The notes under the pieces: generated by a model
What the model saw: only the letters and a program-made list of their open reading frames with translations
What the model was told of the DNA's origin: nothing
Database searches by the model: none
Shown here: piece by piece, positions 1 to 63,212 of the stretch
Numbering within the stretch: position 1 is the first letter of the stretch
Layout: each line of letters opens with the position of its first letter
Made by a program: the position numbers and the translations under genes
Assembly (NCBI GenBank): GCA_011109175.1
Contig: RDEW01000098.1
Span: 18,715 to 81,926, forward strand
DNA from: Dicyema japonicum
Taxonomy: Eukaryota; Animalia; Dicyemida
Direction: 5' to 3'
Length of the DNA: 63,212 nucleotides

Positions 1-1626
1 GACTTAACATCTGAAGCTACTGCTAAAGCCGGCCGTGCCTTGTTAACGTCTATCACCTTGCTGCTCACTCGAATAGTTAATGGTGATATTCCAAAATTTG
101 CTAGAGACCTTCTTTTTTGTGGACATCTATTGGCATTCCGAAATGGATATGGAGGGGTCCGCCCAATTGCGATCGGTACATATTTTCGAAGGCTTGCTGC
201 TAAAATCGCTGCCCGGAAAGTCTTCACAATGTTGCTGAAGAGCTGTTTCCGACTCAACATGAGGTGGGAGTGACCGGCGGTTGCGAGGCAGCAGTCCACG
301 CCGCGAGGAGGTTCTTCAATAACAATAATTCACAGATCCAAAGGCTAGGCCTGAAGCTTGATATGTCAAATGCCTTTAACAGGCTGAAGAGAGACTGTAT
401 TTTGGAAACCTGTTGGAAGAGAACTCCAGAAATTGACCGACTTTTACACTTATCGTATAGGACGGACTCAGCCTTAGTTTACGGAAACGATATCGTTTAT
501 TCACGCACAAACATTCAGCAGGGAGACCCTCTAGGGCCTTTGCTTTTTGCAATGACAATTGACACAATGGCACGAAGCATAAACTGTAAACTCAACCTGT
601 GGTACATAAACGACGCTACAATAGCTTGCCCATGGGTTTACGGAAACGATATCGTTTATTCACGCACAAACATTCAGCAAGGAGACCCTCTAGGGCCTTT
701 GCTTTTTACAATGACAATTGACACAATGGCACGAAGCATAAACTGTGAACTCAATTTGTGGTACTTATACGACGCTACAATATCTGGCCCATGGGAGAAC
801 GTATATCAGGATTTTTCTTTTACCATTCCAGCTCTAAACGAATTGGGTCTAAGTGTCAACGTTATGAAATCGAAACTGATCAATATTTCTTTCTCATTTC
901 CAAACTTTTCTACTGCCTGCGAAGAATTCAAATTCCAACTTCCAGCATATCCTCCTTGGACCAGGTACACTTCCTTGGCTGCCCTCTCGGAAACGACGAG
1001 CTGGAAAATTGCCTTACCAGTAAGAATAATGAAGTTGAAGCCTTTACAAAGAGAGTTTCATTTTTGGATCCACATGTGTCTTTCTTCTTGCACAAGAAAT
1101 GTATTTCCGTGTCGAAGATGATGTACATTTTGAGATGTTCACCATTTTTTGAACACCGGAATGCACTATTGTCGGCTGATGGGACTCTGAGACGATCGGC
1201 GGAGTCAATCTGAATGTCAAATTCGATGATCTGGGCTAGTATGTGCAAACAACCTGAGAAATGGGGCATTGTTGAGATCCCTCCTTGAAGCCGCCCTGCC
1301 TGCCTATTTTTTATTTCTTGCGAGCTGCAGTCGCTTGGCCCAAGCAGTTCTACGTAAACAACCAGACATACTTTGGTTTCGGAGCTTGACAGAGTTTGCA
1401 TGTTGTGGGGTGACTTGGACTTGGAATTCCCGTCGAACTTCGCTTGGCAGAAGAGTTGGGATTCAATCGCATGTATGAGCACTCTGGAGCCGCGAAGAAA
1501 AGCGCCAACCAACACCGACTAGCAAGCATTAAGTCGGCCGCACATCGCGGAAATGGAGTCTGGCTCGAGGCTTTACCTTGCCCACATCTGGAGACCCTCC
1601 TTGACGAAAACAGGTGGCACTGCGCC
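1..1626 (+). mobile_element. CRE-like RLE non-LTR retrotransposon, family A, degraded body (RT and thumb, ending just before the zinc knuckle)
   Basis: Frameshifted ORFs carry VRPIAIG..RRLAAK, GCEAAVHA, KLDMSNAFN and QQGDPLGPLLF. The catalytic motif is degenerate (YIND/YLYD). Homology stops at GGTGGCACTGCGCC. Confidence 0.85.
477..794 (+). repeat. In-frame 159-bp (53-codon) tandem duplication inside the RT
   Basis: VYGNDIVYSRTNIQQGDPLGPLLF..WY..DATI..PW occurs twice (477-635, 636-794). The paralog near 53270-53430 has one copy. Confidence 0.9.
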
Positions 1627-3252
1627 ATTTCCGGAATTATAATATTGATTAAATTTTAATTGAAATGACAGTTATGACAGCAGATGACAGCTGTCATAGG
1701 TAACGTCTGTGGCTCGGTAACTGCTATGGCTCGCGACACATGGAACAAAGGATGGAGGCATATAGCAAGTCGATCGTGTTTAAGACTTTCGAAAGTAATA
1801 AATCAATAGTGTCATATGATTAAGGTCATCTCAATGTCACACAAGTCCATCAAGAATAGCATGAAAAATGATTTTTTACATCCCCCATGGCACAGCGCAT
1901 CACTTGAGACCGGTGGATCACATGGATAACTATATAGATGTTTAAATTATAGTTTAAGGTTAAAGTTGATATGTTTTTATTAGGTCAGGCCAGTTTCAAT
2001 TATTTCTGCTCAAATTCTACTTGTTTGTCTACATTGGTATTCTTGGAGTATGTAGTGCCTCATGGCTTATGGAATTTCAATTTTGATCTTCTATAAGATT
2101 AATTCTCTAAGACCAAAAATTGTCCGCTTACCGATTTTCTGCTCAAATACTCCGTGGTAGAATATACATACTGAGAGTACTATTAAGACACTTTTAGAGA
2201 AGTGTCAACCACTCAACAAACTATTAAATCTTTATTAGCCAAACAAGATTATTCAGTTTAGGAGCAGACTAGACGTTTGACAGTCTTTCCACATTCATTA
2301 CTATATATTTCTTCTAATTGACAGGATGGATCATTTTGGGGTAATGTCGAATCTTCACATTCTTCATTTATTATTGCGGCTATTTTCTGAAATATAAACT
2401 AACCAATAGGCAGGAACACAATCAGTAAGAGAAATATCAACTTCATCAGCTAAATAGCGCAGTTAAGTAGTAAATACTTCGTAAATCGTTATTAAACCAA
2501 TCTAATATGAATTTCTATTGATTGAATTTTCTTCCTGGAAAACATTTATTCTTCAATCTGTCATGGAAAATACCGAAGGGATGAGAAAGAGCACGTGGTT
2601 GATCTAATGTAAACGACTCTTGTAGTGCGAGCTTACATGAAATGCGTGGATCCCATGGAGGAACTGAGCGAAGATGAAGTGGTTACTGAGACAACAAAGC
2701 TCACCTGTGGTTAATTGATCAAGAGGTTGACGTACCGATGGATGAGCCCTGTCTTCTTTTTTCGTGTGAGTATTACTATGTGAACCCCTCGGAGATATTG
2801 GAAACCCGAAATTTTGAACGATGGAATCGACGAATGCTCGTAGGATTTTTGTTAGATCCCGTCCAGACCAAAGTTGGATGAAAAAAAAGCTTTACTTTTA
2901 CGCAGAGCCATAGCTCCTGCTCAGGCAGGATACACTTTTTAAGTAGAGAACACTTATCACAACTAATCGTAGAGGAAGAACTAAGGAATGCTCTCGGACG
3001 ATACAGCAGAAAGTTCTAGCTAGGGGCCATATGCCTCTTGCCTGACATTCATTGAACAAACACAATAAGGATTGTATATTAACGTGTTTTGCCTAATAAG
3101 AACTCCAAAAGTACTATGTTTTACCAGAATAAAGCAGGTCTAAGAGAAAGCAGCAGAAAATCGATGATTATAAAAATTAACTAAAATGAATTAATGGAGT
3201 CCGTTCTACCTCCTCTTTGAACCAGACCGACCACGCTTGCAGGGTCTTAGTA

Positions 3253-5980
3253 CAGTATAACTTCCATTTGGGCATCCATCTGAAAAAATTACCCAAAAAA
3301 CAAAGGTTTCCCCAAAAATGGAGGTCAGACGTTTTCTTCACTTTTTATAAAAACTTTAATAGTTTTATCATTTGTTTATGTTGTCCAATTTAGTCGTGTC
3401 CGACCCTTGGAGATCTCATTAACGAGTTTCCTCTAATCTCCTCGATCCGTTGCAATTTGGAGTAGCCTTGATATAGGCATTTCCGTGACGTCTTCCACCG
3501 TGGATAACCATCGAGTCCTTGGTAGGCCAGGTCTTTTTCTCCCAGTAATATTGCTCAGCATAATGGTTCTTTCCAGTGAATCAGAGCGGACAACATGCCC
3601 AAAGAACTCCAATCTGTGTTTACGAATCTTCCCTCTAGCGAAATGTCAGTCTCTACCCGTTTGAGTACATTGATAGTTGTTACTTTGGAGGTCCAAGGGA
3701 TTCTTAGTAACCTCCTATAGCACCACAGCTCAAAAGCATTAATTCTTCGCTTATCCGCCTTTTTCAATGTTCATAATTCTGCGCCGTACAAAAAAACCGG
3801 GAGCACAATTGCTTTAACTAATCTGCATTTGGTCCTTAAGGAGATATCTTTATTTTTCCAAATTCTATTCATTCTCTGGAAGGTGTCTCGTCCCATGGCA
3901 ATTCGCCTCTTGATTTCTAGGCCTCCGTCACCATTCCGATTAATTAGACATCCCAGAAAAAACAACATTATCACAACTCTCTATTTTCTCATTCCCAATT
4001 TTTAGTTCTATTATTCCATTATTAGCAGTAGTCATAATTTTGGTCTTCTTGATGTTTAGCAATAAACCAAAGACGGCGCTCTTCTCTGAATCTTAGAATC
4101 AACTCCCTGAGGCCATTTTCTGTTTCAGCCAGTAAGGTTGTATCGTCAGCATAGCGCAAATTATTGATGTTCCTGCCTCCAATTTTAATCCCGTTATTTG
4201 ATACAATATCCAATTTAGTCATAATCATTTCGGCATAAATATTGAATAGGATGGGAGCTAATAAGAATCCTTGTCTTACTCCTTTACAAATTTTGAACCA
4301 ATCGGTATTGGCCGATGAAGCACAAGTATACACTCTTTTGGGATTCATGGGCTTTCTCCATAATCCACCGGACATTTGCTATATGGTCACGTGTGCCTCG
4401 TCTCTTCCTGAATCCTGCTTAGACATCCGGTAGAATTATTTCGGCATTTTGGTATTAGACGATGTTGTATTATTTTAGAAGTATTTTGCTGACGTGTGGA
4501 ATTAAAGCTATTGTACGATAGTTTGAACAGTCCTTGCTATCCCCTTTTTTCGGTATTGGAATAAATATAGATCTTTTCCACTCACGTGGCCAAATACCAG
4601 TTTCCCAAATTTTTTGACATAGACTGGTGATAGCTGTCACCGGTATAGCCTTTAACAATTCGCTTGAGTTGTTGTCAATCCCGGTGCCTTGTTCCCCGTT
4701 AATTGCCGTGTAGCCCACACGCATTCCTCTCAAGGATTTTATGCCCCTCACTCGACGTTGCTTCATCAACTCATATTGGTGGGCACACAGTTTCTGAATA
4801 TAGCCGCTCCGTATATTTATCATATTTTCTATTAATTTTATTAATAAGTAATGTATGAACATTTAAGCATGTTACCCATTAATTTTATTGATAACTAATG
4901 TATTTTTTTAAACAGAAATTTTTTTATTCTATTACACAAAAATAATCTGTTATTTAGTTTCCTGTTGCAGATTTCTTCATATGTTAGCCAATATTTTTCT
5001 GAAATTGTGATAATCTTTTAGCGCACCGAGAAACAAACGGTGAATAATTTCCTCAAGTAACAAAACAATTTTTCTTTTTTGCTTAATCATCTGTAGTGAT
5101 TAGCCAAGTAAGAAATATTTCTGATGTCATCCAAGAATTTTTGGATTATGAATAGAAAACTAAGAATCGTGACTTTTTGCTTGCTTCTTTTAATGCTGAA
5201 ACAGTCTTCACTTATAAATGATTTTGACGGTATCCTTTTAATAAATAATCGAGTCTCGTAGCAATTAAAAATATTTTGAAGTCCATATTCTTTTACGTAT
5301 TCATCATACTTGGCAAAAGCACACCAACGAAAAAACATCGGAAGAGTTTTTTCTCCACTAATTGTCTTAAATGACAACTCATGTCTATTGTTAAATTTTT
5401 CATACCAGCCATTGGACCCTTTGAACGACGAATAATCCTTGCTACTTTAGAGGCAATATTTTTTAAAGAAAGCCGGACACAGAAATAAATTCCTCCCTTG
5501 TCTTGGTAAAAGCCTCAAAAACGATTTTATCCATTTTTTAGATAAAGTATTAGGAGAGCATTTTGAACAGTTCCAGTATTAAAAAAATTAGATAATTTTT
5601 TATACGTGACACAGTGCCTAAAAACTGAAATTACTAAACAACCTTTTCTAATTTTATATTTATTTACAATATCTCGTTCAGTAAGATGTTCATTTTCACT
5701 TATTTCCTTAGCAAATTTAACCCTTAACTCAATACTAAGCTTACGAGCCATAACCACAAGAATGCAAAAATTACACGAGGCTTCAAAATAAAATTTTAAA
5801 TAATTAATTTTAATATTAATTGCAAATATGTATAAAATTTAAAATTCCAGTGCCTTACTTAGAGTTCCTATAATTTAAAAATTTGGAAAATATTGCATAA
5901 AAATTATCTTATTTTTTAAACTACCTAAAAAACAGAGGTTTCTCCAAATCAGAGGTTTGCCCCAAATGTAAGTCATACTG
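3253..5980 (-). mobile_element. pogo/Tigger-like DNA transposon (degraded), interrupted by an RTE
   Basis: TA-flanked imperfect TIRs (CAGTATAACTTCCATTTGGGC / rc CAGTATGACTTACATTTGGGG). Minus-strand HTH (ORF 5527-5757) and DDE-like segment NIFNCYETRLF (ORF 5087-5377). Confidence 0.8.
3385..4735 (-). mobile_element. RTE-clade LINE, 5'-truncated and degraded
   Basis: WPREWKRSIFIPIPKKGD..CSNYRTIALI, GVRQG..LAPILFNIY, LRYADD, LYGAE, RRINAFELWCYRR, and a BovB-like 3' end GTCGGACACGACT. Confidence 0.9.
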
Positions 5981-7230
5981 TAGTAAGTTTCGATCGGCTG
6001 AGTTATATTTTCTCAATTCTTTCGCTCAAGCTCTTAAGAGAACAACTCCCCAATACCATGTCTTGTCAATAACTCAATATCGATATCATTTATTGTGATT
6101 GTCCGATGCGACTAATGCGAATTTATGTTCTACCAGCTTGCTCTCTAGTTTTGAATATATGCTGCTATAGAATCACTTTGAGTGTGTTGTGCTTACGTAA
6201 CTTGCATATACCATTACAGGTTAGCACTAGGAGTACTATATTTACTTTACTTCGACTCGTTTTAATACCTATTGTTACTTGATCTCTATAACCAGTCCAA
6301 GAAAATCTATAAAACCAGCAAATAGCATATTGGTTAGTCTAGTCGCTCTAGTCGGGATTAGCTGTAAGTTCGATTCCTACACAGCTACCTAATTGTCGGA
6401 GGATTCTATTCTAATCTTTGATTTCGCCAAATCCTAAAGGTATTAAGTGATCAACTTTTTCAGGAGACGTCCAGTTCCTCGTCGACATCGAATATGGATG
6501 GACTTGTTATTTGGAAAGAACTCGTCTTACTTCGACCGTGGGAACTGGAATACTTTAAATGGAAGTTCATATCTTTCAGGTATATCCGGGTTATTAGATA
6601 AAACTAAATAACCATTAGTCTGTTTTTTAAGATAAATGTTTAATTATCGCCTAATAAATAGCACCAACCATAATTTTTATCCTGGAATCCTAAGCAAATC
6701 AACTTTCTTTGTAAAAACTTCTCTTAAACTGAAATTCTTTTATTTGATGTTCCATTTGTTCTTTATTCCAGAAACGTTAAGGGAGACATACGAAGGCGAT
6801 GTATACTCATTAAAGAACAATGTCATCGACTTTCAAGATCCATCAGGTTCAATTCTCTAGCACGGTTCGTGTCGCCTCTTCATGACTTTGATGTCTCACA
6901 TGGGTGGGGTCTGGTTTAAAAGCAGACAAATTGATTAGACGGACTTAATTCTTACAATCTTTTGTAGTCTACACGAAATAGAGATCCATTATCTCAGATT
7001 GTATATTTAGGTTAATCACATGAATTTATTCCAGTTTTGTGTAGTTTCACTAAAGGATGAGTCATACAAAATGACTAAATTAACGATAAAGCGATCAAAA
7101 TGTTAAATATCACACCAATTAACGAATTACCTACCATATGCTAAGCGAATCAGTGGAGAAACCATCAGAGTCCGCTTTATATGGAATTTTAGGGGGCGAA
7201 AAATTCGGTGGAGAGCTCGATTTTCATAAT

Positions 7231-7674
7231 CTAAAATGATGTGAAATGCCCAATACAGTTAACTAAGTCTACTGACATATTCTTTGGCAATTTTTTTAAT
7301 TTGAAATTCAATGATTTTTTCCGATGTTCCAATGCGGGTGACCACGGTAGCTTTTTCATAGAAGAACTCAATTCTGATAAGGTTTGGTAATCTGAATCGT
7401 ATTCGTTACTCGAATTATTTTTTGTTGATGCAAATCTTCCAAATTTTTGAGTGTCTTGAGAAATAGTCTGCTGTAGTGTTTCAGGCTCCATAGATGCTTC
7501 GATTATAGAAATTTGGGAGTGTGGTCTCAAAACATTTGCTTCGCCCGATAGGCACTCATTTGTTTCAAAAGGAGATCTTGATCTGGTCGAAACTGGTTCA
7601 AGTGCAGACATTTCGTTAAATTTCTTTATTAATTTTGAAACTCTTGAGTCTTCAATGTTAAGAATTTCACTCAT
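7231..7674 (-). CDS. Orphan protein, member 1 of the V-x-x-L-I-x-x-F family (147 aa)
   Basis: Open ATG ORF. Shares SRVSKLIKKFNEM and KLPWSPALEHRKK with the ORF at 9415-10035. Confidence 0.65.
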   Translation of the reverse strand: MSEILNIEDSRVSKLIKKFNEMSALEPVSTRSRSPFETNECLSGEANVLRPHSQISIIEASMEPETLQQTISQDTQKFGRFASTKNNSSNEYDSDYQTLSELSSSMKKLPWSPALEHRKKSLNFKLKKLPKNMSVDLVNCIGHFTSF

Positions 7675-9414
7675 TTCTAAATGTCTAATATAGGGTTAGG
7701 GTCATATACCTTCTTTCTCCAGCTTCAATTTTCAAAATTATGCCGTATTTGACTTAATATCGAATTATTCTTAATATTTCGGAGAAATTTGACAGAAAAT
7801 TTCCTGGTTTTATTAGAGTATTTAAACACTGATTCAAGAATTTTATAAAATTTTTAATATGAGTCCCTTCTATAAACAAATAATAAGAGGACAGATTGGT
7901 GAACGATCTCTGAGTCTCTTTTGTGGACAAGTATTGACTTTGCAGCTGAAATTAATCATTGGATTCATATTTTGGTGAAAAATGGGGATGACAAAAAACC
8001 AGTTCTATTCCTCGTAAGTAGAAGATGATGTAAAGAAAGATACTGGAGTAGAAATGGATAAGTATTTAATAAAAAGTTCACCGGCCTTCACTTGTTAAGC
8101 CTAGTGAACCGTTTATAAATCGAGCCTTTATATTTCTCAGCTTGGGGAATCTTATCTCCCAATAAATTTATAAGGGAGTGGCGATCTCACTTCAAATTGT
8201 CATCCAAACAGTAAGGATGATGTATACGGAAGATATCCCGTACAAATTAATGTTAAAGTCACAGGAAGACATGGATAACAACGACCAGTAGCATATCCAC
8301 AAATGTTATCATTGGAGATATGGTTGATATTGGAACGAGTTCTTGGAATTATGTAGTACGTTCAGGATATTTTGGTACTGTAATCGGATACAATAAAGTT
8401 TATGAAACATTATTTTGCTTAAAAAACAAAGATTAACATTATTATTTAATCGCATTAAAATGACTTCACAATTTGTGTGATTTGGATCTTTTGACAGAAC
8501 GTAGAGTCTGATGACATCGGATCGTACAGTAGTGGTCTTCAATCAAAAAGATGGACTTTTAGGCAAAAGTCAGTTCCCGTCAAACAGATCTCATTCGTGA
8601 GGCACGAGCCCTTCTGGCATGCAACAGTTGTTGAACAGGATCTTCTTAACTTCTTCATAAGAAAATCTACTGGTAAAAACTCTACTTATGAATGAAGTGA
8701 TGTCCGCTATGATATAACGTGTGATGAAGATGAAAGAGGATTGACTGAATTTTCCACCTCTTTCATATCGGAAGGCTCATTCGTCTTCGAAACTTAAGGG
8801 GAGGTTGGATGAATTAGTAGAGGAATCATCAATGAAATCGAATTGCGATTTTAATGCGTTTCATGGAGAGGACACAGGGCCATCAGGTGATCTTGAAATC
8901 CTTAAACAACCTCCTTACTATTGCTCGCTGTCCGACCCAAGATCCAACACACTTCTTCTATGCTCGTGTTACTTACAAAAATAATGGATGTGCCAATTTG
9001 GACTCCCATTTATCTTCAGTCTCCTTAATTTTCATTAAGTTCATTAACCTGGATACTCCGAGAAATGACTAAATACTTAACGACTACTTAAAGAGACTTA
9101 CTAACATCACACAAGCTCATCCATAACCAGGTATGGAAACCTCTTCGGAGGAGTGAGGGGAACAAATGATCTTTTTTCTTGACACCCTGTAATTGAGACA
9201 GGTAGATAGTATAAAGACGTCATTCTAATAGAACGATAGAAGGAACAGAGGAAACGGGGAGAAACCTTTATCCAAGTAGCAAGTGTGGAAATCAAGCCCA
9301 ATGATATGTCTTTCTAATCACTAAACTACTTTTTTTAAATTTAAAATTAAAAAAAATTTTTTCGTTGATTAAATTCAATGTTTTTATTCACAAAAAAATA
9401 ACAAGATGAGTGTT

Positions 9415-10035
9415 TCACATAATCGGAGTCAAGTCATTAGCATTCTTTACGGATAATCTTGATAATTTTTTGTGAGTCGGTAAAGCTCGCAACAACGGAA
9501 GAATATCCACAGACTTCGATTGTAAGTATGATAATTTTTTTCGCTGCTGTAAAATTGGAGACCACGGTAATTTATCCATTATTGAAATACACTCATATAA
9601 ATCAAACACGTCTGATAAGTCCATGCGAGAAGATAGAATCGAGGACCACAGACAATTACTCATGGAACTTTTTTTGGGGAAAGTAAATATTTGCCACAAT
9701 CTGTTGCCATAAGAGACTGACTCGGATTTTAAAGATTTTGTTCTCTTGTCGAGTATTGGGGAATATTGTGTTGGCCCCTTCAATATTTTTTCTAATTTCT
9801 GCGATGATTTTTTCGATTGCTGTGTCATTTCAAAAGTTGAAGTTGATTTTGGTTTCTTAAATTTTTCTGAAAGTTGGAATTTCAATCTCAGAAGTTGATT
9901 GTGTTGGATTTCACTTTTTCCTAGCGTTTCGGTTGGTTTGAATGGCACTGACAATTCTTTGGATAATTTGTTAAATAATTTTATTAATTTTAAAACTTTT
10001 GTTTCATACGTGTCACTTCGAATATCTCCCTCCAT
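9415..10035 (-). CDS. Orphan protein, member 2 (206 aa)
   Basis: Open ATG ORF with TKVLKLIKLFNKL, QYSPILDKRTK and KLPWSPILQQRKK. Confidence 0.7.
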   Translation of the reverse strand: MEGDIRSDTYETKVLKLIKLFNKLSKELSVPFKPTETLGKSEIQHNQLLRLKFQLSEKFKKPKSTSTFEMTQQSKKSSQKLEKILKGPTQYSPILDKRTKSLKSESVSYGNRLWQIFTFPKKSSMSNCLWSSILSSRMDLSDVFDLYECISIMDKLPWSPILQQRKKLSYLQSKSVDILPLLRALPTHKKLSRLSVKNANDLTPIM

Positions 10036-10547
10036 TTATGTATTATTCTGTATTTTCCAAATTTTCCGCAAATTCGACATAAATAGGGAACATTCATGCG
10101 TGCATTTATTTGCATTTTTCATGGAAAATCGATTGTTTCCTGAAGTAACAATTTTCGTATCATTGAGTGGAGAACTAAAGTTCGCTCAGGATTACCAGTG
10201 GATGTTGTGATGGAAGTATTTTTAAGTCGTTAAACTTACAATTGTTCCCCAAGGAGACGCACAGTGCTTGGCGGAGTAGGATAAAGATCTCGACTTTTCC
10301 TACTCCAGTAGAGGGCTCCCTAAGATGGCGGGTATGGATGGATATGATGCTAGAAAAAGATGCGTCTCAGTCTGACCGTGGAAAATAGGAAGACAAAACG
10401 ATAAGAGTTATCGTTTAATTATGCAATCCCAGTGTCCGTGCAGCGATTCCACCGACTATTTGCCTTGGAACCGTAGATTAATCATTAGGGAGGAAATAAT
10501 AAGACATTTTTTAAGATATTAAAAAAATTTTTTTAATAAAATTAAAC

Positions 10548-10727
10548 GGCTGAGTTCTTTGAGAACTCGGAGGATTGCTTTCCAGAAAGAAAAGGGATCA
10601 ACGAGAAGGGTTATGGCTAAGACAAAAGATTGGAATAGCCATACTCCGAGGGAATTCGTTCGCAATCCACGCAGCAGGCTTCCTCAACTGACATTTGTTT
10701 AATTGTTAAAAAAATTTTTGTTAAAAA
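10548..10727 (+). mobile_element. Short 3'-end copy of CRE family B with TSD
   Basis: Matches 30270-30420. Flanked by the direct repeat AATAAAATTAAAC (10535-10547, 10728-10740). Confidence 0.8.
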
Positions 10728-11149
10728 AATAAAATTAAACCACTCTTATCATATCTTTTAATAACATAATTTTCAATATCTCCCTTTACAGAAGTAGAAC
10801 TGATCTTTTTAAAATCTGCATAACGTTCTTTGATTAAATAACGTGAGTTATGCAATTTTTTTGAAATTAGATTTTAACCATTGATATTTCATAATTTTAG
10901 AGTTTATGAAGGCAAATTTCCATTCATTATTGATTGCTTCACATTGGCAACAATAATCCACCCTCTTCAAAATTGTTACTGTGTCTTTTATTGCAAGGAG
11001 ATTTTCGGAATAATAAATGCTAAGAAACTACCCATCTGAGAAAATTACATATGGAGGTAATTTAATACAATCCCTAATTATAAGCCCTAACACTATCTTC
11101 AAACCCTAACCTTTATCCCTAAACCTAAAAAATGTCATAAAATCTATCC

Positions 11150-11832
11150 ACTTAAAATAAACACCTTTTTTCGTTGATTGATTGTAATCACAATCCATTC
11201 GTAGAATAACTCTATCTCCTATATTCATTGATTCTTCATCATTTTCCATCTTTTCTTTCGCATTTTTTCTGCAGCTATCAAAGTATGCCTTTGAACAAAA
11301 TCCCTTGACAAAGATAAGCCTTCTTCTTCATACTGTGGTAATCTATTTAAACGTTCAACCGATATTTGTGGCGGATGATCCACTCCAATTAAAAATCTTG
11401 AATGGAGCTTGTTGGTGCTCTCATGATTGGTAATATTGTGACTGAATACAATATCTCCCAGACTGGATTGATATTTCCCCAGATTTCCTTCAGTAGAAGA
11501 AGCGGATGATAACCGTTTTTTTAAGAGATTGATTTAACCTATACATTATTATATAAATGATAACTCTCTACCTGGCCTAGAACCAACGGTGCTCTTGTTC
11601 TTCTAAAATATGTTTAACATTTAGCCTGTCACAAATTTATTTGAGAAAAGAGTTTCTGAACTCCAGACCATTGTCTGTTTGAAGTATAATAGTGATCCAT
11701 GGGTGTAAAAAAATTTCTGGAAAATCTGAGATATTTGCACTTCCTGGAAAGCGACGCATCAAGAAATCCATTTTCTAGATATTCAATTATCTGACGCAAC
11801 GTATCCATGTTCAGCTTTAAACTTAATACCAT
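11150..11832 (-). mobile_element. Degraded integrase-type (Ginger/Gypsy-like) transposase relic
   Basis: N-terminal IIEYLENGF..SLSRK..LRFSRNFF segment, followed by fragmentary integrase-like stretches. Recognised by eye only. Confidence 0.4.
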
Positions 11833-12029
11833 GTGCAGTAATAAAATTATTTTTTTTAAATTTAAATATTAATAAAGTTTTTTTGTTAATTAAAAATAAT
11901 AAAAAATCATTAAAATGACACTCTATTCATATTGACTAAATTTTTGATACTTTATGTTTAAAATATTAACGATTTAACTAAAAATTACATTATTCAACTC
12001 AGAAAAATCTGAATTAGTTAGTTTGAGCA

Positions 12030-13010
12030 CATTCGTGTTACCAGTAAGCACTGTTAATGGTTTTGTTTGTGCCATGTTTTCGATTATACTTTCGATTAGT
12101 CTTTTCCATTTTTTCGATGTCGTGCTCATTTCCTGATTTCGTCCAGATCGTCCGCATCTATCTGTCGGCCCCCGATCACTGCGTAATCCTTTGCAAGTGT
12201 CCTAGGAAGACAAGTTCTTGGAAGTCCACTGAATGCAGGAGATACAGTATGCCGAAAAATTCTTCCATGGCCGCATTGCATGGTGTCTGTTTAACCATCC
12301 GTAGAATATGTCCAAAAAAGCGCCAGCAGGATTCAAGTACGTTCAGGCATGTTGGTCCACAATCAGTCAGTCTGTATAATTTATTGTTTGAGATTTTCTT
12401 TGGCCAAGAGTATCCAAGGAGTTTTTTTAGTTGGCCTCTGTGAAACGAGTCAATTTGTTCCATATCTTTCTTTGATGTCAAGTTGTTCCATATCCCAAGT
12501 ACCAGCGTTGTACATGAGGACTGGTCGGACAAATCATTATATAAGCGTAATCGCATCTTAGAAGGAATTTGATTCTTTCTCATCAGAATGGATTGTAATT
12601 TTTTAAGTGCTATTGTGGCCAATATCTTTCGTTGTGTTATATCTTCTGAATCGCAAATTAACGATCCGAGTTTTCGGGTGTTCCATCACTTCTCAACGCG
12701 GGTTGGCGTTCTTTCAATGGTGGTTATTTCAGATTTGTCTTCATTTACTTTAATGGGGCCACTTACTCAAAGTTGTTTTGGCTTCCTCCATTATATAGTC
12801 TATAAATTCCCGATCTTCTGGGACAAAATCGACGTCATCCGCGTAAAAGAACCTCGACAGATTATCGGGAGCGGATTTTAGTGATTCCCCCGAGACTCCA
12901 TCACATCCTGCAGCTCTGTTATTGTTCATATAGTGGAATGCTTCTAGGACCTCCGAATGTGTTATTTCGTTTGACAAGCTCCACGGATATTCAAAAATAT
13001 GGGTCTATAG
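12030..13010 (-). mobile_element. RTE-like LINE with internal deletion
   Basis: NRAAGCDG..GESLK is joined directly to FYADDVD, then RLRLYN, IDSFHR.QL, WRFFGHILR. The 3' end matches 38600-38895 and 57905-57965. Confidence 0.85.
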
Positions 13011-13199
13011 GCTAATTTAAGTGAAACGGTTTGTTTTGATGAATTTGACAATTTTGTATTTTTTTGAGCCAACTTCATAGACACTTACGGTCAAAACCAA
13101 GTTGTCTAGATGCTTCTCCAATGTTTCCTTTGCACTCTAACAATTTTTTTAATGCGGAAAGTTTTTCTTATAATTTTTTAATTTATTTAACAAATAATG

Positions 13200-13740
13200 T
13201 AATTAAATTAAAACAGCAATTCATCTAAAGTGGTCCCCGCTGATTTTATCGACGTTGCGCTGCGTCTCAAGATTGCAACAGAGATCAACTGGAGAAACCA
13301 CGGGGTCTCACATGCAACGTGGCTTTTTAGTGTTGCTAGGCGTTCAAGTTTCTCTAGGAAAAGAAGCGATTTTCCACTTATTCGTCCAGTTGTCTCGACC
13401 ACAATGAGATAGAAAGTGAACCGATCGTGCAATGCTTCATTTTTTTCTCCTTTGCTTTTATTGTTTTTCCGCAGAATACAGTGTGACAACTGCGCTCCCG
13501 ACAATGTTGGATGGGCAAAGTGAGTCGACAGTGGTAGCATCCCAGACCAAAGGTTTCCCCTTTTCGAATAGGAAAATTGTGATCCCGTCGGGACGTTTTC
13601 TGTCTCCTCTGTCCAAGCCAACAGGTTTAAGTATGGCTGGGTATCCCGCAGACTCAAGGGCTCGATGAAAATTCAGTTGATTTTCTTTGATTGATAAGAC
13701 TTTCTTCTTTGCCATTCAACAGTTTGTAACCTAGAGCTTT
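13200..13740 (-). mobile_element. CRE-like family C, 3' RLE fragment
   Basis: RALESAGYP..LKPVGLDRGDRKRPDGITIF..GKPLVWDATTVD and ETTGRISG..LLFLEKL..QLISVAI. Confidence 0.9.
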
Positions 13741-14386
13741 GTTCACTTAATTTGTTCATGTCAAAGATAATGTGCGTATTTGAAATAAATATATTAAATA
13801 ACTTAAAAAAATTAATTTATAAAATTTAATTTAAAAAAATCGTGCCAAATTTTTTCCGAAAATGGGCTTATTTTCGGAAACCAGGTATTAGTTTTTGGAA
13901 ATTGCTTTTGAAATTCATTCCTTATTTTTCATCTTAGTTCTAATAATTTTAATAATTGAGAAAATACAAATTACATATCACGTAATCCCGATGCATTCTA
14001 ACAGAGACCTCATCTTTGCCCGGACTGCTAGTGATTTAAAAAGAAATGAAAAAATACTAAAAAATAATTAAAATAATTATGTTTTACTTTAGGACAATTT
14101 TATTTTTTAAATAGGACAATGTCCTATTTTTTGTCCTAAATAGAACAATTTCCCTATTAATCATACTTCTGATGTTTCCTAAGTATGTTATGAAGGGGAT
14201 AAGCTACGCTTACCTATAAGAAATAAAGACATGAAGAGCACTAGAGCTACGTCATAGTGCAGCATAACTATCTCACCACCTTAACTTTCTGATCAAATAA
14301 CCACTAGACTTACTGATCCTTTGAAATTTCAAATCCAATTAAGAGACAAATAAATCGATAAAAATTTAATATTAATAATAACCGGC

Positions 14387-15454
14387 TCAATCAGTGAATG
14401 AATTGCAATATTCAGCATATGTTTCATCAAACTCATCAACAGATTCATCGTTGGATAATAATAAATCTTCGAAGATTATTGAATCTACTAAATGAATGTG
14501 AAATAACTACCACTAATCGATATCTTCTTAGATGTCATTCTACGAGGTGGCAATATAGGCGGAGATTCATAGGTAGATGAACCCAAATCTGAAAAGGAAC
14601 GTAACTCGAATGATTTCACTGGATGAGATTCGAACTCAATCCTTTAATATTTCTTTTTGGTGGTAAGTCAGGTACTTTCACTGATTGACTTCTCGTAGTA
14701 GTAGCAGATATTGACTGTTGGACCACAGAAGTTTGAAATCTTGGTGGCAGTTCTGACGACTTTAATAGTGGCTTGTTTGTAATATCGTCGACGAAGGTGA
14801 TTGGATCCTAAAATTTGAGGCTTTCATTTGTTGTTTGAGTTCAGGTTTTTCTTGTGCAATATTTCTTTTTGGTGGTAAGTCTGGTACTTTCACTGATTGA
14901 CTCTTGTAGGATTAGCAGATATTGACTGTTGGACCACAGAAGTTTGACAATCTCTAGGTGGCAATTCTGACGACTTTAATGATGGTTGTTAGTAATATTC
15001 GTGACGAAACGATTGAATCTAAATTTAAGGCTTTAGTTTGTTGTGAGTTCAGGTTTTTTCTAGTGCAATGTTTCTTTTTGGTGGTAAGTCTGGTACTTTC
15101 ACTGATTGACTCCTTGTAGGATTAGCAGATATTGACTGTTGGACCACCGAAGTTTGACAATCTTTGGTGGCAGTTCTGACGACTTTAATAATGGCTTGTT
15201 TGTAATATCCGTCGATGACGACGATTGAATCTTAAATTTTAAGGCTTTAGTTTGTTTTGGGAGTTCAGGTTTTACAGGTGGGTCTTTTTCTTTAAATACA
15301 GATTGTATTTTCAAGAATTTTCTTTGTGTAGATTGGTTGTTTAGTGGTGTTTTTGCTTGCTTTGGTTAGGCTCGACATAAATTTGATTGAAATTCTTTAT
15401 TAAATCTGAAACGTTGTTATCTTCGCTATTTTTTGCTCGCATGTTTCTATCCAT
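14387..15454 (-). pseudogene. Orphan family member 3, proline-motif-rich and frameshifted (pseudogene or assembly errors)
   Basis: MDRNMRAKNSEDNNVSDLIKNFNQI, then three ~70-aa repeats with ELPPK and VPDLPPKRN, then TYESPPILPPRR and an acidic end DEFDETYAEYCNSFTD-stop. Several 1-nt shifts. Confidence 0.6.
14645..15275 (-). repeat. Coding tandem repeat, about 3 x 210 bp
   Basis: The anchor GAGTTCAGGTTT recurs at about 14837, 15045 and 15261. Confidence 0.9.
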
Positions 15455-15647
15455 TCATAATTCTGTGTATTCTTTGTACGTCAGTTGATTATATATTACA
15501 GCCTACTTTTACCGAAAACCGATTTCTTGGAAGTTTATTAGTTTCCGGGTTCGAAATAAATTTGCATACTTTTTGCGAATTTGAATCTATATCCTGAACT
15601 ACTTTTTGCAGTTTCAGTAAAAATGATATAAATAGAATTTTTAATAT

Positions 15648-17213
15648 TTAATGGTTAAGCGAATACGAGTAGGTAAACTCTGGAGGATGGGGTAGACTCG
15701 ATATCGGTGAAAATACGAAGTTGGTTAAATCTGGAGTAAATTTTTGAAAGTACCCGTTTCAGATTTATAAAATAAACCAGTTTTTTGAATTTCTAGTGAA
15801 TTATCAATTCTAGGAGAATTGACTGTGCGTCCTTTCGGTAATGGCGGGGGAGTATTAGGAGCATTGTCTAAATAGAATATTTGGGGTACAAATTTCGTAA
15901 TGCTTCGATTGTCGAACGGGTTTTTCCAGGCATGTTGGTTTCCCTGTTGTAGGGGATGATCAATATTTTGAGTTTCTGTTATATCTGATAAATCATCCGA
16001 GAAGCATATATATCTATCGTTACCCTTATTAAAATACTTTCTGAATTTGCAGGGTTCTTTAGGGGGAGGCTGATTTTTCTTGTCGAAGATATTTGGCCTA
16101 TAATCGGAGGTTTAAATTTGGTATTCTAAGAATTGGTGGAGTCGTAGTTTCTGTAGTACATATTATTATTGTCGATTACCAATTTAGCTGACTAGTTTTT
16201 TTGGTGGATGGCTCAATTGGAGTTGAATTTTTCGCTGTCGACAAATTTTTGGTGATTATTTTGGAGTTTGAGATTTTGGTTTCTCAAAATTTTCGACATT
16301 TCTGTGTTATATATTATAATACCAATTTGATTTTGTTTAAGGTGCAGAGGTACTTCTCTGCTGGTGATTGATTTGAACATCATATATTTTTGGTGAGTGC
16401 ATCGTGGATCAGAGGACTGCGATGAGCTTTGGGATTTAGGGTTATCTATTCACATAAGGATTAGATACCAATTTGCTGATCAATGTTGATTTCCACGTGT
16501 GTTTTTGTCTCTGACTTTTTACGTGAAGAATCATCGAATTTTGAAGGCTCACAAGAGGCTTATCGGAAAGCGATGAATTTCTGAATAGTTAGAATGTTGA
16601 TTAGAATACCAGTATGTTTTTCATTTAGTTGGGTTGCGTAGTGCTCCACTGATTTTCTACGTGACATGGAATCATCCTTTGTGGTGTTACTGGAACATTA
16701 GACTCCGCGGGGTTCAGATTAATATGACGATTAAAATCCGGTTTTTGATTCATTTATTGCTGCAAGATTTCTGTAATCCAATATGGACTGATTGTCTATT
16801 TTCTTGTGGCTTGTCTGTAGTTTTAGAGATTGGTGGATCTAGATTTAATTGGGTCTGTCGATAAATTGAATCTCATACTCGTTTTTGGTTGATTTGACAC
16901 GGATCGGGAGTTTTGAGAGTTACTGTATTCAGATTAGTGAGACTTGAGCTGTTGGGAGGTGCTACGGATATCAACATGATATAACTAATAATCTTTTGTT
17001 GCGAAAACTGGTTTTCAATTGAGTGTTTGGGTTTTGAGCTTTTTTGAAAAATGTATGTTTGAGTTTGCGGTTGGTTTTGCTTCTGATTTTTTAGTTAAGA
17101 TTGAATCGTATGTGTTTACTAGGTCAGACACTTTAGTTTTTTGAGTTTTTGTTGGTCGGCACTGTCTGAGGCTTGTTTTTGTTCATCACAGTCGATGTGA
17201 GATGTTTGCGCAT
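15648..17213 (-). pseudogene. Orphan family member 4, degraded or poorly resolved
   Basis: TKVSDLVNTYDSI near the start. An open stretch of about 116 codons contains WKNPF and TPPPLPKGR. Many stops and shifts lie in between. Confidence 0.45.
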
Positions 17214-18179
17214 TTTTATATATATCATTACGGAAAATTTCTAGTTATGAATGTGATTTGCATATTTTAACCTTTATTTTGTGATTTTCTGAAAGCTGGA
17301 TTCTGACATCGATGCTATTTAGCTTCAATTCTCGGTCTGGATCGGTTCATTAGTTAAGGATACTCATTTTGTCTTTTAACTCAGTGATCATTGGACAATA
17401 AATATTGACACATATTGACCGTGATCTGTCAGCATATTTGTCTGCTGTACGTGGGCTACATTTAGACAGAGATCGGACATATTTGAAGCTAGCGAGATCA
17501 GCTAAAGAGGCACTTGGTCTTGCAAATTTTTGGCTTCTCAAGTGGCCAAGCATCCTAGGTTTAAAAAAACAGACTTTCACTTAATTGCTCTAGTTTTCTC
17601 GACAGTAATACACGGAACGTCAACCGATTAAGATCGCTTGGTATTTTTTTATTTTTAGCGGAAAGTGTTTTTACGCCTCCTTGTAATATTAGTCTCAAAA
17701 CATGTGAAGTCTCATACCTCCCCTTCAAATGGAAAGATTGCAATTCTGTAAGCGATATTCTCCTTCCAGACTAGCAAGCAAACTCCAATGCACATATTAC
17801 TGCACCATTCAGTAATATTGGGAATTCCCAACAATTCCCTGTCATGGAAGAGCATTTTATTTGTGGTATTGAAAGCTCCACCTCATCGATAATGACGTTG
17901 TTGACTTATGAGGAGCACAAAAATCGAATAACATGCATAAAATAATTGGTGAACTAAAGAAACATGTGACATCAAAGATTTAAAAGAACTAGGAAACATT
18001 GAATTCTTGTTTCTATAGTTATGAGTCTTAGGGTGTAGAGTCGGAGTTGAGGGGGTTTTTCGTATAGTTGGACTCGGAGTTGAAGAAATAATATTTGAGG
18101 AGTCGGAGTCAATGATCAAAAGGTCGACTCCGATTCCTTCTTGATCGGAAATTTTGTTTAATAGTGTAAGACAAAATTC

Positions 18180-21100
18180 AAATAGTAATTTAAATAATTA
18201 ATAATATTATAAGGAAAAAGAAAAAGAATAGTTAATTTTAATTCAGCTGTTGGAGATGCACAAGCTATTCCCACGGACAACAGCCAACGAGAGCCTCTCC
18301 TTGAGCCATCTCGTCTCACGAAGATCACCAGTTTTGTCAGTTAGTAGTTTTCCCAAATGGTTCAGGAACTTCAGCGTTTTAGGGCCAAAGTTCCCCGAAG
18401 TTTCAATCGCGACAGGTGCGAAAATGTACCTGTCGCTGATATCCGAGTATTAGCATTTTTTACTTCCTCTGCTTGAGAAGAAGGTCTGCCCGGTGAATAA
18501 TTTTTTTGCTTGGGGCGAAAGAGCAGACACAGGTCACATCCCATACAAGGTTTCTCCCTCGCTCAAAAGGAAAGGAGGTCATGCCGTCAGGGCGTCTTCC
18601 GTTGTCAAATAGACCAGTCGGTTCGATCCGGCAACGGAATCCAGCCGATTCTAATGCCCTCTTAATGATGCCGTTCATTGCCGAATGTCGAGAAGATCTG
18701 CCAATTCCGCTCCGGCATGAGAGGAGGTGGAGACCCAGTTCGTCCGATAGACAGCCACATTTGCACTTCGATTTGGTGCAAACAGGCAATCCGAGGTGTA
18801 GACATACAGCTGTACGGAGTGAGTCATCATCCAACAATCCACCAACTTCTTGACATGGGTAAACCCCAAGCCAAGATCCATCAACCGCCTCCCTCGAATT
18901 TTGGAAACAATCCAGGCGATGTCCATAGAGCCGGCTGACTAGGTTGGATGCCAGAGCATTCCATCTATGGATCATCCAAGACGATTGTTGGTCTGGATTA
19001 CGCGGCTCGCCAAGCCCTTCACTTCGCCACACGTCCATGTATTCAACCAAGTCATTGGACAGTTTCCGAGATGGAAGCTTTGAAAGAATTGAGTCCACTT
19101 GGTTTTTGCATGAAAGTTTTGAGGCAAAATACGCCGGGCCAGCAATTTGGCAGGGAGTAGTAAGACCGATTCCACCCAATGATATCGGTAATTGAGTCTG
19201 TATCCATCCAGGGGTGTCAAGAGAAACGTTAAGTACGAATTCAGTACATCTTTTGAGGCAATCAGAGTATTCCATTAAAAGGGAATCACACTTATAACAT
19301 GGTGCAGTCCTTAGTAAATAGTTTAATCTTGGAATGGACAAGCAGTTTCTCAATAGGAAGAGGGCAATATGGTTGTCAACATGCCGCAAACGGGTCTCAA
19401 AAGTACCGAGCTCTATTGTCCTTTCTTTAAACACGTCCACAATTTGGTCTTCGAATATAGGAGAACCAAGGAACAGAGACTCCCCAACTGGAACCGATGC
19501 ATAATTTTCGAGAGTGTATTTAAACTGGTCATTGTAGAAAGTAGTCAGATCGGGACTCAAATTGATCTTGATTAATTCACATTTGGCCTTGTTGACAGAA
19601 AGGCCAATCGCTTCGAATTCAGATATCAAACGACGCACGTCCTCCAAAACTGTATCTGGATGTCCACCAATGATTCCGTCATCCAAATACCATAAATTTA
19701 AAGGTGATTTTAAGCATGCGGCTACTCCTGGATCCCCAAAGCAAAGAGAAGAGGTCCAAGTGGGTCGCCTTGTTGAACACCAGTTCGTGATTTAATGATG
19801 GCATCGTGGAAAACCAATGATGATGGATTAGAATATGAAAGGCGAACAATCTCCCAAATATGTGGTAAATTTTTTTGGCATAACTCCAATAAATGATCTC
19901 TCCTTATGGAATTAAATGCGTTCTTAAGATCTACTTTGCAGACAACAACGTCCTCTTTGCATTCGGACGACGACGTGAAAAAACTCCTCACTGCGTGGAC
20001 ACAAGCCTCTGCACCGCCACGAACTCCAACGCCCATCTGTATAGGACTGAAAATAGGAAGTAATCTTTGAACCCCAGAAAAGCAAGCGACTTTAGCTGCA
20101 AGTCTCCTGAAACACGTTTCCAATAGCAATCGGTCTGACACCGCCGTCAGGCTTTCGGAGAGCAACAAGATTAGCAGAAAATAACATATCTCGACCGAAA
20201 GGAGACAAACATCCAGAAAGAATTTTGTTGATCAGTTCGCAAATAACATTCGAAAGATCCTTTCCGACAGATCCCATCATTGGAGCTGTGAGATCACGTA
20301 GGTGACCGGGTCTCAAGCCATCAATACCACCTCCACTACTAGGACGAAATGAACGCAGGGAGGTGATTATATCTTCGTTAGAGGCGAGCAATTGTTCCTC
20401 GTGGAAAGGTTTTATAGTTCTCAAGTCTTCGGGGGATCCGGGGTGTTTTTCTCGTAAAGACATGAGCGTTTCAGGGGTGTTTTTAAGTGTCCCAGGATCA
20501 CAAACTAATAGCCGTACAGCACCGCGAATATCGCCTTCCATAAGTTTCATCCTGATTAGTTTCTTTATTAAGCGAAGTTCCTCCGTTTTCGGACGCTTTG
20601 AACTCCGGGGTGCAATTTGAGTTGATTTTAAAGCAGTAAGTGACATTTTATGTTCATTTAGAAACAGTCTAACTCTCTTTTTGATATTCGTTGCGAGAGA
20701 AGTGGATGCTTCCGTTGGTCTTCTGATCCCAAGAGTGAGTGACGGGAAAAGGAAAAATTTGACCCATTCCGAAGAGACGGCGTCAGGCTTCAAAACATCC
20801 TTGATGGTGGAGATCAAGGCCTCGGCAACAGTTCTCGCACCTTTGGGTATCTTCACAGGAATGGTCACGTCCGAGCGCGTCCGAGAGACCAGTTTCAAAG
20901 CTTCATCAGGATCTGCAACAAGAGTAGGGTCAAACGGTTCAATGCAAGCAGCGTGACCATTAGGAAACCCCGAACCAATTCCAAGGCACGAGCGGCAGTG
21001 CCATACCCCAAGAGCACGGATAGAGGCCTGAGAGAGCTTCAAACACCCGATGTGGAAGAACACTCCACAGGCAGAACAAGAAATTCCAAACTTTCTCAAA

Positions 21101-21355
21101 TTGCTCATGTTGCAGGCAGAGCAATTAGACGATGACTTTTCGAGTAACATTCCACTGAATCAACAATAGGCGAAAATCAAGAATAGGGGAATAATCTCAA
21201 TAGGCGAAAATCAAGAATAGGGGATAATCTCAATAGGCGAAAATCAAGAATAGGAGAATAGTCTCAATAGGCGAAAATAGTCAATAAGAGAAAGTCAAAA
21301 ATAGGAAAATAATCACAATAGGCGAAAAACAACAACAACACACAACGACAACACG
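18180..21355 (-). mobile_element. Near full-length CRE-like RLE retrotransposon: PHD finger-RT-CCHC knuckle-PD-(D/E)xK endonuclease (coding about 21150 to 18243)
   Basis: PHD: C-x2-C..C-x2-C-x4-H-x2-C..W-x-C-x2-C. RT: VRPIAIG, GAEACVHA, DLKNAFN, QQGDPLGP, intact WYLDDG. Knuckle: CKCG..GLHLLSC. RLE: RH..N..RPDG..WDVT..KY..ETSG..RLSLAVVRGN. About four 1-nt frameshifts. Confidence 0.92.
21165..21330 (-). repeat. ~33-bp tandem repeats in the 5' UTR of the PHD-CRE element
   Basis: The unit AATAGGCGAAAATCAAGAATAGGG(G)ATAATCTC occurs three times nearly intact, plus degenerate copies, followed by a CAA-rich stretch. Confidence 0.9.
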
Positions 21356-22027
21356 TTTTTATTTTACAAATATTAATTGTACGATAGGACAAAGACACGT
21401 CAAATTTTGACTAATTTAAATTAATTTAATACTAGATATAATAATTTAAATTAATTTTTCTCCATATTATTTGTATCCCAAATTGTTATTTGTCACATCG
21501 TGATTATACATTGTTTCAATCTCAAGAACATTTATTGAGATTCCATCCAAATATTCTAAATATTGTTGATAAAAAGGATTCAAACAATGAACAAACATTC
21601 AATAGTATTAGTTTCCTCTGATGTACCCCTTAAAAATACTACATCTCCAAGTCAGCCAGTATTAAATAAATTTTTAATCTGATATTACTATCATGGATGC
21701 TGAAAATTTTAAAATGCATTCCATTGAACTTGTTGATGTGAAAAGGGATCTCTTGCTCTACCTCCTAACAAGTCAGCGTAGAAAGGCTGTTTTCTGGTCT
21801 AAAATTTATCAAATCAGACTTCGAGCTTTTATGAAGAAAGACTGTCGAAGTTATATTATTTCTAAAAAATAATAGTTAAATTTTCTTTTCTAAATGTTTT
21901 TTTTATATTTTCTGTTATTCTACAACGTTTGATTTTTTATATAATACAGAGTGGAGGAGTTCGAGTCGTATTATATTTACCGACTCCACAGCCTTGATGT
22001 CTCCAAAATCAGTATTGGGGGGTGGGG

Positions 22028-23771
22028 ATATAAATAGAAAACACAGACAAGAATCATTTGGGAGGCACAAAAGTTCAGAAATTATAAAATAGGCACAATT
22101 TGTAGCAATTCAAAAATTTATTTAAAAAATTCGAGAGCCGTTGGTATCCAATGACGGCTGAGTTTCTTGCTCGAACTCGGAGGATTGCTTCCAGAAAAAA
22201 GGCGATTAACGAGAAGAGTTATGGCTGTGACAAAAGATTTGAATGGCTATACTCCTAGGGAACTCGTTCGCGATCCACGCAGCCGACTTCCTCAACTAAC
22301 ATTTGTTTCTTTGTTAAATAATTGTCATTAATAAAAAAATTAATCAAATATATGTGACATTATTGTTATTTACGCTTTGACCTTGAATTTAACCTTCGAT
22401 TAAGCTCTTGACACTGATTAAATCAATTTTTAAGATATTTTTGCGCACTATAGATAAAATTATCGAATGAAAATTGCCAATATTGTCAAAGATAGAATAT
22501 AAAAAATTCTGATTTTTAATAAATAATATAATATCCGAAGATATATCAAGACTAAATAGATTTAGATTTTCTTAGAAAATGCAGCAATTTTTCAGTTTCA
22601 GGAAATACTCTTAAATTAATGATAGTGTCTTATATTATGAACAATCTGAAGGAAAACCAGACATTGGTGAATCCTCAAATGACTGAGAATCCATGAAACT
22701 ACATTGTGACGAATTCATTTATTTTTCACTATGGCTTTAATAAATGGAAGAGTATTGCAAAATAATTTTTGCATAATCAAAAGAAAAATAATTCAAGAAG
22801 TAATATCTCATGTACAAATGCAAGCTTTAAAGACAAATCTCCATTAGTCAACAAGTAGCGAAAAAAACAGAACAATTGATTATAGAACGTTTATTACATT
22901 GCTTACTTTTAGCTATCAAGTTGATTTAGTCGATCGTTGTTCTATTCAGAAATAAATGATTACAATAAAATTTATGAATGTATATATTTTCAAAATTTTG
23001 CTTTGCTAAAAATAGAAAGCAAAAAGCAATTATAGTCTCAGCATCATTGAACACTAAATTTCAATTCTTATGGTCAATTAAAGATATTGCATGTCAGATA
23101 GTAAAAAGAATTTGTTAAGTCAGAAATAAAGTCATTAATGAAAAATTTAAAATAATTCATAAATGATAGTCCAATGAATGCAGAATAACAGGGACATGAG
23201 CGTTGCAATAAACAATTTGCCGATGGTTCAAAAGAAATGTTAAGTACAATATATTTTCTTGCTATAAAAATGTCATATTTTTGTTTTCCAAAAAAGAAAT
23301 ATATTTTTATAATATGAGGAATAATAGAAGAACATGAAAATCAATTTATTGCAAATGACAATATCTTGAAAAATGAATAAAAAATCGAAAAAAAATCAGT
23401 TGAAATAAAGTGTTATTATATAATACTGATACAAATAAAAAACAAAAAAAACGAAATTAGACTTTTATTATAAACAGAGTTTATTGTCGAGGAATTGATT
23501 TAGATAACAAAATAAAAATAAAAAATAAATATGGAAATGAACTCAGTGTTTGGATCACAATCTAAAAAAATTTGATACTTTTGAATAACAGACAGTTTTT
23601 GAGTATAAATTTGAACAGTTGTTGATATTTTTTTAAACTAATAAAATTTTTAAGGAAAAAGTATCAAATAGCTGCGAAAGCTCATAGTGGACTAGTGTAA
23701 TTGGAAAATTTTTCTCAATAGGCCTGTCGATTAGGGTCTATAAGTTGCATTGAAAAATAAAAAATATTGTC
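22028..23771 (+). repeat. Direct repeat R1 (about 1.75 kb): CRE-B 3' end plus integrase relic
   Basis: Colinear with 24797-26590. Differences are mostly 1-nt indels. Confidence 0.9.
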
Positions 23772-24796
23772 ATGGAGGAAACCACTCTCTTCTATGTGCT
23801 CGTTCAACCTCTTGAAGATAACTCGCTCAGCATCTTGGAAATAGAGCAAATGAGGCTGATCGTCTATAGTTGAAAGAATTCCCCGACTTTCCGGTTTGAG
23901 TACCATTCTGATAATAGAACATTTCCATCATATTGGGACATATCCATGAGTAATACTCGCGTTAAATAGATTCTTCAGCACAAGCAGCAGATCATTTGGC
24001 CTTCCTTGAACAATCTCATACTTACATGATCATGTCAGGGGCGTTGGCCTTGCATGTTCTGATCGCATTATAACGTCCTCTGTCGTTATCATTTCGGTAT
24101 CATTAAGATCATCCAAAGAGTACGTTAGGAAGTCTTCTGTAGCTTTCAACTTTTCCCTGGGATTAGCTCCATTGGTTGACGCCCTGATATGCTCCAGTTG
24201 CTTCTTAAAGATAACTGGAGCTTCTTCCATAGGTTTTGATCCTCTTCTGGTTTGTCAAAGAGATTCTGTATCTTCATGTTCTGGCCAGTTAATCTTCTGT
24301 AGAACTTTCAGAACGAGAAATCTTTGTAGTTAGTTGGCTTGCCTCGTTTCAAATGTTGTTCTTGGACAGTTTGTTCCCTCTTCAATGATTTTCTGATTAT
24401 TTTTAGATGGTCGTCAGTGCAATCCTGTCCATCCAGTCAACAAAACTTGAGTTTGTTCCTTATGCGTTTCTTTCATTAATCATAGATAATATGAGGGAGA
24501 TTTGATGCTCTTCATGATTGGTCTTGAAGTTCTCCTTTTGCGTAGAGTGATAACTATTTCTTCATCATAATTGAGAGGTCTCTGTCTATGTTGTCAATAT
24601 CATTTCGGGAATGAGGTCCATCCTTCCAGTTTTTGAGGTATCTAGATATGTATCTTCTATAGTGTTCTCAACTTAGTCTGATAAGTCGTAGCCAGTAAAC
24701 ATTGATTCCATGGTGTCTGGAGCCAGGTTTAGTGTTATTTCTTGTGGGATCTGGTCGCTCCCGATGTCCTGCATGATCATTGGTTGCTCCACATAA
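23772..24796 (-). mobile_element. Degraded non-LTR fragment (pre-RT linker and RT start) between R1 and R2
   Basis: ERVIFKRLNEHIEESGFLH resembles the LINE RT motif ERII..RL..H.E..G.L. Confidence 0.5.
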
Positions 24797-26590
24797 TATA
24801 AATAAGGAACACAGACAAGAATCATTTGGAATACAAAGTTTCAGAATTAATAAAATAGCACAAAATTTGCAGCAATTTCAAAAATTTATTAAAAATTCTA
24901 GAGCGTTGGTACAATGACGGCTGTGTTCTTGCTCGAACTCGGAGGATGCTTCCAGAAAAAAGGCGATAACGAGAAGATTATGGCTGTTGACAAAGATTTA
25001 ATGGCTATACTCTAGGAACTCGTTCGCGATCCACGCAGCCGACTTCCTCAACAATTTGTTTCTTTGTTAAATAATTGTCATTAATAAAAAAATTAATCAC
25101 AAATATGTGCCATTATTGTTATTTACGCTTTGACCTTGAATTTAACCTTCGATCAAGCTCTTGACACTGATTAATTCAATTTTAAGATATTTTGCGCACT
25201 ATAGATAGAATTATCGGAATGAAAATTGCCAATATTGTCAAAGATAGAATATAAAAATATTCTTGATTTTTAATAAATAATACAATATCCGAAGATATAT
25301 CAAGACTAAATAGATTTAGTTTTCTTAGAAAATGCAGCAATTTTCAGTTTCAGGAAATACTCTTAAATTTAATGATAGGTGTCTTATATTATGAATAATC
25401 TGAAGGAAACCAGACATTGGTGAATCCCTCAAATGACTGAGAATCCATGAAACTACATTGTGAACGAATTCATTCTATTTTTCACTATGGCTTTAATAAA
25501 TGGAAGAGTATTGCAAAAATAATTTTTCATAATAAAAGAAAAATAATTCAAGAAGTAATATCGTCATGTCATAAATGCAAGCTTTTAAAGACGAAATCTC
25601 CATTAGTCAACAAAGTAGCGAAAAACCACGAGAACAATTGATTATAGAACGGTTTATTACATTGCTTACTTTTAGCTATCAAGTTAATTTAGTCGATCGT
25701 CGTTCTATTCAGAAATAAATGATTACAATAAAATCTTATGAATGTCATAGATATTTATCAAAATTTTGCTTTGCTAAAAAATAAAGCAAAGAAACAGTTA
25801 TAGTTTCAAAATCATTGAACACTATATTGCAATCTTATGGTCAATTAAAAATTCTGCAGTCTGACAACAAAACAGAATTTGTTAAGTTAGAAATAAAGTC
25901 ATTAAATGAAGATATTGAAATAATTCATAAAAGGGTACGTCCAATGAATGCAGAATAACAGGGACAAGTGGAGCGTTGCAATCGAACAATTTGCCGATGG
26001 TTCCAAAAAGAAATGTATACCAGTACAATATATCTATTCATTCTGCTATAAATATGTCACTTTTTTTGGCTTTTTCCAAACAAAAGGAAATAATATTTCT
26101 TATTTAATAATGAGGAAATAATAAAGAACATGAAAATCAATTTATTGCAAATGACAAATATCTTGAAAGAATGAATAAAAAAATCGAAAAAAATATCAGT
26201 TGGAAATAATGTGTTATTGATAATAACTGATACAAATCAAAAAACCAAAAAAACGAAAATTAGAATCTTTTTATTATAAACAGAGTTTTATTGTCGAGGA
26301 ATTGATTTCAGAAAACAAAATAAAAATAAAAAATAAATATAAAAATGAACTCAGGGGTTGGATCACAACCTAAAAAAATTTGATACTTTTTGAATAACAG
26401 ACAGTTTTTGAGTAATAAATTTGAACAGTTGTTGATATTTTTTAAAACCAATAAAACATTTTTAAGGAAAAAAGTATCAAAAGTACCGCGGTCTAAAGCC
26501 TCATAGGGGACTAGTAGTAATTGGAAAATTTTCTGAATAGGCCTTTCGATTAGGGTCTATAAGTTGCATTGCAAAATAAAAAATATTGTC
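24797..26590 (+). repeat. Direct repeat R2, containing a KRBA2/Ginger-like integrase relic (about 25380-26300)
   Basis: HYGFNK..EVISSCHKCK (HHCC finger), ILQSDNKTEF and QGQVERCNRTI. Confidence 0.85.
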
Positions 26591-26731
26591 TTGTAAATTT
26601 TGGTTAAAATTTCTTTAATTTTTTTTGAATTTTTATGTGATTAACCATTTTTGAAATAAATTATCATCTTTTTTACGATCATATTAAAAAATTGATTCCT
26701 GGATTTTATTGCCGTTTTTGCTAATTTAATA

Positions 26732-29700
26732 CAGTAAACTCTCTCAAATATGTTACTCTTAAATTTGCCAATTCTGAAATTTCATTTTTATCGATTTTTT
26801 CTATTTTTCAATGATATTTGCCAATTCTGAAAATTGCCAACATTTTAAAATATTATTTTTATTTTTTATTTTTATATATTTTTAAAAATTTAAATACTTT
26901 AAAGCAAGCATGTGTCGGAATGTTCCTGTTGGAGGCTACACCAGACTTTCAATTGCTCAAAAAATGGAAATATTGCGGTATAAAGAAAACGATAAATTAC
27001 CTTCATCTCAGGCGATATGCAACATATTTTCTTCTATTTTTAAAAGAGAATCCAGAATATTAATGAATGCAGAATCTCTTTTATTTCAGTTCAAGAACAG
27101 AAATCCTGAACTAAAAACTTGTAAAATATTAAAATACCTTTAGCTAGATGAAAATTTAGTAGATTAGATGGATACAATGGAATCAAAAGGTACACTATTT
27201 ACTCTAACATTATGGTGGTTTATTGAACGATTCTCTATTATTACAAAAGGTAGAATTCTTCGCTAAAGAACTTTCGTTAACTAATTTTAAAAATTCTTAC
27301 GGGTTTCTGGAGAAATAAAAAAAACAGATTTCGAATGCGTAAATTACACGGCGAAATGCGCACTGAAAAACATGTGGGTATTGATGGCTTTTAAAAGAAT
27401 TTGAAGAAGTTTCAGAGTTACTCGTCTGAAAATATTTATAACTTGAATCACATAAGAAGTTAAATCTTAGGGATACTGTATTGTTTGTAAAAATGGCATG
27501 GGAAGATGTGAAATCTCAAACAATTTCAAACTGTTTTAAACGTTTAGAACGTACAGAATGCGAATCAGAATTTACTAACATAAATGTAACAGATGAAATT
27601 GTATCCAAAACAGATATTTATGATCCTATTGAAATAAAAGAATTTATTTCAATTGATTACAGTGAAATAGAGGATTGATGAAGAAGAGAAATTAATTCCT
27701 ATTGAGGACCAAGAAGAATCCGGTTGTGTAGAAGTACATCAGTCATTAAACAAGGCTGAAATGCTTTGAAAATTAAGAGAGAACTAAAATTATCTAGAAA
27801 ACATTGAAAATGACAATGATGCAGAATTCATTACTTCAATAAGAAGATATAAAGAAAATATCAAAAATTCTAATAAGAGGGAATTTGGAATTGATTAGTA
27901 CTTTAATAAAATTTAATTAATTTTTGTTTCCTTAGTAAAAAATATTTTTTCTTTAAAAATAAAATTTATTAATTTAAATTGTTTAATTATCTTTAAATAA
28001 ATCAACGATAATCTCAGATGGAAAATAAAGAACGAAAAGAAGACAACGTACGAGATCAAAGCCAGTACGGACAAATCAAGTATGTCTTTTATTTGGACAA
28101 TCGAATAAAAGGAAATTTGGAATAAACTGCACACTATGTGAATCATTTGTCTATTTGGGATACATAAAAATGAGTAAAGCTGAGACCCTGTCGAGTTGGC
28201 TGCGCCCCTCTTGTATTGGAATGGAGGCCCACAGGCGGGAAACAATAGCTCAGCCAAACTTACACTGCCACATACAGACCACACTCTCTTGAAGATCTCG
28301 AACCTCCGGAAAGCATGAAGATCCCAGTAAAAATCCTAAAGGAGTACGAATTGCAGCAGCAACGTGTCTTTCAAATTCCATTAATCACGCACTATCTTCT
28401 GACAGTTGGGAATCCTGGCTAAAACTTATATGCTTTGCACCTGTCGCACTCGGAATACCTACAAAGGAATCTGAAGATAGTAATAAAGAAACAAACTCCC
28501 GACTCAACTTATCCGAGAAACTGAAACGAAACATAATCAATTTTAGCTGTCATAACATACACGCAATACTTGAACAGCCACTTAATGTCAATGAGGTCGA
28601 AACCAGAGGAGCATACACCAACTAAAGGAGAAAGTAAACCGAAACTTCTAGGGCGACGCGGGCAGCTCTATGGGTTATCACGTCCGATGGCACAGTATTG
28701 TCTTGTAACCCTGAGGTCTTAAATACCTTAATACTGAAGCACCCAGATGACTGACTATGAAAAGTTTTTGAATCCTGAAGGAACCCGGAGATTATCATTA
28801 CAGAATCCGAAGTGCGCCACGGAATAACTTCCTTCGCCGCTAGCAGCGGTGGAGGCTTGGAAGGGTTACGTATATTAAGGACCTTACGTCCCCATACACC
28901 TCGGAAGCTTGACGCTGAATTGTCAAATCAATTACGGACCTAATCAGAAAAATGGTTAACGGCGACATCTCAGAGTATGCCAGAGAATTGCTCTTCTTGC
29001 AAGGCTACTTGCTTTCAAAAATCCCAATGGAGGAATCCGCTCCATTGCGATCAGGAACTATATTAGAAGACTTGCAGCAAAGGTAGATCGACCCTGGTGA
29101 GCCGACAACTTGGAGAGGAGTTCTTTCTTAAACAAATGGTCTTAGTATCCAGAACGGATGTGATGCTTCGGTTCATGCAGAAGGCGTTTTTTCACATAGA
29201 AAAATATCTCAAATGAATGCATTGGAATCAAGTTGGACATAACGAATGCCTTCAATTCTCTCAGAAGAGATAAAATTATGGAAAATTGTTGGAAGAGGGC
29301 TCCAAAGCTTTTCCCTCTTGTCAAATTATCTTATGGGGACGATACGTATCTGTTTTTTGAAAATGAAATTATTAAATCAAAAACGGGGATCCAACAAGGA
29401 GATCCGCTCGGACCTCTCTTATTTTCCTTGATTTATTGATGATGTTTGAGATCAATTGATGCCCAGCTAAATCTCTGGTACCTCGATGATGCCACAATTG
29501 AAGGATCATTCATCTCTCTCAAGCTGCAGCTATTGGACACGGCAAGTCCTTCATAACACTATTGGACTTTGCTGGAATGAGTCATTTTACGAAGCTTGTC
29601 GGAAATGGAACGGGTCCGGACTCAAAATCCCCGAAGACACAACAAAGCAAAGTAATCGGGATAACATTGTCTGCTCCAAAATTTTGGAAGACCTTAAAAA

Positions 29701-30579
29701 AGAAGCAAATCAACATCGTCTGGCTTGTTTGGTGTCAGCTTCAAGTAGAGGGAGTGGAGCTTGGCTTGGTGCAATACCTTGCCCCTAACCTCGGGACCTT
29801 ATTGGACGCCGATTCTTTGAGGATTGAAATTGGACAAAGGCTGGGACAAAATGTTTGCCAGGAGCACCGATGCAGATCGGAAAAACTGTCGATGTTAAGG
29901 GAGTGCACCCGAATATCCTGCAGAAGAAGCTCCGAAGAGGACCACGTCATGCTGCTCTGAACGATGTGATTGTCAGAGCTCTGAAAGCTACAAGCTCCTT
30001 AACACAGTTTGAACCAGTGGGTCTTGATCGAGGAGATGAAAAGAGACCTGACGGGATGACCCTTTTCCCCTTCACGTATGGAGATCTTTGGTCTGGACGC
30101 AACTTGTGTACACGTTCTCAAGCACGAATATTTACAAATCGGTTCAAACACCTGGAGCAGCTGCTTCGACTGCGGAGAACTTAAAAATAAAGAAATATTC
30201 TTGCCTCGGGAATCGCTACCGATTTACTCCTGTTGCGACCGAATCATCGGAAGTCGTTGGTTCAATGACGGCTGAGTATTTGCGAGAACTTAGAGGAATG
30301 CTTGCCAAAAACAAAAGGGATCAACGAGAAAGATTTTGGCTTAGACAAAAGATTGGATTGGCCAAACTCCGAGAACTCGTTCGCAATCCACGCAGCAGGC
30401 TTCCTCAACTGACATTTGTTCAATAGTCAAAAAAAATAAATAAAATAAAACAAAATTGCATTCGTAAATAAATTAATTAATTAAAACTTCAATTAAAATT
30501 TTATTCTGAAATCTGCCAATTCTCAAATTTGCCACAATTTTGCTGGAACCAACAACGGCAAATTTGAGAGAGTTTACTG
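26732..30579 (+). mobile_element. pogo/Tigger-like DNA transposon interrupted by CRE family B
   Basis: Perfect 18-bp TIRs (CAGTAAACTCTCTCAAAT / ATTTGAGAGAGTTTACTG), both TA-flanked. HTH RLSIAQKMEIL and C-terminal FVKMAWEDVKSQTISNCFKR. Confidence 0.9.
27990..30460 (+). mobile_element. CRE-like family B element, degraded and internally deleted
   Basis: Degenerate PHD near 28100-28220, IRSIAIRNY, DITNAFN, QQGDPLGP, WYLDDA, GAWLGAIP, RHAALND, KRPDGMT and WLRQKIG. Confidence 0.9.
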
Positions 30580-30639
30580 TATTATTTTTTTAATTTAGGA
30601 CACCAATAAAAATACAATCAATAATGTAATTAAATTAAC

Positions 30640-30870
30640 ACGGCCAACCATCTAAAGGTGACCCCGCCGACATTATCGAAGTTGCGCTGCCTTTCATGAT
30701 TGCAACAAAGATCAACTGGAAAAGCCATCGGGTCTCACGTGCGTTGTGGCATATAGTGTAGCTAGGCGTTCAAGTTTCTTTAAGAAGCGAAGCGATTTTC
30801 CATTTATTCCGCCAGTTGTCTTGACCACAATGGGATAGAAAGTGAACCGATCGTGCTATAAGAATCGCTA
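30640..30870 (-). mobile_element. CRE family C 3'-end fragment
   Basis: High similarity to 13200-13430. Confidence 0.85.
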
Positions 30871-30999
30871 GTCTCAGTATGTATTAACAAATTAGTAATG
30901 AAATCTGCATAAATTCAAAAATTTGATAACTTATAGACAACATTGTCTTGGCTTTACGTTATTTAGATATTCTGGTTGCAGCCTCAAGACTGCGACGTT

Positions 31000-31560
31000 A
31001 CTTAGATAGAAAAAATGTTTCGTTAAAGAACCATTGCTTATCAATTAGCCAAGAGAATTCAGTCATTTAATTAATCACTCATAAGCAAGTGGATAATATT
31101 GAAATCTCATTTATCAAACACCAGAAAACCCTGGGAATTACCGTCGATATGGATATATGGTTCTCTCAGTAAAACGAAAGCTTGATTATCAAATGTGAGA
31201 AAAACTCTGACCCGTTTTAAACCTCTCAGGTTATGGAAGGCAGAAAACCATCTAGTCTTAAAAAAGAATTATAGCTTTTTTATGCATCTCCATGCATTTG
31301 CTGATTGTGGTCCATTCTTTTGTTGGACCAAATTTAAAAATATTGTAGCTACATAGAACAATCATACACAGTGGATTTTCGGGAAGAAAAACCCAGTACC
31401 AACATCTTAAAGTCATTGATATGTGTAAACAGTGCGTAATGTTTGTTCTATGAAAAAGTTTCCCATTCAGTACGTACTCGTGAGCTAAGAGAGGATCATA
31501 GTCTCAATCTAAAGAACTGTTGGAACGTGTCAATTTATGCGTTTTAATAGTGGTGTTAGA
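31000..31560 (+). mobile_element. Highly degraded LINE RT C-terminal fragment
   Basis: K.LGITVD-like motif and thumb-like remnants only. Confidence 0.3.
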
Positions 31561-31964
31561 TAACTAAATAAAATAAAGGAAGACAAAAACATGCTTGGAA
31601 TTAATTTGCACGGACACTTCTTTAATAGGAATTTGTTTAAGTCATCGTTGCACGCAGGTTCCGCAGCGAACACTACTGAAGATTTGAAAAGACATGTTTA
31701 TTTTTTATTTTGTTAACTCCGGGATCACCGCGAACGAAAGACAGAGTAAAGTCAACTAGTTAAGGGATCACAGATCCCGCAACCAAACTTGCCAATAAGC
31801 CTGTGCGTCTCCATTGTATCAAATATCGAACGAAATGCCTTCTTTGATCCTTGAAGAGGAAGCCGATTGGGGAAGGAAATTTCTTAGCTAACCGATTTTC
31901 TTTTGCGTGAACAGTAAGAAGTTTAGTCCCTGGATTGAGAAGTTTCTTGTGACAGGCATCCAAG

Positions 31965-33030
31965 TATTATTATTATAAACAACAGTCGTAAAATCATATT
32001 AGTTATAATTTTAATCGTGCAGCATTCAAAACTATCATCCAAACCAACTTCTTTTAACCTCTAGATCGTAAGAGAGTTTCCTCAACTCGTCCCCAATTCT
32101 TAGACGTTTGTCAAGTGTTTCAAGAAGTGTAATACGCAGGCGTCCACGAAGGCACGATCCCCTCTCACAAAGAAGTTTTCCATTGCTATGTTTGCTGGAG
32201 CGCCCATGTCTAAATAGTCTCCAGGATCGCCTTGACAAAAACTTCATACAGTCTCAAACGAAGTGATGTTCAGGATCGTCGTTTACCAATCCACTCTTTC
32301 TTCAACTTGTTCATCGTACCCTTCTGGCAATATCTTGACTGTCTCCAAGTGAAGAGCCAAGTTTGCTTGCTTTTCGCCACGTTTAACTTGATCTGCTTTC
32401 CATTCTCCTGATTTCCGCAATGTCAGTTATGCGGTGTTCATTCCAATGAACCATCGGTTCAGCTCAGCAGGGGCCACCTCGAGGAGTCGAAGTAAGGCCG
32501 ATTTGTCTTTGGCACAAAGTCGACGTCGTCCGCATAAGCAATTTAGATGATGTTGACATCATAGAACGTCCGAAAATCTCATAGCACCGCCTCCAGATAT
32601 ATGACAAATAGCAGGGACGAGAAAGAATCTCCATGGAGAGTACCAACATTGCACGTAAATTCACTGGAAAACGTCTTACCAACGAGCACTCTGAGCTTTG
32701 TGTTAGAAGGCAACACTCTGATCATACTGACAGAATCAGGGTCCAATAATTGTTCCAGTATTGAGAAGTAGACCACGATGGACCATGTCAAAGGCCCTAG
32801 AGAATTCTATTACCAGGACTGTAGCTGCACTTTCAAATCTCTGGTTGATAGCGCAGCGCCACTTGTGGCTCCATACTACATCCGCAGTGGATCTTCCTGT
32901 CCTGAATCTACTGTGACTAGGGGATAGATATTTGTCCACTTGTTCTCTAATTCAGTTAAGCGTAACTAATGCCAGAAGTTTCCGTAGGGTGTTTAGCAGG
33001 ATTATTGGACGTAGGTTTTCAACAGGCCCA
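31965..33030 (-). mobile_element. RTE-like LINE, degraded, with (TAA)n tail
   Basis: RFRTGRSTAD, FSRAFDMVHR, GTLHGDSFSSLLFVIY, YADDVD and GRLRITL. Confidence 0.85.
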
Positions 33031-34278
33031 TGTCTGAGTATGTCCGATGAAAAAAACATGTTATAACAACTTTTCTTTATTTAAATTTAAATAAAATAAA
33101 TATTTAATAATAGATGAATAAATTTTAATAACCAATAATTCTCACGATCGCAGTTAGAATGAGAAAAGTCTACAACACTAAGAAAATGAACGAAAACTTG
33201 GTGTTGTCCCAGGTAGCTACTACCAAGCAAACCATTAATTAGTTGTTCTCTGAGGAAAAAAACTTGATCTGTTAGCTATGTAGGTACTTTTTATACAGGC
33301 AGGTAAACCAAATGAAAGTCTGGCATTCAAATCGCACTCAAATCCATCCAAACCACAGATGTGGAGTTTTAAGAAGTTTAATGTAGCAGGGGAGAGTAAA
33401 ATCTTTTTGTCTCATTTTGACACTATTTACACAGGTTTATAACATGACGCAACGCTAATTGAAGGATTAAACAACTGGGAAAACTAAGAAAAGAACCATC
33501 GACAAATAATCTGATGTATTTGAAAAACGTATAATGATAACTGTCATGGCGGCACAGTGTAATTATTACTAGCTAGTAATTCTTGAATCCTTATTTTTTA
33601 CTAAAAAAATCATTAAAGTTAATTATTACAAAAACTAAACAGTAATAGTTATAAAAATCTTAAATCTTAGACTCTTATTGCGATATTGATCTCATTATTT
33701 AAACTCCTTATGACGAGGCTTTTTTAGAAAATCAATTTAGTCGAAAAAACATTTAAACTAATTATAATCATAGTCATGCATTATCATCGTCACCAAGATT
33801 ATTTCAGATATCAATAAAAAGTTCTGAAAATTAAAAATAATTACCGAGGAAATGGTCTCCGTCGTGACGTCTCGCGTTATTGGTCCTAGCGAGTCTAAGT
33901 TCATCAGGTTATTCGGACAGCTTGGAGGCTGCGGAAGGGTGGCCTAGAAAGACGCGATGGTTCTTGGGCTCGTAATCATGAAAGGTAACTCTTATCGTGT
34001 GTTCAATGTTGCAGGCCATAATGAGACCTTGTCATATATAAATCTCATTTAGCAAGGAATCTCTGCTCAGTAACCTTAAGCCATCTATAAACACTAGTAA
34101 AACACCCCTGCCATAAATGGAGACATCTAAATAGCAGTCACTGAGCATTTGAAGTCAATTATGTTTAACCAAATGCGACATATTGCCCACAAAATAGAAG
34201 CAACCGAGAAATTCAAGGTATACATCAAATAATCCTTAAGAAACCAGACAAAATTTAAGAAATCCAAAAATCCGATAA

Positions 34279-35178
34279 CTAAGCTATTTTTTCATCAAGA
34301 AGTGTGTATCGTCCCTCGGACTTTGATGACCAAAGATTTCTCATTTTCTGCAACATTAAACCAAACAAACCATCAGCAAAGGTCGTCTCATAAACAAAAT
34401 CACAAATATCACTGCAAGCATCACGACAAAAAATCCCAACACACGGTTCATACTGAACTTAAATATATTATTAATCTTCTCTAGCAGTTCAGCATTCTCT
34501 ACAATTAGCTAAATTTATGCCTTCCGATGATTTCACTCCGTCATTCTTAGGATTATTCTGAGGATTCTCAACACCCTTCTCTTTATCTGACGAATCCTAT
34601 TTTGGCTTCACTTCGACATTCTTCTGATTTCCTTTATGCGGTAAATTATACTTTGGGGGTTTTATCACATTTTGTTGTGCGTTGGGCTGATGATCACTGG
34701 GATTTTTGTTGTAATTCTCACTATTAGGAGGATTTTTGTTGGGATCTTTAACTTCGACGACTTTATTTAGAGCACGTAGTATATTTTTATGATTATCATC
34801 ATTCACATGATCATATGGATGGTACTTTGAGTTGTGCATGGGAGGGTACAACTTCTTAGGGTCAGTCTTGTTATCGATAAGCGATTCCTCGTGATGGTTA
34901 TTGCCCCTTTGCCGATTCAGATCAGACAACGGTCTCTTACTCGTTTTTTGCGGACGCTTATTATCAGGATTGGCCATTTCTTTATTATTACCATGTGTCG
35001 AAATTCTGATTTAGGTTAAGCTCACTTGAGTAAGTTTAAGATTGCTACCGGATTTTGTCCAGGATTTGAGACTCATATGACAAATGACTTGGATGCTCCT
35101 CAGAACTACCGTAAGTTAATAGAAACCCTTATTGATCATTAAATAGTCCTTACCGACAAGTGGCACCAACATTATCAT
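34279..35178 (-). CDS. Type-I membrane protein with low-complexity ectodomain (TGN38/KCT2-like architecture), micro-intron gene
   Basis: Hand splicing gives signal-like MIMLVPLVGFLLTY, an N/P/K/D-rich ectodomain (ORF 34597-34977), TM VLGFFVVMLAVIFVILFM-RR and tail KMRNLWSSKSEGRYTLLDEKIA. Candidate introns: 35128-35153 (26 nt), 35006-35025 (20), 34597-34617 (21), 34499-34520 (22, GC-AG), 34348-34370 (23). One further 5' intron is ambiguous (17 or 38 nt). Confidence 0.6.
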
Positions 35179-35339
35179 TGAATGATGTCAAATATTTGCA
35201 TAATTATTTATTATTTTATTGTAAATTATATTAATATTTAATTATTATATTACTTAAAATATTTAAACGTCAACACATTGTAATTTTAACTATTATTATA
35301 ATATTTTTTGCCTATAAATAATATTACAGACTCTTCTGA

Positions 35340-36160
35340 ACAGAATCTGACAATCTTCCATCCACTTTGCCCATTATGCCTTCTCGACTACCAGAATACG
35401 GGCCACTTTCCACTTTCGAAGCGCAATGGGTAACTCTTACTTCATGTGACTGGAAAACGTCGAATCTCACTCCAAGGATCTTCTGGATTCGCTTAGAAGG
35501 AATGGGAATGTTTTCGAAAATACCTCTAGTCCACCATTGAATCTCTTGACAAAATATGATAAACTAAGACTTGGATGCAGACACAGAAAGCAAATTCACA
35601 GGTAGCCAATCACAAACCCATTTGAGGTGTGGCTGAACTACCGCCACAGCCCTGGAAGGAGATTTGGCCTCCGCACCAATAATCAGGTCGTCCGCGTATG
35701 ATAAAAACATAGTGTCCTGATTTTTGATAGTAGGTAAATCATGTAGAAATAAGTTAAATAGGAAGAGACAGAGTGGAATCTTGTGGGACCCCATTAGGGA
35801 GTAGTCTTGATTTTGAATTAATTTATCCAATCCGGATTCTTCCACGTCAGCCAGTTAAGAAATTTTTCAGCCATAGCATGATGTTCGGATGTAAACTTGA
35901 ATTAAATATTTTTTTCAGGAGTGTCATCGAAACAGAGTCAAGGCTTTCTGTATATCTATAGACACCTGAGCCGTCTGTATGTTCAGCTTAATTTTAAAGC
36001 CGTCTGTGATGAACTGGGAGACAGATCCCAAATGAGTTGTTGTCGAACGACCTGCTATAAAGACATGTTGAAAATCAGGTAATTGTAGAACACGCGCTAA
36101 AAATAATAATTTATTTTTAAGGACGCTGCAAAGTTTTAGGGCGAATAATTTTTTATGTAT
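35340..36160 (-). mobile_element. Degraded LINE RT fragment (Jockey/I/CR1-like)
   Basis: GRSTTTHL, SIDIQKA and LFNLFLHDLP..FLSYADDL..VSASKS. Confidence 0.75.
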
Positions 36161-36550
36161 ACCTAAAAAATAATTAATTTTCAGATTATCAATATATTTC
36201 ATTATGTTAATTAGTTTAATAACTGAGTTATAGAAAAGATTGTCTCAGCTAAGTGATCCAAGGTAGGTATCCTATTTTTCACTTCATTTGGAATGTACTC
36301 AGGTCATATTTTTGGGAGTTTTCAAGGTATCTGTGAAAGAGTAAATAGAGAGAAATATTTTAAGGGTCATCACCTTAAGGAATATCAGTTGTCACTCGAA
36401 CAAAGTGTTTTGAGAAGATCATCCTTTTCTGTGTGATTTTCGAATTAATCGGATTTTAAAAGCAATAATGTTAAAAAATTAATTTATATTTTAAACCATG
36501 CCAAGCTATAAAAAATCAAACAACTATTATTTCAAACTGGGAAACGAGTA
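36160..36550. repeat. ~400-bp block co-duplicated downstream of LAMP-like paralogs 1 and 2 (second copy about 42430-42880)
   Basis: Colinear similarity, e.g. TTTTCAGATTATCAATATATTTCATTATGTTA and CCATGCCAAG/ATCTATAAAAAA. Confidence 0.8.
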
Positions 36551-36552
36551 AA

Positions 36553-37796
36553 TTAATATAACAATTTTAAAGGAATGGAATATTTTCCATTGGCTCTATT
36601 AAATTTCTTCGACGTTTGATATAGAGAACCCAAGTGACCCCAATAATTGTAAGTATAACTACGGTGATTATAATTCCCATATTTTGATAATTATTTGAAT
36701 GATTAGACTTATTATTCCTATAATTATTTTATAATTTTGTGAAAGACTGAACGTATTTTTCTTGTAGATTTCTGTGAAAAATTTGGGACAATCTTTAAGA
36801 TAAAATTATTTTTTTTAAAACACCCAGACTCTAAAATTCAGCACAATTTAAACTATTTCCAATAAAACAAAATTCAAATCATCCCGAAAAATCTGAGCAT
36901 TAAATGATGAAAATCTAATGTGAAATTTCTCAAGAAAATCAATAAAAAATAATTCACAGTGAAAATAACTTCCAACATTGACATATTTCCGATTTTGAAA
37001 ATACCATGACCCAATATACGTGTTACTAAATTTAAAGCCAATTTCCGAAATATAATATTTATTTTGTATCAAATTAAAGATTAAAAAAATTTCATTCGTT
37101 AAATTTTTTAGATGCAACTTAATTCCATCATTTTCTAAATAAATTTTTGGAATTTGAGTGCTTTGTAAAAAACTATGCGATATTGTCTATAATTGAGTAT
37201 CGTGTTTTACTTTTTTATCATTATAAACATCGATTTCAGTAATCTCACTTAATATAGCCTTGAGTCGATTTCCATTCATAAAATACCAAATTGGAGTATT
37301 TGGATCGTTAGATGGATTACAGTCATTAGCTAAATTAAATTATATTCAACCTCTTCCATCAAAATGCGAATAAGGTTTTTTAGTTTTATATTGTATTATC
37401 AAAGAATATATTTTAAGTGAATAGTATTTTTCCAAACTGATGGAAGTATCTCCACATCTGTAATATTCTCCATGTTTTATATTACTGATGTTTATTGAAT
37501 TTGTATAGGTTTTATTGTCTTTAACGGTTAATTATTAAATTACTATATTTTAACTCAATTTTTATTGTTATGTTATAGAATTCCTTTGAATATTGAATGA
37601 ACGATTTGAGAATAAAATTATATTTTTCATATTTGTAGTTCAATTTTTCATTGAGACTTTTAGCAGATTCGATTCTGAATACTTCACTTATTCCCTATCA
37701 TAGTTACTTATAAAATACATTTCTATTTACATCTGTCAAAAAACCATATCCAGAAAATAAAATATTAGCTTCAAAGGTCAAAAATATTAACAACAT
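36553..37796 (-). CDS. LAMP-like type-I membrane glycoprotein paralog 1 (two 1-nt deletions near the 3' end: pseudogene or sequencing errors)
   Basis: Introns 37695-37718 (24), 37519-37543 (25), 37330-37350 (21), 37187-37210 (24) and 36831-36853 (23) restore the frame through most of the gene. Motifs YYRCG and ANDC; TM GIIITVVILTIIGVTWVLYI-KRRR. Confidence 0.7.
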
Positions 37797-37806
37797 AAAA
37801 ATATTG

Positions 37807-37841
37807 AATGAACACGTCATATTAATAATTATGTCAATTAC
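37807..37841 (-). promoter_or_regulatory. Conserved proximal promoter block ending GACGTGTTCATT
   Basis: The same 12-mer lies 9-10 nt upstream of the ATG in all three paralogs (37807-37818, 44093-44104, 60657-60668). Confidence 0.55.
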
Positions 37842-38599
37842 AGTGTTAATTATTTAATATATTAATTTTGATAATAAAATTAAATTTATTTATTTTAAAA
37901 ATTTCAATACTTATTTTTTTAAGAAAGAATCATTTAATTAATCAACTTGCATTTTGGAGAAACACCAAACGTCCCTCCAATCATGTATCCCTTACGGAAC
38001 TCAACCTAGGCTTTCTCAAAATCGCTAAGTCTTTTTACCATCCCCTCGGGCCAGACATCAAGCTATATCTGAGATACGTAAGAAACCTTCCTCTATAATA
38101 GAGTCTATATAGAGAGTAATCCATGACTCAAAACTAACCGCAGGAGAAGCCTGGTATAGTCACCAAGATCACCCGACGATGACTCTTTTCCTCTTGTGAT
38201 TCCAAATTTAATAAAATGAAATTAAGATTCAATTAACGTTTTTGAAAAATTGCAGCAATTTACCTTTTATTTTTTTAAACTGTCTCAGCTACAACACCCA
38301 GAAACACAAGGCGTTGCAAGAGCCAATTGTACTTCTTTCCTTTGGCCTTATTGTAATAATTAAATGAATCATTAATATGACTAGTTAGCCAATTGGTTAA
38401 TTGGTCGGTAGGTTGAGATGGTTGCATATCTGTATTTTACGAATTTCTTATAAAAGGAGGATCCGTTAAGTTTCGGAGACATCAAGACATCTAAGTGTGT
38501 CCAGAAATCTAGGATTTATTTATTAGTAAAAGATTTATAATTATATCATCTTGTATTTAAACAAAGATCTCAAATAAAAACATTTTATTATTTGACTTT

Positions 38600-38895
38600 T
38601 TTACATATTATACAAAAAATGAAGAAACACCATGCAATGCCGCCATGGAAGAATTTTCGGCCACACTCAATTTTCTATATTCAGAGGATGTCCAAGAAGT
38701 TTTCTTCCCAAGACACTTGCGGAAGATTATACAATGATCGGGGTCCGATTGATAGGTGTAGAAGATCTGGACGGAATCAGGAGGCAAGCACGACGACGAA
38801 AGGGATAGAGAAAGGTGACGGAAAAAATAGTCGAAAACATGGAACAAGCAAAACCATAAACACTGTTTATTGGTAACGCGGATGTGCATTGACTA
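38600..38895 (+). mobile_element. RTE-like 3'-end fragment (same family as 12030-13010)
   Basis: Reverse-complement similarity to 12030-12300. Confidence 0.8.
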
Positions 38896-39649
38896 ATCAA
38901 CCAATTATTATGTTACCAGTATTTGCTAGGACACGGATTATATGGAGTTATTTATTTATTGTTATTAAATAATTAAAAAACTTAATTTAAGGAGGTTGAA
39001 TGGCTATGGTGTTTGCTCTGACGATAGCTATAGAATACGCTGTCGAAACTGATCCTTAGAGTCCATTAGCCGATCGTTCGCTTTTGGACTGAAAATTCCT
39101 GATGTCTATTAATTAACTCCAGGCTTACAATATTTTCTGTACAAGTCCATCGCAAACAGTCACAATTAATAAATTTAAGGAAGAAACCAAAGGGAGAACA
39201 TCTGCTTGTGCCGTCCAAATCCATCTACCAATAGTCCATTACAGGCCTCGCTTCGAAGAGAGGTTCGCCCTCTTCGATTTTTATCAGACGGCCAACCGTC
39301 GCTTAAATCACTTCATTTTTGGGCGGAAGAGTTTCCATACTGTAAACTTCATCAGTGGATTTATCTAAGAGAAAGGGAAATCCCTTTCAACTACTGTGTC
39401 GTGCAAGAAGGAGTATTCGCCTCATGGGTGTAATCTGTATGACTAGAATTGACCTTCGATAAAGAGTTCATCCTTCGGATTCGGATCAATGACTAAAAAT
39501 CCAATGTCATCAGACTTTATGTTCAACGAGAAGGCTCATTTGATTATTACAATTATTTGTTATATATTAATACTTTTTGTTTGCAGTGAAAATAAATTTA
39601 ATTGTATAATAAAAAAATAACTTACTGTCACTGAAAAACTAGTGACATT

Positions 39650-39960
39650 ATATAGGGCATGTACCAAGAATGAACCCGGACGCACCCGCTAACAAAGCGA
39701 TGGAAGATTACTTTGACAGTTGCGAAAAACCATTCCGCGGACGACCTAGATCGACACTTCCGACTGCCTTAAACAAAAACTTAAATCGTGTGAGAAAAAA
39801 TCTAAGGACGGGGGACGACCTGGACGAATTGAGATCACTCGCATTTGACAGAGGAAGATGGAAAAGACTAACTATAAATATTGTTACTTTGAGTGTTGCA
39901 CATGCGGGACTACAATCATTATGGCTTTCGTGAAAGTGCCTTAATAATAATAATAATTAA
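39650..39960 (+). mobile_element. RTE-like 3'-end fragment with (TAA)n tail
   Basis: PANKAMEDYF..FRGRPRSTLPTAL..DRGRWK followed by TAATAATAATAATAA. Confidence 0.85.
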
Positions 39961-40679
39961 ATATGGATCCAAACGCTGTAAATTTATCATCAATAAAGCT
40001 AATGTCCCGTGGCGCCATGTGGTGCTACGTGGATAGTTGTATTTTCTTTCCTTCCGATGGCGTCACTGGATCCACCTTACTGAGGAGGCGCCCATGCCTG
40101 ACCGGCATCAAGAGGATACAACAATTCTTCCCCGGAGACAACGTCGTTTCTTGGTGACAAGTTCTAGAATGCTAGAACGAGTCATGAGTTAGTTAGTTTG
40201 GTTACCCTTGTCTTTGGGAATAATTTTAATTTTTTAATGTCGAGTGCTAAAATTTTGAATTTAAATGTTGGATAACTAGCTTCCCAATGACTTCAAGTTA
40301 ATTAGAGGATTTCGAAAACAATTTTGTAATATTTTTAATAATGTTAATATTTTTTCAAAGCATTTCGGAGTTATATTTTCATTTCATGTTATGTTGAGAA
40401 TTATTTCAAACACTCATAAACATTCCTTTGGGTATAAGAGAAAGAATCTGTAAATTATAAAAGGCCAATTCTGGAGGGTCACACTTGAGTTAATAATAAC
40501 CACATTAATCACTCTATAATAACCCACATTAAATTCAGTATCACTTAGAATAAGATTGCAGGCTTAGAACTGAATTATAATCCATATAATGAATTCTAGT
40601 AAAATGAATATTAACAATATTAAAAGTTACTACAATTAAAAAAGTTATCTATCTTATGCGCTCCTTCGAAGACATAATA

Positions 40680-41257
40680 CACTCAATCCCATAAATGATG
40701 ACCCAATTCCCGTAAATGATGTCCAAGTTATATATATAAATAATACACGAGTAAATCTATATTTTAATTTCCCCTATTATGGTATCAACTAATACAGATA
40801 TGAGAAGTCGCAAGGTTTTTATGAACGAAAGTCTATTTAATCAGATTAAAAGACTTTACAAAGTTAAAACAAAAGAAGAGTTGATTGAGATCACCTCGAT
40901 CAGTAAAAAGAGTTTGAACAGGTGTATACAAAAGATCGAAAGCTGTGAACTCGAGGATCCTACTTTCACTGATTTTTACAAGACAGTAGGACGAAATAAG
41001 AAAGATAAAGAAATGTTAAGTGCTGAAATGAGATCTATTTTTGGAAAAGACAACTCGCTGACACAAGTTGGTCTTCAAGAAAACTTTCAGTGAATCTTTC
41101 TCAGTCTCAAATTTCAAGAGATTTAAAGGAGGCCTGCATCACAAGAAAAAGACTCAAGAAAAGGTCCGAAGTTAGATTGAGTACAGAAAACTTGGCAGAA
41201 AGGGGAGTATTTGGTCATCATTTATGGGAATTGGGTCAACATTTATGGGATTGAGTG
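40680..41257 (+). mobile_element. Tc1/IS630-like internal-deletion derivative (578 bp) retaining the N-terminal DNA-binding ORF
   Basis: TA-flanked ~50-bp TIRs CACTCAATCCCATAAATG..GACCCAATTCCC..AAATGATG.CCAA. ORF 40779-41093 continues after a frameshift as NLSQSQISRDLK..ITRKRLKKR. No DDE domain. Confidence 0.85.
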
Positions 41258-42888
41258 TAATACAGTCAACCCCTGCTCCAATAGAAAACGTTCCAAATAC
41301 AGAGTGGGAGTTGGTAAGCCACTCTTTTAATACAGGGGGATTTATTTAAATTCTTATTAATGAAAAGGCAAGTTTCATCACAATTAATAATATCTGTTGT
41401 GGCAATGTATTTAAATAAATATTGGAAACTGAATCAAAGACTGTAATAATAAATAATAATGATATTCGCAACAAGAGAGTTAATCAATTGAGGTCGCTTG
41501 TGGCGCACCTCAGAAAATCTTTGCCGTCAGACCTCGACTTTCATCTTGATTTTTCTGAGGTCGTTTAAGTCATCAAGAATTTCCAGTCGCATTTTGCATT
41601 TTTAGGTCGTTATTTAAGGTCAGAAGAGTGTTGTCTGTGGTCTGCCCGAAAAAATACTGATGATTATTTTACTCATTATCAAGTATTCAAAAATCTAATT
41701 ATATTGGGAGTCATTTTATAGGTTTTTCTTTGAGTTAACTTCATCCCGGTCTTTACAGATTTTTAATAAATTTGCAGACTTGATGAATTTTTTAGACCTC
41801 TTAGGGGTCTTTGTTATTTCTATTGATAAGAAAATGATGCTACGGCTACGTACTTGGTAAATCAAAACTATGGAAAATATTGATCATTACCATTTAAAAA
41901 TAAAAATAATAGAATAAAACAAATTTTGAGTGTAATTAAAGTTGAAAAATCAAAAAAATGACCTCCTTTCTTGAGAGTTGTATCAAATCTACAGGGCGAA
42001 ATTGAAAGTTATATTATTCTATTGTGTTCTTTTCAAGGGAATTGTGAGGAATTAAAAATTTTATGATTTTCAAAATATCTTTGAATGAATAATTATAGAG
42101 TTATTAGAATATATGTTGTCATTCGCACAGAACGTGATTTGGCTCGAAAGGAAACTACCTTGAAGATACACGTGGGGTTATGTCAATTACGATGTAAAAA
42201 TCGGTTAATATAGACTGTATCCCAGAAAGTGTAGTACATGCCTTCGATGAAATTGTTTCTGAATACAAATCGACTTAAGTGAGTAAGAGGCAAGTAAAAT
42301 AAATACCTGAAAAGCAGTCTCTTTCTTCTCATCTAATGATTTCGCCCAACTAACGACGATTGATGCTGTCAAGTCAGCCAAGTAATCAAAAACTGCAGAC
42401 AAGCGGACTGTTACAGCTGAGTTCTTATCAAAACAAATTAATTTTCAGATTATCAATATATTTCATTATGTTAGGTAGTTTAATTAATGACAACTGAGTC
42501 AAAATATAGATAGTCTCAGCTTTTAAAAAAATAAAGATGAGTTAAAAGAAAAAAGTGATCCAATGTGAGGCAATATCAGTTAGGACGGGCATCTTATAAT
42601 ATTTTTCATATTGAATGTAATCAGGTAATGTTTTTGAGAGTTTCATGTGTCTTTAAAGGATTAAATATAGAGAGTAATTGAAATTGCTCACCACCCTAGG
42701 GAATATAAGTTGTCATTCGAACATAAGTGGTTTAAGAGGATCATCCTTTTCTGTGTGATATTCGAATTAATTGATTTTAGAAGCAATAATGTTAAAAAAT
42801 TAATTTTAATTTAAAACCATGCCAATCTATAAAAAAATCAAACAACTATTATTTCAAACTGGGAAACGAGTAAATTAATATAACAATT

Positions 42889-44083
42889 TTAAAGCAATGG
42901 AAAATTTTCCATTGGTTCTAATAAATTTCTTCGACGTTTGATATAAAGAACCCAAGTGACCCCAATAATTGTAAGTATAACTAGGGTGATTGTAATTCCC
43001 ATAATTTTATAAATTCTTAAATGATTAGAGTTATTATTTTGTGAAAGAGTAAAACATATTCTTTCTTCTAGCTGTTTCATTTTCAAAACACCCAGAATCT
43101 AAATTTACGATAATTCAAACTATTTCCGATGAAATTGAAATTCATATCATATCTAAAAAATTGAGCCCTTAATGATGAAAAAATCGCTCGAAGTTTGGGT
43201 AGATTTATATGCAATAATTTACAGTTAAAGTAATTTCCTACGTTGACATAATTCGGATTATTAGGATACCATGTCCAATTATTTTCGCTTTTGAATGTAA
43301 AAATAATTTCCGAAATATAATATTTATTTTGTTTTAATTTAAAAATAAAAAATATTTCAAATTTGTTTTGATTTAGATGAATTTTAATTCTATCGTTTTC
43401 ATAATCAATTTTTGTAGTTTGACATTCTCTTAAAACACATTTATATCCAGACTATATCAAATTTTAAATTTTACAGTTTACTAATGACAATATAGATTTC
43501 AATATTCCCACTTAAAATAGCCAAGAGTCGTTTTCCATTCATAAAATACCAAATTGGAATATTCTGATCGTTAGATGGATTACAGTCATTAGCTAGATTA
43601 AATTGTATTCAAACCTCTTCCATCTATATTTGCATAAAGAGGACCAGCTCTATATTGTATTATCAAAGAATATATTGTGACAGAATAGTCATTTCCCAAA
43701 CTGATTTTAGTATCTCCACATCTGTAATATTCTCCATTTTTGATTTCTGTTATGTTTTTTGTATTTGTGTAGGTTTTATTATCTTGATGGTTAAAAATTA
43801 AATTACTAGAGTTTAATTTAATTTTCATTGTTATGTTATAGAATTCCTTTGAAGGTTGAATGATCAGTTCGATAGTTAAATTGTGTTTCTTGATTTCATA
43901 CTTCAATTTATTATTGTAAGTATCATAATTGATTCTGAATACATCAATTATTATCTATTTTTGTGAATTATAAAATACATTCTTATGGATATTTGTCAAA
44001 AAACAATCTCCATACCATTTCATACTATGTAGATCAATCCTAGATGCAATTTTGGTGATCAATGACAAAAATATTAACAACAT
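42889..44083 (-). CDS. LAMP-like paralog 2 (one or two frame problems)
   Basis: Introns 43955-43978 (24), 43783-43806 (24), 43593-43614 (22), 43452-43474 (23, needs +1 nt or an upstream donor) and 43099-43120 (22). TM and tail KRRRNLLEPMENFPLL. Confidence 0.7.
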
Positions 44084-46539
44084 AAAAATGTTAATGAACA
44101 CGTCAATGATTATAATTAGGTCACTACCTATGTAGATAATTTAATAAAAATCAATTTTTTATTTATTTTAAATATTTCTACATTTATTTATAAAGCAATG
44201 CGCATTTTTATTCATCAAGATACTTTTAAAATACGGCAAAGCATGTCATGTTAATTTTATTGACACATGACCTCCAAAATTCGATTCTCCTTTTTAAGGC
44301 CATTACTTTATCGTTCAAAATAAAACAATTTGTTATTCTCCTTTTAGCGTTAATGTAAATTTATTCAGTTTTTCATAATTTGAAACCAAATATGCAATTC
44401 TCTGTAACCAAAGATTGTTTTCAATTTTTTGTAAATTGAAAAATTTAGTTTCTTAAGAAACACAACAAGCTCGTTTCGTAATTCGAAAAAACGTTGCAAT
44501 TCCCTTCCAAGAGGCTACTATTTTACTTCTGTATTGATGAACCTTTCCACAACGTGGTAAAAGATAACTTTCCTGTTTAATTAAAATAATTCAATACTTC
44601 ATAAAATGCTTTGACATTTTTAATTGCACCTTGTAAATACATTCAATTTGTTTTGACAAAAGAAAATGCCTTTATCCTTTAGATGAGGATGCTTCATCAA
44701 TAAATGTCTTGTTAGTTTGGCAGGAGCAAAAGATGTGTTCGGTGGCATACTACACATTTTGCTGTATGCGTTAAATCAGATCAGTTCTGAAAAAACACAC
44801 ATGAGAGGTAGCTTTCAACAAATTTTTTTTTATAAAATTATAATTATAAAAAACCTTTTGTTTGAAAATTTTATAGAATCTTTTATGCAATTATTGTTTC
44901 TCATTAAAAGTCTATAAAATTGACTAACTAACTCAAAGTTAGAGGTTTAATTTACGAAGATACGAGATTAAAATGGCACATGGATTGGAGTTTGATTTTT
45001 AATATAACAGCATGCAATGAGAGTGGAACAATAACAATAGATTTGTGGTACGTTACACATGACCACATGTGATGTACATAAACCGAACATACGGAATCTG
45101 ATTATAACCCTGTTAGTTACCTTTAAGATTTTCTAAGGAGATATTTTTCCGGGCTTTGAAGCAAAAAACATTTTACTGAATTATTTTTTTGGAAAGTCTG
45201 TAAGTCGCTTTCTTATTTTGCATCAAAATTCTTATTCGTGCAGCTTATAAAAAATCCTCAAAGTTTTTTAATTCCAAGCAGTGCGGGATTCGAACCCAGA
45301 TTCTTCGTACACACAACGCTTCCTTAGTTCACAACCTAGGTTTTCTTATATATCTTGAGTCAATCCATGGTCGTGGAAATCAGAAACATGAACTTTTATC
45401 CATCATGAAGCAAAGTTGACGTTTTGTGTTTTAGAGGTGACCAGAATTGGACAATATATTCATTGACCAGAATTGATTAGACTTTCGTTAAATGAGAGTT
45501 TTTACATCGAAAATGCCTAGAAAATTCTGCTTTTTCTAAAAAATTAAAAACGAATTTCCTCGAGTTGTCCGTTACTGGTCTCATCGCTTCCAGAAGTATC
45601 AAAAAACTTTTGTAAAATTTTTTTCTGGGCGGATAGAGATGCGTCGCTATTTTGATTTATTCCCATATGGGTTCTTAGATTTATTTGCAGAAAAGCATGG
45701 CATTTATTTGTTAAAATTACTAAAGTCTAATTAAGATCACGGAGATGACACTCACAAAAGTGACATTACAAATAGAACTGATCTCTACGATTTCTCGTGA
45801 ATCATGATAAAATATAAAATAAAATACGTATTCGATGTTGATTTTATCAAAGAACTTTAAAATTCAAAAAAAGTATAGGAATGAAGTCAATCGATATGGT
45901 AATTTTGACATGACTACAAAACAAAAACATATTCACATCAGTTCTATTCACTTGCGAAAAAATTAATGATACGTACGAATGATAAAACTGCGAATGTTAA
46001 GAATGTTAAGAATACTAATAAGCTGGATAAAACAGTCGCGCGAGGACAAAGTAACTGCCGCACTCTTGATTTCAACACGAAATCTCATTGGGTTTTTTTG
46101 GACTTTTCTCTTGTTTTGTCCTCAATTCTGGTTCTTGTCGATATGCATAAAAATGTTTGGAATGTCTGAAGTGATAATATTATTAAGAAAATCTGTGTCA
46201 GTTTGATGTCTCATATTGTTGAAGATATCTTCCTCAGATCCAATGTATCCTGTGTAAATTGGAGCCAGTATCAGAGTCACATATCAAAGAGTTTTTGTGG
46301 TTTGAATAAAGAATTTTCGAATCGAGAAGAAATAGTGTTAGCAGATTAATATCTAATTCCATTCGGACGTATCTGCGATTATACGGAAAGAAGACATTCT
46401 CAAGTTACGCAAAGACAACTTCGCATGGCTTATTGTTGTAAAACTAATACGAAAATAAATCAACTAGGGACGAAGTTAAGATACTGAGTTGACAGGATAG
46501 AGAGTGAAGTTTGATCCGAAATATTTTCTTTCGTCAGGA

Positions 46540-46780
46540 CGCATAAAACACAGATTGCCGTTCTTTGAGCATGTTGTCGGCTCTGATTCCCTTGAATGAA
46601 CCATTATGCTGAGCATAATACTTGGAAAAGAAGACTTGGTCGACCAAGACTCTGTGGGTATCCACAGTAGAAGACGTCACGGGAATGCCTATATCAAGGC
46701 TACTCCAAATTGCGACGGATCGGGAAGAGTGGCGGAAATTGGCTCAAGAGATCTCCAAAATAACATAACATAAAGGATAA
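46540..46780 (+). mobile_element. RTE 3'-end fragment (family of 3385-4735)
   Basis: Reverse-complement similarity to 3400-3600. Confidence 0.8.
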
Positions 46781-47185
46781 TTCGGAAAGAAAATGGAAGG
46801 ACAAAGTTTCAAAATCGATAATAGTAACCCATCTTTCTGGAAGAGATATAAAAAAACTCGTGTGTTCTAGGAAGTGAGTACTTCAAACAAGCTATTTTCT
46901 ACCAATCGAGGAAATTCCTTCTGTTTTCAAGCATCATTCGAAAATATTCAAGGCGTTAATCCAATGGATTTAATTCTTGATGCCAGGAAAGAAAATTTAA
47001 TAAATTTAATTAAATATCGTAAGAAGAGGCAAAGAACCATGGATAAAGTAGTTACCATTAGGAAGTCAAATCAATGATCAAAAGTAGTAGATCAAACGCC
47101 GGTACACGATTGTATAAACATCTTCAAGTTCACGGAGGGACCGGACCTCCTATCTCATGTCCTAAAGAAACTGTTCAATTCAAGT

Positions 47186-47259
47186 NNNNNNNNNNNNNNN
47201 NNNNNNNNNNNNNNNNNNNNNNNNNNNNNNNNNNNNNNNNNNNNNNNNNNNNNNNNNNN
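47186..47259. other. Assembly gap (74 N)
   Basis: Run of N. Confidence 1.
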
Positions 47260-47440
47260 GAATTAGTGGAAAATCGCTTCGCTTCTTAAAGAAAATTGGA
47301 AAATTTTAGCTACACTAGAAAGCCACGACGCACGTAAGACCCGGTGGCTACTCCAGTTGATCTCTGTTGCAATTGCGAGAGGCAATGCAACATCGATTAT
47401 ATCGGCGGGGTCCACTTATGATGGATGACAGTTTTAATAA
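47260..47440 (+). mobile_element. CRE family C 3'-end fragment
   Basis: Similar to the reverse complement of 13200-13390 and 30650-30820. Confidence 0.85.
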
Positions 47441-47859
47441 AAGTATAAACTTGTGTTAAAATTTATTAAATTGTAACAATTTCAGTTATCTTCAAAAGGC
47501 TGTTTCGGCACATCAGTTTTCTTCAAGCAGTTTCCTTCTCGAGAACAATGAGGATTCCGTCCAGATATACCTGTCTTGGCCGTAATACAGTTTCCAGAAA
47601 CTGGAACATTCTGATCAATTAAACGCTAAAAATATCCATGACTTTTTCGTCAAGTCTGTTTTTATTTTCACTTTTAAATAAAGATGCAAATGTTTACCAA
47701 CTATTTGAACTTGAATAAAGGAATCCTCTTTCAATAAATAAGCTCCTTTCTGAGTTTTCCGTTTTAAGAGATGAGCTGCAATCTTCAATTTTGTTTCACC
47801 ATTCAAAAGCATTTTAATTGACACAAAAGATTTGAATTAAAACGTGACTTTTAAAATAT

Positions 47860-48350
47860 TATTATTATTATTATTATAGGCACGTACGCGATGCCAAGAA
47901 CATGACAAAGCATGTACAACACGAAAAGGTAACAATCTAATTAACGTCCCCCATCTTTTTCGATCCGTTGCCATGTTCCGTAGCGTATCCTGAGATCTCA
48001 TCTAGAATAACCGGCAGTGTTGTCCTCGGACGGCCGCGGAAACGAGAAGATTGCTATGTTCGCAAGGGTCCCCATATCGTGGCGGAGTATGTGTCCAAAG
48101 AGCCTCCATCTTGAATCAGTAATCTCACATGATATTGGCTCAGTTCCTGTTCTCTTGTATAAGATTTCAAACTCCTTCGATATTTTGGTCTCTTAGAGAC
48201 ATCCGATTGATATCTTGTATTTTGAAAGGTCTTCACAAAGTTCTTTTCTTTTCCATGCACAAGAGAGTCCTTTGACATTGAACGTTAAAAGAGAGAAGTC
48301 CTTTAGGTTGCAATTTTCGTGTTTTTCAGACATACTTTTCAAGAGGGACG
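47860..48350 (-). mobile_element. RTE-like 3' fragment with (TAA)n tail
   Basis: NLLVSAAVRGQHCR / GRPRTTLP-like C-terminus and ATT repeats at 47858-47878. Confidence 0.65.
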
Positions 48351-48589
48351 TCACCATTACAACCAAAAAATATTTATTTTAAAAATCAGTAAAATAAAAT
48401 TAAAATATTTATTTTATAAATCAGCAAAATAAAATCACATAATTAATTTTATATAATAAAACAAATTAATGCGCAAATAGAAATGATAAATTCAATTGAT
48501 TTGTCATTTTTTTAAATTCTGTGCCCCAAAACGAAGTTTTCCCAAAAGATAGAGGTTCCATTTCCCCGGAGGTTCACCACAAATAGTGG

Positions 48590-49100
48590 TCAAACTGTAC
48601 CTCATGTACATAGATGTGTTGAGACTGATGAGAAGCAAAAGACAGACGAACTTAGTGTGTCTGGATATTTTCAAAGCCTTTTATAGTGTATGGCATGAAG
48701 CTCTTCTATCAAGACTTGTGTCAGTGGATTTTTCAAGATACCTGTTTATATGGCTGAAGAATTTCCTAACCGGAAGGATTTCTCAAGTACGTATTTGAGG
48801 ATTTGTATCCAAGATATTTTAATTGTGAGAGGCGTTTCGCAGAGCTCTGTCTTAAGCCCCCTATTGTTAACATTTTCCTAGCAGACTTCTCGATCCTTTC
48901 AGATTCGAATTCAAAACTACTTAAATACGCGAATGATATCTTAATAATGAAAAAATCTGGCAAGTTACCTTATCGGAGATAAGGATCAAGAAATATATTA
49001 ATTATGTTCAAGACTAATGCGAATGGAGGAGTGTGAAACTCTCAAAGGAAAAGTCGAACTCCTTGAGAATTAGCCGTATCAAACGACATCATGGCCAGTC
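48590..49100 (+). mobile_element. Degraded LINE RT fragment (Jockey/I-like)
   Basis: VCLDIFKAFYSVWHEALLSRL..WLKNFLTGR..VSQSSVLSP. Confidence 0.8.
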
Positions 49101-49439
49101 ATACGCGCTTGGAGTGCCGGAATGCGTTTACTCCGCTACCTGAGTGTTACGATAATCATGAAGCCTCATTTCTGGAAGACGTTAAACTAAAAAAAGAGCG
49201 CTACAAACATTTCTGGAGACGTTCTTATTATATTCTCGAAAATAATCTTGCCCAGCATGATATACGGCAGAGCTTTTCAAAAAATAATTCTCTCGGCACA
49301 CTAACCGTAAAATAAATAATCCACGGGCACACATTAAAAAATAAAAAATTAAATTTTTAAGATGTGTAGAACTAAGTACAAAAATTGGTAATTTAATGCC
49401 CAAATTTTTATTAATAAAAAATGAAATCTTAATTATTAG

Positions 49440-50375
49440 AAAATGAGACATTATTTTCAATATTCTCCAACAAAGCACAAATCCGACGAGAAACAGTGTT
49501 ATCTTACAAAGGTATCTTCATTATTTTTTGTTCATATTTATGACCAAACATATTCCGAGCAATAATACGACAAGCAGGGATTATCAAGTTTTCGCTAATA
49601 GTGTGAGGTTTTAGTTGATTTGCAATCAATTCTGAGATCAGGTATGAACATTTCAATGATTCCTTTATGTTTACAAAAGTTTCACTGAACATCATTTGAC
49701 TAGATCTACAATTCATAGTAAAAATTAAATAATGCTTGTGATGTTTTTTTCAAATTGATAAAATAATCCACAGATTTTTTGGAATAGTCTGAATGCTTGG
49801 AAGTAAAATGTATCTAGTTTGCTAGGAACCATAGCATCATTTGCCAAGACTTCCATGCAAATTATACATTGAGGTAGTTTATTTTTATCTTTGCATACAT
49901 ATCCAAATGACAAATAAGAATCTTTATAAGAACGATGAACTGATTTATCCATAAGCACGTTGATACAACCTTATTAAAAAATTAATTAATAATGGTTAAC
50001 CAATGTTAATGTCATTTAATATATAATAAAAAAATGATTATTTTAATTTTAGTAATTATTTTAATTTGTTTATCTTTTTAAATTAATTAGGTCAAAAAAT
50101 GTCAGTTGAGGAAGCCTGCTGCGTGGATTGCGAACGAGTTCCCTCGGAGTATGGCTATTCCAATCTTTTGTCTTAGCCATAGCCCTTCTCGTTGTTTAAT
50201 TGTTAAAAAAATTTAATTAATAAAAAAAAAAAAAAAAAAAAAATTTAGTAAAGTTTTAATTTGTTTATCTTTTTAAATTAATTAGGTCAAAAAATGTAGA
50301 TAAATTTATTCAAATTTGTATTTGGCAGGCGGCACACTAGAAATTGTCTCCGGCACACCGTTTGACAACCTTTAA
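49440..50375 (-). mobile_element. Buster/ZBED8-type hAT element, 5' part
   Basis: RSYKDSYLSFG..LPQCIICMEVLANDAMVPSKL (BED finger) and SYLIS..IA..KPHTISENLIIPAC. Terminus rc GGTTGTCAAACGGTGTGCCG. Confidence 0.8.
50059..50297 (+). mobile_element. CRE family B insertion with 5' inversion, poly(A) and 44-bp TSD
   Basis: TSD 50059-50102 = 50254-50297. Inverted family-B segment 50103-50194, sense tail 50192-50243 ending in about 22 A. Confidence 0.88.
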
Positions 50376-50376
50376 G

Positions 50377-50565
50377 TTAGGGATTAGGATTTTGGTTAGA
50401 ATTCGGGATTAGGGTTAGGGATTTGGGTTAAGGATTTGGGTTCGGGATTTGGATTAGGGTTATGGTTAGAGATTAAGGTTAAGATTACGGTTAGGGATTG
50501 GGATTAGGGTTATTGTTATGGTTTGGGTTAGGGTTATGGTAAGGGTTTTGGTTAGAGATTAGGAT
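50377..50565 (+). repeat. Degenerate TTAGGG-like hexamer array (about 30 units)
   Basis: GGGTTA/GGATTA/GGATTT hexamer periodicity. Confidence 0.85.
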
Positions 50566-50602
50566 CCACGTACGCCGGAGTTCTATGTACGGACGGTGAC
50601 AA

Positions 50603-51520
50603 TTATTATTAATATTATTATTATTATTATTATTATAAAGCACAACGTCTTGCCATTGGAAATGACAAAACCAGTGCATACCAAACATTAATTTTTTTTT
50701 AATTTTCTCCACTTTCCACGATCCTCAAGCCAAATCCCTCAAGTAATCCAGGTCATCTCCGTAGTTATAGATAATCCTATTCTCTTCAGGTCTTCATTCA
50801 GTGTCGTGGCCAGTGATGCTCTCGGACGTCCTCGGAACTTCACCTCCTCGGTTTGAAAGAATTTCTCCATGGCAACATTAGCTGGAGTTTCGATATTTCC
50901 CAGTAGGATGTGTTCTAATAGGCTCCAACGAAATTCTATGATGTCTAGTGAAATCTGTTTAGAAGACGTAATAGAGTATAGTTCTCGACTTCTTGTTCTC
51001 ATGCGGTCCCAGCACGAATGAATCTTCAGTAGTTGTCCCCGATGGAAGGAGTTTAGTTTTTTTAATGTCATTTAGGGTTAATGACCAAGAACTTGCAGTA
51101 TATAGGAGTATTGGTTTGGCTAACGAATTGTATAGTCGAGTTCTGATCTCTCGATTCAAGCCCTTCTTTCTTAGAAACCAATTTCTTCTCAAGTTGTATA
51201 AGGCCGTATTTGCTTTAATCTTCCGTGCGATGATGTCTTTTTTTCTCCAAGCAGGGATCCCAGCTTTTTAACCTTTCGCCAATGCTCTTCCAGAATATAT
51301 TCCTTCCTCATCAAAGTTGTCAGCTCTGTCTTGTCTTTGTTGATATTTAGTGACTATTTTTCGAATACTCTTGGTGCCGTCTCGAGTAATCCTAATAGGG
51401 CCTACCCATTTTGCGAGACGAAATCCACATCATCTGCATAAGCTAGGATGCTAGTTCCCTCCACAATAAAAGGCTTGAGATCCCGTAGCGCAGACTCAAG
51501 ATATGCAACAAAGAGGAGAG
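50603..51520 (-). mobile_element. RTE-like LINE 3' half with (TAA)n tail
   Basis: LAYADDV, RTRLYNSLAKPILLY, NSFHRGQL, FRGRPRASL and (ATT)n at 50603-50637. Confidence 0.85.
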
Positions 51521-51589
51521 TATTATAAATTAATATTATCGTATAATTAATCTTTATATCGGAATAATAATAATTTATAAAAATAGAAA

Positions 51590-52208
51590 ATTATAATATT
51601 TTTTACTTAATAAGTATTATTATTGTAAAAGATTAATAATGAAAATTACGCAATAATTAGGACGACAGAATGGCAAAGGCGTTACCTCTGATAGTCTCCA
51701 TTTCGAGCCTCTGTCTTAACCAGAGTCCTTCCTTGGCTTGCACTTTTTTGAGGCGAGTTTGCTTCTAATGCTGTCGAGAAAAACTTTAGTCTTCGCGCGT
51801 ACAATTCCAGTTGTCTTCCCAGCAATGTGAACGAAATGGTAATGGTCTCCGAGGAATTTTTACTAATGGATCTTCTCGACCTCCGCCTGGTCGGCTGGGT
51901 CTCCAGCGGAGTGCATCGCCGTCAGCAATTTGGCTTCTGAGAAGGTGTTCACACACGTTGCGTCTCAGACAAGTGATTTTCCGTGGGAGTATGGGAATAA
52001 CGTCATTCCATTCGGTCTCTTCCGTCGCCTCTGTCAATGGTTCCAACTGGGCCGGAAATCCCGCAGCCTTGAGGGCTCGAAAGATAATGTCATTGAGGTT
52101 GCGTGGCGCGGGGCTCTACCAGCACTCCGTCGGCAAGAGAGTTGATATAATCCTTTCGTATCAACCTCCCCGTCGCAACGGTATTTCTGTCTCTGGCATA
52201 TGTCCACT
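51590..52208 (-). mobile_element. CRE-like 3' segment (knuckle and RLE), probably the missing end of family A
   Basis: DICQRQKYRCDGEVDTKGLYQLSC, LNDIIFRALKAAG, KRPNGMT, DAT and WLRQRLEMETIRGNAFAILSS-stop. Confidence 0.85.
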
Positions 52209-52217
52209 GAATTCAGT

Positions 52218-52500
52218 CATTCATCTAACTCTTATTCAGGACAAATCGAACCATTTTTGTTGCGCCTATCGTAATCAAAAAAGTAGACGTATTCCTCTGA
52301 GAATACCAAAGGCCACTCGAATTCTCGCTGCTGAATGCCTCACGTCATTAATTGATAAAGCCATCAGCATCAGCGACCAGGCATCTTGGATACGTCTACT
52401 TCAACGCAGCAAAACTCTGGAATCGAGCCTGAGCAAGTATTTCGGTGCAAACAGTTGTCTACAGAAGCTGGGAGTAAACAGGAAGATTCTAAAGCATTTC

Positions 52501-52532
<32 letters not shown>

Positions 52533-54277
52533 GAACCGAAAACTAATGAAAAGGGACTTTCGCGCAGCTGTAAGAGTGGTGTCTTGTGACGAAACGCTGT
52601 TGAAACCGTGCCGTGAAGTCTTGGAGTTATTGAGAAGGGAGCACCCTGTTCCACCACCGAACCAGTGGAACTTGACAATTCCAGAAGATCTCCCGGCATT
52701 TACTCCCACGGAATTTGAAGTAGTGCGTGGAATAATGTCTTTTGCACCAGTAGTTGCGGAGTCCTGGACGGACTGCGCCCAAGCCATTTTAAAAAACTAA
52801 ACATCTGAAGCTACTGCTAAAGCCGGCCGTGCCTTGTTAACGTCTATCACCTTGCTGCTCACTCAAATAGTTAATGGTGATATTCCAAAATTTGCTAGAG
52901 ACCTTCTTTTTTGTGGACATCTATTGGCATTCCGAAATGGATATGGAGGGGTCCGCCCAATTGCGATCGGTACATATTTTCGAAGGCTTGCTGCTAAAAT
53001 CGCTGCCCGGAAAGTCTTCACAATGTTGCTGAAGAGCTGTTTCCGACTCAACTTGATGTGGGAGTGACCGGCGGTTGCGAGGCAGCAGTCCACGCCGGAG
53101 GAGTTACTTCAACAACAATAATTCACAGATCCAAAGGCTCGGCCTGAAGCTTGATATGTCAAATGCCTTTAAAATGCTGAAGAGAGACTGTATTTTGGAA
53201 TCCTGTTAGAAGAGAGCTCCAGAAATTGACTGACTTTTACACTCATCGTATGAGACGGACTCAGCTCTAGTTTACGGAAACGATATCGTTTATTTTATAT
53301 CGTTTATTCACGCACAAACATTCAGTAGGGCCTTTGCTTTTTACAATGACAATTGACACAATGGCACAAAGCATAAACTGTGAACTCAATTTGTGGTACT
53401 TATACGACGCTACAATAGCTGGCCAGGGGAGAACGTATATCAGGATATTTCTTTTACCATTCCAGCTATAAACGAATTGGGTTTAATTGTCAACGTTTTT
53501 GAAATCGAAACTGATCTATTTTTTTTCTCATTTCCAAACTTTTTTATTGCCTGCCAAGAATTCAAATTACAACTTCCAGCATATCCTCCTTGGAAAAGGT
53601 ACACTTCCTTGGCTGCCCTCTCGGAAACGACGAGCTAGAAAATTGCCTTACTAGTAAGAATAATGAAGTTAAAGCCTTTACAAAGAGAGTTTCATTTTTG
53701 GATCCACATGTGTCTTTCTTCTTGCAAGAAATGTATTTCCGTGTCAAAATGATGTACATTTTGAGCTGTTCACCATTTTTTGAACACCGGAATGCACTAT
53801 TGTCGGCTGATGGGACTCTAAGACGATCGGCGGAGTCAATCTGAATGTCAAATTCGATGATCTGGGCTAGACTAAGTGCAAACAACCGGCGAGAAATGGG
53901 GGCATTGAGTTGAGATCCCTCTTTGAAGTCGCCCTGCCTGCCTGCTTTTCATTTTTACGAGCTGCAGTCTCTTGGCACAAGCAGTTCTACGTAAAACAAC
54001 CAGACATACTTTGGATTTGGAGCTTGACAGAGTTTACAACTTGTGGGGTGACTTGGACTTGGAATTCCCGTCGAACGTCGCTTGGCAGAAGAGTTGGGAT
54101 TCAATCGCATATATGAGCACTATGGAGACCACGAAGAAAAGCGCCAACCAACACCGACTAGCAAGTATTAAGTCGTCGCACATCGCAGAAATGGAGTCTG
54201 GCTCGAGGCCCTACCTTCCCCACATCTGGAGAACCTCCTTGACGAAAACAGCTTGAGGATCGGGGTGGCACTGCGCC
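52218..54277 (+). mobile_element. CRE family A body, copy 2, inverted relative to its 3' segment
   Basis: IPLRIPKATR, DFRAAVRVV, VRPIAIG and DMSNAF; ends at SLRIGVALR. Confidence 0.88.
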
Positions 54278-54604
54278 ATTTCCGGAATTATAATATTGAT
54301 TAAATTTTAATAAAATGACAGTTATAACAGCAGATGACAGATGTCATAGGTAACGTCTGTGGCTCGCGACACATGGAACAAAGGATGGAGCATATAGCAA
54401 GTCGATCGTGTTTAAGACTTTTGAAAGTAATAAATCAATAGTGTCATAGGATTAAGGTCCTCTCAATGTCACACAAGTCCATCAAGAATAAGCATGAAAA
54501 ATGATTTTTTACATCATCCATGGCACAGCGCATCACTTGAGACCGGTGGATCACATGGATAACTATATAGATGTTTAAATTATAGTTTAAGGTTAAAGTT
54601 GATA

Positions 54605-55470
54605 TGATTTTATTAGGTCAGGCCAGTTTCAATTATTTCTGCTCAAATTCTACTTGTTTGTCTACATTGGTATTCTTGGTGGATTATGCCTCTGCTTCCA
54701 GGCTTATGGACAAGATTAATGTTCCGCTTAAACCAATTATTCATCTCAACTATTCTGAGGTGTCAATTACTCAATAAACTAGTAAATCTTTATTAGCTAA
54801 ACAAGAAAATTAAGTGTTAGGAGCAGACTAGACGTTTGACAGTCCTCTCACATTCCTTACTATATATTCTACCAAGTTACAATATGGGTCATTTGATGGT
54901 AATATCGAATCTTCACATTCTTCATTTATTATTGCGGCTATTTTTAGAAATATAAACTAACAATAGGCAAGAACACAATCAGTAAGAGAAATATCAATTT
55001 CATCAGCTAAATAGCGAGTTAAGTATTAAATACTTCGCAAATCGTAATTAAACCAATCTAATATATATTTTTTTATTGAATTTTCTTATTGGAAAACATT
55101 TATATTTTAATCTCTTTTGGAGGAGAACGAAGCAATAAGAAAGAACCCGTGGTAGATTTTATGTGAACGGGCTTACAAAAAATGTTTGAGATCTCATGAG
55201 GACACCGAGCGAAGATAAGGTGGTTAGTAAAAGTGACAGGCTCACTTATGTTTAATTCGTCAAAAGGTTGACGTACCTGATCTTCTTTCTTCTTGTAAGT
55301 ATGGCAGAGGTAACCGTTTTAGGAAACATTTGAAACCCGATATTCTGAAAGATGGAATTGTCAGATGCACGTAAGATCCTGGTTAGATTGCCGTCCATAC
55401 CAAAATTAAAAAGAACTTGGAGCATAACTATTTATGAATTGATTGTATAGGAATGATAGTTAGTGTTTTT
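54605..55470. repeat. Unclassified ~0.9-kb repeat (other copies about 1980-2875 and 57035-57910)
   Basis: Near identity with 57035-57910 and more diverged similarity to 1980-2875. Fragmentary Cys-containing reading frames on the minus strand. Confidence 0.85.
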
Positions 55471-57034
55471 CAGTAATCCAATAGTTAAATTGACAGAAGT
55501 ATGAGGAGTGATATACCTACAACCACGTAATGATTACATCGTCTCAAGGTTGGTTTAACCTCCTGTTGCCATTCTCCTAATGAAAATAGCCGAAATGAAA
55601 GACTCGAGTGCTCAGATATAAATCTCGAACGAATAAGTGTTGTATACACCTTTATTATGAATTAGCTGTTGACGTAGCAAAAATGCACTATGCCATATAA
55701 CACGCTTAATAATTAAATCTCACAAAAATAAATTTGACCTTTGTTCATCTCTTGGAGACATCAGATACCTGAATTTTAGGATATAAAAATTATCTGATGT
55801 ATCAATATTCGAATCCTATATGGCCTATATTAGGAGATGTTATTATTGACGAGAAAGGGTGGAGTTTTTAGTTATTTTCGGATGTTCCTGATAATAATAA
55901 AATTCAAGAGGGCGTAAATACAAGGGAATAGTTCCTTCAAAATCATTAGATGAATTTTTATTTTCAAATTCATCAAGTGGTGTCAATTCTATGAGATTGT
56001 CATAAGTATACAAAAGAGTTCCTTACCCACTTCTTGTAATCAAGCCTGTGAAACATAATCGTTCTCTCATACCGGTATAATCGGCTCTCAAAAGGTCTAT
56101 TCAAAAAAGAGCTAATTATGAAGCAAGAGATAGTTAGTTCTAAATGGATATAGAATTTGGGACTCCTTGGATGAATCGTACGTAAGTATAACATTTGAGG
56201 GTTATATCGGACGATTTATAGAAGATTAGTATAAATGACGGTACGGAAGACGTCTAATTGCCGATGATATATGCTCGATAATTTGAACGAATTAATTTAA
56301 AAAAGAAACTAATGAAGAAAAATGAGATTACTTAATTGGATTTAGTAAAGATCCAATGAAGAAAAAGATGAGATGAAAAAGTTTCACAAATAGACCTCTT
56401 TGAAGAGATCTCTTTGAAACGAAAAAGTTTCACAAATAGACCTCTTTGAAACGAAAAAGTTTCACCAATACACCTCCATAAAGAGAACTCTCGATCGTTT
56501 ATTATCCCTAAAGTAAAATATATCCTCGTAGATATGACGTGGAAGGATTGTGTCAAATAATCTTAGGCGTCGGATTTCATGTCAAATTGGAGCCGCTCGG
56601 ACTCGCCAAGCCAACCAAAGACCAACGAAAGAACTCTCTTCCATGGGAAATCGGTAGATACGTTGGCTGAGGCTCAACCCTTGTGGATAACCTTTTTCAT
56701 TCGACCTTGTTATGACAGCAACTAACCAGGCTCTGCTTCGGAGAAGGCTGAGACCATCTAGATAAAAAAAATACGTATGTTTCGGTAGACAGTTTATGTT
56801 TTTTCCAGTCGCCGTGGAAACATTAAGAATCATACGAACCATTTCACTGATCCAGCTAAACAGGATTGGATCGCTCATCGCAAAGAAAAAAAGATCGTAG
56901 TGAAAGGAAGACTGTCGCATTGAGCTCTTTTCTTTGCAATTCATTAAATGAAATATAATCTCAATTATGAGATCAGACAGTATTTGTTAACTATTAGTTT
57001 TAGCATTAAATCATTTAATAATCAAAGTTTGTTC

Positions 57035-57910
57035 ATTTATTATTAGGTCAAACAGTTTCATATATTTCTGCTCAAATTCTACTTGTTTGTCTACATTGGT
57101 ATTCTTGGTGGATTATGCCTCTGCTTCCAGGCTTATGGACAAGATTAATGTTCCGCTTAACCAATTATTCATCTCAACTATTCTGAGGTGTCAATTACTC
57201 AATAAACTAGTAAATCTTTATTAGCTAAACAAGAAAATTAAGTGTTAGGAGCAGACTAGACGTTTGACAGTCTCTCACATTCCTTACTATATACTTCTAC
57301 CAAGTTACAATATGGGTCATTTGATGGTAATATCGAATCTTCACATTCTTCATTTATTATTGCGGCTATTTTTAGAAATATAAACTAACCAATAGGCAAG
57401 AACACAATCAGTAAGAGAAATATCAATTTCATCAGCTAAATAGCGAGTTAAGTATTAAATACTTCGCAAATCGTAATTAAACCAATCTAATATATATTTT
57501 TTATTGAATTTTCTTATTGAAAAACATTTATTCTTTAATCTCTTATGGAAGAGACCGAAGCAATGAGAAGGAACCCGTGGTAGATTTTATGTGAACGGAC
57601 TTACAAAAAATGTGTGAGATCTAATGAGGACACCGAGCGAAAATAAGGTGGTTAGTAATAGTGACAGGGCTCACTTATGTTTAATTCGCCAAAAATGTTG
57701 ACATACCTGATCTTCTTTCTTCTTGTGAGTATGGTAGAAGTACCCGTTTTAGGAAACATTTGAAACCCGATATTCTAAAGATGGATTTGTCAGATGCTTG
57801 TAAGATCCTGGTTAGATTGCCGTCCATACCAAAATTAAAAAGAACTTGGAGTATAACTATTCATCAATTGATTGTATAGGATGATAGTTAGTGTTTTTCA
57901 GTAATGATAG
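57035..57910. repeat. Unclassified ~0.9-kb repeat, third copy
   Basis: Near identical to 54605-55470. Confidence 0.85.
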
Positions 57911-58399
57911 TCGAAAAAAGAGGCACAAGCGAAACCATAAACAGTGTTTACTGTTAACGCGAATGTGCTTTAACTGACAAGTAACTTAACATTTGTTACA
58001 TATACGCTATGTCAGAGTTACACGGTCTACAATAGACCAAACTGAAGTAAATTAGTGGGATCTTAAAATCACGAGGGCTTTAATTAAATCAGAATGCTTC
58101 TCATAATGAGAGATTTATTTAGCTTTCAACTCGCTTATTGTTCCAATCACATGCAAGAGATTATGTGAGTATCACTCAATCCGAATATATTGATTTTTTT
58201 CAAGAACATGCTTAGGTCGATAACTTTACCTTATAGAGATCTGAAAAATCAGAAACAAACGATATGTAACGAATCTAATGTGATCTATCTAGTTAGCATC
58301 CAAGAAATTATTATTGATAAATTGTGACCCCAATCTAACTGTTCAATGCCTAAAAGGTGTTCTTATCCAGAGATAGATGCGGCTTCTATACAAGTAACT

Positions 58400-59050
58400 A
58401 TTAGTTAACAAGTAAATTTTAATTTGGAATCCCCCCAAAGTAAATTTGAAAAGATGGGCAGCATATTCCTTAAGGAACTGATTAAATGCTGCAGCATATT
58501 CCTTAAGGAATCTCATTGAAATTACAAATATTTCAAAAAAGCGTTCGATTCAGTCCCCAGGAACTCCTCACAAAGAAAATATTTGAAACGAACATTCACC
58601 CGAACTTAAAGCTTTGGCCTGGGAACTTTATAAATGGAATCCAACACAAGAACTCTGCAGCAACAACATCAAATCAACATCTAGCTACCTTCCAAATGTA
58701 GTCCCTAAGTCTCCCCATTGTCACACAACTCTTCGACCTCTACATATACGAAATACCTTGAGAGAACTGGCTAGTCCTCTCCTACGCTGACGATATTATT
58801 CTTCATCCAAGGCAGAAACATTCAATCAGCTAGTCAGTCCGCCGATTCTTGGAATAACCTTTGATCAGAGACTCTCTTTTATCCAACATGTTGAGACCAA
58901 GGTAAATTCTGCCCTGAACAAAATGAGAATCCAAAAAGTGCTCTCAAAAAAATTTTGGCAAAATTGGAAGCCTTGCCACTCTCCTTCCAACCTTGTAATG
59001 AGAGCAACTAACCCAGACTCTGCTTCGCAAAAGGCTGAAACCCTAAAGCT
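58400..59050 (+). mobile_element. Highly degraded LINE RT fragment
   Basis: GIQ..SPHCHTTL..YADDI..FLGITFD..L.FIQHV remnants. Confidence 0.55.
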
Positions 59051-59474
59051 GAAGAAATACTATATTTTGGTGGATAGTTCATTTTTGACCAGTAGCCGTG
59101 GAAACGTCAAAATTTAAAGTAAGCAGGTCGTTGATTCTGCTCGTCGCTGACAATTCAAAGTTATTATACGGAAAATCGATTGTTACAATTTTTATAGAAG
59201 GTTGCTCAATATCGATCTTATTGACATAAGCAATCTTAAAAAAATTTTTGAAGCCCCATTACTTCACTCGTCTCGGCGACAACATTCCATAATCACGATG
59301 TCAGAAAAAAAGTTGAAAATGCAATAGACCATGACTACTTACTTGAAAACAAGAAAGAAAAGAGATACTTGAAACAAAACAAGAAAAGAGATACTTGAAA
59401 GAAAATAATTACGAAATTATTATAAACGTGCTTGGAGATTTTAAAATAAAAAACAACGAGAAAATTAATTGCAT

Positions 59475-60646
59475 TTAAAAAATAGGAATATATTCCATTG
59501 GTCTTATTATATTTCGGCATTTTATGCATTTTATGACAAATGTGATGACTCCAATAATTGTAACAGATAGCATAATTCCTATAATTATAAAATTTTTTGA
59601 ATGATTAGAATTTGTATTTTTTCCAGGAGTTACTTCTTCAAAACACTCCGACTCTAAAATTCAGGAAAAATCAAACCCTTTCCTGTATAATGGGATTTAA
59701 ATTCACTCCGAATAATTTGTGCCTTAAATGATGAAAACTCAGCATATATGAAATCAGAAAATTTAGTGAGAGACAATTTGAAGTTACAGGAATTTCCAAC
59801 ATCAATCAATTTGCTCTTATTAGGACTCCATGACCCATTATAGATTTCATCGATGACTATCTGAATATTGGAAATATAATATTTGTTTTGAGACACAATA
59901 AATGTAAAAAGTATTTCTAAATTTTGCCCCTTAAGAGATAATTCAAAATTATTGTTATCAAAGTTAATCTTCGAATCCAGATTCTCGTAAAATAATGACA
60001 AATCATCAATCTAATATTAATATATACAATTTACCATTTCAACAGTGTGATTATAAAAAAGTGTGATTCTAAAATTTCCGCTTAATATTCCTTTCAGAGG
60101 ATTTTCCGCAATAAAATACCAATATTGAACATTTGGATCGTTAGATGGATCACAGTCATGTGCTAAATTAAATTATGTCAAACCTTTTCCAATAAAATAT
60201 GGATATGATTGGTTAGTGTAGTATTTTAACACCAAAGAATATAATGTAAGAGTATTACCATTCCCAAAACTTACGGACATATATCCGCATCTGTAATAAT
60301 CTCCATGTTTAATATTTGGAAGATTTATTGTATTTGTGTAGGTTTTATTATCTTTGAGTGTTAACTATTAAATACTAGAATTTAATTCTATTTTTATTGA
60401 GATGTTGTAAAATTTGTCTGAGAATTCAATAAAAAATTGGTAGATCAAGTTATTTGTTTTGATTGTAATTGGCATTTTATCATAAAAGAAGTGAGAAATA
60501 GTTTCAATTGAATGATTGTTTGTCTACCATTATTATTTATAAAATACATTTGTAAGTGTACTTTTCAATAAACTTTTTACATATACTGACATTCGATTTT
60601 CAAAGTCGAAATTCCTGATTGAGGACAAAAATATTAACAACAACAT
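59475..60646 (-). CDS. LAMP-like type-I membrane glycoprotein paralog 3, intact, 6 exons, 351 aa
   Basis: Removing GT-AG introns 60524-60547 (24), 60352-60375 (24), 60163-60183 (21), 60011-60034 (24) and 59654-59676 (23) leaves 1056 nt with no internal stop. Hydrophobic N-terminus, two luminal modules (YYRCG..GKAHDC; ..GKESEC), many NxS/T sequons, TM FIIIGIMLSVTIIGVITFVI, tail ending EYIPIF. Confidence 0.85.
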
Positions 60647-61499
60647 AAATATGTAAAATGAACACGTCGATGTGTATAATTTGGGTCACTTGTTATATTA
60701 ATGAATTTATTTTTAATAATTTCAAACAAATGATATTTATTTTAATTTTATAATTATATTTATTTTCATGAATTCATTAATCAAGAAACTTTTATTCATT
60801 CTGCAATGTTTACCGTCTTTAAGAATTTCATGATATTTTATCGTAATCCACGATAAGTCATTCTGTTTTAACGGAATCTTTAATGATCGAAAGAAAATTT
60901 AATCAGCGATATTCGTAAAATATCAAAATAACTATTTTATTACACAATCGAATAAATATTTGTAGTCAATTGAGTTAATGTGTCTTTTACTTGAAAACCT
61001 ATTTCCTTTAAATCGTCAGGAAAAATGGGATCTCGATTTTGAGACGACTGTCTACTACTTTTTAACTGTTTGTTTTTTGTATTAAAACGATTTTATTAAA
61101 AAAAATATTAATACTAGGAGAATATTCATCATCTAAAATTGAATGTTGTCATAAACTTATTTTATTAAAATTATACAATTTTATTAATTTAACAGCCTTT
61201 TCGGAAGGAGTATGCATTGTTTCCATAACTTAAACCTCACCTTAGGCAGAAGTCACACTTTATTTCAGAGTAAGACCAGTAATGTTAATTAATTAAAAGC
61301 ATATCTAAGACATTGAAAAATTAATTGATTTTTTTCGTGTTTGTGAGAACCAGAAAAGAATTCAGTTCTGCAGTGATGATATGTTTGCTAATAACGGCGT
61401 TACTAGTCAACTTCAATTTTATTTTTGTTATAATTAGGGTGATTTTTTTGACTTTATAAATTCGAAATTTTGACCTAAAAATTGCTATCTTCGTATCCA

Positions 61500-62200
61500 T
61501 ATTTTATCGATAATTTTTTCATGATGAAAATGCACCGTTCTCGATCCTTTTTGGGGCTTAAACTCGAGAGATATCTTGTTTTGTTGTTTGGGACGAACAG
61601 AGAAGGCCTTTATTTAAAGGACATGTCTGTGTTTTCTAGGTTTTCTGTATCCTATTACGTTCCGACTTAAAAAGCATTCGTCATGTTTTCTAGCGATAGT
61701 CGAAGATCCTTCTGTTTTGCAGCTAGTGCAGGAACATCAGGGTGGCCCTGCTCGGTACCTCGTGCGTTGTGCGTCCGCCTCTCAATGTGTTCGTCTGCAG
61801 CCATGTGAATTCTTTCCATTGTATGCGTCCAAGTGACTCCCGGTGGAAGCACTGTCTCTATTGCTTGTAGATAATGTTCCACAGATGTTCGATAGATATT
61901 TTGAGTGAAGTGTGAAAAACAAATTCTCTCGACTAGGAAACCTCTCCGTATGACCTGAGATGGCTTTGTTCCAAAGTGCGTGCATAGCGACTTGTAATAT
62001 CAAACAGGTTCACGACGAACTTGTGGTCGCTTTCCACCCTCTGTATGACCTCGAGTCTTGTAATGGTGTTCTATTTTTTTGTCGGCAAAGAATGTAATNT
62101 TCTGTTAACGTGGGAGGCTCCATGCACTTAGTCTGAAATATTTTTGATCTATTACTTCCCATTTTAGCTGCAAGGTATGTATTTTTTAGTAAAAGATTTA
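61500..62200 (-). mobile_element. Degraded RTE-like APE endonuclease/linker fragment
   Basis: YILCRQKNR..LQDSRSY.G resembles the C-terminal APE motif. Confidence 0.5.
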
Positions 62201-63212
62201 TTAGCCGTGTTCTGTCTGGGATGACAATTTTTTCGACGACAAAATCATCACTATTCTCAATTTTTTTTACAACCACTAAAAAAGTTTCCATGCTGTTAAA
62301 CTATTTAAGTTGAATTGATTTTTGTAAAAAAATCTAATTTTTAATTAATACATATTATTATTTGCATATAATCCCGATTTTTATATACATATTATTAAAA
62401 AAAAGCTATTAGGTCCTCCCTTTACTTGAGTAGCCCCTCCAATTTTAGAAACCTCACTTATAGTGTTTAACGTGATTTTGTATTTTATTCTGTGATACAC
62501 TGAGGTCAAATTTTTCTGTGGTCGTTACAACCCTTACAGAAGTACTTAATGGCGAGCTGAGACCAGTGAACAGAACAATAAGGAACGGTGAAGACCTCAT
62601 TAGTTTGCAGAGCCTGGCAAGAACAGGAGAGGTTGGAAGAGATTAGCAAGAAGGATTCTGAAAACGTCTCGTTCAACAGGTTTTATTGTATTTTGGAGCA
62701 TTAGATTGCGGATTCTGGTTAAAGTGGTGACGTTCATATCTTAGACATGTCATCTTCACATTCATTAACAAACTCTACGCTGTCACTTGGAAGCTTTAGT
62801 ACCAAGGGATTTTAATGTATCTTAAAAATACTATTTTACACAAAATCTGTCCAGTCATAGAATATCTATTCTCTACAAAAAACGAAAACTAATAAAAGAT
62901 CAATACGAATTATAAGGATTACAACTTAATTACTCTCCCAACAATATGTAGACACTAGATTTGGATTTACCAACCCTCACAATGTTTACAGTCATGAAAC
63001 TGAATCTGGTCAATTTCTGAACGAGTAGCTGTTGTGCAAATCAGATGAGAGACTAAACAGAATTCTGTGATCTCTAAAATAAATGTAGATGTTAATATAA
63101 GTGAGAGTATCATCTAACCCAGAAGAACTAGGGAGTATCTACTCAAATGTAACTGAAGCGTATATTACATTCTTCATCTTTCCTTATATTCAATGCTGGT
63201 GATTCAATTGCA

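Follow-up and report, generated by a model that had tools for sequence, protein, structure and literature searches.

LINEs of the RLE group, R2 for instance, serve as the model of target-primed reverse transcription, and gene insertion now makes use of them. Targeting by RLE LINEs is understood as the work of N-terminal heads, composed of C2H2 and Myb domains, that read DNA. R2 inserts at a fixed target in the 28S rDNA (PMC7650587). Elements of the CRE clade (SLACS, CZAR and CRE1/2 of trypanosomatids) carry one or two zinc-finger-like motifs and occupy one position in the spliced-leader gene (PMC12278014). The R2-like BLAG elements of the cockroach are not site-specific; their heads are C2H2, with a 'Blag' motif of their own between the finger and the RT (PMC7650587). 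PHD fingers are known from non-LTR retrotransposons of the APE type, namely CR1, L2 and Crack, where they lie in ORF1 or at the N-terminus of ORF2 (PMC3708506).

Here we analysed a window of 63,212 nucleotides from Dicyema japonicum (the whole stretch under study, on contig RDEW01000098.1), in which an earlier note made from the sequence alone had pointed out a PHD finger fused to an RT and an RLE. We describe the element, the relatives that share its head, and the exchange by which this copy acquired that head.

Results

A decayed copy of a dispersed RLE retrotransposon

The element occupies 3.15 kb of the minus strand, from window position 21356 to ~18205 (Table 1). Its ORF can be read only in pieces and amounts to ~970 codons, which encode a PHD finger, an N-terminal extension of the RT, the RT with its YLDD motif, a linker with a CCHC knuckle, a PD-(D/E)XK nuclease and a C-terminal tail. 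The four modules claimed in the earlier note (PHD, RT with YLDD, CCHC and RLE) are therefore all present. The YxDD RT, the CCHC and PD-(D/E)XK domains C-terminal of it and the footprints of target-primed reverse transcription identify the element as RLE-type, a group that comprises R2, CRE, NeSL, R4 and HERO. In the RLE core, the R, P, D, G, W, D and T are nearly invariant among homologues and the K is invariant; in this copy the conserved Lys sits past the next frame break. An alignment showed the 5' end to be common to four copies with the same type of head (type A), among which the number of 34-bp repeat units in the 5'UTR differs. The 3' end is common to ~30 copies.

Table 1. Features of the element, in window coordinates
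Feature	Position	Strand	Remarks
Whole element	18205..21356	-	starts ACGTGTTGTCG... at 21356, ends ...CCTTATAATA at ~18205
5'UTR, 206 nt	21151..21356	-	holds 34-bp tandem repeat, 21335-21158 (Tandem Repeats Finder)
ORF piece 1, 352 codons	20092..21150	-	PHD head and N-terminal RT extension (IPVKIPKGAR, KHP, GGIDGLRPGH motifs)
PHD finger, C4HC3	20986..21123	-	CSAC-x11-CSAC-x4-H-x2-C-x15-C-x2-C
Mosaic junction	20949..20953	-	element nt ~406, within ...NGHA / ACIEPF...; type-A head upstream, family-1 body downstream
Frame break 1	20110..20113	-	near 20112
ORF piece 2, first RT half	19722..20168	-	Pfam RVT_1, 32.8 bits
Frame break 2	19728..19730	-	near 19729
ORF piece 3	18460..19791	-	remaining RT, thumb and linker, CCHC, RLE up to its break
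YLDD, RT catalytic motif	19678..19689	-	motif reading
CCHC knuckle	18715..18765	-	CKCGCLSDELGLHLLSC; C, C, H, C nearly invariant (25 homologues)
RLE core, PD-(D/E)XK type	18532..18597	-	RRPDG...WDVT; motif reading
Frame break 3	18498..18500	-	near 18499; within RLE, between D-x-T and Lys
C-terminal tail, two other frames	18243..18459	-	...YSDISDRYIFAPVAIETSGNFGP...RGNSLCI; stop 18245-18243; homologue consensus
Frame break 4	18449..18451	-	near 18450
Frame break 5	18253..18255	-	near 18254; alters only last few codons
3'UTR, ~38 nt	18205..18242	-	ends CCTTATAATA; A-rich tails next in other copies

Sequence similarity to R2 (E 1.8e-9) was limited to the RT. For the C-terminal region, a structure was predicted from another copy, in which the corresponding stretch is unbroken (pLDDT 89.7). 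The best PDB matches of this model were R2Tg and R2Bm (E 2.5e-5, TM 0.51-0.57), followed by Prp8, Holliday-junction resolvases and FokI. The earlier note had called the element small, yet 3.1 kb and ~970 codons are normal for the clade, whose homologues have 885-1130 aa on contigs of 3.0-4.5 kb.

Frame breaks were defined as single-base length differences private to this copy in comparison with 11 other copies. The earlier note had proposed about four shifts of one nucleotide; their single-base nature was confirmed, and the count rises to five. One further difference, of 3 nt and in frame, lies near 20832. Because the five breaks disrupt the frame, this copy is not intact as assembled. The suggestion that it may be so in vivo is not supported, and none of ten near-full-length copies that were read has an uninterrupted frame. 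Contigs assembled from public runs, which are not tied to this particular copy, contained both length forms at every break, so that the breaks of this copy may be real or errors of assembly.

A search for other copies in the assembly of Dicyema japonicum (67.5 Mb in 377 scaffolds) yielded at least 54 matches elsewhere in the genome at 95-99% identity, which shows that the element is no product of chance. The copies are 5'-truncated, share the 3' end and are without LTRs, and in the public runs word depth is about ten times higher at the 3' end of the element than at its 5' end. The scattered insertions reported in the earlier note were borne out by ~30 dispersed copies with unrelated AT-rich flanks. 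Target duplications measure 10-13 bp (for example AAATAATCAT, TAAATAATTAT, AAAATAATTTAA, AATTATTATATAT and TAAACACGTT) and are clear in some copies only, being mostly ambiguous in full-length copies and clearer in truncated ones; AT-rich DNA can give short matches by chance. Overall, the element is very probably a non-LTR retrotransposon of the RLE group in Dicyema japonicum that was active recently and is not site-specific, present here in a full-length, decayed copy.

Half of the Dicyema genome consists of repeats. The superfamily is a main component of this genome, with thousands of candidates at first look and families, 38-50% identical to one another, that run into dozens.

The head is a PHD finger with a candidate role in targeting

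Two types of head were found on bodies of this family: head A, carried by this copy, and head B. Both pass the curated cut-off of the Pfam PHD profile (PF00628; 24 bits), head A scoring 27.6 bits and head B 35.9 bits. The profile search also recovered the RVT_1 domain (Table 1). All 11 heads that were aligned, from Dicyema and elsewhere, have the eight zinc ligands without exception. In a sister family with an intact frame, the head remained below Pfam PHD at E 0.01, though its eight ligands are present.

The AlphaFold model of ORF piece 1 had a mean pLDDT of 71.7, with 84-86 in the PHD region. The top 40 PDB fold matches of this region were all PHD fingers, among them AL1 (5y20; target-normalised TM 0.81, rmsd 1.3 Å), and many of the best were solved with H3K4me2/3 peptides. 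The E-values of these matches are weak (0.05-0.7) because the domain makes up 50 residues of a 352-residue model. The earlier note had counted it against its own reading if the Cys/His cluster neither scored nor folded as a PHD; by profile and by predicted fold, it does both. In the model, the fold resembles that of H3K4me readers, and we tentatively suggest that the head may be a histone reader.

It is also quite conceivable that the head is a PHD-like treble-clef finger which binds nucleic acid (the target DNA or the element's own RNA) or another protein rather than a histone tail. Beyond the zinc ligands, the conserved residues are N17, R19, K20 and W50, a basic patch with no obvious aromatic cage. 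Two features would suit such binding: the conserved basic N-x-R-K between ligand pairs 1 and 2, and the presence of one semi-conserved aromatic position only. An aromatic residue stands two positions before the His in most heads, not all. Sub-threshold matches of the heads to the C1 domain in the Pfam search point the same way, as does the occurrence of the DNA binders C2H2, SAP and RFX at the position of the PHD in sister subclades. In contrast, the Pfam scores of heads A and B and the best fold matches, all of them PHD fingers and many bound to H3K4me2/3 peptides, speak for a histone ligand. So does the motif W-Y-H-x-x-C-V-G of head B, which we take to be like that of the BPTF/ING readers. 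That the head has no role in targeting at all appears unlikely.

Relatives outside Dicyema also carry the PHD head

As the earlier note had claimed, the PHD finger is fused to the RT and RLE: it lies in frame before the RT, and a sister family (42% identical) encodes PHD, RT, CCHC and RLE in one uninterrupted frame of 1003 codons. Among homologues, 12 of 91 N-termini pass the Pfam PHD profile. Within the subclade of 28 rows to which the Dicyema families belong, a PHD is present in every protein with a complete N-terminus, and the others start downstream of the PHD position. The closest homologues lie on contigs from a marine metagenome (PRJEB4352) and another ENA sample. In the ESM Atlas, PHD and RVT_1 occur together in clusters with 201 and 97 members; the few members on record come from cnidarians or arthropods. 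The head is thus shared beyond Dicyema and is therefore an inheritance rather than an invention of this genome, and the proposal that this lineage itself replaced DNA recognition is not supported. No description of a PHD-bearing RLE element was found in the literature searched, whose coverage left out Repbase Reports and most subscription journals, so that absence is not proven.

One homologue is annotated as a protein of the cephalopod 'Octopus sinensis' (P0019). In the tree it falls within the Dicyema radiation as sister to the family (FastTree support 98 and 96), and it is 69% identical to another Dicyema family, a position that might suggest horizontal transfer of the family from the cephalopod host to the dicyemid or in reverse. 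However, the flanks of its contig (VCDQ01000828.1) are 87-97% identical in nucleotides to several other repeats of Dicyema, so that dicyemid contamination of the octopus assembly fits better. For a further octopus protein (P0025), the best match in Dicyema reaches no more than 49% identity. We consider such a transfer very unlikely.

This copy joins a head and a body of different families

In two blastn comparisons, the breakpoints coincided at element nt 406 (Table 1). Head A (66 codons) is 98.5% identical in amino acids and 91-98% in nucleotides to heads on bodies that are only 44.7% identical in amino acids. In contrast, heads A and B share 35.8% amino acid identity on bodies that are 97.7% identical. 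Head B is the usual PHD head of this body's family; at least 13 other copies carry it in the corresponding position. The join of head A to this body recurs at five loci with unrelated flanks. In public runs X2 and X5, loose contig ends at 20951 run into the body of the other family. Judged from these sequences, this copy is a mosaic that carries the 5'UTR and PHD head of a family with a ~45% identical body. The recurrence shows that the mosaic later transposed to at least five loci. This head exchange is what is new here.

The earlier note had allowed that the PHD ORF might prove to be a chimeric join; the join is an evolutionary one, not one of reads or assembly, since its presence at five loci with unrelated flanks and the uninterrupted frame of the sister family show that the fusion is no assembly artefact. 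An assembly chimera, or a host exon caught by this one copy, might be suspected from the different histories of its head and body and from run X5, whose sole contig over 20951 continues into other sequence, but is scarcely credible when, besides the five loci and the sister family's frame, a different PHD head occupies the same place in the copies with head B and an alignable PHD does so in homologues from other samples.

Discussion

We infer that the element moves by target-primed reverse transcription. The RLE would nick AT-rich DNA; from there, reverse transcription would copy the 3' end of the RNA (…UAUAAUA and an A-rich tail), and a second cut, staggered to the first, would yield the target duplication. 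The PHD head may tether the protein to chromatin, most likely to the histone H3 tail, and so replace the C2H2/Myb sequence readers of R2. Such a tether would fit an element without a fixed target. A broader proposal is that a cross-phylum subclade of RLE LINEs picks its sites by PHD-based reading of chromatin, not of DNA, and that its families exchange the head and 5'UTR as a portable module; as a whole we regard this as doubtful. If the module reading is true, the head travels with the 5'UTR, and targeting and promoter would therefore be swapped in one step.

A natural, widespread subclade with PHD heads offers a test of whether chromatin marks can steer RLE elements. Heads A and B, which have diverged on nearly identical bodies within one genome, provide a ready-made comparison. 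The head swap itself shows an RLE element renewing its 5'UTR and its N-terminal domain together.

The APE-type elements CR1, L2 and Crack share with this element the presence of a PHD in a non-LTR retrotransposon. They differ in their APE nuclease and in that their PHD is usually in a separate ORF1 (PMC3708506), whereas the PHD described here is joined to the RT of an element with an RLE. The CRE clade resembles the element in its single ORF with an RLE, its poly(A)-type 3' end and its variable target duplications (PMC12278014). Unlike the CRE elements with their single site and zinc-finger-like motifs, this element has a PHD and no fixed target, and insertion in a spliced-leader gene was not seen among the ~30 copies with their unrelated AT-rich flanks. 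The automatic name 'SLACS' of a barnacle homologue (P0018) is the only hint of a CRE placement.

R2 (R2Bm and R2Tg; solved structures 8gh6, 9dou) has the same architecture of a single ORF with an N-terminal module before the RT, followed by linker, CCHC and PD-(D/E)XK nuclease. We did not place the element in the R2 clade: its head is a PHD instead of C2H2 and Myb domains, and its AT-rich targets are dispersed, in contrast to the fixed rDNA site of R2. BLAG shares the scattered distribution of an RLE element. We rejected membership of the same family, since BLAG heads are C2H2 and the 'Blag' motif was not seen when the element's N-terminal region was read by eye. BLAG 2 and 6 likewise swap their N-terminal zinc-finger region, by recombination of the 5' part (PMC7650587).

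Domain architecture of the element

The domain order proposed in the earlier note, assembled from three overlapping ORF pieces and a tail, was recovered from ORFs, Pfam and motifs. The Cys/His cluster also proved to be a PHD finger, both by its Pfam score and by its modelled fold. In a model of the window copy's own piece 1 the PHD had a pLDDT of 84-86, and the best PDB matches were PHD fingers only (PHF8, BPTF, AL1, AL3, Pygo, PHF2, DIDO and TAF3), with a target-normalised TM of 0.81 and an rmsd of 1.3 Å for AL1; the domain occupies only a small part of the 352-residue model, which accounts for the weak E-values. A 278-residue C-terminal stretch without breaks was modelled from another copy (pLDDT 89.7); it matched R2Tg and R2Bm first (E 2.5e-5), followed by Prp8, Holliday-junction resolvases and FokI. 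An uninterrupted 1003-codon frame comprising PHD, RT (YLDD), CCHC, RPDG/DAT nuclease and tail is present in a sister family with 42% identity to the window element over RT-RLE. The PHD-RT-RLE design is therefore independent of the joining of broken pieces, which bears out the proposed fusion in one protein.

Features of the window copy, in window coordinates
Feature	Position	Strand	Description
Whole element	21356 to ~18205	-	Ends common to other copies
ORF piece 1	21150-20092	-	Open frame; PHD
ORF piece 2	20168-19722	-	Open frame; RVT_1 (Pfam)
ORF piece 3	19791-18460	-	Open frame, overlaps piece 2
C-terminal tail	ends at stop 18245-18243	-	Read after piece 3
PHD finger	piece 1 residues 10-55	-	Pfam 27.6 bits, cut-off 24
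YLDD	19689-19678	-	Motif in RT
CCHC knuckle	18765-18715	-	Motif
Nuclease core RRPDG...WDVT	18597-18532	-	Motif

The 5' end (ACGTGTTGTCG...) is common to four copies and the 3' end (...CCTTATAATA) to ~30. The 206-nt 5'UTR contains a 34-bp tandem repeat (window 21158-21335), present as ~2 to 5 units depending on the copy in an alignment of copies with the window copy's type of 5' part. At some 5' ends, such as that of genomic piece L002, parts of the GT-rich start are repeated additional times.

Copies and frame breaks

The Dicyema japonicum genome was searched for copies (67,542,437 bases, 377 contigs; published as 67.5 Mb in 377 scaffolds with 49% repeats, PMC6736024). At least 54 family matches were found at 95-99% identity, the majority 5'-truncated with a 3' end in common, and word depth in public runs climbs ~tenfold from the element's 5' to its 3' end. 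Alignment with 11 other copies revealed five single-base length differences private to the window copy (near 20112, 19729, 18499, 18450 and 18254) and one in-frame 3-nt difference; the 1-nt shifts noted earlier number five rather than about four. Both length forms occur at every break place in public-run contigs, a reflection of variation within the family. None of the 10 near-full-length family copies read has an uninterrupted single frame (longest open stretches 735, 722 and 665 codons), and with five breaks in the window copy the suggestion that it may be intact in vivo is not upheld.

The RT-RLE superfamily gave 4,000-8,000 first-look candidates on many contigs of this assembly. They fall into dozens of families, 38-50% identical, and include several long open frames; the superfamily probably makes up a major share of the 49% repeat content. 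Element pieces at 98-100% identity and low depth (window 18271-19968) were seen in run X6 (2015, a separate study), which is labelled as another organism, B, and could be a host sample with parasite or a close relative. The assembly (G000) also holds histone genes in tandem arrays with identical repeats (C343:122000-157000 and C20:56800-64400).

Exchange of heads between families

The first 406 nt of the window element's family exist in two versions, head A and head B, each a 5'UTR with a PHD N-terminal part. Head A, the window version, is on five family copies, and head B (MKTNEERKENTYPCEKC...WYHRSC...WNCQPC; 35.9 bits, Pfam PHD) on at least 13. The heads are 35.8% identical in protein, the bodies behind them 97.7%. 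Head A was also found at >25 further places at 91-98% nucleotide identity (98.5% amino acid); at the four examined (L057-L060), the body behind it is only 44.7% identical. Both breakpoints lie at element nt 406 (window ~20951), exactly where contigs of two runs diverge from the window and run on into the other family's body. These identities and the shared breakpoint mark the window copy as an evolutionary mosaic, transposed after the join. Since the other family has head A more often and in more varied forms, capture of this head by the window family's body is the likeliest direction.

Inheritance of the PHD head

Homologues number >800 at 35-48% identity, including barnacle and Lepidoptera records and many metagenome or run-assembly proteins; a marine metagenome (PRJEB4352) supplied one close relative. 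Pfam PHD was passed by 12 of 91 homologue N-termini, with C2H2, SAP, RFX or OTU on others. Eight homologues have heads in which every ligand aligns with those of the Dicyema heads, and N17, R19, K20 and W50 are kept too. FastTree analysis of 120 RT-RLE sequences placed the Dicyema families in a 28-row clade with 7 of the 11 PHD-bearing homologues; every row of this clade without a PHD starts downstream of its expected place, and such rows are therefore truncated gene calls. PHD+RVT_1 clusters also occur in the ESM Atlas, one with 201 members and one with 97. The PHD head was thus inherited rather than invented locally, and the suggestion that this lineage replaced DNA recognition with chromatin reading is not supported; nor is the element small, ~3.1 kb and 970 codons being ordinary for the clade.

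An 'octopus' homologue, P0019 (Octopus sinensis GCA_006345805.1, VCDQ01000828.1, 157665-179851; L051), nests within the Dicyema radiation and is 69% identical to one Dicyema family. Its flanks share 87-97% nucleotide identity with several unrelated Dicyema repeats, which suggests that the octopus assembly contains dicyemid DNA or, alternatively, that transfer took place between host and parasite. The Dicyema family nearest this protein (L032/L045, G000:C20:3757-8838) adjoins a run of N exactly at the expected head position.

Insertion

The scattered insertions described earlier were confirmed: the flanks of ~30 copies are AT-rich and mutually unrelated, with no fixed target among them. Truncated copies have 10-13 bp target duplications directly at the 5' junction and again after the A-rich tail (AAATAATCAT, TAAATAATTAT, AAAATAATTTAA, AATTATTATATAT and TAAACACGTT, for example). 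Several resemble the element's 3' end (TTATAATAAA), which suggests that the 3' end of the element RNA may anneal to the nicked target. At the 5' junctions of some truncated copies, L078 and L063, there are small irregularities (for example, 12 nt of element sequence repeated, or additional AT-rich letters) of a kind typical of untidy second-strand joining.

Possible role of the PHD head

Based on its modelled fold, the PHD head can tentatively be proposed as a histone reader. Its fold matches are mostly H3K4me2/3 readers, and head B contains W-Y-H-x-x-C-V-G, a motif found in BPTF and ING that counts for histone reading by this head. Counting against it, the conserved non-ligand residues of the heads form a basic N-x-R-K patch, some heads lack the aromatic residue that most have two positions ahead of the His, and DNA binders occupy the PHD's position in sister subclades. 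The head might instead bind nucleic acid or another partner, which we regard as equally likely. That it has no targeting role is unlikely.

Comparison with known elements

No description of a PHD-bearing RLE element was found in the literature searched, Repbase Reports lying outside its coverage; public databases already contain many such sequences, entered as unnamed proteins. CRE elements carry one or two zinc-finger-like motifs (PMC12278014) and R2 carries C2H2 and Myb (PMC7650587). By sequence, R2 is a distant relative (E 1.8e-9) with likeness in the RT only. Some APE-type elements also have a PHD finger, at the N-terminus of ORF1 or ORF2 (PMC3708506). Head swapping between families is new in the present analysis; a similar exchange is known from the cockroach BLAG elements, whose heads are zinc-finger heads (PMC7650587).

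Follow-up and report, generated by a model that had tools for sequence, protein, structure and literature searches.

The contig RDEW01000098.1 of Dicyema japonicum raises the question of how a short repeat fragment came to lie partly backwards and partly forwards within a single long target-site duplication. The window, by which we mean the whole stretch of 63,212 nucleotides that was analysed, carries at 50059-50297 an insertion of a repeat called here family B, which the first-pass annotation had read as a twin-priming-type 5' inversion made by an element with a restriction-like endonuclease (RLE). The insertion lies approximately 100 bp upstream of the ATG of an open reading frame belonging to the host element:

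49725-49958, minus strand: start of the decayed host-element ORF, hAT/Buster-like zinc-finger N-terminus (feature similarity)

The first 77 residues of this ORF resemble the zf-BED, SPIN-DOC and FAM200-ZBED5 clusters by feature similarity, and Pfam searches with pieces of the ORF gave no match. The earlier designation of the host as "Buster" is consistent with this likeness. Just downstream of the insertion, a degenerate telomere-like minisatellite (50376-50573; TTAGGG/TTTGGG variants with a unit spacing of 12-26 nt) lies inside the host element or adjoins it.

The insert is 151 bp long and is flanked by a direct repeat (50059-50102 versus 50254-50297), which is identical at 44 of 44 positions. 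In a random control with 56 pairs of 190-nt window segments, the longest word common to a pair was 16 nt with one mismatch allowed; the 44-bp repeat is therefore far beyond chance. From left to right, the insert is composed of 92 bp of family B in reverse orientation, a sense 27-nt 3'UTR, a run of 22 adenines (A22) and ten extra bases. The locus is divided into the following features:

50048-50058, plus strand: TTTAGTAA and then TTA, probably extending the left duplication; the 8-mer is repeated at 50244-50251
50059-50102, plus strand: left 44-bp target-site duplication, its last 6 nt (AAATGT) being the inferred second primer
50103-50194, minus strand: family-B segment in inverted orientation, covering the final 92 nt of the RT-RLE ORF with its TGA stop
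50192-50194, no strand assigned: inner microhomology TTG
50195-50243, plus strand: sense 3'UTR (50195-50221) and A22 (50222-50243)
50244-50253, plus strand: TTTAGTAAAG, most likely the altered left end of a duplication of about 55 bp (comparison with 50048-50058)
50254-50297, plus strand: right 44-bp target-site duplication

Three further independent copies of family B are found in the window, all on the plus strand (10546-10740, 22136-22343 and 30252-30455), the last of these as the tail of a longer element:

10546-10740, plus strand: closest reference copy, 5'-truncated, with the ORF end, the 3'UTR and a short A run
22136-22343, plus strand: independent 5'-truncated copy
28098-30455, plus strand: long copy (PHD..RT..CCHC-RLE), decayed and internally deleted, whose nuclease frame continues into the tail at 30252-30455

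The copy at 24904-25096 represents the same insertion as 22136-22343, carried in a segmental duplication of 2.76 kb. This duplication (22028-22500 and 24796-25252, period approximately 2.76 kb) shows 90.6% identity and has the family-B insertion in both of its copies.

A BLAST search of the insert against the window aligned insert bases 1-92 with 10690-10599 of the reference copy in reverse (97.8% identity) and bases 90-131 with 10695-10734 in the sense direction. In a base-by-base walk, 50103-50194 is the reverse complement of reference positions 10690..10599 with two mismatches and no indels, and the sense part begins at 10695/10698 and continues through the 3'UTR into A22. The inverted part corresponds to reference 10599-10690(96) and the sense part starts from 10695/98, with an overlap of at most 2 nt and no loss in element coordinates. 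The left repeat ends with AAATGT (50097-50102), which is the reverse complement of ACATTT at 10691-10696 of the reference; the chance of such a 6-nt complementarity at the priming point is about 1e-3. At the inner junction, TTG (50192-50194) belongs equally to both segments, closing the inverted one and opening the sense one. The inversion breakpoint sits at the stop codon of the family-B ORF, so that the final 92 nt of the ORF make up the flipped part, leaving for the sense part only 27 nt of unique 3'UTR and the poly(A).

These results bear out most of the anatomy described by the first-pass annotation, which had listed a 44-bp duplication, an inverted family-B segment of approximately 90 bp (92 bp in our alignment), the 6-nt AAATGT/ACATTT microhomology, a TTG shared at the internal junction and almost no loss between the segments. 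It had also placed the right duplication directly behind the sense tail and its poly(A). The tail and A22 are present, but the ten bases TTTAGTAAAG (50244-50253) intervene between A22 and the right 44-mer.

The first eight of these ten bases reappear at 50048-50055, just left of the left repeat, and therefore the target duplication is probably about 55 bp long rather than 44 bp, as judged from the sequence of the two flanks. Within this probable 55-bp duplication the left copy has TTA (50056-50058) and the right copy has AG (50252-50253), the remainder being identical. Contigs from paralogous copies of the host show no variant at 50048-50058, and for this reason TTA looks like the ancestral form at 50056-50058. 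A still longer duplication of 89 bp, suggested by the resemblance of 50014-50058 to 50211-50253, was rejected: ATTAATAAAAAAA is element sequence because the independent 22.3-kb copy has the same 3'UTR with ATTAATAAAAAAA included. A likeness between the DNA some tens of nt upstream of the insertion and the end of the element's own 3'UTR was observed at both young insertions, at 50014-50034 versus 50211-50229 (ATTTAAT..TAATAAAAAAA) and at 10517-10547 versus 10704-10740 (T[A/G]TTAAAAAAATTTTT); this could be a chance effect of AT-rich DNA or a target preference.

The geometry of the locus agrees with the twin-priming reading proposed earlier, in that one duplication encloses two abutting segments with a 6-nt primer-template microhomology and a 3-nt inner one. 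Since the flipped and sense parts abut without overlap under one duplication and have microhomology at both joints, we favour twin priming and regard as probable a single retrotransposition of family-B RNA into the 5' region of a decayed hAT/Buster-like transposon, primed from both nicked strands.

A mixed group of other origins, comprising snap-back of the cDNA, a later inversion between AAATGT and ACATTT, two separate insertions and misassembly, appears very improbable as a whole. R2 proteins in human cells do give snap-back 5' junctions (PMC11371274), but a snap-back would copy cDNA and duplicate the sense part in reverse, whereas the segments found here do not overlap; the base-by-base walk revealed no inverted duplicate of the sense cDNA, the mark of a snap-back, and no sequence common to the two parts. 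Although a simple truncated copy would have had a 6-bp inverted repeat available for a later inversion, recombination between inverted repeats would retain ACATTT at the inner junction, where it is absent. Two separate insertions would require an antisense fragment without its own 3' end to abut its neighbour to the base, which is unexpected.

Misassembly was considered with the public reads. The locus is present in four public runs as short Logan contigs, in which word depth is very high for both the host repeat and family B, and across these four runs neither a spanning read nor any of the short contigs from the very high-copy repeats crosses either junction, which leaves some room for an assembly error; the perfect 44-bp duplication, however, speaks against a chimeric assembly. 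The two breakpoints are confirmed indirectly, as canonical family-B contigs part from the locus at precisely these positions, 50097 and 50194. The summed depth of the two repeat copies in the public runs is close to that of the flanks, and the depth agrees with a single copy of the duplicated sequence in paralogues. In one short contig, 50093 is followed directly by 50290 with the 196 nt between them missing, and this contig looks like an empty site with a single 44-mer and an A run shorter by one base; the letters at its joint are marked as "not known", and it may come from a paralogue rather than from an allele. No second copy of the 5' region of the host element that could act as an empty site is found in the window.

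The family-B sequence forms the 3' terminus of the open reading frame of a non-LTR element with the order PHD-RT-CCHC-RLE. In the 10.6-kb copy the stop codon TGA occupies 10689-10691 and the tail reads ..LWLRQKIGIAILRGNSFAIHAAGFLN before the stop, and the tail peptide agrees with the conserved C-terminal QRGNA block of related proteins. The 3'UTR extends approximately 33 nt after the stop codon, and all family-B copies have their own A-rich tail. The region 28098-30455 matches the PHD..RT..CCHC-RLE frame of 18406-21159 on the minus strand (tblastn), and its open frame 30103-30423 aligns with residues 463-552 of the relative P0004 (E = 4e-12), passing from the nuclease E..K..KY motif into the family-B tail. 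The alternative classification of family B as a SINE was rejected, the tail being the coding 3' end of an RT-RLE ORF.

A profile built from 14 relatives matches the R2 structures 9nl3 and 9dou (E = 1e-13) over the RT palm, thumb, linker, CCHC and RLE, with the PD, DVT and E..K..KY motifs aligned; among CRE, NeSL, R2, R4 and Hero, solved structures exist for R2 alone. A profile search was required for this match, and the window copy alone gave none against the PDB (phmmer). The relatives contain RVT_1, and the N-terminal 352 aa of the 918-codon copy, an intact-looking relative in the window, have a PHD finger as the sole match and no APE domain. From the profile match to R2 from RT to RLE, the RVT_1 of the relatives and an N-terminus without APE, it follows that the family-B element is RLE-type. 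The earlier assignment to this class thus holds, with the family-B tail in frame with the nuclease domain and the profile of the relatives matching R2 from RT through RLE. A single-sequence structure prediction of the nuclease region had a mean pLDDT of 33 and was discarded.

The best named relative is a protein from Octopus sinensis with 37% identity. The CRE label given by the first-pass annotation is tentative. Specificity for spliced-leader RNA genes, as shown by classical CRE elements, was not observed among the window copies, which lie in unrelated AT-rich sites and in the hAT-like element. Relatives are also encoded on two contigs, L001 and L002 (the latter from Octopus sinensis), which have no family B and nothing in common with the window; for L002 (VCDQ01010986.1, 21 kb around the closest named relative), megablast found neither the family-B tail nor any sequence common with the window. 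Octopus sinensis may lack family B or have few copies of it, or the 21-kb sample may be too small. A metagenome scan for more copies found nothing, and the window ORFs were not found in the protein collection searched.

Other RLE-type sequences are also present in the window. A compact PHD-RT-CCHC-RLE element occupies 18243-21400 (minus strand), its 918-codon frame broken only by a frameshifted RT core; it has 5' tandem repeats of about 35-40 nt (21160-21330) and no evident poly(A). The 918-codon frame is open under genetic code table 6, but the use of a ciliate code was rejected, as the TAA codons cluster in the frameshifted RT core. Additional fragments include a piece spanning RT to linker at 1-1629 (plus strand), which is cut by the start of the window, and an isolated nuclease fragment at 13500-13664 (minus strand).

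The RLE-type nature of the family-B protein leaves the catalyst of this particular insertion to be considered. An APE-type LINE resident in this genome (L1-Tx1, RTE or CR1) could have taken up a polyadenylated family-B transcript and carried out the twin priming in trans. With its 22-nt poly(A) the insert would suit such an enzyme, but every family-B copy carries an A-rich tail of its own, and LINE proteins favour their own RNA. In addition, a TT/AAAA-type nick leaves an A-rich start of the duplication, whereas the duplication here begins with TTTAGTAA or TTTTAATT, neither of which is A-rich. Twin priming has been documented mainly for L1 (PMC4245944), and L1-Tx1, RTE and CR1 were recently active in Octopus vulgaris (PMC13282606); against this, the duplication of 44-55 bp far exceeds the 10-20 bp typical for APE-type LINEs (PMC6895275). 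Catalysis in trans is accordingly unlikely in our assessment. From the cis-preference and a target start unlike that of L1, the catalyst was most likely the element's own RLE-RT protein.

The length of the duplication is a separate problem. The first-pass annotation had proposed a widely staggered second nick as the rule for these enzymes, for which the window provides no support: the long stagger is seen in a single event, and the repeats at the other window copies do not exceed 13-16 nt. The 10.6-kb copy has an exact 13-mer AATAAAATTAAAC at 10535-10547 and 10728-10740, a candidate duplication at background level; at the 22-kb copy the flanking repeat is at most 10 nt, and the 30-kb copy has no clear flanking repeat. 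As no flanking repeat of the other window copies rises above background, the 44-55 bp stagger is more likely exceptional for this event than a property of the family. Long duplications as such have precedents among RLE elements, with 13 bp in R4 (PMC6895275) and 126 bp in R9 (PMC13486585), and target-site duplications are made by all CRE and R4 elements (PMC3636483).

The exceptional stagger may have a bearing on the inversion. Formation of a 5' inversion needs an exposed and sufficiently long 3' overhang (PMC4245944), and R2 with failed programmed second-strand nicking produces large target duplications (PMC13486585). A long single-stranded 3' overhang would be what permits second priming, and for these reasons we suggest that it was the long stagger that made this event invert.

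The same observations can be turned into an aberrant insertion, in which the programmed second nick failed, a host-made or spontaneous nick arose 44-55 nt away, and repair enzymes rather than the element's reverse transcriptase joined and copied the ends. R2 proteins deficient in second-strand nicking do give large duplications and need extra repair (PMC13486585), long duplications are missing at the other window copies, and the change from TTA to AG near the primer end suggests untidy processing. However, the 92-nt inverted segment is absent from the sense cDNA and must have been copied from RNA, for which a reverse transcriptase is needed. Because of this, the aberrant insertion differs from twin priming by the element only in the maker of the second nick, and we find it quite improbable.

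The junctions of the favoured twin-primed insertion are observed directly, and from them we infer the order of events and the identity of the enzyme. The flipped part corresponds to the 92 nt of RNA directly upstream of the sense part, and the upstream target strand terminates at its 3' end in AAATGT, which complements ACAUUU exactly where the sense part stops. A nick in the bottom strand would first prime cDNA synthesis across the poly(A) and the 3'UTR, after which the top strand would be nicked 44-55 nt downstream and unwound. Its 3' end would then pair by 6 nt with uncopied RNA just ahead of the first reverse transcriptase, and this second primer would be extended by 92 nt. Finally, the 3' ends of both cDNAs would pair via TTG/CAA and the gaps would be filled.

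For R2, it is first-strand synthesis that licenses nicking of the second strand (PMC11371274, PMC13486585). This nick is the work of a second protein subunit, recruited when domains are released from the 3' RNA by cDNA synthesis (PMC13486585). This dependence makes an early second nick less expected. With a 3'UTR of only 33 nt, licensing of the second nick could, speculatively, come very early, in agreement with a first cDNA ending precisely where the UTR meets the ORF. A more general version, in which PHD-RT-RLE elements make the second nick and open the duplex once the first strand has cleared only a short 3'UTR, with regular RNA priming and frequent twin priming as the outcome, is doubtful at present. 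If it were true, natural insertion footprints would report the timing of second-strand nicking outside R2.

A second inverted insertion in the window bears on recurrence. It belongs to another RLE-type family:

51601-54279, minus strand: second 5'-inverted RLE-type insertion, with the sense 3' part running from 52213 down to approximately 51601 and a flipped 2-kb body at 52228-54279

Its sense 3' part (0.6 kb) begins with VDICQRQKYRCDGEVD and the flipped body ends with ..LRIGVALR. These two motifs are adjacent in intact relatives (..LRLGLPVCAPHKCRCG..), from which it follows that the two parts abut within 1-2 codons without overlap. The 12-mer AATTATAATATT is found at 51589-51600 and 54286-54297 and may be the duplication of this insertion, its length being at background level. 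Inverted insertions therefore account for two of about eight RLE-type insertion events in the window, and the evidence consists of one clean event and one older event.

Twin priming was described for L1 by Ostertag and Kazazian in 2001, as cited in PMC4245944 and PMC6895275, and so far the process has been linked with L1 and human-cell host factors (PMC4245944). The searchable literature treats it in connection with L1 and mentions it for RLE elements only in passing or by citation; our search of this literature turned up no natural RLE-type LINE insertion described as twin-primed. Likewise, the biochemistry of how the second-strand nick is made and used comes almost exclusively from R2 (PMC13486585, PMC6895275). 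An RLE-type footprint of twin priming would mean that the 3' end of the top strand can reach the template RNA and that the second primer is extendable by a reverse transcriptase before the first strand passes about 60 nt. Should such footprints prove frequent in this genome, counting their breakpoints, duplication lengths and microhomologies would reveal in vivo how the nicks are spaced and timed for a whole group of LINEs. It would also bear on gene-insertion tools based on R2, which yield inverted 5' junctions as an unwanted by-product (PMC11371274).

In terms of relatives, CRE, R4-Dong and R2-Hero type LINEs are found among molluscs almost only in cephalopods (PMC10294476), and the annotation of Octopus vulgaris lists Dong-R4, Hero and R2 (PMC13282606). 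These cephalopod elements are RLE-type like family B, but the available text of their published descriptions does not mention an N-terminal PHD finger. Bdelloid rotifer R9 (126 bp), CRE/SLACS and R4 share with the present insertion an RLE-type enzyme and a top-strand nick located tens of bp downstream of the bottom-strand nick (PMC13486585, PMC3636483, PMC6895275). Their duplications are constant and the families are site-specific, whereas here a single insertion of a non-site-specific family has the long duplication and the other copies have none. The snap-back junctions formed by R2 protein in human cells (PRINT, PMC11371274) are similar in the RLE-type enzyme and in the joining of antisense element sequence to the upstream target. 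In contrast to the event described here, they are DNA-templated and duplicate cDNA, while the inverted part of the family-B insert is absent from the sense part and the second priming had to take place on RNA.

The closest parallel is the twin-primed L1 of mammals, in which a 5' part in inverted orientation and a sense 3' part ending in poly(A) are likewise enclosed by a single duplication, both microhomologies are present and little or nothing is lost at the breakpoint. L1 differs in using an APE endonuclease with a duplication of about 15 bp, compared with a restriction-like endonuclease of the R2 group and 44-55 bp here. Moreover, the whole family-B insert comprises only 151 bp with a breakpoint 33 nt from the poly(A). 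Thus, the mechanism itself is known, and what is new at this locus is the class of enzyme, the shortness of the sense arm and the length of the duplication.
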